Shown here: positions 1 to 64,000 of the stretch, piece by piece
Layout of the letters: each line of letters starts with the position of its first letter
Position numbering within the stretch: the first letter of the stretch is position 1
Origin: Coraliomargarita sp.
GTDB lineage: Bacteria > Verrucomicrobiota > Verrucomicrobiia > Opitutales > Coraliomargaritaceae
Length of the DNA: 64,000 nucleotides
Direction of reading: 5' to 3'
Assembly (NCBI GenBank): GCA_965216325.1
Contig: OZ244160.1
Span: forward strand, 2,304,001 to 2,368,000
Notes under the pieces: generated by a model
Seen by the model: the letters and a program-made list of their open reading frames with translations, nothing else
Told to the model about the DNA's origin: nothing
Databases searched by the model: none
Translations under genes and position numbers: made by a program

Positions 1-529
1 GTATTGGCTTACGGTGAATTACCGTGAGTCCTACAATATGCACGCCACCAATGGCATTCTCTTCAACCACGAATCACCGCGCCGCGGCGAAACGTTCGTG
101 ACACGTAAGATCACTCGCGCGGCGACCCGGATTAAGCTCGGCCTTCAGGACAAGCTCTATCTTGGCAATCTCGATGCGCAGCGTGACTGGGGATACGCTA
201 AGGAATACGTCGAAGCGATGTGGTTGATGCTGCAGCAGGAAGAGGGGGATGACTACGTAATGGCGACCAACGAAACCAATTCGGTTAAAGACTTCGTGAT
301 CGAAACCTTCAATAACCTCGATCTGGACTGGGAAAAGTATGTCGAATACGACAAGCGCTATGAGCGTCCGACTGAGGTGGACGTGTTGATTGGCGACCCA
401 GCGAAGGCCAAGAAGCAACTTGGCTGGGAGCCGAAGGTGAAGTTCAAGGAACTCGTTAAGATTATGGTGGATGCGGACCTCGTCCTCGCGAAGCAAGAAT
501 TGGCTTACAAGCAAGCGACCAATAGCTAG
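1..529 (+). CDS. gmd: GDP-mannose 4,6-dehydratase (5'-truncated by window edge)
   Basis: [22 protein letters not shown] and [13 protein letters not shown] motifs; frame open from the window start; followed by fcl. Confidence 0.97.
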
Positions 530-535
530 TTCAAA

Positions 536-614
536 TTCTTAATCGTAATCCTACTCTTAATCTTAATCCCCCTGATTCTAGATTAGGATTATGAGTAAGA
601 ATAAGAGTAAGATT
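536..614. repeat. Hexamer-periodic inverted array (TCTTAA/TCTTAC ... GTAAGA/TTAAGA)
   Basis: Left arm 536-568 and right arm 581-614 are reverse-complementary degenerate 6-mer arrays; a sister copy lies at 63184-63274. Confidence 0.85.
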
Positions 615-618
615 GTTT

Positions 619-1566
619 ATGGATAAGACATCAAAAATCTACGTAGCAGGACATCGCGGGATGGTGGGCTCTGCGGTGGTCCGCGCGCTACGCTTCGCGG
701 GCTATGAGAACATTGTAACACGCACTCGAAGTGAGCTCGATCTGACCTCACAAGCAGCGGTGCGTGAATTCTACGCTGAGGAAACGCCGGATGTCGCGAT
801 TATCGCTGCGGCGCGTGTGGGTGGAATCCATGCCAACAATACCTATCCGGCTGAGTTCATGTTCGAGAACCTTGCAATCGCTCAGAATACCATCGATGAG
901 GCTTATCGATCAGGGGTGACTCGCTTGCTGTTCCTTGGCAGCACCTGTATTTATCCGAAATTTGCTGAGCAGCCGATTCGGGAGGACTCCTTGCTGACTT
1001 CAGCGCTCGAGCCTACCAATGAAGCGTATGCGATCGCGAAGATCGCAGGCTTGAAGCTTTGCGAGTTCTACCGTCGCCAATACGGAGTGTGCTATCACTC
1101 CGCGATGCCGACCAACCTCTATGGTCCAGGTGACAACTATCACCCGCAGAACTCACATGTCTTGCCAGCGCTGATTCGACGCTTTCACGAGTCGAAACTC
1201 AGCAATGCTCCGGAGATTGTCATTTGGGGTACTGGCACTCCACTGCGTGAATTTCTGCATGCGGACGATGCGGCAGCCGGGATCTTGCATCTGCTGCAAC
1301 TGGAGAATCCGCCCGATTGGGTCAACCTCGGTAGCGGCAAGGAAATCTCGATCAGTAATCTTGCACGACTAATTCAAGACAGCGTGGGTTACGAGGGTGA
1401 GCTAAGCTTTGATGCCAGCAAGCCGGATGGCACACCGCGGAAGCTGACAGACATCTCCCGCATCAAGGCAACTGGCTGGGAGCCCAGGATTCCCATCGAG
1501 CAGGGCGTTCCGATGGCCTACGAGTCGTTCCTGCAGGAGCTGGCTGAGGGTAGCCTGCGTGAGTGA
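619..1566 (+). CDS. fcl: GDP-L-fucose synthase
   Basis: [31 protein letters not shown] and YAIAK catalytic motif; ATG at 619. Confidence 0.97.
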
Positions 1567-1571
1567 TTGAG

Positions 1572-2855
1572 CTACATGCTCAGTTCGCGGCTGACGGCCA
1601 TCACGCTGGTGATGATGCCCATGGCGATGAGCGCAACCATCAGGAATGCGGTAACCAGGGCGGCGGTGGAGACCATTGCGGTGAGTCCGGTTAAGCGTTT
1701 GGTGAGTTCATCGCGGAAGCCGCGAGTGACCTCGTCCATGCTATGTGCGAGGTTGCCGGTGTTCTCACCTACTGCGAGGATGTCGAGTGAGAGGTCTGGC
1801 ATGAATTCGTTGCGCTTGAAGGCCTGGGAGATGCCGAGGCCCTCATTGATTTGCCCGCGTGCGTTGTGGAAACGTTCTCGCAATTCGGTGTTCTTGATCG
1901 TGCGTTCGGTTAGGCGCAGGGTTTCGGTGGTGTTGATGCCGCTCTCAAGCAAGGTGCTTACCAAGTTGCCGGATTGAAAGAGGTCGGAGAGTAGGATGAT
2001 TTTGCCCAATAGTGGGAATTTGAGCAGCCAGCGGTCGGTTGTGCTCAAGCCTTTATCGGTCTTACGCCACCGTTCGAAGGCGATCGCGCCAATCACGACT
2101 AGGGCAATGGCATAGGGGCCGTAGGCAATGAGGAAGTCGGCGCCACCGATGAGAATTTTGGCACTCATGGTCATCTCGCCCCCGAGTTGATCGAGCATCC
2201 CCTGAATTTGAGGGAGCAGCACGGTCAGGAAGATGACGACCACGACGAGGGCAACGGAACAGATCAGAGACGGGTAGGCCATGCTCGCGATCATCTTCTT
2301 GCGAATGGCCTGCTTCTCTTCGAGGTAGTCGATGACTTTGCGCAGAATCGGGGCGAGGCTGCCGGTGGCTTCACCCGCTTCGATTACGTAGCTGACGGAG
2401 CCGGAAAAGTATTTGGGCTGGCGGTTGAGAGCCCCGGCAAGCGTGGCACCTTCGCTGAGGTCACGCCAGAGCTGGTTTGCGAGGGCTTTTTGTTCCGGAT
2501 CACTCAGGCGCTGGCTGAGGATTCGGATCGAATCACCGATTGGCAGACCTGAGTTGTGGAGTTCCAGTAGACGCTTTAGGAAATTGAATCCGACTTTCTC
2601 GCGTTTCGGTGTGCCACCGCTGATGGGTTTGCCCAGATTCGCTTCATCGTTTGTCTTGGCTGGGGATTGTAGTGCTTTAGCTTTGTTGACCCATTGCCCC
2701 AGGCTGAAGCCTTTGCGCTTGGCCTCAGTAACGGTGACTGGGTGCAGCCCGTCTTGCTGTAGGCGCTGTACGGCCGCCCGTCGGTCGGTTGCTTCAAGCG
2801 TGCCGGTTGTGATCGGTCCTGATTTTTGGCGGGCTTTGTAGTCGAACTGAGGCAT
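1572..2855 (-). CDS. Type II secretion system F / PilC family inner-membrane platform protein
   Basis: MPQFDYKA N-terminus, two T2SSF repeats ([16 protein letters not shown]), AYP motif, three TM helices. Confidence 0.9.
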
Positions 2856-3008
2856 CGTAGTTTGATGATAGGGCTACGCAGATTTTTTCACGAGTCGATG
2901 CTGTATTTTCGTTGGAGAAGGATTCCTGTGGAACGTGAATTTGAGGACTGTGTCTGGTGGAGGGTGCTTGCCTTTTGTTGGCGGGCAGTTCTACGCTATT
3001 TTTATACT

Positions 3009-3803
3009 ATGAGGTCGGTTTTTTTCAGTATGCTTTTGAGTGCCGTGTCCCTATCTGCTCTAGCGCAGGTGAATGCGGAGGTGTTGACCTATCCTGATGG
3101 CGAGGCTCCGCTTACTGTTCGCCAGAAATCGATGCCGAGTTTGAATGCGGCGTCCAAGTTGGGAAAGATTTTGACCCGTTATTACTCCGAGGGACTGGGG
3201 GGGCCGGATCATTGGAGTCAGATTGAGAGTCTACGAGTCAGTGGGACGATTGAAGTCGGAGACCAAGTGATGGAGATCAGCGCGTATCAAAAGAAGCCGA
3301 GTTACATTAAAATGGCGCTTAGAACTGAGTTGGGGAATGAAGTCTTTCTCGGTTACGATGGGAAGGATGCGTGGCGACAGGACGGTGAGTTTTTGCCCGC
3401 CAAGCCAATGGCAGAGCATGAGGCGCGGCGCTTTATCCACTCCGCTCATTTCGGAAATCACTTATTGTATCCTTACGCAAAAGGTAAGCGTATTGAATAT
3501 GTCGATACAGTCCCTGTTGACTCGGCGATTTGTCACCAAATTAGAGTGTCGTTGCCGACAGGCTATGTGGTCGACTATTTTATCGATATTCGCAGCTATC
3601 TTGAGGTTAAAGTAGTCAATGAAGACACTGAGACAGGCTTGGTGAGTGAGGTTGTCTACGAGGACTATATTCGAGAATTTGGTATGCCAATTGCAAAGCG
3701 GGTGCGTAACTATGAGGCTGGGGAGTTGGTCTCGTTCCTCGAGTTGACCGAGGTGAAGGTGAATACGGGAATCATGCCCTTCATGTTTCATATGCCTAAA
3801 TAA
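3009..3803 (+). CDS. Secreted protein, LolA-like/outer-membrane lipoprotein-sorting-type fold (putative)
   Basis: Signal peptide from ATG 3009; GG-x-W, GYDGKDAW and C-terminal beta-rich YEDYIREFGMPIA...VKVNTG pattern. Confidence 0.6.
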   Translation: MRSVFFSMLLSAVSLSALAQVNAEVLTYPDGEAPLTVRQKSMPSLNAASKLGKILTRYYSEGLGGPDHWSQIESLRVSGTIEVGDQVMEISAYQKKPSYIKMALRTELGNEVFLGYDGKDAWRQDGEFLPAKPMAEHEARRFIHSAHFGNHLLYPYAKGKRIEYVDTVPVDSAICHQIRVSLPTGYVVDYFIDIRSYLEVKVVNEDTETGLVSEVVYEDYIREFGMPIAKRVRNYEAGELVSFLELTEVKVNTGIMPFMFHMPK

Positions 3804-3823
3804 ATTAGGGGTTCCTTGATCGA

Positions 3824-4759
3824 ATGAAGAAACTAGTCGCAACGGCGCTCTGTGCTCTCACATCTTTGTGTGGCCAAGAGCTTGAGGAATCCTATCGCCC
3901 GAATCCAGCGGAGGCGATGCGCACAACTGGGCAGCCAGCAGCAATGGAGACTTTATTGCAGGGGTATTATCAGAACACTTTGGGCGGCAGCGTGAATTGG
4001 GGCAGAGTTCAAAGTGTGCGCTTTCATGGTGTGCTTGAGTTGCCTCAAGGAATGGTCGAGTTCATTGCGTTCAAGAAGAAGCCGAATTACTGCAAGGTCG
4101 TGCTTTATGGTGCTGAAGGTATGCGCTTGGTCATGGCAACCGATGGTGAGGATTCCTGGCAGTTGGTCACCGATGATGCGTCCGAACCGGTTGATATGCC
4201 TGAAGCGGATGCAATAAATTTCCTGCGGGATGCCAGTATTGGCGGGCATTTAGTGTATCCGAACTGGCCAGGAAAGACGATTGAATTACTGGGCATCGAG
4301 CGTGTGGCTGAGGAAATGTGTTACCGTGTTCGGGTCAGTTTACCTGCTGGTCTCGTCGTTGAATATTTCATTGGCCTTACTGACTTTGTGGAGCGGCGGC
4401 AGGTTGTGACGAATGCTGCGACTGGGCAGCAGGAAGTGATCGATCACTTTGAGCATCGGGAGGTGCATGGCTTGAAGATCCCTTTCCGTAGTGTGATGTC
4501 GGCAGATGGCGAACAGGTTCACACAGTTCGTTTGTTGGACGTGGACGTGAACATTGGAGTCACCTCATGGATGTTTGCCCGAGATTCTGCTGCCTACGTG
4601 CCCAAAGCAGGACGCGAGGCAGTCAGCGTTTCGGGTGATCGTGCTGTAGACTTGTCCTTCCCCGGCGATGATTCGGCGATGGAGTCACGCTTTAAAATGC
4701 CTGAAATCAATGCCGAGCAGCGGGAGGAACTGCTGCGCGATATTGATGTAGAGCTTTAA
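3824..4759 (+). CDS. Secreted paralog of the upstream protein
   Basis: Shares YY..LGG..W, KKPxYxK, DGxDxW, FxxxAxxGxHLxYP and VNxG motifs with 3009-3803; has a signal peptide. Confidence 0.6.
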   Translation: MKKLVATALCALTSLCGQELEESYRPNPAEAMRTTGQPAAMETLLQGYYQNTLGGSVNWGRVQSVRFHGVLELPQGMVEFIAFKKKPNYCKVVLYGAEGMRLVMATDGEDSWQLVTDDASEPVDMPEADAINFLRDASIGGHLVYPNWPGKTIELLGIERVAEEMCYRVRVSLPAGLVVEYFIGLTDFVERRQVVTNAATGQQEVIDHFEHREVHGLKIPFRSVMSADGEQVHTVRLLDVDVNIGVTSWMFARDSAAYVPKAGREAVSVSGDRAVDLSFPGDDSAMESRFKMPEINAEQREELLRDIDVEL

Positions 4760-5553
4760 GCGTTGTGAAAAGCCTCGACCAGCTCTTCGGGGTCTTCGCT
4801 GCGCATGAGTGCTTCACCGACTAGAATGGCATCGGCTCCGCAAGCGCTGGCGCGCTCGGCGTCCTCAACTTCAAAAATGCCGCTTTCGCTGACTTTAATG
4901 ATGTCGTCTGGGATTTGAGGTATCAGCAGTTCGGATACCGCAAGATCTGTCTTGAAGCGCTTTAGGTCGCGATTGTTTACGCCGACAATTTTGGGATCAA
5001 ACTTGAGTGCTTTCTCGAGCTCACGTTCCTCGTGGATTTCAAACAGCGCATCCAGCCCGGCAATGCTAGCGGCTTCGTAAAGCACCTTGATGTCATCGTC
5101 TTCCAGTGCGCGGACAATGATCAGGATGCAGCGTGCTCCGGCTTCGGCCGCCTCGAGCACTTGGATCGGGTGGATCATGAAGTCCTTACGTAGGCAAGGA
5201 GTTGGGCGTTGGTGTTCTTCCAGAAAATCGACGACGTCCCAAAGGTCACGCAGTGTGCCGCCAAAGTAATCGGTGTCTGTGAGGACGGAGAAACAGTCGG
5301 CCTCGGCATTGACGTATTTGCGGGCTTGTTCGACGGCATCGAGGTCCTGTGCTGCGATTTGTCCTGCTGATGGAGACTTACGCTTGATCTCAGCAATCAC
5401 GGAAAGGCGGTCCTTGCGTGCCAGTGCGTCCAGGAAGCTTCCGCCTTGTTTGCGGATGCCTGCCATGCGCTCCAGTTCCGATTCGCGCACGGGGCGGATC
5501 AAATGCTGAAGTGCCTGCCGCTTCGCGGCCATGATTTCCGATAGTTTGTCCAT
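4756..5553 (-). CDS. trpC: Indole-3-glycerol phosphate synthase
   Basis: IAEIKRKSPSAG, SVLTD, LRKDF, GVNNRDL and SESGI motifs. Confidence 0.97.
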   Translation of the reverse strand: MDKLSEIMAAKRQALQHLIRPVRESELERMAGIRKQGGSFLDALARKDRLSVIAEIKRKSPSAGQIAAQDLDAVEQARKYVNAEADCFSVLTDTDYFGGTLRDLWDVVDFLEEHQRPTPCLRKDFMIHPIQVLEAAEAGARCILIIVRALEDDDIKVLYEAASIAGLDALFEIHEERELEKALKFDPKIVGVNNRDLKRFKTDLAVSELLIPQIPDDIIKVSESGIFEVEDAERASACGADAILVGEALMRSEDPEELVEAFHNA

Positions 5554-5558
5554 TGCTG

Positions 5559-5643
5559 TGAACTTCGAACATTGAACGCCGAACTTTCAACATCGAATTT
5601 TCATTGGCTTTGATTCGATGTCGGACGTTCGGTGTTAGACGTT
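5559..5643. repeat. Heptamer-periodic inverted array (TCGAACR ... YGTTCGA)
   Basis: gaacttc-gaacatt-gaacgcc-gaacttt-caacatc followed by a complementary arm 5613-5643; relatives at 19933, 40308 and 42232. Confidence 0.85.
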
Positions 5644-5644
5644 A

Positions 5645-6172
5645 TCACGATGCGTTTTTGCGTGCAGCGACCCAGTCGACTATTTTTTCGGGTTCGTCTT
5701 CGTAGGCCCAGGCGACTCGTAGGAACTCTGCTGGGTGAATATTGTTGGTCTTGAAGAACTTTCGGTCGCCGCCGCAGCCATACATGGTCTCTGTGGGGAG
5801 TTCGCCGCGGAGCTTTGCGATGGCCTTGGGCATGATGCGGGGTAGCCAGAGGATGTCGCGAACTTCTTCGGTTTTTGCGGGCAGTGTTGAAGAGTCGAGT
5901 GTCTCGTTGGAATGTACGCCTTTTTGCTTTGTCAGGAAATAGTCCCGGCGGACTTCATGAACCATGAGGAAGGTCTCAAAGTCAGGCTCGCCGCCGTTGA
6001 CGTAGTCTTCGGCGTAGTCGAAGACGTCCATAAGTGTGACGCCGAGTTGTGCGAGTTCTGTGAGTGTCACTTCGTCGAGAAAGCCGTCCGGTGTTTGGTG
6101 GCCGGATTCGTATTTTGCCACGGCATCGGTCCAAATCGCTTTGAGTCGTTGTTGGTAGGTGTAGTGATTCAT
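5645..6172 (-). CDS. DUF5069-like protein
   Basis: WLPRIMPKAIAKLRGEL...YGCGGDRKFF motif resembles DUF5069. Confidence 0.65.
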   Translation of the reverse strand: MNHYTYQQRLKAIWTDAVAKYESGHQTPDGFLDEVTLTELAQLGVTLMDVFDYAEDYVNGGEPDFETFLMVHEVRRDYFLTKQKGVHSNETLDSSTLPAKTEEVRDILWLPRIMPKAIAKLRGELPTETMYGCGGDRKFFKTNNIHPAEFLRVAWAYEDEPEKIVDWVAARKNAS

Positions 6173-6247
6173 GGTATGAGGGATGAAGGCTTAAACTTGA
6201 GTCATGCGTTTTAAACTCAGGTTTCAAGTGTCAGGTGTCAGCTTTCG

Positions 6248-6859
6248 CTAATCCGGGCTGAAGCCTGCTTTCCATTCATCGAGTGGAACGACTTCAGGGA
6301 GTTCGCCATTGGCGTGGAACCACGAATCGATCGCATAGGCGTCGCCGGTTTCGTTCTCTAGCACGATGGCAGTGTTGTGCGGTAGGCGCCCTTGTATGAA
6401 GCCGCGGTGCTGCGGATAGCCAACCGTGTGGTAGTGGAGGAGGCCGCTGTTCTGAAAGAGCGTAAGGGCTACGGTCGTGTTGGTCGCTTCGGCGATGCAG
6501 TCCAGTTGGGCGCCGTGATTGTCGCCCTCGCGGCGATTGCGTGGGCGGTCGACATGGGTACCGTTCTTCTCGCCAATGATCTGTTCCATCGCTGCGATTG
6601 CAATTCGCAGGCGCTCGCGCTCTTCACCGGCACTTTGTGGAGCGGGTTCAAAAATCGCTGTGATACTTTGCCACTCGGCCGGAGTGTAGCCTAGCGTGCT
6701 GAGTTCGCGACAGCCGGCCTTGCGGCAAACCGTGAACTCTTCGACGGTTGGCTCCGCGCAGCGGTAGTGTCTGAGATAGTGCCCGGGGTCGCGTGTGGTT
6801 CCGCAGCCGACAACAAGCAGAGTTACTAGGCTGATGGCTGCGGAGATGAATCGGTTCAT
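6248..6859 (-). CDS. Putative lipoprotein, conserved hypothetical
   Basis: Lipobox VVGC; QLDCIAEATNTT, HNTA and AIDSWF give a Cys-His-Asp arrangement. Confidence 0.7.
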   Translation of the reverse strand: MNRFISAAISLVTLLVVGCGTTRDPGHYLRHYRCAEPTVEEFTVCRKAGCRELSTLGYTPAEWQSITAIFEPAPQSAGEERERLRIAIAAMEQIIGEKNGTHVDRPRNRREGDNHGAQLDCIAEATNTTVALTLFQNSGLLHYHTVGYPQHRGFIQGRLPHNTAIVLENETGDAYAIDSWFHANGELPEVVPLDEWKAGFSPD

Positions 6860-6920
6860 AAGCTTGGATTGAGCTGCCTACATTCGACAAGCTCATGCCA
6901 GGGAAGGCGGGACCCCAACC

Positions 6921-8531
<1,611 letters not shown>

Positions 8532-8886
8532 CTAAAATCAAAAGGCGGCCCACAGAATTGTGTAGGGGGCCGCGCATGGGCTGGCATTCAATCGACCCTG
8601 CTTTCGGGTTGGCAACCCTTTTTCCGTGTGAAGTTGAACTCAAATTCATGCTGATTAGAAAAACTGCTCATAGGTTCTGCTTGGATTAGTTTTTATGATT
8701 TAGGGTTGGACTTTTCTGTGCTCACGGCTTGTATGCCGCACTGCTGCAGTGCAAGGCGAGGCTTCGTCCTGTAGGGCTGCTAATCTGACCTATTGGTTTG
8801 CCTAATAGATCATTTAGAACAGCTTGCGGATTTGAAAAACTTATCGTGCCTAGTAGCAGTATCAATCGAACACACTCCTAAAGATC

Positions 8887-9708
8887 ATGCATACACTATG
8901 TAGCTTTCTGTCTTCCACCATTGGGCGGAAGATTCTAATGGCGCTAACTGGCCTCGTGCTGGTGCTCTTTGTATTGGGGCATATGCTGGGTAACCTCCAG
9001 ATTTTCCTCGGTGCAGATGTGATTAACGCCTACGCATACAAACTGCACCACTTGTTGCCTGCTTCCGCGCTTTGGGCGATTCGCCTGTTCCTGCTCGGCA
9101 CAATTGCAATTCACATCTGGTGCGCGATTACCCTGACGCTCGATAACAAGAAGGCACGTCCTCAAGGTTACGACGACGACAAGATGGTTCAAGCCAGCTA
9201 CTCGTCCCGCACTATGCGTATGAGCGGTATCATCCTGCTCGCCTTTATCATTTTCCACATTGCTCACTTCACAGTGCGCAACGTCCCAGGGATGCAGTAT
9301 GGCGATCCTGCTGTATTGAGCCCGAACGAAGTGCCTTTGGTGAAGCACGGTGAGGCTGTTCTGAAGAACGGCGAACCAATCATGACCTTCAACGTTAACG
9401 ACATGATGGTCGATGGCTTTCAAGTCTGGTGGGTCTCTGCATTCTACATCATCGCAACTGGTTTGCTTTGCATGCACCTTACACACGGTGTGAGCAGCAT
9501 GTTCCAATCAGTTGGTCTGCGTAACAAACTCTGGCGTGCACGTCTCGACAAGGTCGCGCTGGTTTACGGTTGGGTTGTGTTCCTCGGCTTTGCCGTGATC
9601 CCTGCCGCAACACTTGCCGGTTTGTTGAAGGAAGACCCATCCGGCGGTTTGGCTTCCAAAGCCTGCTGCCCTGCTGAAGTCGCTGAAGTAACTGAAACCA
9701 CCAAATAA
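8887..9708 (+). CDS. sdhC: Succinate dehydrogenase/fumarate reductase cytochrome b subunit
   Basis: [11 protein letters not shown], five TM helices with heme-ligand His (GHMLGNL, IHI, FHIAHF, HLTHG); first gene of the operon. Confidence 0.93.
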
Positions 9709-9722
9709 GGAGCGAAGCACCG

Positions 9723-11666
<1,944 letters not shown>

Positions 11667-11687
11667 GCCTCAACCACAGAACACACC

Positions 11688-12461
<774 letters not shown>

Positions 12462-12485
12462 GCAGTCGAACCAATCAATTCCAAC

Positions 12486-12520
12486 AAAAGGCATCCGTCA
12501 TCCGGCGGGTGCCTTTTTTT
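12486..12520 (+). terminator. Rho-independent terminator of sdhCAB
   Basis: aaaaggcatccgtc-atcc-ggcgggtgcc followed by a T run. Confidence 0.88.
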
Positions 12521-12530
12521 GTGTTCAGGT

Positions 12531-12600
12531 GGACACCGAGGACGGTGTCCCTCCAAATAATGATCAGTTCTGATATGGAGGGACCGCGTCCTCGCGGTCC
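12531..12600. repeat. Inverted REP pair (TGGAG-type) upstream of RAYT
   Basis: ggacaccgaggacggtgtccctcca (12531-12555) facing tggagggaccgcgtcctcgcggtcc (12576-12600). Confidence 0.85.
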
Positions 12601-12647
12601 GCAACGTTAGGGTTGAATCGCTAGTGTTGCGTGCTAGCTTTTTGTGC

Positions 12648-13124
12648 ATGTCAGAATTGCCAGAGCGGAAACGTCCTCCGCACCATCCTGCCGTTGAGTT
12701 GTTTAATCGTTCTGTCATCATTTTCTTAACCATTTGCACCAGTGGACGTCGGTCATGGCTGGGTTGTGATGCAGCGCATGCAGCTTTTAAGAAAGCTTCG
12801 TCTGCTGCAACGCATTGGCAAGTCGGGCGCTATATCTTGATGCCGAATCATATCCATCTCTTTTGCTCGCCCGGAACAGCACCTCCTGAGCCTGTTGCCA
12901 GGTGGGTGAGTTATTGGAAACGCCAGTTCACTTTAGAGATATGCAAGACTATCCCTGGATTTAAGTGGCAGAGAGATTTCTGGGATACGCAACTGCGATC
13001 CGGCGATTCATATTCAGAGAAATGGGCTTATGTTCAAAACAACCCCGTGAGAGCTGGACTCCTTGAAAACTCGGAATCATGGCCTTATCAGGGAGAGTTA
13101 AATTCTTTGCAATGGCATGACTAG
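12648..13124 (+). CDS. REP-associated tyrosine transposase (RAYT, Y1 HUH family)
   Basis: IFLTICT, HUH motif MPNHIHL, WQRDFWD and catalytic YVQNNPVRAGL; flanked by REP palindromes. Confidence 0.92.
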   Translation: MSELPERKRPPHHPAVELFNRSVIIFLTICTSGRRSWLGCDAAHAAFKKASSAATHWQVGRYILMPNHIHLFCSPGTAPPEPVARWVSYWKRQFTLEICKTIPGFKWQRDFWDTQLRSGDSYSEKWAYVQNNPVRAGLLENSESWPYQGELNSLQWHD

Positions 13125-13133
13125 GCCTAATGC

Positions 13134-13197
13134 GGACACCGAGGACGGTGTCCCTCCAGGTCCATTTATTACAATTAATGTGGAGGGACTGCGTCCC
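13134..13197. repeat. Inverted REP pair downstream of RAYT (second copy truncated)
   Basis: 13134-13158 is identical to 12531-12555; tggagggactgcgtccc at 13181-13197. Confidence 0.82.
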
Positions 13198-13287
13198 CTC
13201 TATCCGATCGGGGTGGTGTTTGCTAAGCGAATCAACTTTGGAACCTCGTGGCTTGCTTTCTGTCGGAGCTTACGAACCTTACAGTTT

Positions 13288-14748
13288 ATGATGAATCGAA
13301 TTCTTGCTACTTGTCTTGTATCATTATTGTTCTCACTTGCCTTGCAGGCCGATGATTCGCGTGGAAATCTGAATGTCACGCAGGACGCCGAGGCAATCAA
13401 ACCGACCAAAGAAATTCCGCTCGTTTCCTATGCGGACACCATCGAGCGCGCCTCGCCGGCGGTGGTTTCGGTCTATACCTCACGGATTCAGCAGGCTTAC
13501 TACGGTCGTGGCCCGAGCGGTTTGGAAGATATCTTGCGCCAGTTCGGTTATGGCGTGCCGGCACCACAGGCTGAGCCTGAAAAGCAACAGCGCGAAGTGC
13601 TGGGCGTTGGTTCGGGTGTGATTCTTTCAGCTGATGGTTATATCATTACCAACAATCACGTCATCCGCGATGAACGCGGCGGTAAAGTGGACGAGATCTT
13701 GGTTCAACTCAGTGATGGCACGGAATATGTGGCTGAATTGATCGGTGCAGACTCTAAGACGGACGTTGCAGTGATCAAAATTGATGCCAATCAAGACCTT
13801 CAGCCGGTCACCATTGCAGATAGTGATACACTGCGAGTGGGCGATATTGTCTTTGCGATTGGGAGTCCCTTGGGGAACGACAATACGGTCACGCAAGGCA
13901 TCGTCTCGGCTACGGGGCGCACGTCACTGGATATCTTGGGGCCAGGTTCTTACGAAAATTTTATTCAAACGGATGCAGCGATCAATATGGGTAACTCCGG
14001 CGGAGCACTGGTGGATGCGTGGGGGCGACTGGTTGGCATTAATACTGCGATTCTCTCTGGATCCGGAGGAAATATCGGTCTTGGCTTTGCCATCCCTGCT
14101 AACATGGCACTGAGTGTAGCACGCAATCTGGTTGAAGTCGGTGAAGTGCCACGTGGTTTGCTTGGCTTGTTCCCAGAGAATCTGACACCGGATCTTGCCG
14201 AAACCTTTGGCCTCGATTCGACCAAGGGCGCACTAGTCAGCCAAGTTCAGCCAGGCTCTCCAGCAGATCTAGGGGGCATCAAGCATGGCGACATCATTCT
14301 TAAGATTGATGATGTGGAAATTGTATCGGCCCCGCAGTTGCGCCTGACCGTTTCGCAAATGATGCCTGGCCGCGAAGTGCAAGTGGAGGTGGTACGCCGT
14401 GGTAAGACGAAGGTGCTCCCAGTTGTGCTGGGCAGCTTGAGTGGCAAGGTCATTAGTTCGGCAACGCCGCAAGCCATCCTTGAAGGAGTGTTGCTCGAGG
14501 AGATATCCGATGAGGTTCGCGAAGAATACAAGATCCCTGAATCTATTGAGGGTGTTATCGTGCGAAGTGTGGACAGCAAGTCGGACTACAGTCGCACGCT
14601 TTCGAAGAATATGGTGATCATGGAGGTCAATCAGACCAAGGTTACCACGCTAAAGCAGATGAAGAAGGAGCTTAAGGACGGTGCGAACAGCCTCTACGTC
14701 TGGGTGAGTGGCCAGAAGCGCTTCCTGTCGATTCGGATCGAGGAGTAA
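13288..14748 (+). CDS. degP: Do/DegP-family periplasmic serine endoprotease with two PDZ domains
   Basis: Signal peptide from ATG 13288; GSGVI, TNNHV, DVAVIK and QTDAAINMGNSGGAL motifs. Confidence 0.93.
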   Translation: MMNRILATCLVSLLFSLALQADDSRGNLNVTQDAEAIKPTKEIPLVSYADTIERASPAVVSVYTSRIQQAYYGRGPSGLEDILRQFGYGVPAPQAEPEKQQREVLGVGSGVILSADGYIITNNHVIRDERGGKVDEILVQLSDGTEYVAELIGADSKTDVAVIKIDANQDLQPVTIADSDTLRVGDIVFAIGSPLGNDNTVTQGIVSATGRTSLDILGPGSYENFIQTDAAINMGNSGGALVDAWGRLVGINTAILSGSGGNIGLGFAIPANMALSVARNLVEVGEVPRGLLGLFPENLTPDLAETFGLDSTKGALVSQVQPGSPADLGGIKHGDIILKIDDVEIVSAPQLRLTVSQMMPGREVQVEVVRRGKTKVLPVVLGSLSGKVISSATPQAILEGVLLEEISDEVREEYKIPESIEGVIVRSVDSKSDYSRTLSKNMVIMEVNQTKVTTLKQMKKELKDGANSLYVWVSGQKRFLSIRIEE

Positions 14749-14879
14749 CCCCTCCCATCTGGCAAGCAGATGACCTCCCCTTGGCAGGGGAGGAGCTTTC
14801 TTAGGTTCCAGCTCTCCTCCTTATCAAGGATGAGTGGTCGGCTTGCACCCAAGGGCATAATAACCCGACCGATGTGGTT
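14747..14879. repeat. About 130-bp multi-hairpin dispersed repeat, copy 1
   Basis: Near-identical to the reverse complement of 52813-52949. Confidence 0.9.
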
Positions 14880-15967
14880 TAATTAGCTCCCGCGTCTTTC
14901 CATATCGACTCGATGGTGTCCGATGGGATGCCATCTGTCGTGACGGCGGTGCCCAGAGCATCCATGGTTACAAACCGTAGTTGACCGCTGCGGTTTTTCT
15001 TATCCTTCAACATGGCTGACATGAGGTCTTCAATCTGTAGTGAAGATCCCAATACGGTTGGCAGCTTGTAGGCTTCGAGCACTTTGTTGACGCGCTCGAT
15101 GTTTGAGGCGTCGATTTGCTCAAGTTGGACGGAAAGCTGTGTGGCGAGGTTGAGGCCTATGCCGACGGCTTCACCGTGCAGGTATTCGCCATAACCTGCG
15201 ACGTTCTCGATGGCGTGCGCAAAGGTGTGGCCGAGGTTCAGGAGGGCACGGCCGCCGGAAGCAGCGGTTTCTTTCTCATCGTCGGCGACGACTTGGGCCT
15301 TAATCGCACAGCAGCGGCGGATGATTTCAGCAAGCTCAGGTGACTGTGCATTCAGGCCACCGAGTGCTTCAAGCTGGTCGAAGAGTTGGCTGTCGGCCAG
15401 CATGCCATACTTGATGACTTCGGCCATGCCTGCTGCGAATTCACGCTCAGGCAACGTCTCAAGCAGCACTGCATCGATGAAGACGGCCTTCGGCTGCCAG
15501 AAGGCGCCGACAAGGTTTTTACCTTCAGGCAGATTGATGCCGGTCTTGCCGCCCACCGAGCTGTCCACCATGGAGAGTAGGGTGGTTGGGATTTGGTAGA
15601 AGTCGACGCCCCGTAGGTAGCTCGCTGCAACGTAGCCAGTCAGGTCGCCGATCACGCCGCCGCCGAATGCAAATACTGCGCAGTTGCGGCTAAGTGAGTT
15701 GGACGCAAGAAAGCTGAGGCATTTGCTGAATTGCTCAACCGACTTGGTTGGCTCACCGGCGGGAAGTGTGAGGATCTCCTTTGCTTCGAAGCCTGCTTCA
15801 TCAAGAAAGTCTGGTTGTGCGGCCATCAGGCCAGCATCCGCAATGACACGCACGCTGCGCTTGGCTGCGCGCAGGTCTGCGACGGTAGCCTTGAGCGCGG
15901 CACGGCTGTCGCTGAAGTGAATCGGATACGAGCGATCGGCGAGCTCTACGGTAAGTGTTTGGGCCAT
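14879..15967 (-). CDS. aroB: 3-dehydroquinate synthase
   Basis: GGGVIGDLTGY, PTTLLSMVDSSVGGKTG and LNLGHTFAHAIE motifs. Confidence 0.98.
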   Translation of the reverse strand: MAQTLTVELADRSYPIHFSDSRAALKATVADLRAAKRSVRVIADAGLMAAQPDFLDEAGFEAKEILTLPAGEPTKSVEQFSKCLSFLASNSLSRNCAVFAFGGGVIGDLTGYVAASYLRGVDFYQIPTTLLSMVDSSVGGKTGINLPEGKNLVGAFWQPKAVFIDAVLLETLPEREFAAGMAEVIKYGMLADSQLFDQLEALGGLNAQSPELAEIIRRCCAIKAQVVADDEKETAASGGRALLNLGHTFAHAIENVAGYGEYLHGEAVGIGLNLATQLSVQLEQIDASNIERVNKVLEAYKLPTVLGSSLQIEDLMSAMLKDKKNRSGQLRFVTMDALGTAVTTDGIPSDTIESIWKDAGAN

Positions 15968-16034
15968 GGAGATGAGTTTTTAGTTGAAAGTTGTTGGTTG
16001 TTAGGAGGCGCTGGATACGTGCAACTGACAACTA

Positions 16035-16967
16035 TCAACCTTCAACGCTATCGGTAATTCCAAAGATGGCGTTGGCGTAGTTTTGGGCGGAGAAGGGTTG
16101 GAGATCGTCCGGTTGTTCGCCTAGGCCGACAAAGTAGATCGGGAGTTTTAACTCTCGATAGATGCCGACGAGTGCGCCGCCGCGGCTGGTGCCGTCGAGT
16201 TTGGTGATGATCAAGCCAGTGAGCGGGAAGCTTTGGTTGAACACGCGGGCTTGCTCGATGGAGTTGGAGCCGAGGCTGCCGTCGACTACGAGCCAGCTGT
16301 GGTGTGGTGCGCTTTCGTCCTGCTTCTTGATGACGCGTTGGAACTTCTCCAACTCCTTCATCAGGTTGTTCTTGGTGTGCAGGCGACCGGCAGTGTCGAG
16401 GATGACGATATCCCTGCCACGGCTGACGGCGGCTTCGTAGGCATCATAAGCGACGGCTGCGGAGTCGGCGCCGTGTTGGCTGGAGACGATGTCGATGTTG
16501 AGGCGCTCGGCCCAGTGCTTAATCTGTTCGTTGGCTGCTGCACGGAAGGTATCGCAGGCGCCGAGTAGAATGCTGTATCCGTCATTTTGATACATGTGGC
16601 CCAGCTTGGCAGATGTGGTGGTCTTACCTGCGCCGTTGACGCCGATCAATGCGATGACCTCGGGCTTATGTTCGCCGACGTTGACGCGACCTTCGGCGCC
16701 TTCGAGCACGCGGGCGAGCACGGTGGCGCCGATCTTGGCAGCGTCTTCGCCGCGGATCTCCTTGTCGGCCTTATAGGCGGCTTTGATTTCGTCGATGATT
16801 TCCTCGACCGTCTCTACGCCAAAGTCGGCGGTGTAGAGGGCTTCTTCGAGTTCATCGAGTGCATCTTGATCCAGCTTGGCGCCGGAGAGCACTTTATCGA
16901 AAGCCTTGTGAAAGGTAGGGGTCTGCTTCTTGAGCCCCTCTTTGAATTTGCGGAAAAGACTGCGCAT
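16035..16967 (-). CDS. ftsY: Signal recognition particle receptor
   Basis: GVNGAGKTTT, DTFRAAA, DTAGR and TKLDGTSRGG motifs. Confidence 0.97.
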   Translation of the reverse strand: MRSLFRKFKEGLKKQTPTFHKAFDKVLSGAKLDQDALDELEEALYTADFGVETVEEIIDEIKAAYKADKEIRGEDAAKIGATVLARVLEGAEGRVNVGEHKPEVIALIGVNGAGKTTTSAKLGHMYQNDGYSILLGACDTFRAAANEQIKHWAERLNIDIVSSQHGADSAAVAYDAYEAAVSRGRDIVILDTAGRLHTKNNLMKELEKFQRVIKKQDESAPHHSWLVVDGSLGSNSIEQARVFNQSFPLTGLIITKLDGTSRGGALVGIYRELKLPIYFVGLGEQPDDLQPFSAQNYANAIFGITDSVEG

Positions 16968-16990
16968 CGGTCTATCTTACGTCGGTTGGT

Positions 16991-17093
16991 AACCGTTAAT
17001 TTACCTGAATTAACGTTAATTTTTGATGAGTGGATACGTCTGTTTTTGTGAGTGCTACGTATGATTAACGTAAATTGACGTTAATTAACGGTT
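16991..17093. repeat. Decamer-periodic AT-rich inverted repeat
   Basis: aaccgttaat-ttacctgaat-taacgttaat (16991-17020) versus attaacgtaa-attgacgtta-attaacggtt (17064-17093). Confidence 0.8.
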
Positions 17094-17123
17094 CAAATAC
17101 CCGAGCATCAGCAATCTGGTTGC

Positions 17124-17585
17124 TTAGTCGGCTGCCTTGCGGAGTGGGCGGTTGATCTTCTCCTTCATCTTATCGAGGATGCCGTTTATGAAGCGCTTGG
17201 AGTCTGGATTTGAGAAGGTCTTACTTAGGTCGATCGCTTCGTTGATGCTGACGATCGGTGGAATGTCGGTGCGGTGGAGCAATTCGTGGATCGCGAGGCG
17301 GAGAATGGATAGGTCAACTTTGGCGATGCGGTCGAAGGTCCAGTTTTTCGCGTGGCTCATGATCTCGTCATCAATCTTGTCGATGTTGTCGATCGCGCCA
17401 TGGATGAGCTCCTCAGCGAAGGCGTAGTAGTCGCGGCTGAACTCTTGGTCTTCGATGAAGACGCGCAGCGCATCGTTGAGCTCTTCAGGTTTGTTGAGCT
17501 CCCACTGGTAGAGGAATTGCACCGCACAGGTGCGGCAGTCGCGGCGTTGTGAGCGCTTGTTTACTTTCGGTGCTTGTTCGTCCAT
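17124..17585 (-). CDS. nusB: Transcription antitermination factor NusB
   Basis: AVQFLYQ, VDLSILRLA, INEAIDLSK and FINGILD motifs; follows ribH. Confidence 0.96.
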   Translation of the reverse strand: MDEQAPKVNKRSQRRDCRTCAVQFLYQWELNKPEELNDALRVFIEDQEFSRDYYAFAEELIHGAIDNIDKIDDEIMSHAKNWTFDRIAKVDLSILRLAIHELLHRTDIPPIVSINEAIDLSKTFSNPDSKRFINGILDKMKEKINRPLRKAAD

Positions 17586-18040
17586 TTTGATTGAAATTGG
17601 GCCATTTCGAGGGCGGCCAGTGCGAACTCGCGTCCGCGGTTGATTTGTGTGCCGGCGCGTTGCTCGGCTTGTTCGTGGGTTTCGACTACGGTGATGCCGT
17701 TGATGACGGGCACTTGTTGGTCGATGGAAATTTGGTGGAGGGCGGTCGCGCAGCTGTCGCCGATCACGTTGTGGTGGTTGGTGGCTCCTGCGATGACGAG
17801 GCCAATGGCGATGATGGCGTCGAACTCTCCAGTTCGTGCTAGTGTGGCGACGGCGTAGGGTAGTTCGTTGGAGCCGGGCGTGCGCTCGATGGTGGGCTCA
17901 GGGGCTCCGGCAGCGGTCAGGGCCTCGCAGGCATGGTGCAGCAGCGAGTCGACAAGCGTTTCGTTAAAGCGCGCGGCGACGATGGCGACGCGGAAGGCGC
18001 TGCCGTCGATTTCTATTTGACTGGGACTGTCGAGACTCAT
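17561..18040 (-). CDS. ribH: 6,7-dimethyl-8-ribityllumazine synthase
   Basis: AIVAARFN, PGSNELP and IAGATNH motifs; ribH-nusB synteny. Confidence 0.95.
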   Translation of the reverse strand: MSLDSPSQIEIDGSAFRVAIVAARFNETLVDSLLHHACEALTAAGAPEPTIERTPGSNELPYAVATLARTGEFDAIIAIGLVIAGATNHHNVIGDSCATALHQISIDQQVPVINGITVVETHEQAEQRAGTQINRGREFALAALEMAQFQSKWTNKHRK

Positions 18041-18086
18041 GAAGCGCGTAGATGAAGACGGTTCCCGTGGGGGGTGGCAAGACTAA

Positions 18087-18168
18087 GTAGGGGCGTGCCT
18101 TGGGACGCCCGAAGTGTGGGATTTGTGGCTTTGGATCGGCGGGCGTCGTAAGCAACGCCCCTACGGTT
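18087..18168. repeat. GTAG-type inverted REP pair (GTAGGGGCG family)
   Basis: gtaggggcgtgccttgggacgccc ... gggcgtcgtaagcaacgcccctacggtt. Confidence 0.85.
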
Positions 18169-18225
18169 GAGATTTTTGCCTCTTTTTGCTTCTAACTTCC
18201 AACTTCCAGCTTCTAACTCCTTTCC

Positions 18226-19341
18226 ATGTTCACATTGCTCAAAGAAGATGGCGCGGCTCGTCGCGGTGTTTTAAAGACCCGTCATGGGGAGATCCAGACG
18301 CCGATTTTCATGCCGGTTGGCACTCAGGCCACGGTTAAAGGGATGACGCCTGCGCAGATCGAAGAGGTCGGCGCGCAGATCATTTTGGGTAATACCTACC
18401 ACCTGAACATTCGTCCGGGCTCTAAGCTGGTCGAGGAAATGGGTGGCCTGCACAAGTTCATGAATTGGGATAAGCCGATCCTGACCGACAGTGGCGGTTT
18501 CCAGGTATTCAGCTTGTCCAAGCTGCGCAAGATTACCGAAAAGGGTATCGAATTCCGCTCACACTTGGACGGGCGCAAGTTGTTTCTCGATCCGAAGGGT
18601 TGCTATCAGATTCAGGCCGAGCTCGGCGCGGATATCGCGATGGTGCTCGATGAGTGCCCGCCGTTTCCGTGCGACCGTGATGCCTGCGAAAGCGCCGTGA
18701 AGCGCACCATCCGATGGGCGGGTGAGTTTCTCGATCATGCGACGGATCAGGGCTTCATTGAGCGTGGCCACCATGTGTTTGGCATCATTCAGGGCTCCAC
18801 CTATGACGATCTGCGTCAGCACTGTGGACAGGCGCTCGCGGAAATGGATTTCCCAGGCTACGCCGTGGGCGGCGTGAGTGTCGGTGAGCCGGAGGAAGAG
18901 ATGATCAAGCAGGTCGCGGCCTGTGCACCCGTGATGCCAAAAAACAAGCCGCGCTATGTCATGGGCGTTGGTACCCCGCCGCAGCTACTGAAAATGATCG
19001 GGCTCGGCATGGATATGTTCGACTGTGTGATGCCGACGCGGCTCGCGCGTCATGCGAATGCATTTACGCCGTATGGCACGATCAATTTGAAGAATGAGCG
19101 CTTCAAGTTCGACTCGAACCCGATCATGGAGGCGGACAACTACACCTGCCGCAATTTCAGCCGTTCGTATCTGCGTCACTTGATCATGGCGAAGGAGCTG
19201 TTGGCTTCGACGCTACTGTCGATCCACAACGTGCACTTTTTCTTGGATCTCATGAGCCAAGCACGCGCCCACATTGAGGCGGGTGATTATGCGAGCTGGA
19301 GTAAGGCCTGGATCGATCGCTACAACGCGGGGGAGAGTTAA
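18226..19341 (+). CDS. tgt: tRNA-guanine transglycosylase
   Basis: TPIFMPVGT, LTDSGGFQVFSL and DMFDCVMPTR motifs. Confidence 0.98.
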   Translation: MFTLLKEDGAARRGVLKTRHGEIQTPIFMPVGTQATVKGMTPAQIEEVGAQIILGNTYHLNIRPGSKLVEEMGGLHKFMNWDKPILTDSGGFQVFSLSKLRKITEKGIEFRSHLDGRKLFLDPKGCYQIQAELGADIAMVLDECPPFPCDRDACESAVKRTIRWAGEFLDHATDQGFIERGHHVFGIIQGSTYDDLRQHCGQALAEMDFPGYAVGGVSVGEPEEEMIKQVAACAPVMPKNKPRYVMGVGTPPQLLKMIGLGMDMFDCVMPTRLARHANAFTPYGTINLKNERFKFDSNPIMEADNYTCRNFSRSYLRHLIMAKELLASTLLSIHNVHFFLDLMSQARAHIEAGDYASWSKAWIDRYNAGES

Positions 19342-19946
19342 AGTAGAAGATCCGTCTCGCGCTGCAGCCAGCGGTGGAGATTCTGTGTGATCAATTTGCA
19401 AGCATTTAGCTGCTCCAGCGATGCATTTTCCGGGGCGGGTTGATTAATGAGTGCTTTGGCGGCTTCGCGTAGTTCATTCGGCACTTGCGGCCACCAGGAT
19501 TCGCGCACGGGGTAGCCTTCGCCCTGAAGCAAGAGGTAGATGCTTTTGAGGTAGATGATGGACGGCGGCTTGGCTTCACCGAAGGCGTTAAAACTGCGCT
19601 CGGCAAGTTGATAGAGTAGTGCCGGGTCGGGCATGTGTGTGGCGTTTTTGGCCAGCAGAGTGGCGAAGTTGGAGGCGTGTTGCAGGGCGCGATAGGAGCT
19701 ACCAATGTTTTCACGGCGGTGCATGACGCGATAGTCGCGAACGAAGCGGGTGTTGCCACTCTTGGCGGTTTCGAGCTGAAGCTCGGCAGTATCGAAGAGG
19801 TCCGGGCGGTCCTTGGTGGGGGCTTTGCTGGAGACGCGCTTCAGGCAAACGAAGCTGCCGGCATCAGGGCTCAATACGTGTAGCGTCAGAAAGGATTCAC
19901 CTGATTGGGCGACCCGAAGCACGAGTGCTGTATGAACTTCGAACAT
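19338..19946 (-). CDS. RecO-like DNA repair protein (divergent)
   Basis: N-terminal OB-fold-like ALVLR..SGE...PDLFDTAEL followed by a helical domain; weak similarity by eye. Confidence 0.6.
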   Translation of the reverse strand: MFEVHTALVLRVAQSGESFLTLHVLSPDAGSFVCLKRVSSKAPTKDRPDLFDTAELQLETAKSGNTRFVRDYRVMHRRENIGSSYRALQHASNFATLLAKNATHMPDPALLYQLAERSFNAFGEAKPPSIIYLKSIYLLLQGEGYPVRESWWPQVPNELREAAKALINQPAPENASLEQLNACKLITQNLHRWLQRETDLLL

Positions 19947-19973
19947 TGAACGCCCAACTTCGAATGGTGAATG

Positions 19974-20645
19974 CTAGTTTGTCTCGAGGGCTTTCGGGTT
20001 TTGGATGGTCACGGCTTCGTCGCTTTCGGGGGGCACGACGGCACCGCCGGAAATGATCAGCTTCATGCCATCAGCGACGGACATGTCGAGGCGCGTGATG
20101 TCTTCCTCGGGAACCATGAGCAGGAATCCACTGGTCGGATTTGGGGTGGTGGGCACGAATATATTGAGTATATGTTCTCCCGTGACACTCTGTGGTTCTC
20201 CTTTGGCCTCACTGGTTAGGAAGCCCAGCACGTAGCAACGTTTGCGTGGGTATTCCAGTAGCACTGCTTCTTGGAAGACGGCTTTCTGCTGTTTGCTGAA
20301 GGTTTCAACGATCTGCTTAACGGTGCGATAGACTGTGTTGATGAAGGGAACCCGATCCAGAATGTTCTCAAAGAGGTTCAGGATGACGCGCCCAAAGACG
20401 AAGCGTGAGCTGTAGCCGACGAGTGTGATCAGCAGGAAAACGATGAGCACGGAGAGTAATTGCAGGAACCATTCAACGGTCTCAGTGCCCCAGTTGAGCG
20501 AACTGAGGTCGATGCCACTGAAGAAGAAATTGCTGGCAGGCTTGCCGAGGCGATCGACGAGAAAGTTGATCACGATGATGGTCACGCCAAGAGGTAGGAT
20601 GACGAGGACGCCGGTGATGAATGCGTTGCGTAGAGAGCGAAACAT
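19974..20645 (-). CDS. DUF502 membrane protein
   Basis: FITGVLVILPL, VPFINTVY, LEYPR and FVPTTPNPTSGFL motifs. Confidence 0.92.
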   Translation of the reverse strand: MFRSLRNAFITGVLVILPLGVTIIVINFLVDRLGKPASNFFFSGIDLSSLNWGTETVEWFLQLLSVLIVFLLITLVGYSSRFVFGRVILNLFENILDRVPFINTVYRTVKQIVETFSKQQKAVFQEAVLLEYPRKRCYVLGFLTSEAKGEPQSVTGEHILNIFVPTTPNPTSGFLLMVPEEDITRLDMSVADGMKLIISGGAVVPPESDEAVTIQNPKALETN

Positions 20646-20757
20646 AGTTGGCGAAACGCTAGGTGCTTTCCAGTGGGCTGCAAGTATTACAATGGTGCGA
20701 TCTTAGGCGCGGCGAGCAGGCTTGCATGCTTGGGCATCGTGAGCATTGCTTTGACGG

Positions 20758-21339
20758 ATGAAAAACTTGCACCACGATTACGACGGTCTCATTTTCGATA
20801 TGGACGGCACTCTGGCAGACACCATGCCAACGCATTTTGTCGCGTGGTCAAAATCCATGGCGAAATATGGCTTAGTGCTCACTGAAGAGCGTTTCTATGC
20901 GCTTGGTGGCGTGCCGGCAAATAAGATCATCCGTCTGCTGGCTGAAGAGCAGGGCGTTGCCGGCGTCGATGCGGATGCCATCGCAGACGAGAAGGAAGAC
21001 CTCTTTCTGGACTTGCTTGGTCAGGTGCAACCGGTGGTGCCGGTCAAAGCGATTGCCGAGTTTCACCGTGAGCATTTGCCGATGGCGGTGGCGACTGGTA
21101 GCCCGAAGTGGTGTGCCGTGAAGATTCTCAAGGCGCTCGGTATTTACGAGTGGTTTGATGCGATTGTAGGGGCGGATTGTGTGCCGAACTCAAAGCCAGC
21201 TCCGGATGTGTATTTGCGTGCGGCCGAGATGATCGGGATCGACCCAACGCGCTGCCATGCCTTTGAGGATACCAAGCTTGGAATGGAAGCTGCCGAGGCT
21301 GCGGGTATGAAGGTCGTTGATATCGCGACTTTATTATAG
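20758..21339 (+). CDS. HAD-superfamily phosphatase (YqaB/beta-PGM-like)
   Basis: IFDMDGTLADT, KPAPDVY and FEDT motifs. Confidence 0.92.
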   Translation: MKNLHHDYDGLIFDMDGTLADTMPTHFVAWSKSMAKYGLVLTEERFYALGGVPANKIIRLLAEEQGVAGVDADAIADEKEDLFLDLLGQVQPVVPVKAIAEFHREHLPMAVATGSPKWCAVKILKALGIYEWFDAIVGADCVPNSKPAPDVYLRAAEMIGIDPTRCHAFEDTKLGMEAAEAAGMKVVDIATLL

Positions 21340-21398
21340 CTTAGCTTTTGTTTGCTGGGAGTTGAAGAGTCCGCGGACTTGTTTAAGCTACTGTTTCA

Positions 21399-21773
21399 AT
21401 GGCATACACGATACGATGGGGCAATCACGGTCTGGTCTGGACGTATTCCGGAGTGCTGACCGGCGAGGAGCTGATTAAGTCAAATATCGAGATCTATGGG
21501 GACGAACGCTTTCCCGACCTGTATTATCAGATCGTGGATTTGCGTGGGGTTCGGGAATTTAAAGTTTTGGCTGAGCATATGGAGCGGGTTGCCGAATTGG
21601 ATGCAGCCGCCTATGCAGTGAATGACCGTATTCGCGTGGCCGTTGTCACGAGCGAGATCACTGGCGCTCACATGACACGGAGCTATGAAGAGAACACGCC
21701 TGAGGATCACTGGGAGACAAAGGTGTTCAAAGACTATGCGAAGGCGGATGAGTGGGCGCATGAATTGATTTAA
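21399..21773 (+). CDS. Hypothetical protein
   Basis: Clean 124-aa ORF filling the gap, with plausible composition. Confidence 0.7.
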   Translation: MAYTIRWGNHGLVWTYSGVLTGEELIKSNIEIYGDERFPDLYYQIVDLRGVREFKVLAEHMERVAELDAAAYAVNDRIRVAVVTSEITGAHMTRSYEENTPEDHWETKVFKDYAKADEWAHELI

Positions 21774-21888
21774 TCTTAAGCTGCAAATACTTGGCGAATT
21801 AGAGGGGTAACTCTGGCCTTGAAATTGGTGCGGCTTACTATTGCTTGTCCTGTTTTCTCAATTTCAGAATTTCAGCGAAACACGACAA

Positions 21889-23103
<1,215 letters not shown>

Positions 23104-23137
23104 AGCCGTCCACACGGCAAGATGCCGCTTCGACTGT

Positions 23138-24640
23138 TTAAATTTCAGCAGGCTCTGTTACAGGCTTCTCGATCGTGCTGATCACTGGGCTTAGATAAGC
23201 GCGGCCTTCTAGAATGCCATCGAGGCGGAATGTGTATCGCTCCCCCCGGTGGGTGAAGGTCCAGTTTTCGCCGATGCGAACAACACGTTTGCCCAAAACG
23301 ACTTGATGTTCGGTCTTGTCGTTTCGTTGCAGTTCAACAAATCCCGAAATCGGCACGGACTTTGCCGCGGAGAGCCATGGATCCCAGAGTTCGTCGTCGT
23401 CTGGAACTTGGACCATGCCGCGTTTAGTGGGGACTGGCAGCATTTGCAGGATATCATCTGGCGATTCGTCACTAGTGGGGGTTCCATCCGGAACGATGCT
23501 TGTGGATGCGTGCTGCTTAGTTCCTTTTTTGCCCAATGTTCCGCCGGAGATGAACGATGCCAGTGGCATTTCGGACTTGGTTTCGAGCAGGGCAGCCATG
23601 ATGGTATTTGCCACGGGATCTTTGCCTTTGGCCTTCACGACATCGGCTTGAGCCTGAACCAGAGCGGTGTCGACGCCCGCACTCTGCAGTAAGTCGAGAA
23701 AACGCGACATCGCTTGCTTATCCTCTTCACTGACTTCGCTGCCAGTGATGTTACTGATGATGGTTGAAAAGGAGTCACTCAAACTGCGGACGTCGCCTTC
23801 CTCTTTATCCGGTAGAGGGCCGTCGATTGGTCCACCCATGTCCATTGCGAGTTGTTCCATAAAAGCGGTCATGTTGGCGACGTCCTTGGCATCGACGGAC
23901 TTGAGTGCTGATAGAGAATAGCGGTTTTCGGAAATGCCCTGTTCGGCCATAAATGCGGCCATGTCGGCTTTGTATTGGGCGCGTTCTTCGTCGCTCATTG
24001 CGGCCATAATGGCACGGCGTTCCTGAATGACTTCCATCCCTCTAGCGAAGTCCTTTTTCAGTGACGCAAATTCTTCATCCTCCGTCAGGTCGGCAATGGC
24101 ATCAAATGCCTCAGCCACAGTAGGGGGCTTTTTGCCCTTTTGGGCTTCGGCCATGGCCTTGAACGCTTCGGAGTTTTTAAGGTCTTCGATGACTTGTTTT
24201 TGTTCGTCGTATTTGTCGCCTGCCAGGTTGGCAAATTCGACGAAGGTCATGCCCTCTGGGCGCACTTTCTCCGAGAGTCTCGGCACATACTGGCTATGCG
24301 CTACACTCAGGCCTACCAACACCAATGCACAAATCGATGAGTCGATAATGGGCATCGCAAAACGAAGAAAGACCAATAGCATGGTGCCGATAAAGGTGAT
24401 GCCGAGCAAGGCAGCCAGACGGATCATGGCTGTTTGGCTCGGGAGCCACGCGTCGACGCGTGGGTCGAAGACCGTTTTGATGATCACCATACCTGCGATT
24501 ACGAGTATCGCATTTAGAAATTTGGTCTCGGCGTCGCCTTTGGAGACGATCTTGACGACGATCAGGAGCAGCTTGGCTATGATCAGAAACGAGACGAGGT
24601 GGATCGCGGCATCAATGCCCGGGACGAGGAATTCGCTCAT
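23138..24640 (-). CDS. Hypothetical membrane protein (4 N-terminal TM helices, acidic helical soluble region)
   Basis: 500-aa ORF with hydrophobic first ~115 aa; no recognisable family. Confidence 0.7.
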   Translation of the reverse strand: MSEFLVPGIDAAIHLVSFLIIAKLLLIVVKIVSKGDAETKFLNAILVIAGMVIIKTVFDPRVDAWLPSQTAMIRLAALLGITFIGTMLLVFLRFAMPIIDSSICALVLVGLSVAHSQYVPRLSEKVRPEGMTFVEFANLAGDKYDEQKQVIEDLKNSEAFKAMAEAQKGKKPPTVAEAFDAIADLTEDEEFASLKKDFARGMEVIQERRAIMAAMSDEERAQYKADMAAFMAEQGISENRYSLSALKSVDAKDVANMTAFMEQLAMDMGGPIDGPLPDKEEGDVRSLSDSFSTIISNITGSEVSEEDKQAMSRFLDLLQSAGVDTALVQAQADVVKAKGKDPVANTIMAALLETKSEMPLASFISGGTLGKKGTKQHASTSIVPDGTPTSDESPDDILQMLPVPTKRGMVQVPDDDELWDPWLSAAKSVPISGFVELQRNDKTEHQVVLGKRVVRIGENWTFTHRGERYTFRLDGILEGRAYLSPVISTIEKPVTEPAEI

Positions 24641-24686
24641 ATTTGGTAGTTTGGTAGAGTGCGAGGGTGCGCAAATCTAGGTAAAT

Positions 24687-25442
24687 CTACCTTAAGTCCT
24701 CAAGGCCTTTTTCGTCACTGCAAATTAGGCCTGCGTCGTTGAAACTATAATAACCCATTCCTTGCGGGTCGTTTGCTTTACGACCAATGATGACGTGGTC
24801 GAGCAAGTTGATTTGGATGGTTTGAGCGGCCTCACGGAGGGTGCGCGTGATTTGGAGGTCCGCGCGACTTGGGGCGGGGTCACCGCTCGGGTGATTGTGC
24901 ACGACCGCGACGGCAGTGGCGTTGAGTTTGATGGCTTCACGAAACACTTCTCTCGGATGGACTAGAGCACTGGTTGCGGTTCCGGAGGTGCTTTCGACTT
25001 CGCGAATCAAGCGGTTCTTGCGGTCGAGGCAGAGCACCCAGAATTTTTCCACATCCAGCCCGGCTGAGCGGGTGCGAAAGTGTTTCGCGATGATGTCGGG
25101 GCTGTCATACTTGAGCTCGGTCTCTTCTTCGTCCCAGTCGCGTATGACACGCTTGGCGAGTTCCATCACCGTGACGAGTTGGGCCGCTTTGACCGTACCA
25201 ATGCCGTGGATCTGCATAAAGTCGTCGCGGGTCCAGTGCATCAGCTTAGAAAGCGAGCCTGCTTGGTTGAGCAGATTTCCCGTGAGGGTGACAATGTCGA
25301 TGCCGCGCTGGCCGCTACGCAGGATCATGGCGAGCAGCTCGCGGTCACTGAGTGCCTCTGGTCCATGGCGCTCAAGGCGCTCCTGTGGGCGCTCGCTGGC
25401 GACCATGTCTTTGATCCGGTGGCTATTGTAGACTTCTGGCAT
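24687..25442 (-). CDS. radC: RadC family JAB-domain protein
   Basis: RPQERL, LSDRELLA, GIGTVKA, VHPREVF, HNHPSGD and LLDHVII motifs. Confidence 0.95.
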   Translation of the reverse strand: MPEVYNSHRIKDMVASERPQERLERHGPEALSDRELLAMILRSGQRGIDIVTLTGNLLNQAGSLSKLMHWTRDDFMQIHGIGTVKAAQLVTVMELAKRVIRDWDEEETELKYDSPDIIAKHFRTRSAGLDVEKFWVLCLDRKNRLIREVESTSGTATSALVHPREVFREAIKLNATAVAVVHNHPSGDPAPSRADLQITRTLREAAQTIQINLLDHVIIGRKANDPQGMGYYSFNDAGLICSDEKGLEDLR

Positions 25443-25595
25443 ATTATATTCAGGCTAGGGATCGTTATCCTCAACGATCCGCTTTTTTGTGGGCGGCATG
25501 CTAGGGATAGCACGCTCTACCTTATTGTTGGTTGAAATGGGACGCCTGATAGTTAAACATGTTTCATTACTCTCGCAACTATCCGAATAACTAAC

Positions 25596-26741
<1,146 letters not shown>

Positions 26742-26783
26742 AGTGCATCGCTGAAATATGAGAGCTTCGTCGAATCTGATAGA

Positions 26784-26903
26784 GGGTAGGGCTGCCTCGC
26801 CGCAGGCAGCCGTTCGCCAGGTTAGTGTGCTGTGCGAAATGGCTGTGGATCGCAGCTCTGGGCATTTTTGTCACACGGTAGCCTCGGCGAGGCTGCCCTA
26901 CCC
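26784..26903. repeat. GTAG-type inverted REP pair (CCTCGCCG family)
   Basis: ggtagggctgcctcgccgcaggcagccgt ... acggtagcctcggcgaggctgccctacc; sister pair at 37041-37158. Confidence 0.85.
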
Positions 26904-26911
26904 ATTGAGAG

Positions 26912-27694
26912 ATGCCAAGTGATTCCATACGTATCCTGACGCTGAACATCGCGCACGGTCGCGGGTTGTCGCCGTATCAGGGGATGCATACGGCAAAGAG
27001 TATTGAGCGCGGGTTACAGCGTATCGTGCGTCTACTCCAGCGTGAGTCCCCGGACATTGTTGCCATGCAGGAAGTGGATGCGGATTCACATTGGAATCGT
27101 CGAATACACTTGCTGGATTACATCGCCGAGGAGGCGGGCTATGCGCATAGCCATCTGGGCATCCATAACCGTCGTGGCGGGCGCTTGCCACTCGCCTATG
27201 GCAATGGTGTGTTGTCTAAGTTTCCTATTAAGGTCGCGGATACGCAGGCTTTTGGGCAAGCCGAGTTGGGGGAGAAGGGCTTTCTGTATACCGAAATCGA
27301 TTTGCCCACCGGACACCTGCCGATTGTGAATCTGCATTTAGACTTCCGCTCGCGTCAGCGCCGAATTGAGCAGGTCGAACGCTTGATTGATTATCTCGAA
27401 GCGCGGCATCGGGAGAAGGGTGAAGAGGTCTATTTCTCACCGATTATCTGTGGCGACTTTAATAGCAGCGCGACGAAGCAGCGTGATGCTGTGAAACACT
27501 TGATCGGCTATTTGGAAGGGCATTGTGCGTATCAACTGCTGCCGAGTGGTCGCAAGACCTTCCCATCGATTTTGCCGATGCAGAGTCTGGACTTCATCTT
27601 CGCGCCGCCGAGCTACGAGGTGCAGCGATGTGAAGTGCTACGCAGCTATGTCAGTGACCACCGACCCGTGATTGTGGACCTCAAGGTTTTGTAG
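26912..27694 (+). CDS. Endonuclease/exonuclease/phosphatase family protein
   Basis: TLNIAHG, MQEVD, CGDFN, LDFIF and SDHRP motifs. Confidence 0.92.
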   Translation: MPSDSIRILTLNIAHGRGLSPYQGMHTAKSIERGLQRIVRLLQRESPDIVAMQEVDADSHWNRRIHLLDYIAEEAGYAHSHLGIHNRRGGRLPLAYGNGVLSKFPIKVADTQAFGQAELGEKGFLYTEIDLPTGHLPIVNLHLDFRSRQRRIEQVERLIDYLEARHREKGEEVYFSPIICGDFNSSATKQRDAVKHLIGYLEGHCAYQLLPSGRKTFPSILPMQSLDFIFAPPSYEVQRCEVLRSYVSDHRPVIVDLKVL

Positions 27695-27853
27695 AATGGG
27701 TGTCTCTTTTATTTTGTGGGTGCTCCGCTTTACGGATGCACTGCGCCGTAGTCGCTGATCTGGTGTGGGGCTTTTGCTCGGCAGTGACGCACAAGTGCGC
27801 ACGCTACTGTGGGACCCCGAACAACGCCGCTTAAAGGCGGGACCTCTATTGCT

Positions 27854-28579
27854 CTAAATCGGGCGGCGGATGCGGTGGCGGTATTTTTGCGCCAGTGCTT
27901 CGTTGTGCTCGGCTCCACCGTCGGCGTTCTGGCTGACGTAGGTCGGAGGTGTAACGCCCATTGCGATCAAATTCTCGATGATCTCCATGGAGAGTAGGTT
28001 CAAAATGAGTGCGCCACTCATGGTTGAGGTCGGTCCCACTTTATAGGCAAAGCCTTCGGCGTCGACTGCCGCATCGCCGGGCACGCCGCAGTTGTCGAGC
28101 ACGAGGTCTGCGAGTTCATAAAGCTTTTTGCCGGATGGGTGGCGAGAGGTGGTTGCCTTCGACATGTCGAGCGAAGTCAGCACGATGACTTTGAGTCCAG
28201 CCTCACGCGCTTCCATGGCAACTTCGATGGGGCTGGCGTTGCGGCCTGAGTTGGAAATGACGAGTACGACATCGCCGGGCTGCACGGCGTATTGGTAAGC
28301 GTAGCGCTGAAACAGGCGGGCGCCATAGCCGGCAATTTGCTCAGGCCAGCCATCGGCGGGATCGTTGATACTGCTGACGGGGACCAAGCCACCCGCGCGA
28401 CGCTCAATCTCGCAAGCGAGGATCTGGGAGTGTCCACTGCCGAAGGTGTGTAGCACGCCATCGGCTGCGATGGAGTCGGCGATGAGCTTGCCAGCTGCTT
28501 TTAAGGTGTCGGCATTGTCGGCGAAGACTTTGTCCTGTAGTGCGTTGGACGTGTCGAAGAATTGTTGGGCGAGTGACAT
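27854..28579 (-). CDS. SIS-domain sugar isomerase-like protein (UPF0309 type)
   Basis: [27 protein letters not shown] and GPTST motifs. Confidence 0.88.
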
Positions 28580-28794
28580 GTTTGTGGATGCTGAAGGTTT
28601 TGGGCGCAGGAGCAAGGACGGGAACGTATTCTTTGGGGCAAATAATGCGAGCTAGCGGTTCGATGCATTTCATCAGTTTGAGGCTCAACAATTCGAGCTA
28701 CTTTGGGTGTTAAGTAGCGCTGCTGATAAGCAGCGATTATGTAAGATTAGTGTGGTTGTTAGTATAATTAATAGGTAAGGGTTTGGGGTTTGTT

Positions 28795-30222
28795 ATGACG
28801 ACTGCGAATACATCTCGAATCCAACGACAACTGCCGAGCATCATCCAAGGTGGCATGGGTGCTGCGGTGTCTAACTGGCGCCTCGCCCGAACCGTGGCTG
28901 AAAGTGGTGAGTTGGGCGTGGTCTCCGGCACAGCGTTGGACACGGTAATGGTCCGCCGCTTGCAGGATGGTGATTTGGAGGGTGATGTCCGTCGTGCGCT
29001 GGCGGCCTTTCCGTATCAGAAGATGGTTCAGCCGATCCTGGAGAAGTGGTATCGTGCGGAAGGACGCGCGGAGGGTGAGCCATATAAGCTGAAACCGCTG
29101 CCGACTATTGATATGAGCCGCACGGAGATGGAGCTGCTGATTGTGGCGAGTTTCGTAGAGATTTACTTGGCCAAAGAGGGACACGAGGGATTGGTCGGCT
29201 TGAACATGCTGGAGAAGATCCAGCTGCCGACTTTGCCATCCTTGTTTGGTGCCATGCTGGCGGGGGTGGATGCTGTGTTGATGGGCGGTGGAATCCCACT
29301 CACGATTCCAGGTATCTTGGACGCACTTGCCAAGTTGGAAGCGACCGAGCTGAAGATCAATGTCATTGGTGCGGAGCGTGATGAGCTGCATTTGATGCAC
29401 TTTGATCCGAAAGACTATGTGCCTGCAGATGCGCAGCCACTAATCCGCCCATGGTTCTTCCCGGTAATTTCATCCGAAATTCTTGCGATGACCTTCGTGA
29501 AGAAGGTGCCTGGTGGTGCGGATGGTTTTGTGATCGAGCACTATTCTGCGGGTGGGCACAATGCACCGCCTCGTCGTGGGGATGCATATGGTCCACGCGA
29601 TATTTGCAATATCGAGAAGGTGGCAAAGTTTGGACTGCCATTCTGGCTTGCCGGTGGACGTGCGTCTCCTGAAGGGCTGCGTGAAGCGCAAGAGCTCGGT
29701 GCAGTCGGCGTGCAAGTTGGCACGGCCTTTGCCTGCTCCAGTGAGTCCGGCATTACGGCAGAGATTAAGTCTGAAGTGGTCACTCGCTATTTTGCCGGAG
29801 AGCTCGAGGTGCATACCGATATGCAGGCTTCGCCGACAGGCTATCCGTTTAAGCGTGTGGATTTGGCTGCCAATGAATTGCCGGAGCCATGCCGGATTTG
29901 TGATCTCGGCTACTTGCGTCATGTTTACAAGAAGGATGACGGGAGCATTGGCTATCGTTGCCCGGCGGGCCCAGTGAAGGCTTACGTCTCGAAAGGTGGT
30001 TGCGAAGCAGATACCGAGGGGAAGCGTTGTCTCTGCAATGGTCTGATGGCGACGATTGGCATGGGGCAGGTCGATAAGGCGGGAACTGCAATGCCGCCTC
30101 TACTCACTTGGGGCGAAGACATGAGCTTTCTCAAGCACGTGGTTTCGGCTGGTGAGACCTCCTATTCAGCCAAGAATTTGATCAGCTACCTGCGCAGCGA
30201 AGTGCCGGCGGTTGCGGTTTAG
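28795..30222 (+). CDS. Nitronate monooxygenase/FabK-like flavoprotein with Cys-rich C-terminus
   Basis: [24 protein letters not shown] and SPTGYPF motifs; C-terminal CDLG, CPA and CLCNGL. Confidence 0.85.
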
Positions 30223-30250
30223 ATAAAGTAGAAGATGGGATGAGAAGTAG

Positions 30251-32068
30251 TTAATGCCGCTCACCGGTCTTCTCCTGGTCGCGGACCGGGTCGACGTAGA
30301 TGGAGACGTTGGCTTCGCTGTCGCCGAGATGCTCTTTGGCGCGCTTGAGGGCTTTCGCGGTCGACATCGTCGGGTTGCAGGGATCGTCGCGGAAGATGTT
30401 GCGGTCTTCGATGTAGTCGTAGAGGTCGCCATTCTTCAGGACTTCGACCATGTCGGCTTTGACTTCGCTGAGAATCAGATAGCGCCCCATCTCGTTCATG
30501 TAGCGAACGAGTTCTTCGAGTGCCATTAAGCCGGTGGCATCCATGTTGTGTGCGTTGCGCATTTTGAGGACCACGATTTTCAAGTTCGGGTCTTCACAAA
30601 TACGACGCATCTGGTTTTGGAACAGCTCAGCAGCACCAAAGAACAGCTCACCCTCGACGTGCACAATCGAGACTTCGGGTACATCCCGTTTCGCATCTTC
30701 GCCCATTTGCGCCAGTTGGCCACTTTCGTTGAATGCGTATTCGACCATCTCCGGCCGTGCGACCTTCTTGAGGAACAAGATGATCGAGACCCCGACCCCG
30801 ATGTAGATTGCGGTGTCGAGCGGCATCACCATGCCACTCAGGAAGGTGATCCCGAAGACCACGGCGTCCGAACGGGTGGTGTGGGTGACGACACGAATCG
30901 TGCGCTTATTGACCAACGAGATGCCGATCACGATGACCAAGACCGCCAAGGTGCACTGTGGGATATGCTTCGTGAAGGGGCCGACTGCGAAGGCGCCAAT
31001 CAGAACGATGATGCCGCTAATTAGGCTGGCGATTGGAGTTTTGCCGCCACTGGTTTCGGAAAGTGAGGAGCGGGTAAGCGAGCCCGACGCAGGCATGCCG
31101 GAGAGGAACCCGCAGGCAATGTTGGACATGCCGATGGAAAACATCGCTTGGTTGGCATCCAGTCGGGCACCGGTTTTAGCTGCCAGCGACTTGCCGATCG
31201 AGATGCCTTCAAGCACACACAAGAGTGCGATTGCCAAGGCAGGGCTAGCCATTGCGGTGACGTCATGCAGTGAAATTTGAGGAATGCTCACGGACCACGA
31301 GGTTGCATCGATTCCGGTTAGGTGGAGGACGCCGCTGTTTGCCTCTCCGCCTAGAAAAAGCGCGCTGATCGCCGACACAGCGAGCAGGGTAATGGCAACA
31401 TTGGGCAGCGACTTAAATTTCCAGTTCAACAGGACATAGAGCACGGCGGTGAGCAGGCTGACCGCGACCGTCATCCAGTGCGTCGTATCGAGAGCTGAAA
31501 GCATATAGCCCATCGATTCAAGGAAGGTGGCTCCCTTGCCCTCAAGCGTGAGGCCCAGTGTCTTGGGTATCTGGTTGGTGATAATCAGTAGTGCTGCGGC
31601 CGTGATATAGCCGGTGATCACTGAGCGGGAAATATATTGCACCAAATTGGCGACTTTAAAATAGGCGCCGAGCACGATGAAGAGGCCGACCAGCAGAATC
31701 AGTAGGGGCACCAGTGCCAGTTTGTCGGCGCCCACAATCCCAAGGCTCGCGAAGGCACTCAGTAGCATGACTGAGGTGGCGTTCGTTGGTCCCAGCGTGA
31801 TGAAGCGGTTTTTGGCAAACAGTGGGCCGATGAGCGCCGCGATTGCTGAGCCGTAGATACCGTATTGAATCGGTAGGCCTGCGATCAAGGCGTAGGCCAT
31901 GCCTTGTGGAAAGGCCAGTAGGGCAACATTGGTGCCCGCGCGCATGTCACCCGCAAAATTGTCGCGCTGGTAGCCAGCTAGCGTTTTGCGGATGGGAAAT
32001 AAACTGAGTGTATTGTAATCTTTAGCGGCCTTGAAGGCCTGCTTTGAGTATTTTATGAGCGCTGCCAC
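30251..32068 (-). CDS. SulP/SLC26 anion transporter with STAS domain
   Basis: PQGMAYA, GPT, SGSLTRS, GELFFGAA and MDATG motifs. Confidence 0.95.
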   Translation of the reverse strand: MAALIKYSKQAFKAAKDYNTLSLFPIRKTLAGYQRDNFAGDMRAGTNVALLAFPQGMAYALIAGLPIQYGIYGSAIAALIGPLFAKNRFITLGPTNATSVMLLSAFASLGIVGADKLALVPLLILLVGLFIVLGAYFKVANLVQYISRSVITGYITAAALLIITNQIPKTLGLTLEGKGATFLESMGYMLSALDTTHWMTVAVSLLTAVLYVLLNWKFKSLPNVAITLLAVSAISALFLGGEANSGVLHLTGIDATSWSVSIPQISLHDVTAMASPALAIALLCVLEGISIGKSLAAKTGARLDANQAMFSIGMSNIACGFLSGMPASGSLTRSSLSETSGGKTPIASLISGIIVLIGAFAVGPFTKHIPQCTLAVLVIVIGISLVNKRTIRVVTHTTRSDAVVFGITFLSGMVMPLDTAIYIGVGVSIILFLKKVARPEMVEYAFNESGQLAQMGEDAKRDVPEVSIVHVEGELFFGAAELFQNQMRRICEDPNLKIVVLKMRNAHNMDATGLMALEELVRYMNEMGRYLILSEVKADMVEVLKNGDLYDYIEDRNIFRDDPCNPTMSTAKALKRAKEHLGDSEANVSIYVDPVRDQEKTGERH

Positions 32069-32213
32069 GGTTCCTGTATAATTGGATTCTGTCTACTATG
32101 GATCGGGCGGTCTATAAATATAGGGGGAGTGGGACTTATCTGCGGGGCACAGAAGTTAGTAGACAGTGGCGTAGGTCCCGAAATTAGTCAAATTCGGGAT
32201 GCTGGAGCAACCT

Positions 32214-32996
32214 CTAATTGGGGTAGATCGCTGCCATGACCTCTGCATGCAGAGGCTCCTTGGCTGCGATGATGCAGCGCTCGTCAAAGGCGTCGCCACC
32301 CTTCCAGCCGGTGACTTTGAAGCCGGCACCTTCCAAGCATGGAAGAATCGCTGCGCAGTCCCAGATTTCCATCAGCGGGTCACACATGATATCGATAAAT
32401 CCGGAGCAGAGCAAAATGTAGCCGCCTGCATCACCCCAAGAGCGATAGAGTGCAGTCTTTGGTGGGAGCAGGTCCCACTTGGCATCGTTCTGCCAAAGTG
32501 TTGGGCGAATCGGGTCGGTGGTGCAGAGCGTTGCTTCTGCAAGCGTGCAGGCCTCACGGCCGTTCACTGGCTTGCCGTTCAGAGTGGTTTCCTCGCAGTC
32601 GCCGATCACCATTTGCTTCAGCACGGGTTGGTTGATGGCGCCAATCACTGGGCGGCCCTTGTAAAGCAGGGCAATCAAGGTCGCGAACAGGGGCACACCG
32701 GAAATGAAGGACTTGGTGCCATCGACCGGGTCGAGCACCCAGACGAAGTCCGCATCTTCGCGCTCACGGCCGTATTCTTCGCCGATGATACCGTGCTCGG
32801 GGTAGCGTTCAGCGAGGATTTCGCGGATGCGCTTCTCTGCATTGCGGTCGGCAAGCGTGACCGGAGTGGCATCGGACTTGCGTTCGATTTCGACTTCCGG
32901 GCCGTAGTGCGGGAGGATTTCCTTGGCGGCTTCCTCGCAGAGATAGGCGACGAATTCTTTAAATTCGGTTTTCTGGGCGCTGGTGAGTTCGGACAT
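32214..32996 (-). CDS. hisN: Inositol-monophosphatase family, probable histidinol-phosphatase
   Basis: TPVTLADRNAE, GEEYG, WVLDPVDGTKSFISGVP and WDCAA motifs. Confidence 0.78.
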   Translation of the reverse strand: MSELTSAQKTEFKEFVAYLCEEAAKEILPHYGPEVEIERKSDATPVTLADRNAEKRIREILAERYPEHGIIGEEYGREREDADFVWVLDPVDGTKSFISGVPLFATLIALLYKGRPVIGAINQPVLKQMVIGDCEETTLNGKPVNGREACTLAEATLCTTDPIRPTLWQNDAKWDLLPPKTALYRSWGDAGGYILLCSGFIDIMCDPLMEIWDCAAILPCLEGAGFKVTGWKGGDAFDERCIIAAKEPLHAEVMAAIYPN

Positions 32997-33106
32997 GATC
33001 AGTGCTGCTAAAATTTTGAAAAACGGAAAGTTGGGGGTTCCTGCACTTGCTGGCAACTGTAGACTCGCATAGTTTACAGGTTGATTGCATCTTCCCGCAT
33101 TTCCCG

Positions 33107-33775
33107 ATGTTCACCACGCCCATCCATGTCATTGATTTTGAAGGCAGCCGCCAGAGCGGTATTGTCGAATATGGCGTGGTGACCCTGCACGGCGCGATGA
33201 TTGACGCGACCTACACAGGGCTTTGCAAGCCGACTGGAACGATTACGGATCGAGATCGCTTGCAGCACCATCTCGACGAGACGGATCTGCAGGGGCAGGG
33301 GATCTTTGAGGAACAGTGGCCGCTGTTCTCTGAGTTGCGGGAAACCGGAGTGTTGTGCGCACACAATGTCTCGGTCGAAGATGGCTTTCTGCGTCAGGTC
33401 TGGCCGTATCCCAAAGCCTCGCCCGATTTTTTCGGAATCGCGGGCCCGGAGCCGAGTTGGGGACCATGGCTGGACACGCTGTATATTTACCGACGTGTCT
33501 ATCCACAGCTGGAGAGCCACAAACTTGAAGACTTGATTGAGCTGTTCGGCTTGAGCAAAGAGTTGAAAACGCGGGCAAAATTATACTGCCCGGAGGGCCG
33601 TCGCCGCTATCATTCGGCGCTCTATGATGCGCTGGCGTCCGCTTTATTGCTTTCGCGTCTGTATGATGAGCCCGAGCTCAAACGAATGACGATGCATTGG
33701 CTGTTGATTCAAAGCCAAGCTTCGGAGGCCGCGCGTGAGTCGGTTGGACAACAAGAGTTTTATTTGGATGACTGA
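33107..33775 (+). CDS. DEDDh 3'-5' exonuclease (DnaQ-like)
   Basis: IDFE, AHN, LDT and HSALYDA motifs. Confidence 0.88.
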   Translation: MFTTPIHVIDFEGSRQSGIVEYGVVTLHGAMIDATYTGLCKPTGTITDRDRLQHHLDETDLQGQGIFEEQWPLFSELRETGVLCAHNVSVEDGFLRQVWPYPKASPDFFGIAGPEPSWGPWLDTLYIYRRVYPQLESHKLEDLIELFGLSKELKTRAKLYCPEGRRRYHSALYDALASALLLSRLYDEPELKRMTMHWLLIQSQASEAARESVGQQEFYLDD

Positions 33776-34751
33776 TCTGCCTAATATCGTCTTTTTCGGC
33801 TCAGATGCGATCTGCCTGCCGTTCTTAAATTACATCTACAACGAAGGCGCGAGTCAGTGTCGTTTGCGCGCGGTGATTTCGCAACCGGACCGTCGAAAAG
33901 GGCGCGGCAAAAAAATGCAGCAAAATCCAGTGGCCGCTTGGGCGACCGAGCATGGCATTGAGCTCTTGCAGCCGGAGAAGCCCACGCGCGAACTGGCTGA
34001 GTGGTTGATCGCCGAGCAAACTGCAGTGGCCTTTGTTATGGCGTATGGACATTTCTTGCCGAAGTCATTGCGCGAAGCGCCTCGGCACGGCATGGTCAAC
34101 TTTCATGGATCCATCTTGCCGAAGTATCGCGGTGCATCGCCGGTAGAAACCGCACTGGCGCTCGGGGAATCCGAAGCAGGGGTCGCACTCATGCAAGTGG
34201 TCAAAGAAATGGATGCCGGTGGTGTCGCGGATGTGGAGACCGTATGTATTGAGAATTCGGATACGGGGCCAACCTTGCGTGCGAAGATCGGCGAGGCCGT
34301 AGTGCCGTTGATGCAGCGGAATCTTGCCGCGACATTGGCTGGCGAACTCGACTTTCAAGCCCAGGATGTTTCGCAGGCGACGTTCTGTCGCAAAATTTCA
34401 AAGGACGATGCGGCCTTGGACTTTACTCAATCCGCAGCAGCGATCGATGCGCGACTGCGGGCGTTTACGCCCTGGCCAGGGGGCTACTTTGATCACGGCG
34501 AGGTGCGTATCAAAGTCGGGAAGGTCGAGCCGATCGAAACGACGGCCGGCAGCGAGCCAGGCACCATCCTTGACTGCAGCGATGCAGTTGTCGTTGCGAC
34601 GGGCAACGGCGCACTCCGTTTACTCGAGCTACAACGCCCCGGTGGCAAGATGTTGCCCGCAGTTGAATTTCTTCGAGGCTACGCTTTGACTCAAGGGGAA
34701 GTGCTACCGAGTGTGCCAAGTGCGCCGCTGTTAGTCGATCACTCAGCGTGA
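33768..34751 (+). CDS. fmt: Methionyl-tRNA formyltransferase
   Basis: SQPDRRKGRG, NFHGSILPKYRGASP, MDAG and AFTPWPG motifs. Confidence 0.96.
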   Translation: MTDLPNIVFFGSDAICLPFLNYIYNEGASQCRLRAVISQPDRRKGRGKKMQQNPVAAWATEHGIELLQPEKPTRELAEWLIAEQTAVAFVMAYGHFLPKSLREAPRHGMVNFHGSILPKYRGASPVETALALGESEAGVALMQVVKEMDAGGVADVETVCIENSDTGPTLRAKIGEAVVPLMQRNLAATLAGELDFQAQDVSQATFCRKISKDDAALDFTQSAAAIDARLRAFTPWPGGYFDHGEVRIKVGKVEPIETTAGSEPGTILDCSDAVVVATGNGALRLLELQRPGGKMLPAVEFLRGYALTQGEVLPSVPSAPLLVDHSA

Positions 34752-34888
34752 TCGCGAGTTTTCGGGCTCAGCTTCGGCGGATGTCCTTGGAACATCCCTC
34801 TGAAACGCGCTGTCATCTGCTGGCACAGCTTGAATGTAAGGAGTTCCTGTTCGAACCCGCAGGTGCCTTCTGTGTTGAAAAATCATGA

Positions 34889-36085
34889 ATGAACCGCCTT
34901 CTAGTTGAATGCAGCCCTGCGAACCCCATCGCTTTTTTTTACCCTGATCTCTCTGTCCGAGTCGAAGTGTCGTATTTCAGCGGAGCAGATGGGCCTTCGG
35001 AATATCATGTTTTGGTCGAACCGGATCCTGAAGGGACTTTGGTTGACCAACTTGAGCTGCTTGCGCAGGCATATGAGCGTGCGCTTGCTGAGCTGGGTGT
35101 ATCGGCAGGTTCGGCGGTCTGGCGTCGCTGCTTCTTAAGTGATCCGGCCAATCAGTATGCGACCCTAGAAGCCCATTCATTGTTTTCAGAGGATGCAGAG
35201 TGCGCGGTATCGCTGATCGGTCAGGCGCCGCAGTCCGGCAGTAAACTTGCATTATTGGCCTATCATATCGTGGATACGGACGCGCTGCAGACGGAGCGCT
35301 CGCATAAACGCTATGAACTTCAACGCGGAGCTTTGCGCCATCAGTGGTGCACCAAGTTTAGTGCGCCTCAGCTCGATGGCGCACATACGCAATCGGTCTC
35401 GATTTTTGATCAGTATATGGAGGCACTTGCTTCGGTGAATGCGAATTTATTGGAGCATGCAGTGCGCACCTGGATCTATGTGCGGGATGTGGATCATAAG
35501 TATGCTGACATGGTTCAGGCGCGCAATGAGGTCTTCGCGCGCGAGGGGCTGACTCGTGAGTCGCATTACATTGCGAGCACGGGGATTGAATCGCGCTTTG
35601 GGAAGGTGAATGCCTTGGTCTTTATGGATGCCTATTCCATTGCGGGGCTGCTGCCCGAGCAGGTGGACTATCTACAGGCTGAAGAGCACCTCGGGCGAAC
35701 CGACGATTACGGCGTGTGTTTTGAGCGTGCCACGGCTGTCAGTTATCGAGATCGTAAGCACGTCTTTATTTCCGGCACCGCCAGTATCGATCCCAATGGT
35801 GAAGTGCTGTTTGAGGGCGATGTCATTCGCCAGCTGCAACGTGCGATCGAAAATGTTGAGGCGTTGCTCGCTTCTGCTGATGCCAGCATCGAGGACATGG
35901 CACATTGGATTGTCTACCTGCGCGACCCAGCCGACGCTTTGCGAGTGCGCGCTGCGATCGAAGAGCGTATTGTCGGTGTGCCGGTGATGATTGTGGCAGG
36001 CGCGGTTTGCCGACCTAACTGGTTAGTGGAAATCGAAGGTTTGGCGATCGCCCCGCATGTGGATGGCTCGCTGCCGGGGTTCTGA
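34889..36085 (+). CDS. Multi-domain Rid/YjgF-fold protein (FkbO/Hyg5 chorismatase-like)
   Basis: VRTWIYVRD, ASTGI, FERA, FISGTASI and VCRPNWLVEIEG motifs. Confidence 0.8.
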   Translation: MNRLLVECSPANPIAFFYPDLSVRVEVSYFSGADGPSEYHVLVEPDPEGTLVDQLELLAQAYERALAELGVSAGSAVWRRCFLSDPANQYATLEAHSLFSEDAECAVSLIGQAPQSGSKLALLAYHIVDTDALQTERSHKRYELQRGALRHQWCTKFSAPQLDGAHTQSVSIFDQYMEALASVNANLLEHAVRTWIYVRDVDHKYADMVQARNEVFAREGLTRESHYIASTGIESRFGKVNALVFMDAYSIAGLLPEQVDYLQAEEHLGRTDDYGVCFERATAVSYRDRKHVFISGTASIDPNGEVLFEGDVIRQLQRAIENVEALLASADASIEDMAHWIVYLRDPADALRVRAAIEERIVGVPVMIVAGAVCRPNWLVEIEGLAIAPHVDGSLPGF

Positions 36086-36089
36086 CGGC

Positions 36090-37001
36090 TTACGCTAAAT
36101 CCGACAGTTGCTTGGAGATCTTCTCGAGCTGCTCCTTAAGGTCTTTAATTTTCTGTTCCCTACTTGGAGCTGGATCGTCATCATGCGTGAGCAGGCGATG
36201 GATGTTGCGGTCAGCGAGTTCTTTTTGGGCCTCATCCATGCCGTTGATGATTACGCCAATGACCAGATTGAGCATGATCATGGTGCCGAGTAGCACGAAG
36301 GAGACGAAGTAAGTTACGCCGAGCAGAGGCATGGCCTTGGGGCTGACCGCGAGTTCGGCGACGGATTGATTGTAGCCTTGGTAGACATCAGAGCCATACA
36401 TCTGTAGATACATGACGTCGGTCCAGTCTTCGAGTGTGACGATGCGGAACAAGGACAGGAAGGAGGTCCACAGGTTGCCGAAGTGCACCGGATCGTTGCC
36501 GCTAAAGAGCATGACGCCGATCACCGCATACATATAAAAGAGCAGGAACAGCAGCAGGCAGACGTAGAACATTGACGGCAAGCTGCGCAGTAGAGCGGTG
36601 ACAAGTAGCTGCAGTTTTGGGATGACCGTTACCAAGCGAATGACGCGCAGGAGGCGGAACAGTCGCAGCACGGCGACGTAGCTACCACCGAGCGGTAGGA
36701 AGCAGACGGCGACGATAGTGAAATCGAACAGGTTCCAGCCATCGGTAAAGTAGCGCCAGGGTTGGTCTTTCTCGGCGGAGACTTTGAGCACGACCTCGAT
36801 GGTGAAAATGCCCAGAATGATCGAGTTGAGCACACTGATGAGCTTGGCGTGCTTGGTGGCGAGTTCCGGGAAGGTTTCAACGCCGACAAGGATGCCGGCA
36901 AAGACAATGACGGCGACGATGAACGAGGTGAAGGTGTTGGAATCAACAATGCGCTTAATCGGCCAGTCGTTGGCTGCTGGTGTCGCGTTGGGATCTTTCA
37001 T
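36090..37001 (-). CDS. Voltage-gated Na+/Ca2+ channel (BacNav-like)
   Basis: Six TM helices, WNLFDF, S4 [10 protein letters not shown], filter TLEDWTD, C-terminal coiled coil. Confidence 0.93.
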
Positions 37002-37040
37002 TCGCTAAATCGGTTCTGTTTTCTGACAGGGTGTTTGTTT

Positions 37041-37158
37041 GGTAGGGTCGCCTCGCCGAGGCGACCGTTCGGCAATGTGATGTGTGACTTCGGAATCTAA
37101 AGTTGTGGTATATTCAACGCCTGTGGGCGAACGGCTGGCTCGGCAAGACAGCCCAACC
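37041..37158. repeat. GTAG-type inverted REP pair (CCTCGCCG family)
   Basis: ggtagggtcgcctcgccgaggcgaccgttc ... gaacggctggctcggcaagacagcccaacc. Confidence 0.8.
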
Positions 37159-37202
37159 TCTTGCCTGGGGTTGGCTCCTCGTCGTGCGCCTTACTCGCAG
37201 CC

Positions 37203-38444
37203 TTAATTATATAGCCAGAACTTGCGGCTGAAGTTTTGGAACTTGCGGCACTTTTGTTCCCATTGATTCACGAAGGCGCTGACACGGGCTTGTTCGCCGC
37301 GAAGGCTTATTTCGTCCCACCACAGTGTGCTGCCGACATGCTTGTTGAACAGATTCGGGTTCTTGGCGGTTTGGAATGGGTTGCCAGGCGTCCATGCCGC
37401 GGTGAGCTGCATCATGTGGAAGCTGATTTCAGTCGGGCGCACGTTTTGCCAATTGTCGACGCGCACATAAACGCCTTCGATTGGATAGCCGGCCGCAGTT
37501 TTGGTTTTAACAATGTGGTAGCTCAGTCCGCGGATACGTTTCGCTTCGAGCGCCAGTTTCACTTCGGCGGCGGACTTGCCCTTGAAGCGCAGGAGTCGGA
37601 ACGGGTAGGGGGTGCCGATGCCGTGGCTGAAGCCGCCGATCTGGGCGCCGAGTCCGGTCATGGAATAGCCGAGCACGGCGGAAAGGTTCGGAATGTAGGG
37701 TGAAGTGGGCTTCCACTTGAGGCCGGTTGCCGGCCATTGCATGTCGCGATTCCAACCGCCCATGGGCACGACGGTGAGCTTGCCGTTCTTACGCTGGCTT
37801 TCAGTGACGCGCATCCAGCCGGGTGTATGCTTCGCCATGCGGGCGAGCTCCGCGATGGTCAGACCATGCACATAGGGCACGAAAAAGTCGCCCACGTAGC
37901 TACGCCATTCTTTGTCGAGCGGCGGGCCATCGACTTTGCGGCCGCCGAGTGGATTCGGACGGTCGAGGATCACGACTTCGACGCCGTTTTGGAAGCAGGC
38001 TTCCATGGTGCGCAGCATACAACTGACATAGGTATACGAGCGCACACCGACGTCTTGTAAGTCGACCACCATGGCATCGAGGCCCTGAAGCATCTTGGGA
38101 GTCGGCGAGCGGTATTTGCCATAGAGGGAGTAGACGGGAAGACCGGTGCGTGGGTCGACTTTGTCATCGATGGGCACATCTGCTTTTTCGTTGCCATAGA
38201 TGCCATGCTCCGGGCCGAAGAGCGCGACCAGATTGACCTTGTTGGCACGGCGCAGCACATCGATGGAGGTTTCGCCGCGACGGTTCACGCCAGCCGGGTG
38301 GGTGAGCAATCCGACGCGTTTACCCGAGACTGTGCGGAAGCCCGAGCGCTCGAGCATGTCGATGCCCAGATAGACGGGCTCGGCAAGTGCTGCGGTGCAG
38401 GTAATCAGTAGGTTTAGGTAAAGAGTGCTTAGTAGGAGACGCAT
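37203..38444 (-). CDS. DUF1343 / exo-beta-N-acetylmuramidase NamZ family, secreted
   Basis: [42 protein letters not shown] and PTSP motifs. Confidence 0.9.
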
Positions 38445-38482
38445 GTAGTTAGTCGAATGCTTTTCGCGGTTTTCGTAGTTAA

Positions 38483-39133
38483 TTATTTAGAGTGATCGGC
38501 CTCTTCGGCTTTGTGCTGCTTGTGCTCTTCAATGCGCTGGCGCAAGTGCGCATAGCTGGCAGCGGTGCGTTGGGCTGCAATACGATAGCTGAAACTCATA
38601 ATGACACCGAAGAAGATGCCGATGATGATGGCTCCGAGCGAGGTGAGACCAAACACGGTGAGCATTCGGTCGATGTTGGAGCCCCATTCGGCGGAGTTGA
38701 AATTATCAATGATGCGGCTGACATCCGACCGGGTTAAGGGCAGCGCATCAATCCCCGCGAGACTTATACAGTTACGCCCGACTTGGTAGAGGGAGAAATA
38801 GATCGGGAGCGCGGTGAATGGATTGGTGACGACTTGGAGTCCGGCAAGGATCGGCAAGTTGGCGCGTAGGACGAGTGCGAAGACCAGTGCGAGAGGCAGT
38901 TGAATGCCATAGATCGGCATCAGGGTCAGGACGCAACCGACGTAAATCGCGGGAATCGCATTCTCGGTGCGAAAGCTCCAAATGTATGCGCGTCTTCGAG
39001 CCGTTTCGGCAAAGTATTTGAGGACCGGATAGCGGTGGATCGTTGCACGACGCGGCAGTGGGCGGAGCCATTTCTTGACTCGCCGAATGCGGCGACTCTT
39101 TACCTTAAATAGCTCTTTCTCCAGGTGAACCAC
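38483..39133 (-). CDS. DUF2062 membrane protein
   Basis: WSF...G..LTLMP..G.Q, RANLP and TNPFT motifs; start position uncertain. Confidence 0.8.
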
Positions 39134-39140
39134 TGTGATC

Positions 39141-40298
39141 TTACTTGAGCACTTGCGCAGTGCGTGCGGTCAAATTCGGTGCGCCTTGCTTGAGCGCGGT
39201 TGCCAGATCCGTTCCATCGGGCGTAATACTGGTGACCTTACAATTTGGAAAACGTTCCTGCACCGAGTCGGCGGCGTCTACTTCTGCTTTGCCCGCAAGC
39301 ACAATGGTGCGTGTGTTGGTCTTACCCGCCGCGGTGACGAGTGCAAAGGGGCCCTTCCCGGCGAGTGAGCTGCTGTCGAACTTACCTTCGCCAGTGAGAA
39401 TGAGTTCTGCGGCGGACACCTTGTTGTTCAGGTCGAGCCAAGACTCCACCAAGTCGAAGCCGGCGAGGAATTCTGCACCGCAGGCAACTTTGAGACCAAA
39501 GCCAATGCCTCCCGCTGCGCCCGCGCCGGGTGCGTCTTTGAGTTCAATGCTTTGGCCAAAGTGTTGGCAGAGCAAATCCGCTAGGCGATTGGCTTCCGCA
39601 TCAAAGCTTTCAAGCTCATCGGGCTGCAGGCCTTTCTGCGGTCCGTAGACGGCAGCTGCGCCGCGTTCGCCGAGTAGCGGATTATCAACGTCGCAGGCGA
39701 TATAGATGGGCGGGAGTTTAAAATCGAAGAATCCGGTAATTGACTCCACCTGTGACCATTTTTCAGGGACGATCGCATCGTCTGTGGTTGGGAATTGGAT
39801 GCCGAGTGCTTGCAGGGCGCCGAGTCCGAGATCGCTGGTGGCGCTGCCGCCGATGCCGAGGAGGATGGCTCCGGCGCCTTGGGCGGTCGCGATGCGGATC
39901 AGCTCGCCGACGCCGCGTGTGGTGCAGTGCTTTGGGTGGCGTTGTTCGTTGGGCACTTGCTCGAGTCCTGCCGCTGAGGCCATCTCAATGATGGCCAGTT
40001 TGCCGAGCGCGGTGCCGAACTTGCGGCGCAGTGATTCACTGAGAGTGTTGAGTTCGACCCATCCGAGGGGTGCTTCGACATCCTGACCCAGTGGTCCGCA
40101 GACGGTATGGTGCTCGATGTAGCCATTGGCGGCGTTGGTCAGAATCGGGCAGAAGCCTTCACCTCCATCGGTGAGCGGCGCTTCGGTGATCTGAACAGAG
40201 TCGCCCAGTGTTTGGCGGACCCCGACAGCCGCAGCTGAGCAAGCCTCGGCAGCAGTCATGGAGTCTTTAAATTTATCAAATGCGAGCAGGACGTTCAT
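39141..40298 (-). CDS. Glycerate kinase
   Basis: [38 protein letters not shown] and TGEG motifs. Confidence 0.95.
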
Positions 40299-40307
40299 TT
40301 AAAGGCA

Positions 40308-40353
40308 TGAACATGAACATCGAACTTCGAACGTCCAACACTGAACGTCGAAT
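40308..40353. repeat. Heptamer-periodic array (TCGAACR family)
   Basis: gaacatc-gaacttc-gaacgtc-caacact-gaacgtc. Confidence 0.8.
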
Positions 40354-40380
40354 GAAGTGGATTTTAGTCTGCTTTTCGGT

Positions 40381-40412
40381 GTGGTGCGCCTCGAGACGCG
40401 GCTGCGCTACCT
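40381..40412 (-). repeat. GTAG-type REP (GTAGCGCAGCC family)
   Basis: 31/32 identical to the reverse complement of 48128-48159. Confidence 0.88.
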
Positions 40413-40476
40413 TGAACTAAACCGTAGATGACATGGGCGTTTATCAGGAGCACGGAAGTGCTATGATGATAAACTT

Positions 40477-41565
40477 ATGCAAAACCCCACATCATCTACA
40501 CGGACAACTAAGAACGCACTGGGCACAGTAATCAAGCTTGGCATTGACGTGCATGCGAGCACCTACGTGGTGGTCATGAAGATCGATAGCAGCGCCCCTT
40601 CACGCGCGAAGCGCATGAAGCCTGATATCTTCCTTCGATGGATTAAGCAGCTGAGCACTCAGTGCGAGCAGTTGCAAAGTTGCTACGAGGCCGGTCCTTT
40701 TGGTTACAGCCTGCACCGCAAGCTCAAGGCGATGGGCGTGAACAACCACGTAATCCGCCCGATCAACTGGGACACTCATGGTAAGAAGGTAAAGACCGAC
40801 GCGCGTGATGCGTTGCAAATGGTCTTGAGTCTGGACGGCTATCTGCGGGGCAATGACCGCAGCTTCAGTGTCGTGCGTGTGCCCAGCGAGCAAGAAGAGC
40901 GTCACCGCAGCCTAACCCGGCAGCGTGAAAGCTTCGTCAAAGAACGTGGCCGTGCGGCCAAGCGTGGTAAGAGTCTGGGACTGTATTACGATCAACCCTT
41001 ACCCAGCGGCTGGTGGAAGCCGCGCAAATGGATGCAGCTACTCGAACAGCTCGACGATTTTTTGATCAGCCTGCTGGAGCCACTGCGGTTAAACTGCCTG
41101 CACTTTAGCGAGCTAATCAGCAACATCGAAGAACGTATCGAAGCGCTCGAGCCGGAACGGGTGCTGCCTAAAGGCATGGGGGTGGTCCTCTATGAACAGA
41201 TCGAACGTGAGGTCTGCAACTGGAAGCGATTCAACAACCGCAAGGCGGTCAGTTCCTTTACCGGACTGTGCCCAAGCGAAGACACTAGTGCAAATCGGCG
41301 TTTCCAGGGCTCGATCAACAAACACGGCAGTCCCCGCCTGCGGCATATGCTACAAGAGTGCGCCTGGTTATTGATCCGGTGGAATCCCGGCTACAGTGGG
41401 GTGCGTAAATGGCAGGCCAAGCTCAGCGACGAGACCACCAGTAAGGCGACCCGCAAGAAAATTGCCGTGGCCATCGCCCGGCAGTTCGCCGTGGACTGGT
41501 GGCGCATACGCACTGGCCAATGCAGTCTCGAAGACTTCGGACTGATAAGCAGACAAAACCCATAA
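40477..41565 (+). CDS. IS110-family DEDD transposase/recombinase
   Basis: LGIDVH, YEAGPFG and KTDARDA (DEDD RuvC-like domain); GLCPSEDTS...GSINKHG serine domain. Confidence 0.95.
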   Translation: MQNPTSSTRTTKNALGTVIKLGIDVHASTYVVVMKIDSSAPSRAKRMKPDIFLRWIKQLSTQCEQLQSCYEAGPFGYSLHRKLKAMGVNNHVIRPINWDTHGKKVKTDARDALQMVLSLDGYLRGNDRSFSVVRVPSEQEERHRSLTRQRESFVKERGRAAKRGKSLGLYYDQPLPSGWWKPRKWMQLLEQLDDFLISLLEPLRLNCLHFSELISNIEERIEALEPERVLPKGMGVVLYEQIEREVCNWKRFNNRKAVSSFTGLCPSEDTSANRRFQGSINKHGSPRLRHMLQECAWLLIRWNPGYSGVRKWQAKLSDETTSKATRKKIAVAIARQFAVDWWRIRTGQCSLEDFGLISRQNP

Positions 41566-41627
41566 GTCCGAACCAACGCTAAAGGCCTTCACCCTCTGAT
41601 TTTAACGTTCTTTTGCAGTTTTCCTTT

Positions 41628-41784
41628 GTGCGGAGTGAGTCTGACCAAGCCCCTGTTGCCAACACAACGATTTTGTAGAATAGGCCACTTCGCCACCAAG
41701 CTTTTGAATGACCCAATGGATAGGTCATAGTGTGCTCTTCTGAGAAACACTCAGAAACACGGATAGCAGGTTATCCCGGATCAT
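41628..41784 (+). ncRNA. Putative bridge RNA/seekRNA (target-binding and donor-binding loops)
   Basis: Two stem/internal-loop/stem hairpins (41628-41696 and 41708-41784) whose loops match the target and donor junction sequences; folded by eye, transcript ends unknown. Confidence 0.75.
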
Positions 41785-41901
41785 CGAAACTCCGAGGCCA
41801 TGCGCGGTGGACGCTCAAAGACGATTGCAATCAAAACAAACCACTTATCTTATGTAAAAACACTCACACGCTTCTACACTCTTGACAGAAACGAACATAG
41901 C

Positions 41902-41991
41902 AGGGGCTTTGCTTGCGAAGCCCGCCGCGTCAGAGTGATCTTCTGAGACGCCGTTCTTTCCTGACTGAGGGCGTCGCATACAACGCCTCGA
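41902..41991. repeat. Remainder of the interrupted REP plus its inverted partner
   Basis: aggggctttgcttgcgaagccc ... gggcgtcgcatacaacgcctc; same family as 18087-18168. Confidence 0.8.
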
Positions 41992-42015
41992 CACTAGCTT
42001 TAAGGCCGTTCATTG

Positions 42016-42155
42016 AGTTCTCCTCCTTGTTTAAGGAGGAGTGCCCTGAGCTTGTCGAAGGGGGAGGTGGTTTGTTCCTGCGTTGGAAGTCTTCTCGGAG
42101 AGCAATCACCCCGACCGGGCAAGCCGGTCACCCCTCCTTGAAAAAGAGGGGAGCT
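42016..42155. repeat. Inverted pair of CTCCTCC..GAGGAG hairpin elements
   Basis: Arms resemble the second half of the 14747/52813 repeat. Confidence 0.7.
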
Positions 42156-42231
42156 GTTGAGTGGCGCTTGCGATACAGTGCGTAGTGGGGGCTGTGCTGG
42201 GTCAGAGTTGTTCTTCGCGCGCGCTGTGCAC

Positions 42232-42267
42232 AAAAAAACGCTGAACACCATTCGATGTTCAGCGTTG
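42232..42267 (-). terminator. Terminator after rne/rng, built from heptamer repeat units
   Basis: Minus strand: aacgctgaaca-tcgaatgg-tgttcagcgtt followed by a T run. Confidence 0.75.
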
Positions 42268-42304
42268 AAAGTTCGACGTTCAACGTTCGCTAGTTGCGCA
42301 GCAA

Positions 42305-44059
<1,755 letters not shown>

Positions 44060-44147
44060 GGGTCGTATGGTGTTCCGGGTTTATCCGGAGACCCTTCGTG
44101 CTGGCAGCTGCGGCCGTGCAAGTCTTGCGCTTCGAGGTAAGAAGTTA

Positions 44148-45401
<1,254 letters not shown>

Positions 45402-45423
45402 TCGCTTAACTCGCTACGCGAGT

Positions 45424-45523
45424 GTGGGAAGGTTCCAAGGTGGGAACGTGGGAAAGTGGAAAGGTCTTAAGGTGGGAGCGTGGTTTGGCTACTTTCATAC
45501 CTTTAACCTTCATACTTTCGCAC
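45424..45523. repeat. Octamer-periodic inverted array
   Basis: gtgggaag-gttccaag-gtgggaac-gtgggaaa-gtggaaag-gtcttaag versus ctttcata-cctttaac-cttcatac-tttcgcac. Confidence 0.75.
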
Positions 45524-45543
45524 AAGTGAATTGAGCCGCAGGC

Positions 45544-46005
45544 TCAATTCACGTCCCCCAGATAGTTCGAGCCCGGGGCGAAACCGGTTTCACTGAAGAA
45601 GTCTTTGATCACATTGGGCAGGAAGCGGCGCTGCTGGAGCTCCTTGAGTGGGATCCACTCCACGCCGATTTGCTTTTTGTCGTGCTCGGTGCCCGGCCCG
45701 ATGCCATCCGGGTTGGGCAGACTGCAGCGGAATACACTCTCTAATTGGTGGAACGCGTGGTGGGCTTTGCGGAACTCGTGGTTTTTGCCGATATATTCGC
45801 GCACATAGAGCAGCTCGCCGACCTCAACCTCGGTGCCGATCTCTTCCAGGCACTCGCGGCGTAGCCCTTCGCGCAGGGTTTCACCATGGTGTTGTCCGCC
45901 GCCCGGCAGGATATAGAAAATCCCCGACTGATCGCGCATTTTGATGGCGAGCAGTTTTTCTTCGAGGATGATGAGAGCGCGGGCAGCTGTGCGGATAGGA
46001 CGCAT
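45544..46005 (-). CDS. NUDIX hydrolase
   Basis: [24 protein letters not shown]udix box. Confidence 0.93.
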
Positions 46006-46143
46006 ATATCTGTGATAAACAAAGGCCAGCGAGCCGTTGAGCAAGACTCAAGCGCAGTTGAGTCATAAATTTGTCAAAAAACGTCAATCCATTTGCAAGA
46101 TTTCAGATTTATGACAGTTCTATGAGTCCAACTAATCATAGAT

Positions 46144-46479
46144 ATGCCATTACAAAAACTCTGGGCACCTCTAACACATTCCCCCAAGCTCGTCGCCTAT
46201 GCCGACGCGCAGTTTGGACTCGGGCGCGACATGCAGCGAGACCAGCTTCTTTCGTATGTGGACGAGAGTCCATTTTCGCTCATTGATTGGATCGAATCCC
46301 TAAAATTGCTGGGCCACTGGCTAGATGCACACGACCAGCTTATGGAGGTCGAGGATCAGTTGGGCTATGTTTCTTGCGCGGTTGAGGCTGCGGGCGCGGA
46401 CGCGCAACTTGCTCACTTGCCGACGCTGGTTTCGGACATGTTGCATGCCTACGGCTGCGAGCGTGCGGTTGAAAAGTAG
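46144..46479 (+). CDS. Hypothetical protein
   Basis: 111-aa ORF with ATG start, divergent from the NUDIX gene. Confidence 0.65.
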   Translation: MPLQKLWAPLTHSPKLVAYADAQFGLGRDMQRDQLLSYVDESPFSLIDWIESLKLLGHWLDAHDQLMEVEDQLGYVSCAVEAAGADAQLAHLPTLVSDMLHAYGCERAVEK

Positions 46480-46661
46480 CGGCCATTGGTCGCGTTGCGT
46501 AAGTAACGGAGGGTGGGCGCTCTTACCCACCTCGGCGTCTGAAAGCTGTTCCGCTGTAGGGCAGGACAAGAGTGTCCCGCCTCCTTGGGCGATCAAACTG
46601 ATTACTGTTTTAGAGATTCGTGGCTTGTCACACTACTGAGTGCATCTAAAACCAGACGCGC

Positions 46662-48017
46662 ATGGTAGAGGAAAATACGGCAGCCGAATCCGAGATTGAG
46701 GAACTGATTTCAAAGAATCAGCTCAAAGCCGTAGCTGAACGATTGCGAAGTTGGGCGCTACCGGAGATCGCGGACTTGTTGATTGCACTCGCCAAGCCGC
46801 AGCAGATCCTTGTTTACCGAGCCTTGCCGCGTCAGCGTGCAGCAGACGTATTCGCGCTGCTCGAAGCCGAGGACCAGGATACCTTGCTGACAGCACTGAC
46901 GGACGCCGATACCCGCACACTGCTGGCTGACCTGAGTCCTGACGACCGGACCGAGATGCTGGAGGAATTACCGGCCAATGTCACGCGTCGCTTGATGCAG
47001 CTGCTGAGCCCCGCTGACCTTGCTGAATCCCGCCAATTGCTGGGCTATCCAGAGGAGAGTGTGGGTCGTCTGATGACACCGGACTACATTCGTTTGCGCG
47101 CTGAGTGGACCTGTGAGCAAGCGCTCGACCATATGCGCAAATACGGGCGCGATTCCGAAATTTTCAATATCCTCTACGTCACGGATGCGGCGGGTAAGCT
47201 GATCGATATTGTGCGCATGCGTCGCCTGATTATGGCGCCGCCGGCGACTGTAATTCAGGACATGCTGAATTACAACTGTATCAGCCTGTCAGCTTATGAT
47301 GACCGAGAAGTGGCGGTTGAGCAGATCCAGCGTTACGATGTGAACGCTTTGCCAGTGGTGGACTCGGAGGGAGTGCTGCTTGGGATCGTGACGGTGGACG
47401 ACATCATGGACGTCGCGGAAGAGGAGGTCACCGAGGATATTCAAAAGGGTGTCGCGGTGGCGCCGCTGGAAACCAAGTATAGTGCGGCCAAGCCCACGCA
47501 GTTGTTTCGCAAGCGGATCGTTTGGCTCTTGGTGCTGATTTTCGTGAACCTGATCTCTGCGGGCGTGATTTCGCACTACGAGGAATTGGTCAAAGAGGTG
47601 ATAACCCTCACGCTGTTTATGCCGCTGGTCATTGCCAGTGGCGGTAACTGTGGCGCGCAGTCGGCAACGCTGATGGTGCGTGCGATTGCCACCGGTGACC
47701 TCGAACTCAGTGACTGGTGGAGCGCGGTCTGGAAGGAAATCTTGGTCGGTGTGCTGCTCGGCGTGGCGATGGCCGTGATTGCTGGTGGAGTCGGGCATCT
47801 GTATGGTGGCGACTACCACGTGGCGTTGATCGTGGGCTTTAGTATGGTTTCGATTGTGTTCTTTGCGAATGCCTTCGGCGCCTTGTTACCGTTTATCTTG
47901 AGCCGCCTTAAGGTGGACCCTGCGGCTGCGAGCACTCCGCTGATTACCTCAGTGATGGACGTGCTCGGGCTGATCATCTACTTCACCATCGCGGTCGCCG
48001 TGCTGGGGAGTTTGTAG
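46662..48017 (+). CDS. mgtE: Magnesium transporter MgtE
   Basis: N domain, CBS pair, GIVTVDD, GGNCGAQ and [15 protein letters not shown] motifs. Confidence 0.96.
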
Positions 48018-48027
48018 CTTTGAGTGA

Positions 48028-48217
48028 GTAGGGCTCGTGCTTGCACGATGCCGCCAGTTCGTAGAGCGGCGCTTTGCGAGCAAAGGCCCTACGAAGAAGG
48101 CACGTTGCGTTTTGTGTGTTTCTTTTTAGGTAGCGCAGCCGCGTCTCGCGGCGCACCACGTTGTTGTGAGTTCAGCCATATGTCAGTTCTTGCGGAGCGA
48201 GGACGCTCCTGCGCTAC
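48028..48217. repeat. Two tandem GTAG-type inverted REP pairs
   Basis: 48028-48092 (gtagggctcgtgc...aaaggccctac) and 48130-48217 (gtagcgcagcc...cctgcgctac). Confidence 0.85.
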
Positions 48218-48292
48218 CCGCAGAAAACAATTCACACTCTGGAAAATCCGGCTTGCCACCTGCGAGTCACGATAGCAGACCTTTTTGCCATC

Positions 48293-49552
48293 ATGAGTAA
48301 GAAAATCGTTCTCGCATATTCTGGGGGGCTCGACACCTCCGTTCTCGTTAGCTGGCTCAAGGAGCACTACAACGCGGAGATCATCACGTTCGCGGCCGAC
48401 GTCGGTCAGGAAGAGGAACTCGACGGTCTCGCTGAAAAGGCGAAGGCAACGGGCGCATCCGCCCACTACACCGTCGACCTCGTTGACGAGTTTGCTCGCG
48501 ATTTCATCTTCCCGATGATGCGCGCCAACGCGCTCTACGAAGGTCAATACCTGCTCGGCACTTCGATCGCACGCCCACTCATTTCCAAGGCACACGTTGA
48601 AATCGCCGAGAAGGAAGGCGCCGACGCAGTCGCCCACGGTGCAACGGGTAAGGGCAATGACCAAGTCCGTTTTGAATTCGGTTATGCAGCCTTAGCTCCA
48701 GACCTCGAAATTATTTCCCCATGGCGTATGGAAGTCTTCCGCAAGGCCTTCCCAGGACGCACCGAGATGATCGATTACTGCCGCGAGCACAATATCGACG
48801 TCGAAGCGAGCGCATCGAAGCCATACTCCATGGACCGCAACTTGCTGCACATCTCTTACGAAGCTGGCATTCTTGAAGACCCATGGTTTGACCCAACTAC
48901 AGAGGACAACAAGGGCATGTATAAGCTGACCGTCGATCCTCAGGACGCACCGGACGAAGCCGAATACGTCGAGCTCGACTTCGAGCGTGGTGACTGTGTT
49001 GCGGTCAACGGCGAAGCCATGACACCTGCTCAAGTGATGAAGACGCTCAACGCACTGGCAGGTAAGCACGGTGTAGGCCGCGTCGACATCATCGAAAACC
49101 GTTTCGTCGGCATGAAGAGCCGTGGTGTGTATGAAACACCGGGCGGCACGATCCTCCTGCAAGGTCACCGCAACATGGAAACACTCACCATGGACCGCGA
49201 GCTCATGCACTTGCGCGACAGCTTGATCCCACGCTACGCGGAGCTCGTTTACAACGGCTTCTGGTATGCGCCTGAGCGTGAAGCACTCCAAGCGCTGATC
49301 GATGACTCCCAAAAGACAGTCACTGGCACGGTTCGCCTGAAGCTTTACAAGGGCAACGTCACGACTGTTGGCCGTAAGTCGCCACTGTCGCTCTACGACG
49401 AAGACATTGCATCGATGGAAGGTGTGGACAGCGATTACAACCCAGACGACGCAAGCGGCTTCATCCGCCTTAACGCGCTTCGCCTCCGTCGCCGTGCGAT
49501 CGCACAAGGTGGCCCGGAAATCGCATCCGAGAGCAATCTGAAGAAGGACTAA
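48293..49552 (+). CDS. argG: Argininosuccinate synthase
   Basis: [23 protein letters not shown] and [16 protein letters not shown] motifs. Confidence 0.99.
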
Positions 49553-49593
49553 TTCAGAGGCCGGAGGTCAGAGGACAGAGGCCAGAATATTTC

Positions 49594-49629
49594 AAGCGCG
49601 AAGGAGCTCAGAGCCCTTCGCGCTTTTTT
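49594..49629 (+). terminator. Rho-independent terminator after argG
   Basis: aagcgcgaagg-agctcagagc-ccttcgcgc followed by a T run. Confidence 0.85.
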
Positions 49630-49696
49630 GTTGAAGTAGAAGCGTGCTTCCAGCCGCTTCCCTCTAGGTCTAGCCAAAAGCGGCAAGATGTCGCAT

Positions 49697-50014
49697 CTAC
49701 TGTATCCCTTGCCTACGCCGTGCCTCAATACACTGCTCGCTGCCGGGTTCGAACTTGCGGCAGACCTCCGGGCGATCCTCGTAGATCTTGCAGAGTTGAT
49801 CGTCTTTTAGAAAGGGGCACTGCGCGAGGAAGGGGATCGGGAAGAGTTGGTAGACCTTGTCGTCGGTTTGCAGGTGCTCCTTGAGCTTACGAGCGTGGCC
49901 GTAGATCTTGGGGGCGCGCTCGGCATCGGCCTCGCTGGCGAAGATTGGGAAGCTGCGGCAACAGGCACCGCAATGGGTGCAATCAAACTCTGGGGTCTTT
50001 GAATCTCTATCCAT
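49697..50014 (-). CDS. YkgJ family cysteine-cluster protein
   Basis: CTHCGACC, CPFL and CKIYEDRPEVC motifs. Confidence 0.9.
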   Translation of the reverse strand: MDRDSKTPEFDCTHCGACCRSFPIFASEADAERAPKIYGHARKLKEHLQTDDKVYQLFPIPFLAQCPFLKDDQLCKIYEDRPEVCRKFEPGSEQCIEARRRQGIQ

Positions 50015-50020
50015 TAGGGC

Positions 50021-50050
50021 AAAGAAAAAGGCAGCCAGAATAGCTGCCTT
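50021..50050 (-). terminator. Probable terminator downstream of the DUF3127 gene
   Basis: Minus strand: aaggcagc-tattctg-gctgcc-tttttcttt. Confidence 0.65.
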
Positions 50051-50177
50051 CTGTAAAGAGTGTTAGTGTTGGGGTTTGTAGCTCAGGCGCGTGTCCGCCA
50101 TAGCTTAAGCGGCGGCGGGTCTCGCCTGAGTCATCGGGCCAAACGTTCACACAGGCAAGATGCCTGTGCTACGCTCC

Positions 50178-50522
50178 TTAGAACGGAGGCTCTTCGTCGA
50201 GCACTTCGTCGCCCGGATCGAAGGGAGGTGGCTCGTCGTCGGCTGCGCCACCCGCGCCGGCTGCATCGACACGCCATGCGGCAAGGTTGACGAAATACTT
50301 GCCGTTCCACTCGCGGCCATTGATGTCGAAAGTCACCTTCACTTTGTCGCCCTTGTTGAGCTTATTGACCAGCTCGACCTTGTCTTTTAGACACTCGAAC
50401 TTGATGTCCTGAGGGAATTTGTCGGCCTCTGAGGTGACCACGAATTCACGCTTATTAAAGCCACTGGCAAAGGTTTGCTCGTCGAAGATTTCTTTTACGG
50501 TTCCGGTTAGTTCAAATGACAT
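50178..50522 (-). CDS. DUF3127 protein (SSB-like OB fold with acidic PF tail)
   Basis: [28 protein letters not shown]-terminal DEEPPF. Confidence 0.9.
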
Positions 50523-50700
50523 GCGCTGGATCAAATGCAGCTGCTTCGGTGATGCAAAACATTTCGTTAGGGAAAAGTGAATTCGCGAATTGGGCCTGTT
50601 TCGGGAGCCAAGATGGGGACCTAGCTGTATTGCAAGTGCTTAGGTGTCGGAGATGTTTGTTGTCATCGTTGGTGTGTGCTGCTCTGCTAGTGTATTGAAT

Positions 50701-51386
50701 ATGGGTAAGCTCCTACAGTCTGTATCGCTGTCGTTATCACTCATTGGTCTATTGCATCATCTGGCGGCGGAAACGGCTTATCGGATTGAAGCTAAAGGCT
50801 AATCATTCAGGTCGTTGAATTCTCGAAGGAGGAGAATCGATCTTTCGAGTTGCTTGATCATTCGAAGGTTCAGCAGGGCCAGTGGATTGATCGTCAGTTT
50901 TCGGATGCATATTTGTTAATGGTTAATGGCGGCTATTTTGATGGGAGGGGGGAACGGATTGGTTACTGCAAGATCGGTGATGTGATCCACTCTGCTTTGG
51001 ATAGCCCCAAGCTTTCTGGCTATCTGGTCATTGATGCTGCAGGACGATTGGATCTGAGGTTCAAGGAGCGGCCGCAAGATGCTCACTCGGTGTTACAGTG
51101 TGGTCCCTATGTGATCGATCCGGGGGGCAAACTTGGCATTCGAACAAAAAACGGTCTTCCTGCTAAGCGGACTTTAGTCGGTATCAAGGACGATGATTCG
51201 GTGTTGATTATGTCTAGCGATGAAGTGCTGCTTTACGACTTAGCTCGTATCTTGAAGGAGGAGATCCCCGACCTTGATCGGGCACTCAATTTAGACGGTG
51301 GCCCGTCGGTTGGATTTTACTATGGCCAGATACGTGTGAAGAATCGTAATCCAGTGGCGAACTTTCTGGCTAGACAGAGAGAGTGA
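50701..51386 (+). pseudogene. Phosphodiester glycosidase (NAGPA/DUF2233) family gene with a frameshift near 50797
   Basis: Signal-peptide ORF 50701-50802 stops; the catalytic part (NGGYF, QCGP, RTLVG, ALNLDGGPS) is open in the -1 frame from 50796. Confidence 0.75.
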
Positions 51387-51509
51387 TCGCCACAAAAAAC
51401 ACGAAGTGATCCGTCGCTGCGTTATAACGCAGCCAAGCTAGATTTTGTGCCTTAAAATTTCGCAGGCATAGTGAGTCGAGGCGTAAAGCCTCTCCTACTA
51501 TTGTGGAGC

Positions 51510-52745
51510 TTAGAATGTGTAGGTTAAGAACAGACGGGCATCGGTTAGGGTGCTGTTGTCTCTGCCTGAGTTGCCATCTCGGTAGCCGACTGCGCCTTTT
51601 AAGCTTACGCTGAGGTGCTCAGTAATCGGTTGTTTCGCGACGAAATCCAGCTCCTGTGCATCGAAGTCGAGTTTGTCCTGCCAAGTGTAGTTATACAATG
51701 CGTAGAGCACCGTTTGGTTCACTTTGGTGGTGGCTTTGAGGTAGGCCGTTTGAGCGCCGCCGTTAAACTGGCAGGCGCACAGAATCATTGAAGCGCCGAG
51801 CGGGTGATTGATGCCGGTTGTGAGTTCCTGGAAGCGCAGGGTGCTGCCGTGGACCGCAAAGTAGCCAGGCTCGAGAGTGAAGTTGCCGACCTTTTTACTG
51901 TAAGAGAGCCCATAGGCGTCGGAGTGTTGGCTCCCGGCTTTGCCGACATCGCCCTCGTGGCGGTAGTAGCCGGTCACTTTGGCATCTTCGCTAAGCGTAT
52001 ATTGAATGCGTGTGCCGATCAGGTTGGTGACATCCCAGGCATAGGCGTCGAAGAGCGCGATCTCCCAGTCTTCGAAACCGGTGTAGAGTCCTTCTGCCCA
52101 GGTGATGCCGTCGGTATCGTAGCCAGTGCCGAAGACATCGCCGAAGTCGTTGAAGTCCCAGCGGTCAATACCCGTTGGGCTGGTGCTGCCGAGCCAGTTG
52201 CTCATCTCATGCGCATGGCCGAGGGTGAGCGCTAAGTTGGAAATGTCCTTGGTGATGAGCTGGACGGCTTCGATTGCGCGTGCTTTTTGGCGGACATCGT
52301 CGGCCCTGAAGACTTCGCCATTACTGATCTTTCGACCGACCAGCGCTTGGGTATCTTCTAGATCGAAGGCCTCAAGGTCGTAGCGAACCCATGCCTCGTT
52401 GAGCACGTTGATGTCGTCGTTGTGCAAGAGGTTCGTGTTGCCGCCGTCGGTAAGGGTGAAGGCGTAGTTGTAGGCTCCGCCGACATCGAAACCGGAGAGT
52501 TCCAGCGACTGATAGTTGATGACGAATCCGAGCGTCGTCGCATCCCCGTGATCCCCTCCGGGAGCATCTTCGAAGTCGCGATACATGGAGAGAATTTGAG
52601 CGCGTCCGGAGAAGGTGCCATAACCCAAATCGTTGATTGGCTGTGCAATACTTCGAGCTGGGCTATCTGCTTGAGTGTTGTCTGCGAGGGCCGTCAGCGA
52701 AGAAGTGAGTGCTGCGGCTGCCAGAAGTGTGGCGGTCTTTGTCAT
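51510..52745 (-). CDS. Outer-membrane beta-barrel porin (OprD-like)
   Basis: Signal peptide, amphipathic strands, GRK/Q motif, C-terminal DARLFLTYTF. Confidence 0.8.
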   Translation of the reverse strand: MTKTATLLAAAALTSSLTALADNTQADSPARSIAQPINDLGYGTFSGRAQILSMYRDFEDAPGGDHGDATTLGFVINYQSLELSGFDVGGAYNYAFTLTDGGNTNLLHNDDINVLNEAWVRYDLEAFDLEDTQALVGRKISNGEVFRADDVRQKARAIEAVQLITKDISNLALTLGHAHEMSNWLGSTSPTGIDRWDFNDFGDVFGTGYDTDGITWAEGLYTGFEDWEIALFDAYAWDVTNLIGTRIQYTLSEDAKVTGYYRHEGDVGKAGSQHSDAYGLSYSKKVGNFTLEPGYFAVHGSTLRFQELTTGINHPLGASMILCACQFNGGAQTAYLKATTKVNQTVLYALYNYTWQDKLDFDAQELDFVAKQPITEHLSVSLKGAVGYRDGNSGRDNSTLTDARLFLTYTF

Positions 52746-52812
52746 GTTGTTTGTGTGTTAACTAATACCGAAGCTCAAAAGCTTTGGCCTAAAGGCATTA
52801 ACACGCCTCGGG

Positions 52813-52949
52813 AACCACCCCGGTCGGGTTATTATGCCCTTGGGTACAAGCCGACCACTCCTCGTTGAAAAGGAGGAGAGTCAGAGCGAATGAAAAGAAA
52901 GCTCCTCCCCTGCTAAGGGGAGGTCACCTGCTTGCAGGTGGGAGGGGTT
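52813..52949. repeat. About 130-bp multi-hairpin dispersed repeat, copy 2 (inverted)
   Basis: Reverse complement of 14747-14879. Confidence 0.9.
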
Positions 52950-52977
52950 TATCAGCCCGAAAGCTTTATTGAATCGG

Positions 52978-53013
52978 AAAAAGCAGAGGCTCCCTCGGTT
53001 GGGAGGGAGCCTC
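52978..53013 (-). terminator. Terminator of the mutase operon
   Basis: Minus strand: gaggctccctc-ccaacc-gagggagcctc-tgc-ttttt. Confidence 0.75.
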
Positions 53014-53038
53014 AGTGTAATTTCGTCGGAAGCGGCGC

Positions 53039-55204
<2,166 letters not shown>

Positions 55205-55238
55205 CGTTTTAAAACTGTAGTTTAATTTTGAATACGAT

Positions 55239-57374
<2,136 letters not shown>

Positions 57375-57504
57375 AAGCAAATCTTAATAAAATTAAAACT
57401 ATGATAAGAAAAACTTGCTAATTGGCGGAATGGTTGTCAATAAGAATACATAATCTATTAATGATTAAAGTTAAGAAGTTCTAATACCAAACCCAACCAG
57501 CACT

Positions 57505-57909
57505 ATGATCCAGAAAATAGACCACCTAGGTATCGCAGTTAAGAGCCTTGATGACTCCATCGAGTATTATGAGAAAGCACTAGGCTTACATTGTCATGGA
57601 CGCGAAGAAGTCGAATCGCAAAAGGTAAAAACTGCTTTTTTTGAGGCGGGCGATGTGCACATCGAATTGTTGGAGCCCACTGCAGAAGACAGCCCGATCG
57701 CAAAGTTTATCGAAAAAAATGGTGAGGGAATCCACCACATTGCGTTTGCAACCGACGATATTGAGGGTCAATTGAAGCAAGCGTCCGATAGTGGCGTGCG
57801 TCTGATCCATGAAGTGCCTTTCGAGGGGGCAGCTAACAAACTGGTCGCCTTCCTTCACCCTAAGTCAACGCGCGGTGTGCTTACTGAGTTCTGCATGGAC
57901 AAGAAGTAA
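57505..57909 (+). CDS. mce: Methylmalonyl-CoA epimerase
   Basis: IDHLGIAV, IELLEP, GEGIHHIAF and FLHPKSTRGVLTE motifs. Confidence 0.96.
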   Translation: MIQKIDHLGIAVKSLDDSIEYYEKALGLHCHGREEVESQKVKTAFFEAGDVHIELLEPTAEDSPIAKFIEKNGEGIHHIAFATDDIEGQLKQASDSGVRLIHEVPFEGAANKLVAFLHPKSTRGVLTEFCMDKK

Positions 57910-57955
57910 GACAACTGCGCAGCCAACATATTCACCAATAGATTAGATCGCAATT

Positions 57956-59506
<1,551 letters not shown>

Positions 59507-59541
59507 GCCTTCGACCGTCTCATCTTAACGTATTTGAATTA

Positions 59542-59982
59542 ATGATACACTCACTTACCATTCTAGGGGCTGTGGAAGCAGGAACTGCGGATAGTGTGTC
59601 CAGTATCGTGGTGATCGGATTTTCCTTCGTCCTGTTGGTGCTCGCAGTCTTGGCTGCGGTCACCGCAGTGATGGGGATGGTCTTCGCCAAACGAGCTGCA
59701 CGCGATGCCGAGAAGGCTGCTGAGAAGGCCCAAGTTACACTGGATAAAGCGAACGCAGCAGCTGCTGCTAAGCCAGTCGCTGCTCCGGCAGTTGCAAGTA
59801 AACCAGTTGCTGCGGCTCGGGCGGATAGTGCCGATGATGAAGCCATCTTCGCAGTGATTTCTGCAGCCGTGCACACGGTCATTGGAGATCGCGCGCACCG
59901 TATTGTTTCGATCCGTGGCGCAGGCCCGGGTTGGGCGCAGGAAGGCCGTCGCCAAATCTTCTCTTCACACCGTGTTCGCTAG
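59542..59982 (+). CDS. mmdD: Decarboxylase delta subunit (OadG/MmdD family)
   Basis: N-terminal TM, Ala/Pro linker, AVISAAV and WAQEGR motifs. Confidence 0.85.
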   Translation: MIHSLTILGAVEAGTADSVSSIVVIGFSFVLLVLAVLAAVTAVMGMVFAKRAARDAEKAAEKAQVTLDKANAAAAAKPVAAPAVASKPVAAARADSADDEAIFAVISAAVHTVIGDRAHRIVSIRGAGPGWAQEGRRQIFSSHRVR

Positions 59983-60025
59983 TTCGGACACATCTAAACT
60001 AATTCACCAATAATTTTTTATTCTT

Positions 60026-60415
60026 ATGAAACGCTTACGTATTACCGTCGAAGGCAAAGCCTACGAAGTTGATGTTGAAATCCTGGATGAAGGCTTCGCC
60101 GCGCCAGCGCCGCGCCCAGTCTCATCCGCGAGTGCCCGTGTTGCCGCTCCAATCGCGAAGGCTGCTCCAGCAGCACCGAAGCCTGTTGCAGGTGGCGGTG
60201 GCGCCGGTGATGTTGCCAGCCCATTGGCTGCTGTGGTGGTTTCCGTTGATGTCGCTGTTGGCGACACTGTGGAAGAAGGTCAAAAGGTTGTGACACTTGA
60301 AGCGATGAAGATGAACACCATCGTTTCTGCTACCAAGGCAGGCACTGTGTCGGCCATCAATGTAGCCGCAGGCGATGCAGTCGAAGAAGGCCAGTCTATG
60401 GTCAGCATCGACTAA
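60026..60415 (+). CDS. mmdC: Biotin carboxyl carrier (gamma) subunit
   Basis: ITVEGKAYEVDVE, Ala/Pro linker, EAMKM biotinylation site. Confidence 0.92.
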   Translation: MKRLRITVEGKAYEVDVEILDEGFAAPAPRPVSSASARVAAPIAKAAPAAPKPVAGGGGAGDVASPLAAVVVSVDVAVGDTVEEGQKVVTLEAMKMNTIVSATKAGTVSAINVAAGDAVEEGQSMVSID

Positions 60416-60456
60416 GTTAGTTTAGCTGAGTCCCCTTTACCTATATTTGATTCGCT

Positions 60457-61629
60457 ATGCTTGACTTACTCCATCAGCTATACACCAACACAGGATTCGA
60501 CACGATCAGCTGGCAAATGCTGGTGATGTGGGCCGTTGTCGTAGCACTGCTCTATTTGGCGGTCTACAAGCAATTTGAACCACTTCTACTCGTGCCGATT
60601 GCTTTTGGTGCCTTGCTGGCAAACTTGCCAACTGAAGGCATTATGGAAGGTCTGCATTTTGCGGGTCAACACTATGAGCTCAAGGAAGATGGTACGGGTG
60701 GTTTGTTCTATTATCTCTTTCAAGGGATTCACTTAGAACTCTTTCCTCCGATCATTTTTATGGGTGTGGGGGCGCTGACTGATTTTGGTCCACTGATCGC
60801 GAACCCAAGAGTGTTCCTCTTGGGGGCTGCGGCTCAGTTTGGCGTCTTCGGCGTCTTTATTGCCGCTGGATTCATGAAGTATATCGGCATCGAATATAGC
60901 CTGCAGGAAGCGGGCGCCATCAGCATCATCGGTGGTGCGGATGGCCCCACTTCGATCTTTCTTGCGAACAAGCTGGCTCCCAGCCTGATCGGCGCGATTG
61001 CGGTTTCGGCGTATAGTTACATGGCACTGGTTCCGGTGATTCAGCCGCCAATCATGCGGGCGCTGACTAATGAGCAGGAACGCAAGATCCGTATGCAGAG
61101 CTTGCGCCAAGTTTCCAAACTCGAGAAGCTGATCTTTGCGGTTCTGATTATGATGGTGTGCATTATCTTGGTGCCGCCTGCCTCGCCGCTGATGTTCATG
61201 CTCTTCCTGGGTAACTTCATGCGTGAGTGTGGTGTCGTTGAGCGCCTGAGTAAGGCTTCTCAAAACGAGATCATCAATATTGTCACGATCTTCCTGGGCA
61301 CCAGTGTGGGCATTACTATGAACGGTGATACCTTCCTGACCGCTCAAACGCTTGGTATTCTTTGTCTCGGTATCGTTGCATTCGCAATGGCGACTGCATC
61401 GGGCATCTGGATGGCCAAGATCATGAACCTGTTTTCTAAAAACAAGATCAACCCCTTGATTGGCTCTGCTGGTGTGAGCGCCGTTCCTATGGCTGCTCGC
61501 GTCAGTCAGGTAGAAGGCCAGAAGGCCGACCCGTCGAACTTCCTGCTGATGCATGCGATGGGGCCGAATGTTGCGGGTGTGATTGGCACTGCTCTGGTAG
61601 CCGGGTTCTTCATGACCGTCCTTTCCTAA
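60457..61629 (+). CDS. mmdB: Na+-translocating decarboxylase beta subunit
   Basis: [36 protein letters not shown] and HAMGPNVAG motifs. Confidence 0.95.
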
Positions 61630-61674
61630 TTTTTCCTTAAATCTAAAGTATTCACTTCACCAATACGAACTGTC

Positions 61675-63171
61675 ATGCCAACTGCGACGACAACATATCC
61701 AATCCTCACTGCCGATGAAGCGGCAGCTCTCATTAACAACGGCGACATCGTCGGCTTCTCCGGATTCACCCCCGCGGGTGCCGCGAAGGAAATTCCGACT
61801 GCGCTGGCTCGACGTGCGGCCTCTGAGCATGAAGCCGGACGTGAGTTCAAGGTCGGGGTGGTAACTGGTGCGTCAACCGGTGACAGTCTCGATGGCGAGT
61901 TAGCACGCGCGAATGCAGTCCTCTTTCGCACACCGTATCAAAGTAACGGCGACCTGCGTAAGGCGATTAATAAGGGCGAGACGCACTTCTTCGATATGCA
62001 CCTTTCTGTACTGCCACAGGCGGCACGCTATGGTCACCTCGGTAAGTTCAAGTTCGCCGTCGTTGAAGCTGCAGACGTCACCGAAGATGGTGAGATCATC
62101 CTGACCACATCGGTTGGTGCGTCGAATACCTTCTGTACCGTGGCTGACAAGATTCTGATCGAACTTAATGAGTTCCACCCGAAGGAACTCAATGGTTTGC
62201 ATGACATCTACGAGCCACTGGATCCGCCATACCGTAAGGAAATTCCGATCTACAAGGTGAAGGACCGTATCGGTACCGCAGGTGTTAAGGTCGATCCATC
62301 CAAAATTGTCGGTATCGTGAAGACGAACCGCGCAGACGAAGTCGGTGGCTTCAAGGATCCGGATGAAGCGACACTGAAGATTGGTGAGAATGTTGCCAAC
62401 TTCCTTGCGGATGAAATCGAGGCGGGGCGCATTCCAAAGGAGTTCCTTCCGATTCAGTCCGGTGTGGGCAATATCGCCAATGCAGTTCTGGGCGCGATGG
62501 GCGCGAATGAAAAGATCCCGCCGTTCGAAATGTATTCTGAAGTCATTCAGGACAGCGTGATCGACCTGATGCGCAATGGTGACATCACTTTCGGTTCGGC
62601 GACCTCGCTTACGGTATCTCCCGAGCGCTTAAAGGAAGTCTACGAGAATCTCGATTTCTTCAAAGAGCGTATGATGCTGCGCCCACAGGAGCTTTCCAAT
62701 AATCCGGAAATGGTCCGTCGCTTGGGTATTATCACCATCAACACTGCGATCGAAGTGGATATCTTCGGTAACGTGAACTCAACCCACGTTATGGGTAAGA
62801 GCCTCATGAATGGTATCGGTGGCTCCGGTGACTTCACACGTAACGCTTACATCTCGATCTTTACTTGCCCGTCGATTGCGAAGGACGGTGCGATTAGCAC
62901 CATCGTTCCCTTGGTTGCGCACTTAGACCACAGTGAGCACTCTGTGAATGTGATCATCACCGAGCAAGGTGTGGCCGACCTCCGTGGTAAGGACCCTGTG
63001 CAACGTGCACACGAGATCATTCTCAAGTGTGCGCACCCAGAATATCGCGATCAGCTACTGCAATACATGGGCGACACGAAGAACGGCCACACTCCGCAGA
63101 CTCTGAGTAAGGCATTTGCGATGCACCAAGCCTTCCTTGAGAAGAAGGACATGCGCGGCGTCGAAATGTAG
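61675..63171 (+). CDS. scpC: Succinate/propionyl-CoA transferase (acetyl-CoA hydrolase/transferase family)
   Basis: SGFTPAG, QSGVGNIAN, YSEVIQD, GIGGSGDF and EQGVADLRG motifs. Confidence 0.85.
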   Translation: MPTATTTYPILTADEAAALINNGDIVGFSGFTPAGAAKEIPTALARRAASEHEAGREFKVGVVTGASTGDSLDGELARANAVLFRTPYQSNGDLRKAINKGETHFFDMHLSVLPQAARYGHLGKFKFAVVEAADVTEDGEIILTTSVGASNTFCTVADKILIELNEFHPKELNGLHDIYEPLDPPYRKEIPIYKVKDRIGTAGVKVDPSKIVGIVKTNRADEVGGFKDPDEATLKIGENVANFLADEIEAGRIPKEFLPIQSGVGNIANAVLGAMGANEKIPPFEMYSEVIQDSVIDLMRNGDITFGSATSLTVSPERLKEVYENLDFFKERMMLRPQELSNNPEMVRRLGIITINTAIEVDIFGNVNSTHVMGKSLMNGIGGSGDFTRNAYISIFTCPSIAKDGAISTIVPLVAHLDHSEHSVNVIITEQGVADLRGKDPVQRAHEIILKCAHPEYRDQLLQYMGDTKNGHTPQTLSKAFAMHQAFLEKKDMRGVEM

Positions 63172-63183
63172 TGCGGAGCACGG

Positions 63184-63274
63184 CTCTTAATCTTACTCCT
63201 AATCTTACTCTTAATCTGATAGGGCTCTGTTCTTGATGAGAGAGTAGGATTAGGATTAAGAGTAAGATTAAGAA
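63184..63274. repeat. Hexamer-periodic inverted array
   Basis: ctcttaatcttactcctaatcttactcttaatc ... gagtaggattaggattaagagtaagattaagaa. Confidence 0.85.
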
Positions 63275-63280
63275 TTTAGT

Positions 63281-64000
63281 ATGCGAGCAGCTCCAGATAT
63301 TGATTCACTCGTCGAAGGTGTACTAACCGGTGACCGTGCACGTCTTGCACGGGCAATCACACTGGTCGAGAGCCGTGCGCCGAAGCACGCCCCGTATGCT
63401 CAGGAACTGATGCAGCATATCTTGCCGCACACGGGTGGCGCGATGCGCATCGGTTTGACGGGTGTTCCGGGTGCAGGGAAAAGCACGACGATCGAAGCGC
63501 TCGGCATGATGCTGTGTAAGCAGGGTAAAAAAGTGGCCGTGCTTGCAGTCGATCCCAGTAGTTCGATCCATGGGGGCAGTATCCTTGGCGACAAGACTCG
63601 CATGGAAGACCTCTGCCGCGAAGAAAATGCCTTTATTCGGCCGTCGCCATCGGGCAGTAGCCTTGGAGGTGTAGCAGCGCGCACGCGCGAAGGTCTCCTG
63701 CTCTGTGAAGCGGCTGGCTATGATGTGATCATCGTCGAAACCGTGGGTGTTGGGCAAAGCGAGACCGAAGTGCGCACCATGACGGACTTTTTCCTCTTGC
63801 TGCAAATCGCCGGGGCTGGCGATGAGCTTCAAGGCATCAAGAAGGGCGTGATCGAGCTTGCGGATGCGATTGTGGTGAACAAGGCGGACGGCGATAACAA
63901 GGTCCGCGCACGCCAAGCGAAAGTGGAATACACCCGTGTGTTGCACTTCCTGCATCCCTTCACGCCAGGATGGACCCCGAAGGCGCTGACCTGCTCGGCG
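63281..64000 (+). CDS. meaB: Methylmalonyl-CoA mutase GTPase chaperone (3'-truncated; absent from the ORF track)
   Basis: Hand translation from ATG 63281: [76 protein letters not shown]. Confidence 0.95.

Follow-up and report, generated by a model that had tools for sequence, protein, structure and literature searches.

The insertion sequence (IS) that interrupts a REP (repetitive extragenic palindrome) in the window (the whole 64,000-nucleotide stretch of DNA analysed here) is best explained as an IS1111-type element of the IS110 family in which a structured RNA, encoded in the non-coding region (NCR) 3' of the transposase gene, guides insertion into REPs that go with a REP-associated tyrosine transposase (RAYT); we place the probability of this reading at roughly 0.9. 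It is based on the copies of the element and their flanks, a conserved RNA fold, complementarity between this RNA and the target, and the covariation of guides and flanks in relatives. REP targeting by RNA-guided IS110 elements was already known (IS621, ISPa11, ISPpu9/10) and the known mechanism is left unchanged by our finding; what is new is a divergent member from the Verrucomicrobiota, a clean natural case outside the Proteobacteria in which the guide of an RNA-guided IS can be read from sequence. One genome offers nine insertions together with 34 empty matching sites, and relatives show six different guide-target pairs. The ends of the IS, its predicted RNA and its target are thereby defined for annotation, and the set provides comparative material for IS1111-type bridge/seek RNAs.

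Extent, Copies and Boundaries of the Insertion Sequence

The IS spans 1476 bp on the plus strand (40426-41901), an extent defined by nine full-length copies and by contig depth, and one that takes in the first copy of the AG core (40426-40427; the second copy is at 41902-41903). The left half of the target (AACCGT, 40420-40425, plus strand), whose last two bases, GT, open the GTAG head of the REP, ends ...aaccGT at 40425; the IS then begins AGATGAC... and finishes ...CATAGC at 41901, and host DNA from 41902 on reads AGGGGCTTTGCTTGCGAAGCCCGCCG, the right half of the target being a REP hairpin (AG plus GGGCTTTGCTTGCGAAGCCCGC, 41902-41925, plus strand). An earlier, sequence-only reading of this DNA had proposed that the element splits a host REP at GTAG: 40426-41901 is confirmed as the IS, all nine copies lie in REPs or REP-derived hairpins, and deleting this interval rebuilds the palindrome that had been given, with agreeing flank sequences. 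The intact REP cited for comparison (18137-18168; minus strand, aaccGTAGGGGCgTTGCTTaCGAcGCCCGCCG) does show three differences from the rebuilt site. A further comparison, to an uninterrupted arrangement at 48066-48159 regarded as an empty-site analogue, stands only in part: 48130-48159 does hold a REP of the second type, and ~48068-48092 holds a GTAG-headed REP in minus-strand orientation, but the latter is of the GGGCCTTT subfamily and the two are spaced by 37 nt rather than 13 nt. That second type (GTAGCGCAGCC...) is repeated in this genome and in relatives, and beside the IS it is represented by a GTAG-headed family member at 40381-40410 (minus strand), 13 nt left of the insertion point.

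A search of the genome (one contig, 3,064,510 bases, less 24,000 withheld) identified nine full-length copies of the IS in the 3.06 Mb, eight of them identical and one with a single SNP, and in contigs from two isolate sequencing runs the depth of the IS was ~9-10x that of its flanks. Read in the orientation of the IS, the right flank is AGGGGCTT in all nine copies, while the left flank is YGT in eight and CGA in one (tetramers TTGT and TCGT three times each; CCGT, GCGT and ACGA once each). AG is found at both junctions, and the orientation relative to the REP is constant, in 9/9 copies. The insertion point, with hyphens setting off the core, is GT-AG-GGGCTT in eight copies, as had been predicted from the window copy, and GA-AG-GGGCTT in the ninth. 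Past base 8, comparison of the right flanks of the nine copies showed variation of the kind expected of REPs, with TTTGCTTGCGAAGCCC, the compensated form TTCGCTTGCGGAGCCC, two forms with a long loop insert, and some hairpins with short stems. As the flanks diverge past 8 bases while the IS stays identical, the hairpin is host DNA. A TAG core was ruled out: the base before the left AG is T in eight copies and A in one, and that before the right AG is C. One marine-metagenome contig was also found to span 40585-41916 with one difference.

The subterminal inverted repeats lie at 40433-40442 (ATGGGCGTTT, 7 nt from the IS end) and 41889-41898 (3 nt from the IS end), both given on the plus strand, and match at 8/10 positions (40433-40442 against the reverse complement of 41889-41898), the match reaching ~20 nt if a 2-nt gap is allowed. 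Both the repeat and its spacing had been noted in the sequence-only reading, which linked the spacing to IS1111 elements; the 7-nt/3-nt rule is indeed published, in the part of PMC11187229 that describes these elements. The non-coding ends of the IS are very unequal, 51 nt upstream of the transposase gene versus 336 nt downstream. The right end carries an outward TTGACA (41882-41887, plus strand) resembling a -35 box, which in a circle would be separated by 17 nt from the TGACAT that follows in the left end, and TTGAC is kept at the equivalent place in relatives; as TGACAT is a weak -10, we only infer a junction promoter (TTGACA-17 nt-TGACAT) in the circle. Neither circle junctions nor empty-site joints were seen in the contigs of four sequencing runs. 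The closest same-genus genome has no orthologous empty site, because it differs in gene order at this locus (77% identity in the neighbouring gene, other genes downstream). The window copy is flanked by what we take, from reading the translations, to be ORFs resembling glycerate kinase and RNase E/G. When the empty sites were rebuilt, four of the nine had no spanning ORF of at least 80 aa, and at the other five a mechanical ORF runs across the insertion point.

A Predicted Guide RNA Encoded 3' of the Transposase Gene

The cause of the site specificity, absent from the sequence-only reading, is to be sought in the 336-nt NCR 3' of the transposase gene, for which a conserved two-loop RNA fold is predicted. 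RNAalifold gave two modules of the same plan (outer stem, loop, inner hairpin, loop) from an alignment of the RNAs of 11 relatives, with five helices and 26 pairs; 91.6% of cells are paired, versus 36-54% when the partners are slid, and changes on both sides were found in 17/26 pairs, a value equalled in 0/500 shuffles. The first, target-binding module (41632-41696, plus strand) consists of an outer stem, an internal loop and a small inner hairpin, with 15 pairs in three helices, 90.9-94.5% of cells paired and both sides changed in 10/15 pairs. Its loop carries two candidate guides on the plus strand, which in the predicted fold face each other across the one internal loop. On the 5' side, AAGCCCCT (41647-41654) complements the top strand over the core and right target AGGGGCTT. 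On the 3' side, TTGTAG (41673-41678) has the sequence of left target plus core and thus complements the bottom strand; it equals the commonest left flank plus the core. The guide 8-mer and [CT]GTAG no more than 45 nt downstream occurred together in 10/20000 mononucleotide shuffles of the NCR. Matches between the left guide and the flanks are short, at 4-6 nt, and in one copy GA replaces GT.

The second module (41718-41776, plus strand) is a putative donor-binding module with left loop AGGTCATAG and right loop GATAGCAGG. In the former, GTCAT complements the ATGAC that lies close to the left IS end (5 nt, without the core), and the latter contains ATAGCAG, identical over 7 nt to the right end plus core; GGATAGCAG of this module is invariant in 12/12 aligned RNAs. 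The IS ends are nearly invariant across relatives. By analogy with the published family, this second loop is probably the donor loop. In the subclade of L017, L018, L030 and L056 the left donor loop is different despite the same left end.

Rfam has no family that matches 40300-42100 at E<=1. Searching with a covariance model of the RNA gave ten copies in this genome, namely those of the nine IS copies and one paralogue, with no orphan copies of the RNA outside IS elements, and one copy each in 8/150 further genomes from the order. None of the 20 relatives searched, most of them drafts, yielded the IS itself at E<=1e-20. Nine near-identical copies, and the lack of matches in these 20 relatives, suggest that the element may have arrived and multiplied recently.

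Guide-Flank Covariation and Choice of REP Arm

Six distinct guides in elements of the Opitutales fit their own right flank, core included, over 7-10 nt. The guide AAGCCCCT and flank AGGGGCTT of the window IS are shared by Thalassobacterium L011; the pair TGACCCCT and AGGGGTCA occurs in L012, L015, L023, L027 and L059 (Synoicihabitans and others), TGACTCCT and AGGAGTCA in L016, and CTCCCCTCCT and AGGAGGGGAG in L056, a second element of this same genome; the remaining pairs are GCGCCCT with AGGGCGC (L061) and ACCTCCT with AGGAGGT (L062). When the first three guide types were tabulated against each other's targets, each matched its own flank at 8-10 nt and the flank of another target type at 5 nt or fewer. 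The left guide covaries as well, TTGTAG occurring with ..GT-AG and TTGAAG with TTGA-AG in the Synoicihabitans elements. There are exceptions: the right flank of L057 has no match at all to its own guide, L026, L017, L018, L025 and L064 match over just 5-6 nt or without pairing of the core, and the left flank of L059 is unmatched. The target of L056, the second family member in this genome, is another palindromic repeat.

The choice of arm within the REP doublets is also selective. The two arms read GGGGCTT and GGGGCGT, and the IS lies in the GGGGCTT arm in 9/9 copies and never in the GGGGCGT arm; the counts favour GTAGGGGCG (114) over GTAGGGGCT (49), although occupation is confined to the GGGGCT arm. 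We attribute this use of a single arm, and not of the commoner one, to the guide, which matches GGGGCTT.

These observations bear on a different explanation, in which the transposase reads the REP hairpin itself, by DNA structure or protein-DNA contacts, and the RNA matches are incidental. Such recognition would accord with the finding that 9/9 sites are REPs or REP-derived hairpins, 6/9 of them inverted doublets with a partner REP 51-87 nt downstream (a seventh regex match to the partner, at offset 2, falls on the target REP and was left out). At the window copy this partner is a degenerate inverted REP (41969-41992, minus strand), which has four mismatches to the partner pattern and makes the REP doublet. 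Work on ISPpu9 likewise suggests a preference for REP clusters beyond sequence (PMC12288879, in the portion on target sites). However, the hairpins behind AGGGGCTT are not alike, some having short stems, others compensating changes, and two a long loop; the GGGGCGT arm is equally palindromic and is passed over; and relatives with changed loops sit at flanks changed to match, where no palindrome was seen (by eye only). We consider direct reading of the hairpin very improbable, and prefer targeting by the RNA guide.

The REP Family and the Census of Sites

The REP pattern GTAGGGGCNTTGCTTGCGANGCCC occurs 66 times in this genome within two mismatches (reversed control, 0), and GTA precedes 68/97 looser matches. 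The copies are often inverted pairs ~50 nt apart, e.g., 563086/563139 and 2126745/2126798, and a REP doublet flanks each side of a 191-aa RAYT ORF (G000:C1:1680034-1680606, L045 335-907) with matches to NF047646 (89.5 bits, cut-off 80) and PF01797. GTAG-headed REPs, one of whose hosts is a Verrucomicrobium, are already in print (PMC3733652, in the part on such hosts).

It might be argued that the hairpin beginning AGGGGCTT belongs to the IS, as its right end, and not to the host, insertion occurring after YGT with little specificity on the right side, as the 8 nt behind ...CATAGC are identical in 9/9 copies. Past these 8 nt, however, the copies diverge though the IS is identical; the same sequence with GT in front (GTAGGGGCTT) occurs 34 times in the genome with no IS, versus ~6.5 expected from composition; 20 copies of the REP (within two mismatches) are present in a draft, 80% complete, of a same-genus genome in which the IS was not found at E<=1e-20; and the RAYT gene is flanked by these same REPs. 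An IS-borne hairpin is thus barely credible. Insertion lacking site specificity, with copies persisting only where they are harmless, such as REP-rich spacers, would suit the intergenic position of REPs and of the window copy, which lies between two ORFs, but we give it next to no weight, since selection for harmlessness would not yield single-base precision (one nucleotide position and one orientation relative to the REP in 9/9 copies).

We return to guided insertion into host REPs. The sequence-only reading had suggested a multicopy REP family as landing site, which is borne out by the nine copies, all within it, and the 34 unoccupied GTAGGGGCTT remain predicted targets. These 34 are among 131 occurrences of AGGGGCTT in all; there was no IS at the nine AGGGGCTT words inside the IS copies, nor at unoccupied AGGGGCTT lacking a preceding GT. 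As 34 matching sites are still empty, a sequence match alone does not tell which sites get used.

Proposed Mechanism and a Possible Change of Target

Under the proposed mechanism, a DEDD/serine recombinase gene is followed by the sequence of a predicted ~150-nt structured RNA (41632-41776) in the 3' NCR, and the two short candidate guides are in the first internal loop of this RNA. Both guide pairings overlap at the AG core, the presumed place of strand exchange, and the programmed site would be (T)YGT-AG-GGGCTT, which comprises the GTAG head and the bases that start the stem in one arm of a REP doublet. With its programmed site in a multicopy REP, the element would land there in one orientation, as it may have done to reach its present nine copies. 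The role of the second loop (GTCAT / ATAGCAG) is probably to bind the IS ends where they abut in a circular intermediate. Such a circle, a complex of RNA and protein, and the sequence of strand-exchange steps are taken over from what is published on the family and would apply here by analogy.

We also offer a speculation, which we regard as unlikely: that within one clade of IS1111-like elements in the Opitutales a few base changes, turning the loop guides TGACCCCT and TTGAAG into AAGCCCCT and TTGTAG, re-aimed the element from AGGGGTCA to the GTAG head of RAYT-mobilised REP doublets, allowing the burst to nine identical copies. The old site AGGGGTCA is in no palindrome (by eye only). On the other strand the IS621 target reads GT-AG-GCCTGAT (our reading of the published sequence), hence the same GT-AG crossover, and the GT-AG of the GTAG head is in this respect an already known crossover point. 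As the unrelated IS621 crosses over there too, the RAYT recognition head may be a recurrent, convergent landing point; and since each insertion parts the GTAG head from its hairpin, such ISs would be parasites of REPIN-RAYT systems and not only users of a safe harbour.

The Transposase and Comparison with Known Elements

The transposase gene (40477-41565, plus strand, 362 aa) is the only ORF of the IS, and its product has the two Pfam domains PF01548 (29.2 bits, cut-off 29) and PF02371 (52.9 bits, cut-off 21.3). Against NF033542, the NCBIfam equivalog "IS110 family RNA-guided transposase", it scored 137.8 bits over profile positions 2-337 of 343, 2.2 under the cut-off of 140. D24, E71, D108, D111 and S271 are invariant among six aligned relatives, S271 sitting in the motif GLCPSEDTSA, and in an alignment its segments GIDV, EA and KTDxxDA coincide with catalytic motifs in the ISCro4 transposase. 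A profile of six sequences matched the transposases of ISCro4 (E 3.4e-4) and IS621 (E 0.067), and a phmmer search of the PDB sequences with the single transposase identified no match at E<=0.01. A tblastn search of a plasmid collection gave 1001 records, all below 60% identity, with 26-32% among the matches listed. Relatives of the transposase come from Verrucomicrobiota records, mostly of the Opitutales, plus one labelled Sulfotelmatobacter and one unlabelled "uncultured bacterium" record; the regions 3' of their genes can be aligned to that of the window IS. Based on the near miss to NF033542, the weak profile matches and the absence of a close plasmid match, the protein is a divergent member of the IS110 family. 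A Klebsiella plasmid match to the transposase is to a record that has no annotation.

Judged by its ends, its 3' NCR and the order of its guides, the element appears to fit the IS1111 subgroup. In the sections of Siddiquee et al. 2024 (PMC11187229) that treat these elements, IS1111-type members are described as having an NCR downstream of tnp, subterminal repeats with 7- and 3-nt extensions, and a seekRNA of 70-100 nt in which the complement of the top strand lies 5' of that of the bottom strand, the two overlapping in the target. The long 3' NCR, the 7/3 extensions, the overlapping target matches and the guide order are shared with ISEc11, ISKpn4 and ISPst6. The same source reports that relatives re-aim naturally (ISEc11, ISXne4), as the relatives here do, and that ISPa11 targets a REP, again a shared feature. 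It further gives as norms a transposase of 330-350 aa, a GL-P----S(t)G motif and a near-perfect repeat of 11-13. Here the transposase has 362 aa, the motif ends in SA and not SG/TG/TA (in relatives L017 and L018 it ends ..SSG), and the inverted repeat matches at 8/10 positions; the host belongs to the Verrucomicrobiota (Opitutales), and the protein is 26-32% identical to the plasmid matches listed.

That IS110-family elements target REPs, as the sequence-only reading had stated, is well documented: REPs were surveyed as IS targets in 2006 by Tobes and Pareja (PMC1525189, in the part dealing with IS targets), and the 11-bp target of IS621, ATCAGGC-CT-AC, lies in REPs of E. coli (Durrant et al. 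2024, PMC11208160, in the passages on target sequence). IS621 shares with our element a DEDD plus Ser recombinase, a 2-nt core, a two-loop RNA guiding both strands and a REP target; however, its guide order is the reverse (PMC11208160, in the same passages), it faces the other way with respect to the REP hairpin, and the profile match to its protein is weak (E 0.067). In Pseudomonas putida, ISPpu9 and ISPpu10 sit in REPs and are bounded by AG on either side (PMC12288879, in the portion describing insertion sites). According to that portion, ISPpu9 inserts between the 9th and 10th nucleotides of the REP and not at a GTAG head, and it has the extra small RNAs Asr9 and Ssr9 and mobile sub-modules, whereas our element is without orphan RNA copies. 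Membership of the IS110 family, the presence of several copies, their location exclusively in REPs, mostly doublets, and the AG boundaries are shared between our element and, as described there, these two.

Occurrence and variation of the insertion sequence

In a marine-metagenome run, one contig spanned window positions 40585-41916, which covers most of the IS110/IS1111-type insertion sequence (IS), with a C>T at 40692 as its sole difference, and 15 nt of it belonged to the REP flank that also borders the window IS; a near-identical IS therefore lies at a AGGGGCTTTGCTTGC site in an environmental sample. Within the source genome, the ninth copy (G000:C1:2070238-2071713) is the sole one to carry a SNP, a C>A at IS position 1333 (window 41758); this position falls in the second RNA module, within its inner hairpin. 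This same copy is also the only one in which the left flank reads GA in place of GT.

REP families and the RAYT gene

Outside the window, at G000:C1:1680034-1680606 (335-907 of the extracted locus L045), we found a gene for a REP-associated tyrosine transposase (RAYT). REPs of the family targeted by the window IS flank this gene, forming one inverted doublet on each side. Across the genome, 12 places exceeded the PF01797 cut-off on their own, and a further four matches were second halves of the same frames. At window 40381-40410 and 48130-48159, we identified REPs of a second GTAG-headed family, GTAGCGCAGCCGCGTCTCG.GGCGCACCAC, adjoining first-family REPs at both; this second family has multiple copies in this genome and in same-genus genomes. 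A stretch of ~40 nt at window about 40313-40355, just 3' of a putative glycerate-kinase-like ORF, has many further occurrences in this genome and is also present, at 81-93% identity, in five or more other genomes from the family and order.

A second IS110-family element

The genome also holds a single-copy IS110-family element outside the window (G000:C1 about 2769468-2771004; L056 1421-2957), the transposase of which is 46% identical to that of the window IS and the ends and RNA design of which are the same, with CTCCCCTCCT held in its RNA loop. Its insertion site reads ..GTCA|AG|GAGGGGAG and lies in the loop of a different small palindromic repeat, CCCCTCC-N7-GGAGGGG (21 hits), and there are 18 unoccupied CAAGGAGGGGAG sites. 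A relative of this palindrome family, cacccctccttgaaaaagaggggag, is found at window 42128-42155, 230 nt to the right of the window IS.

Follow-up and report, generated by a model that had tools for sequence, protein, structure and literature searches.

A probable guide RNA with target- and donor-binding arms in the 3' non-coding end of an IS110-family insertion sequence with IS1111-type layout from Coraliomargarita

The window analysed here, a stretch of 64,000 nucleotides from a Coraliomargarita genome, carries an insertion sequence of the IS110 family with an IS1111-type layout, whose 3' non-coding region very probably gives rise to a + strand guide RNA of about 160–200 nt, that is, a bridge RNA or a long seekRNA. 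The ends of the element, its core and its target are directly observed, as are the conserved structure of the RNA and the covariation of three of its guides with their DNA partners. Our results support the view that the element belongs to an undescribed, widespread branch of a kind of RNA-guided recombinase that has been known since 2024. A first-pass annotation, made from the letters of the window, had proposed such an element with four guide segments and called it possibly uncharacterised; this is apt insofar as the branch is distant and unnamed, but the kind of system is already known.

The element and its surroundings comprise the following features:

40424–40427, + strand: left target flank GTAG, in which 40426–40427 is the core AG
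40428–41903, + strand: insertion sequence, 1476 bp including the AG core at its right end (41902–41903)
40428–40432, + strand: left-end terminal extension ATGAC (right donor half-site); in relatives, the left end reads ATGAC or ATAAC
40433–40448, + strand: left subterminal inverted repeat, imperfect, with its partner at 41881–41898 (read by eye)
40477–41565, + strand: transposase gene, 362 aa, the only long open reading frame
41904–41923, + strand: right target flank, in which GGGCTT (41904–41909) is the 5' arm of the repeated palindrome GGGCTT-tgcttgcg-AAGCCC

The genome (3.06 Mb, one contig) contains nine full, near-identical copies of the element, each 1476 bp long and running from ATGAC... 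to ...CATAGCAG, and neither end anchor deviates in any of the nine. Over some 1500 bp, eight of the copies are ~100% identical, and a base-by-base comparison of one copy yielded a single different base. In the contigs of four sequencing runs from one study, which is probably the source of the assembly, the element has ~9.4 times the depth of its flanks; these contigs, which drop rare forms, include neither a circle junction nor an empty site at the window locus. A look-up of sequencing runs that contain the element listed no RNA run. All nine junction pairs have AG on both sides, the AG at 40426–40427 being the same core on the target side of the left junction, and AG is therefore the shared core, as had been proposed for the single copy. 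The left flank reads GTAG in eight copies and GAAG in one, the right flank GGGCTT in all nine. Uninterrupted GTAGGGGCTT sites, in which GTAG is followed directly by GGGCTT, occur 34 times in the genome against 8.5 expected from base composition; by a hand count from the site listing, about 22 of these 34 empty sites form the 5' foot of the GGGCTT palindrome and eight belong to a second repeat that shares the same head. A core dinucleotide common to the ends and the target, as in the site-specific insertion without target duplication that typifies the IS110 family, is thus observed. Judging from these copies, the element looks recently active and aimed at a repeated palindrome, which would explain the nine identical insertions at this palindrome in the host genome.

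The outer parts of the element were compared with the IS1111 group, which has subterminal inverted repeats of 7–17 bp and short terminal extensions. In relatives, the subterminal repeat reads ATGGGG-N6-GTCA(G/A)G at both ends. In the window element, about 12 of 18 aligned positions agree, an exact-match scan found no exact terminal repeat of at least 6 nt in that register, and the terminal extensions measure 5 nt on the left and 3 nt plus the core on the right.

The transposase appears to be an intact but distant DEDD transposase of the IS110 family, a conclusion supported by several profile comparisons and in line with the first-pass reading of the gene. It matches the Pfam families Transposase_20 (PF02371; E 4.9e-14, 52.9 bits, cut-off 21.3) and DEDD_Tnp_IS110 (PF01548; E 9.4e-07, 29.2 bits, cut-off 29), and judged by these matches it has the N-terminal DEDD/RuvC-like domain and the C-terminal Transposase_20 domain by which the family is defined. 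Its score against the NCBIfam model NF033542, 'IS110 family RNA-guided transposase', is 137.8 bits over residues 21–344, just under the cut-off of 140, and therefore points to a divergent branch. The residues D24, E71, D108, D111 and S271 are invariant in six relatives and, in weak profile alignments, correspond to the GID, EA and KTDxxDA motifs and the ESG serine of IS621 and ISCro4; the roles of the catalytic residues have been described for the IS621-type recombinase (Hiraizumi et al., 2024; PMC11208158). The solved structures of IS621 and ISCro4 are matched weakly and by profile only (E 0.07 and 3e-4, respectively), setting the window protein apart from both, and a single-sequence search of solved structures yielded no match at E <=0.01. 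Two protein searches of a plasmid collection gave at best 32% identity, with no names useful for a placement in the IS1111 or IS110 group, such that the protein is distant from its plasmid-borne relatives as well. With 362 aa it is longer than the 330–350 reported for IS1111 proteins, and its GL-P----S motif (GLCPSEDTSA, with SD, SN or SG at the end of the motif in relatives) has SA where S(t)G and occasionally TA are reported for that group (Siddiquee et al., 2024; PMC11187229). Non-coding DNA extends over 49 nt ahead of the start codon and 338 nt past the stop. The longer non-coding region hence lies downstream of the gene, as it does in the IS1111 group and as had been noted for this element.

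Within this downstream region, four short segments match the DNA that an RNA-guided recombinase would have to recognize:

41647–41654, + strand: right target guide AAGCCCCU, complementary to the top strand AGGGGCTT (41902–41909)
41673–41678, + strand: left target guide UUGUAG, in the same sense as the left flank plus core
41724–41728, + strand: right donor guide GUCAU, the reverse complement of the left end ATGAC and weaker than the other three
41763–41769, + strand: left donor guide AUAGCAG, which repeats the right end together with the core (41897–41903)

All the strings on which the first-pass annotation had built its case are in place, namely AAGCCCCT at 41647–41654, GTAG at 41675–41678, GTCAT at 41724–41728, ATAGCAG at 41763–41769 and 41897–41903, AGGGGCTT at 41902–41909 and ATGAC at 40428–40432. 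To gauge chance matches, we shuffled the tail 2000 times with its dinucleotide composition preserved. The right flank was matched by an 8-mer in 3.0% of the shuffles and the right end by a 7-mer in 5.6%, and none of the 2000 had all four guide matches together. In the case of the two short guides, the tail itself has a longest exact match of 5 nt, which lies outside the RNA and was equalled or exceeded in 75% and 86% of the shuffles, which bears out the annotation's own caution about guides of 4–5 nt. As guides of this length are at chance level in a single sequence, the case rests on the copies and on relatives of the element.

Such relatives are plentiful. A scan of one genome per species returned 20 loci, mostly in Opitutales and other Verrucomicrobiota, with protein identities of up to 72%, and a scan of metagenomes returned at least 601 candidate stretches, at least 510 of which were confirmed as relatives; the best 80 of these at least 510, with 42–73% identity, were analysed. 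A conserved two-armed RNA is already visible in a plain alignment of the tails. A first covariance model, built from 12 tails, matches 80 of 94 sources, in every case on the strand of the gene and in all but one downstream of the matched gene (the exception, L077, has a second, cut copy upstream). In the 64-kb window, this model has a single match (41623–41792, 134.7 bits), and the refined model matches 41623–41837 with 129.5 bits. Of the 14 sources that gave no RNA match, 11 are cut inside or just after the gene; L038, L039 and L081 extend for at least 400 nt past the gene and likewise gave none. Right ends were located with the pattern TTGAC...CATAGCAG, allowing up to two changes, and left ends with ATGACATGGGG, allowing up to three. 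Neither pattern draws on the target loop, and both use motifs conserved among the relatives; as they tolerate mismatches, some ends may be misplaced.

Across these relatives, the right target guide changes together with the DNA outside the element. The comparison covers 63 of the 80 RNA matches, namely those with a right end plus >=10 nt of flank (17 were dropped), and these represent 29 distinct guides. On average, 6.79 of 8 non-core positions are complementary to the guide's own flank, compared with 3.90 after permutation (maximum 4.86; 0 of 5000 permutations as high), or 7.10 compared with 4.67 if wobble pairs are allowed; a register shift of one base was permitted equally in the real and the permuted sets. 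In the tail alignment, for instance, AAGCCCCT occurs with AGGGGCTT, TGACCCCT with AGGGGTCA, TGACTCCT with AGGAGTCA and CGACACCGCT with AGCGGTGTCG, and further relatives combine CCACGCGGCCU with AGGCCGCGTG and GAGCGACCCCU with AGGGGTCGCTC. Misses fall in the range of 2–4 of 8 positions: L035 and L119 score 2 of 8, and the flank of L079 does not fit either. The 29 right target guides, each with its own flank, amount to a natural reprogramming series.

The left target guide, originally read as GTAG, also covaries with its flank and reads better as UUGUAG with G-U wobble: in the nine copies, position -5 of the left flank is T in three and C in six, C allowing a U-G wobble, and position -6 is T in six of nine. 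Among 44 loci with a credible left end, covering 19 distinct guides, 2.53 of 5 non-core positions agree with the guide's own flank, against 1.41 after permutation (0 of 5000). By this comparison the left target guide is real but short, and it covaries more weakly than the right one; the two are asymmetric, the right guide being long (8–11 nt) and the left one short (4–6 nt). Taken together, the relatives indicate covariation of the loop bases with both target flanks, as in bridge RNAs and seekRNAs. The segment complementary to the top strand (41647–41654) lies 5' of the one in top-strand sense (41673–41678) in the window and in all aligned relatives, and this order, with the top-strand match 5' of the bottom-strand match, is that of the IS1111 group.

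The two donor guides fare differently. AUAGCAG, proposed as the left donor guide, agrees in full with the final 7 nt of the right end in 63 of 64 loci, the exception being L025, and the variant AUAGGAG (C to G) accompanies the right end ATAGGAG in four of four loci on at least three separate branches. GUCAU, proposed as the right donor guide, pairs at 5 of 5 positions here but at only 3–4 of 5 in most relatives (ATAAC/GAUAU 4/5, ATAAC/GAUAC 3/5, ATGAC/AUCAC 3/5). The bases that would face the core (AG, 41729–41730) are not complementary to the core AG, and the same holds for most members. We therefore regard the right donor guide as plausible and only partly supported across the relatives. The expectation that loop bases would covary with their partners among homologs was thus borne out for the right target, left target and left donor guides.

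The relatives also refine the structure of the RNA, for which we propose the following elements:

41624–41820, + strand: proposed full guide RNA, ~197 nt, with predicted, unmapped ends
41624–41628 and 41631–41632 with 41812–41813 and 41816–41820, + strand: long-range helix P1, from RNAalifold, pair counts and the minimum-energy fold
41632–41691, + strand: target-binding arm with lower stems GGAGUG.GUCUG/UAGGC.CACUUC, an internal loop and the upper stem GUUG (41655–41658)/CAAC (41665–41668)
41693–41701, + strand: 5' strand CCACC..GC of long-range helix P2, with its partner GC..GGUGG at 41802–41810
41693–41697 and 41700–41701 with 41802–41803 and 41806–41810, + strand: pairing within P2
41731–41761, + strand: donor-arm inner hairpin with UGUG (41731–41734)/CACG (41758–41761) in the register of the relatives and the apical stem UUCUGAG (41738–41744)/CUCAGAA (41750–41756)
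41777–41794, + strand: small third hairpin CGGA/UCCG

The first-pass annotation had described two separate hairpins, the inner parts of which are well conserved. In the target arm, the two inner stems (helices 2 and 3) are paired in 95.4% and 97.2% of the alignment cells, and the inner stem of the donor arm in 99%, in all cases with many compensatory changes; in the donor-arm inner hairpin, two pairs alternate between U-A/C-G and A-U/G-C. The outer parts held up less well. Across the relatives, the outermost pairs of hairpin 1 do not stand out from shuffles, and the outer stem GGAUAG/UUAUCC of hairpin 2 is paired in only 47.8% of the cells and is, as far as the alignment goes, specific to a sub-group of relatives; shifted by one register, the basal stem of the donor arm is paired in 75.4% of the cells, with little covariation. 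The annotation had also warned that GUCAU might pair with AUGACC (41708–41713) instead. This pairing does occur in the minimum-energy fold, but AUGACC is limited to a sub-group of relatives; by eye, it can alternatively pair with GGAUCAU (41778–41784). The third hairpin takes the forms GGUC/GACC, CAGGU/ACCUG and CGGCCUC/GAGUCCG in relatives, again by eye.

The long-range helices emerged from a MAFFT alignment of the extended region of 26 diverse relatives. In the RNAalifold structure of this alignment, the 5' end pairs with a segment ~190 nt downstream (P1), and the linker after hairpin 1 pairs with the bases just 5' of that segment (P2). In the same alignment, which was not fitted to any model, 88.6% of the cells of P1 and P2 are paired, 15 of 17 pairs show changes on both sides, and none of 500 shuffles reaches as high. 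By comparison, the outermost local stem of hairpin 1 is paired in 83.3% of the cells with two-sided changes at two of six pairs, and 56 of 500 shuffles are as high on cells paired and 162 of 500 on the covariation score. Covariation hence supports P1 and P2 better than the outermost part of hairpin 1. For P2 alone, all nine pairs show changes on both sides, with 89.7% of the cells paired in the unfitted alignment and 93.4% in the model-fitted one. With all 80 matches aligned to the refined structure, 95.2% of the cells are paired and 28 of 33 pairs show two-sided changes (0 of 500 shuffles as high), in an alignment that was fitted to the refined covariance model and leans toward it.

Thermodynamic folding of the window sequence gives a mixed picture. 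The minimum-energy fold of 41620–41826 contains the same P1 and P2. Folded alone, the 76-nt piece 41625–41700 and the 91-nt piece 41700–41790 form the two hairpins, and 4 and 7 of 200 shuffles, respectively, fold as well. The whole tail (41566–41910) did not yield the two hairpins and is no more stable than its shuffles (z +0.83), and longer pieces, 41620–41826 among them, have unremarkable folding energies (z -1.55 and -0.87). Given the covariation of P1 and P2 and the minimum-energy fold, the RNA is likely ~197 nt long with paired ends rather than 157 nt; the RNA read in the first pass stands, but it runs ~36 nt further and is closed by the long-range helices. With the donor arm and the third hairpin both enclosed by P2, the effective setting of the donor guides may be a multi-loop. 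Several stem G-U pairs are conserved at fixed positions (for instance, G-U in 75 of 79 and U-G in 72 of 75 sequences), which would fit an RNA of the + strand and neither its complement nor a DNA fold. The non-coding end of the element hence appears, from the compensatory changes, to encode a conserved structured RNA, as expected of a bridge RNA or seekRNA. A search of positions 40200–42200 against Rfam 15, which may include no such family, returned no match at E <=1.

Alternatively, the RNA might recognize the target only, like the short seekRNA of ISEc11, while the protein reads the element ends through the subterminal repeats and AUAGCAG and GUCAU are copies of the ends at the DNA level or mere chance. 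For ISEc11, a short RNA of 70–100 nt with target matches alone sufficed (Siddiquee et al., 2024; PMC11187229), and the weakness of the right donor guide across relatives, the poorly supported basal stem of the donor arm and the chance-level match of GUCAU on its own all agree with such a role. We nevertheless consider it improbable: AUAGCAG tracks the right end in nearly every locus, including all four with the C-to-G variant, the donor arm and the enclosing P2 are conserved with compensatory changes, and donor-binding bases have been described in the bridge RNAs of IS1111 elements, for many of them in a multi-loop (Durrant et al., 2024; PMC11208160).

That the guide is a single-stranded DNA fold of the element end, as in IS200/IS605, seems very unlikely. 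While sequence alone cannot separate RNA from DNA in pairing with the target, the G-U pairs (G-T in DNA) that are fixed in the stems of nearly all relatives fit an RNA, and only one of the + strand, and the protein is a DEDD/serine recombinase of an RNA-using family (PMC11187229; PMC11208160), not an HUH enzyme. We give hardly any credence to an ordinary structured 3' untranslated region or terminator with coincidental loop matches. The usual folding energies, the chance level of short matches in one sequence and the empty Rfam search are what such a region would produce, but the loop bases covary with DNA outside the element across 29 distinct guides; moreover, a second element in the same genome behaves likewise, and no T-run terminator was called in the tail. 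This last reading was already disfavoured.

With a guide RNA that recognizes both target and donor as the preferred reading, transposition can be pictured by analogy with characterized members of the family, from which the circle intermediate, transcription from a junction promoter, RNA processing, RNA-protein binding and the chemistry are taken. Two further features bear on the promoter:

41882–41887, + strand: TTGACA, an outward-facing hexamer resembling a -35, 16 nt from the right end and conserved in the tail alignment
40429–40434, + strand: TGACAT, putative -10 of a promoter at the circle junction, where TTGACA would lie 17 nt ahead of it

The element would excise as a circle joined at AG, whereby TTGACA would come to lie 17 nt before TGACAT, creating a promoter at the junction from which the gene and, downstream of it, the RNA would be transcribed. 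The RNA would then fold, perhaps be trimmed, and bind the DEDD/serine recombinase. The internal loop of the target arm would pair with both target strands around AG, with UUGUAG on the 3' strand of the loop pairing with the bottom strand left of the cut and the two target guides overlapping on the AG core, while the other arm would pair with the joined element ends. RNA and recombinase would thus bring the joined ends of the circle to the junction of GTAG and GGGCTT at the foot of the palindrome, where the DEDD and serine sites would exchange strands and recombination would take place at AG. As for the promoter, the right ends of relatives were located by a pattern that requires TTGAC(A), such that TTGACA at those ends is no independent evidence. 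The putative -10 is weak in the window element and was not called by a consensus scan, which placed no sigma-70-type promoter anywhere in 40300–42100; relatives with the left end ATAACAT would supply TAACAT.

Among the known systems, the closest counterparts are the IS1111-type seekRNAs of ISEc11, ISPa11, ISKpn4 and ISPst6 (Siddiquee et al., 2024; PMC11187229). As described there, these are encoded in the non-coding region downstream of the gene, and in a single internal loop their top-strand match precedes the bottom-strand match, with an overlap at the insertion point. The size of the window RNA is in the range of the 'long' form (145–172 nt), and its ~70-nt target arm is comparable to the short form. 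The subterminal inverted repeats with short terminal extensions may be a further likeness, the repeat here being imperfect, and ISPa11 also targets a repeated palindrome (PMC11187229). In contrast, the window RNA is closed by two long-range helices, although the published folds may already show a closed or multi-loop form. Bridge RNAs at the right end have been predicted in 93% of IS1111 elements (Durrant et al., 2024; PMC11208160).

The bridge RNA of IS621 and the IS110 group (Durrant et al., 2024, PMC11208160; Hiraizumi et al., 2024, PMC11208158) also has two binding regions, four guides and a 2-nt core, with left guides in top-strand sense and right guides complementary to the top strand. 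The imperfect right donor pairing has a parallel in IS621, where this pairing is reported to be discontiguous (PMC11208160), and the repeated-palindrome target and a right-end -35 that points to a junction promoter are further likenesses to this group. Unlike in IS621, the RNA is encoded at the opposite end of the element, the guides follow one another in reverse order within each loop, AG takes the place of CT as the core, and the right donor guide leaves the core uncovered. Targeting of repeated palindromes is known for several family members (PMC11208160; PMC12288879). Of these, ISPpu9 and ISPpu10 of Pseudomonas putida are described as elements present several times per genome and inserted at an invariant AG of repeated extragenic palindromes (Pares-Guillen et al., 2025; PMC12288879); AG cores are hence already known in the IS110 family. 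ISPpu9 itself belongs to the IS110 group and has its bridge RNA upstream of the gene, with a strong promoter of its own (PMC12288879), whereas the window RNA lies downstream of the gene, and the scan called no promoter of its own.

The element thus adds a well-documented natural example with many relatives (at least 510 metagenome stretches) to the RNA-guided recombinases. It opens no new kind of biology, but its closed long-range fold is a refinement worth keeping, and a refined fold with paired ends could help define the functional RNA of IS1111-type systems, which are less studied than IS621; among the titles listed on seekRNA and cryo-EM from 2025 on, none concerned an IS1111-type structure.

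One feature of this fold invites a tentative and rather doubtful proposal. The segment 41802–41820 has two pairing partners, namely the 5' end and the linker that follows the target arm. It also contains a sequence (GGUGGACG here and GGAGACG in the majority of relatives) that nearly repeats the 5' strand by which the target arm can otherwise be closed locally. The long-range and local pairings are mutually exclusive over a few bases and could therefore act as a switch: the guide RNA of this branch might be a closed three-way fold of ~200 nt that alternates between a long, closed form, in which the arms are coupled, and an open one from which a short RNA with the target arm only would be released. 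If true, such a switch would explain in structural terms why seekRNAs occur as long and short species, the relation between which is still unexplained.

Lastly, the refined model finds ten places in the genome, which correspond to the nine copies and one different element. The latter has a transposase open reading frame of 389 codons and the loop GCUCCCCUCCU, and sits between TCAAG and GAGGGGAG within a terminator-like hairpin, where the loop matches 10 nt of the right flank. Two family members with different guides and different target hairpins hence share one genome and cell.

Stop-interrupted genes with a retained RNA region are found in one metagenome-assembled Synoicihabitans genome, which carries seven copies of a related element (loci L022-L024, L029, L030, L034 and L036). 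The gene is intact in just one of them (L022), while the other six have between 1 and 7 stops in the matched frame; despite these stops, the RNA region is near-constant across all seven copies. The stops could be due to decay or to sequencing frameshifts.

Among the nine copies of the window's element, one that lies outside the window (G000:C1:2070223-2071721, on the same contig) differs by one base, with A in place of C where the window has 41758. With this change, a G-C pair in the inner stem of the donor arm is lost, and the score of this copy with the covariance model of the guide RNA is 121.6 bits, down from 129.5. In the linker of the proposed guide RNA, the motif AUGACC (window 41708-41713) is a copy of the element's left end. 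It pairs with the right donor guide in the predicted fold, has a possible alternative partner in GGAUCAU at 41778-84, and is limited to the sub-group of relatives that includes the window element.

Immediately to the left of the insertion site lies a 33-nt repeat (window 40381-40413), of which the genome contains at least eight further copies that are 93-97% identical; this repeat and the target palindrome are separate repeat families. As counted by eye at the genome's 34 empty sites and at window 41904-41925, the head GTAGGGGCTTYGCTYGC is common to two repeat families:

Family 1, with head GTAGGGGCTTYGCTYGC: a short palindrome, ending in AAGCCC
Family 2, with head GTAGGGGCTTYGCTYGC: a longer repeat, continuing ...gccttcgaccatgagctca

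Three of the nine element copies, likewise counted by eye, are inserted in the longer family.

The same genome harbors a second element of the window element's family outside the window, at G000:C1 ~2769470-2771004 (371-1905 of locus L121), which is present in a single copy and has its own guide. Its guide loop GCUCCCCUCCU matches the right flank AG/GAGGGGAG, and the sequence it targets, CCCCTCCT-cgtca-AGGAGGGG with TTTT after it, is a hairpin resembling a terminator.

Several relatives have unusual junctions. In the left flank of L080, a metagenome contig of 1613 bp, a right end is fused straight to a left end (CCCCATAG/ATAACAT), without the CAG expected ahead of the latter; this fusion could be a circle junction, a tandem junction or an assembly wrap-around. 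At the right junction of L044, a 13-nt piece of the right end (GGTCCCATAGCAG) is duplicated in the flank and followed by the normal target, and those of L096 and L079 have an additional CAG past ...CATAGCAG. These odd right junctions may be footprints or slipped junctions.
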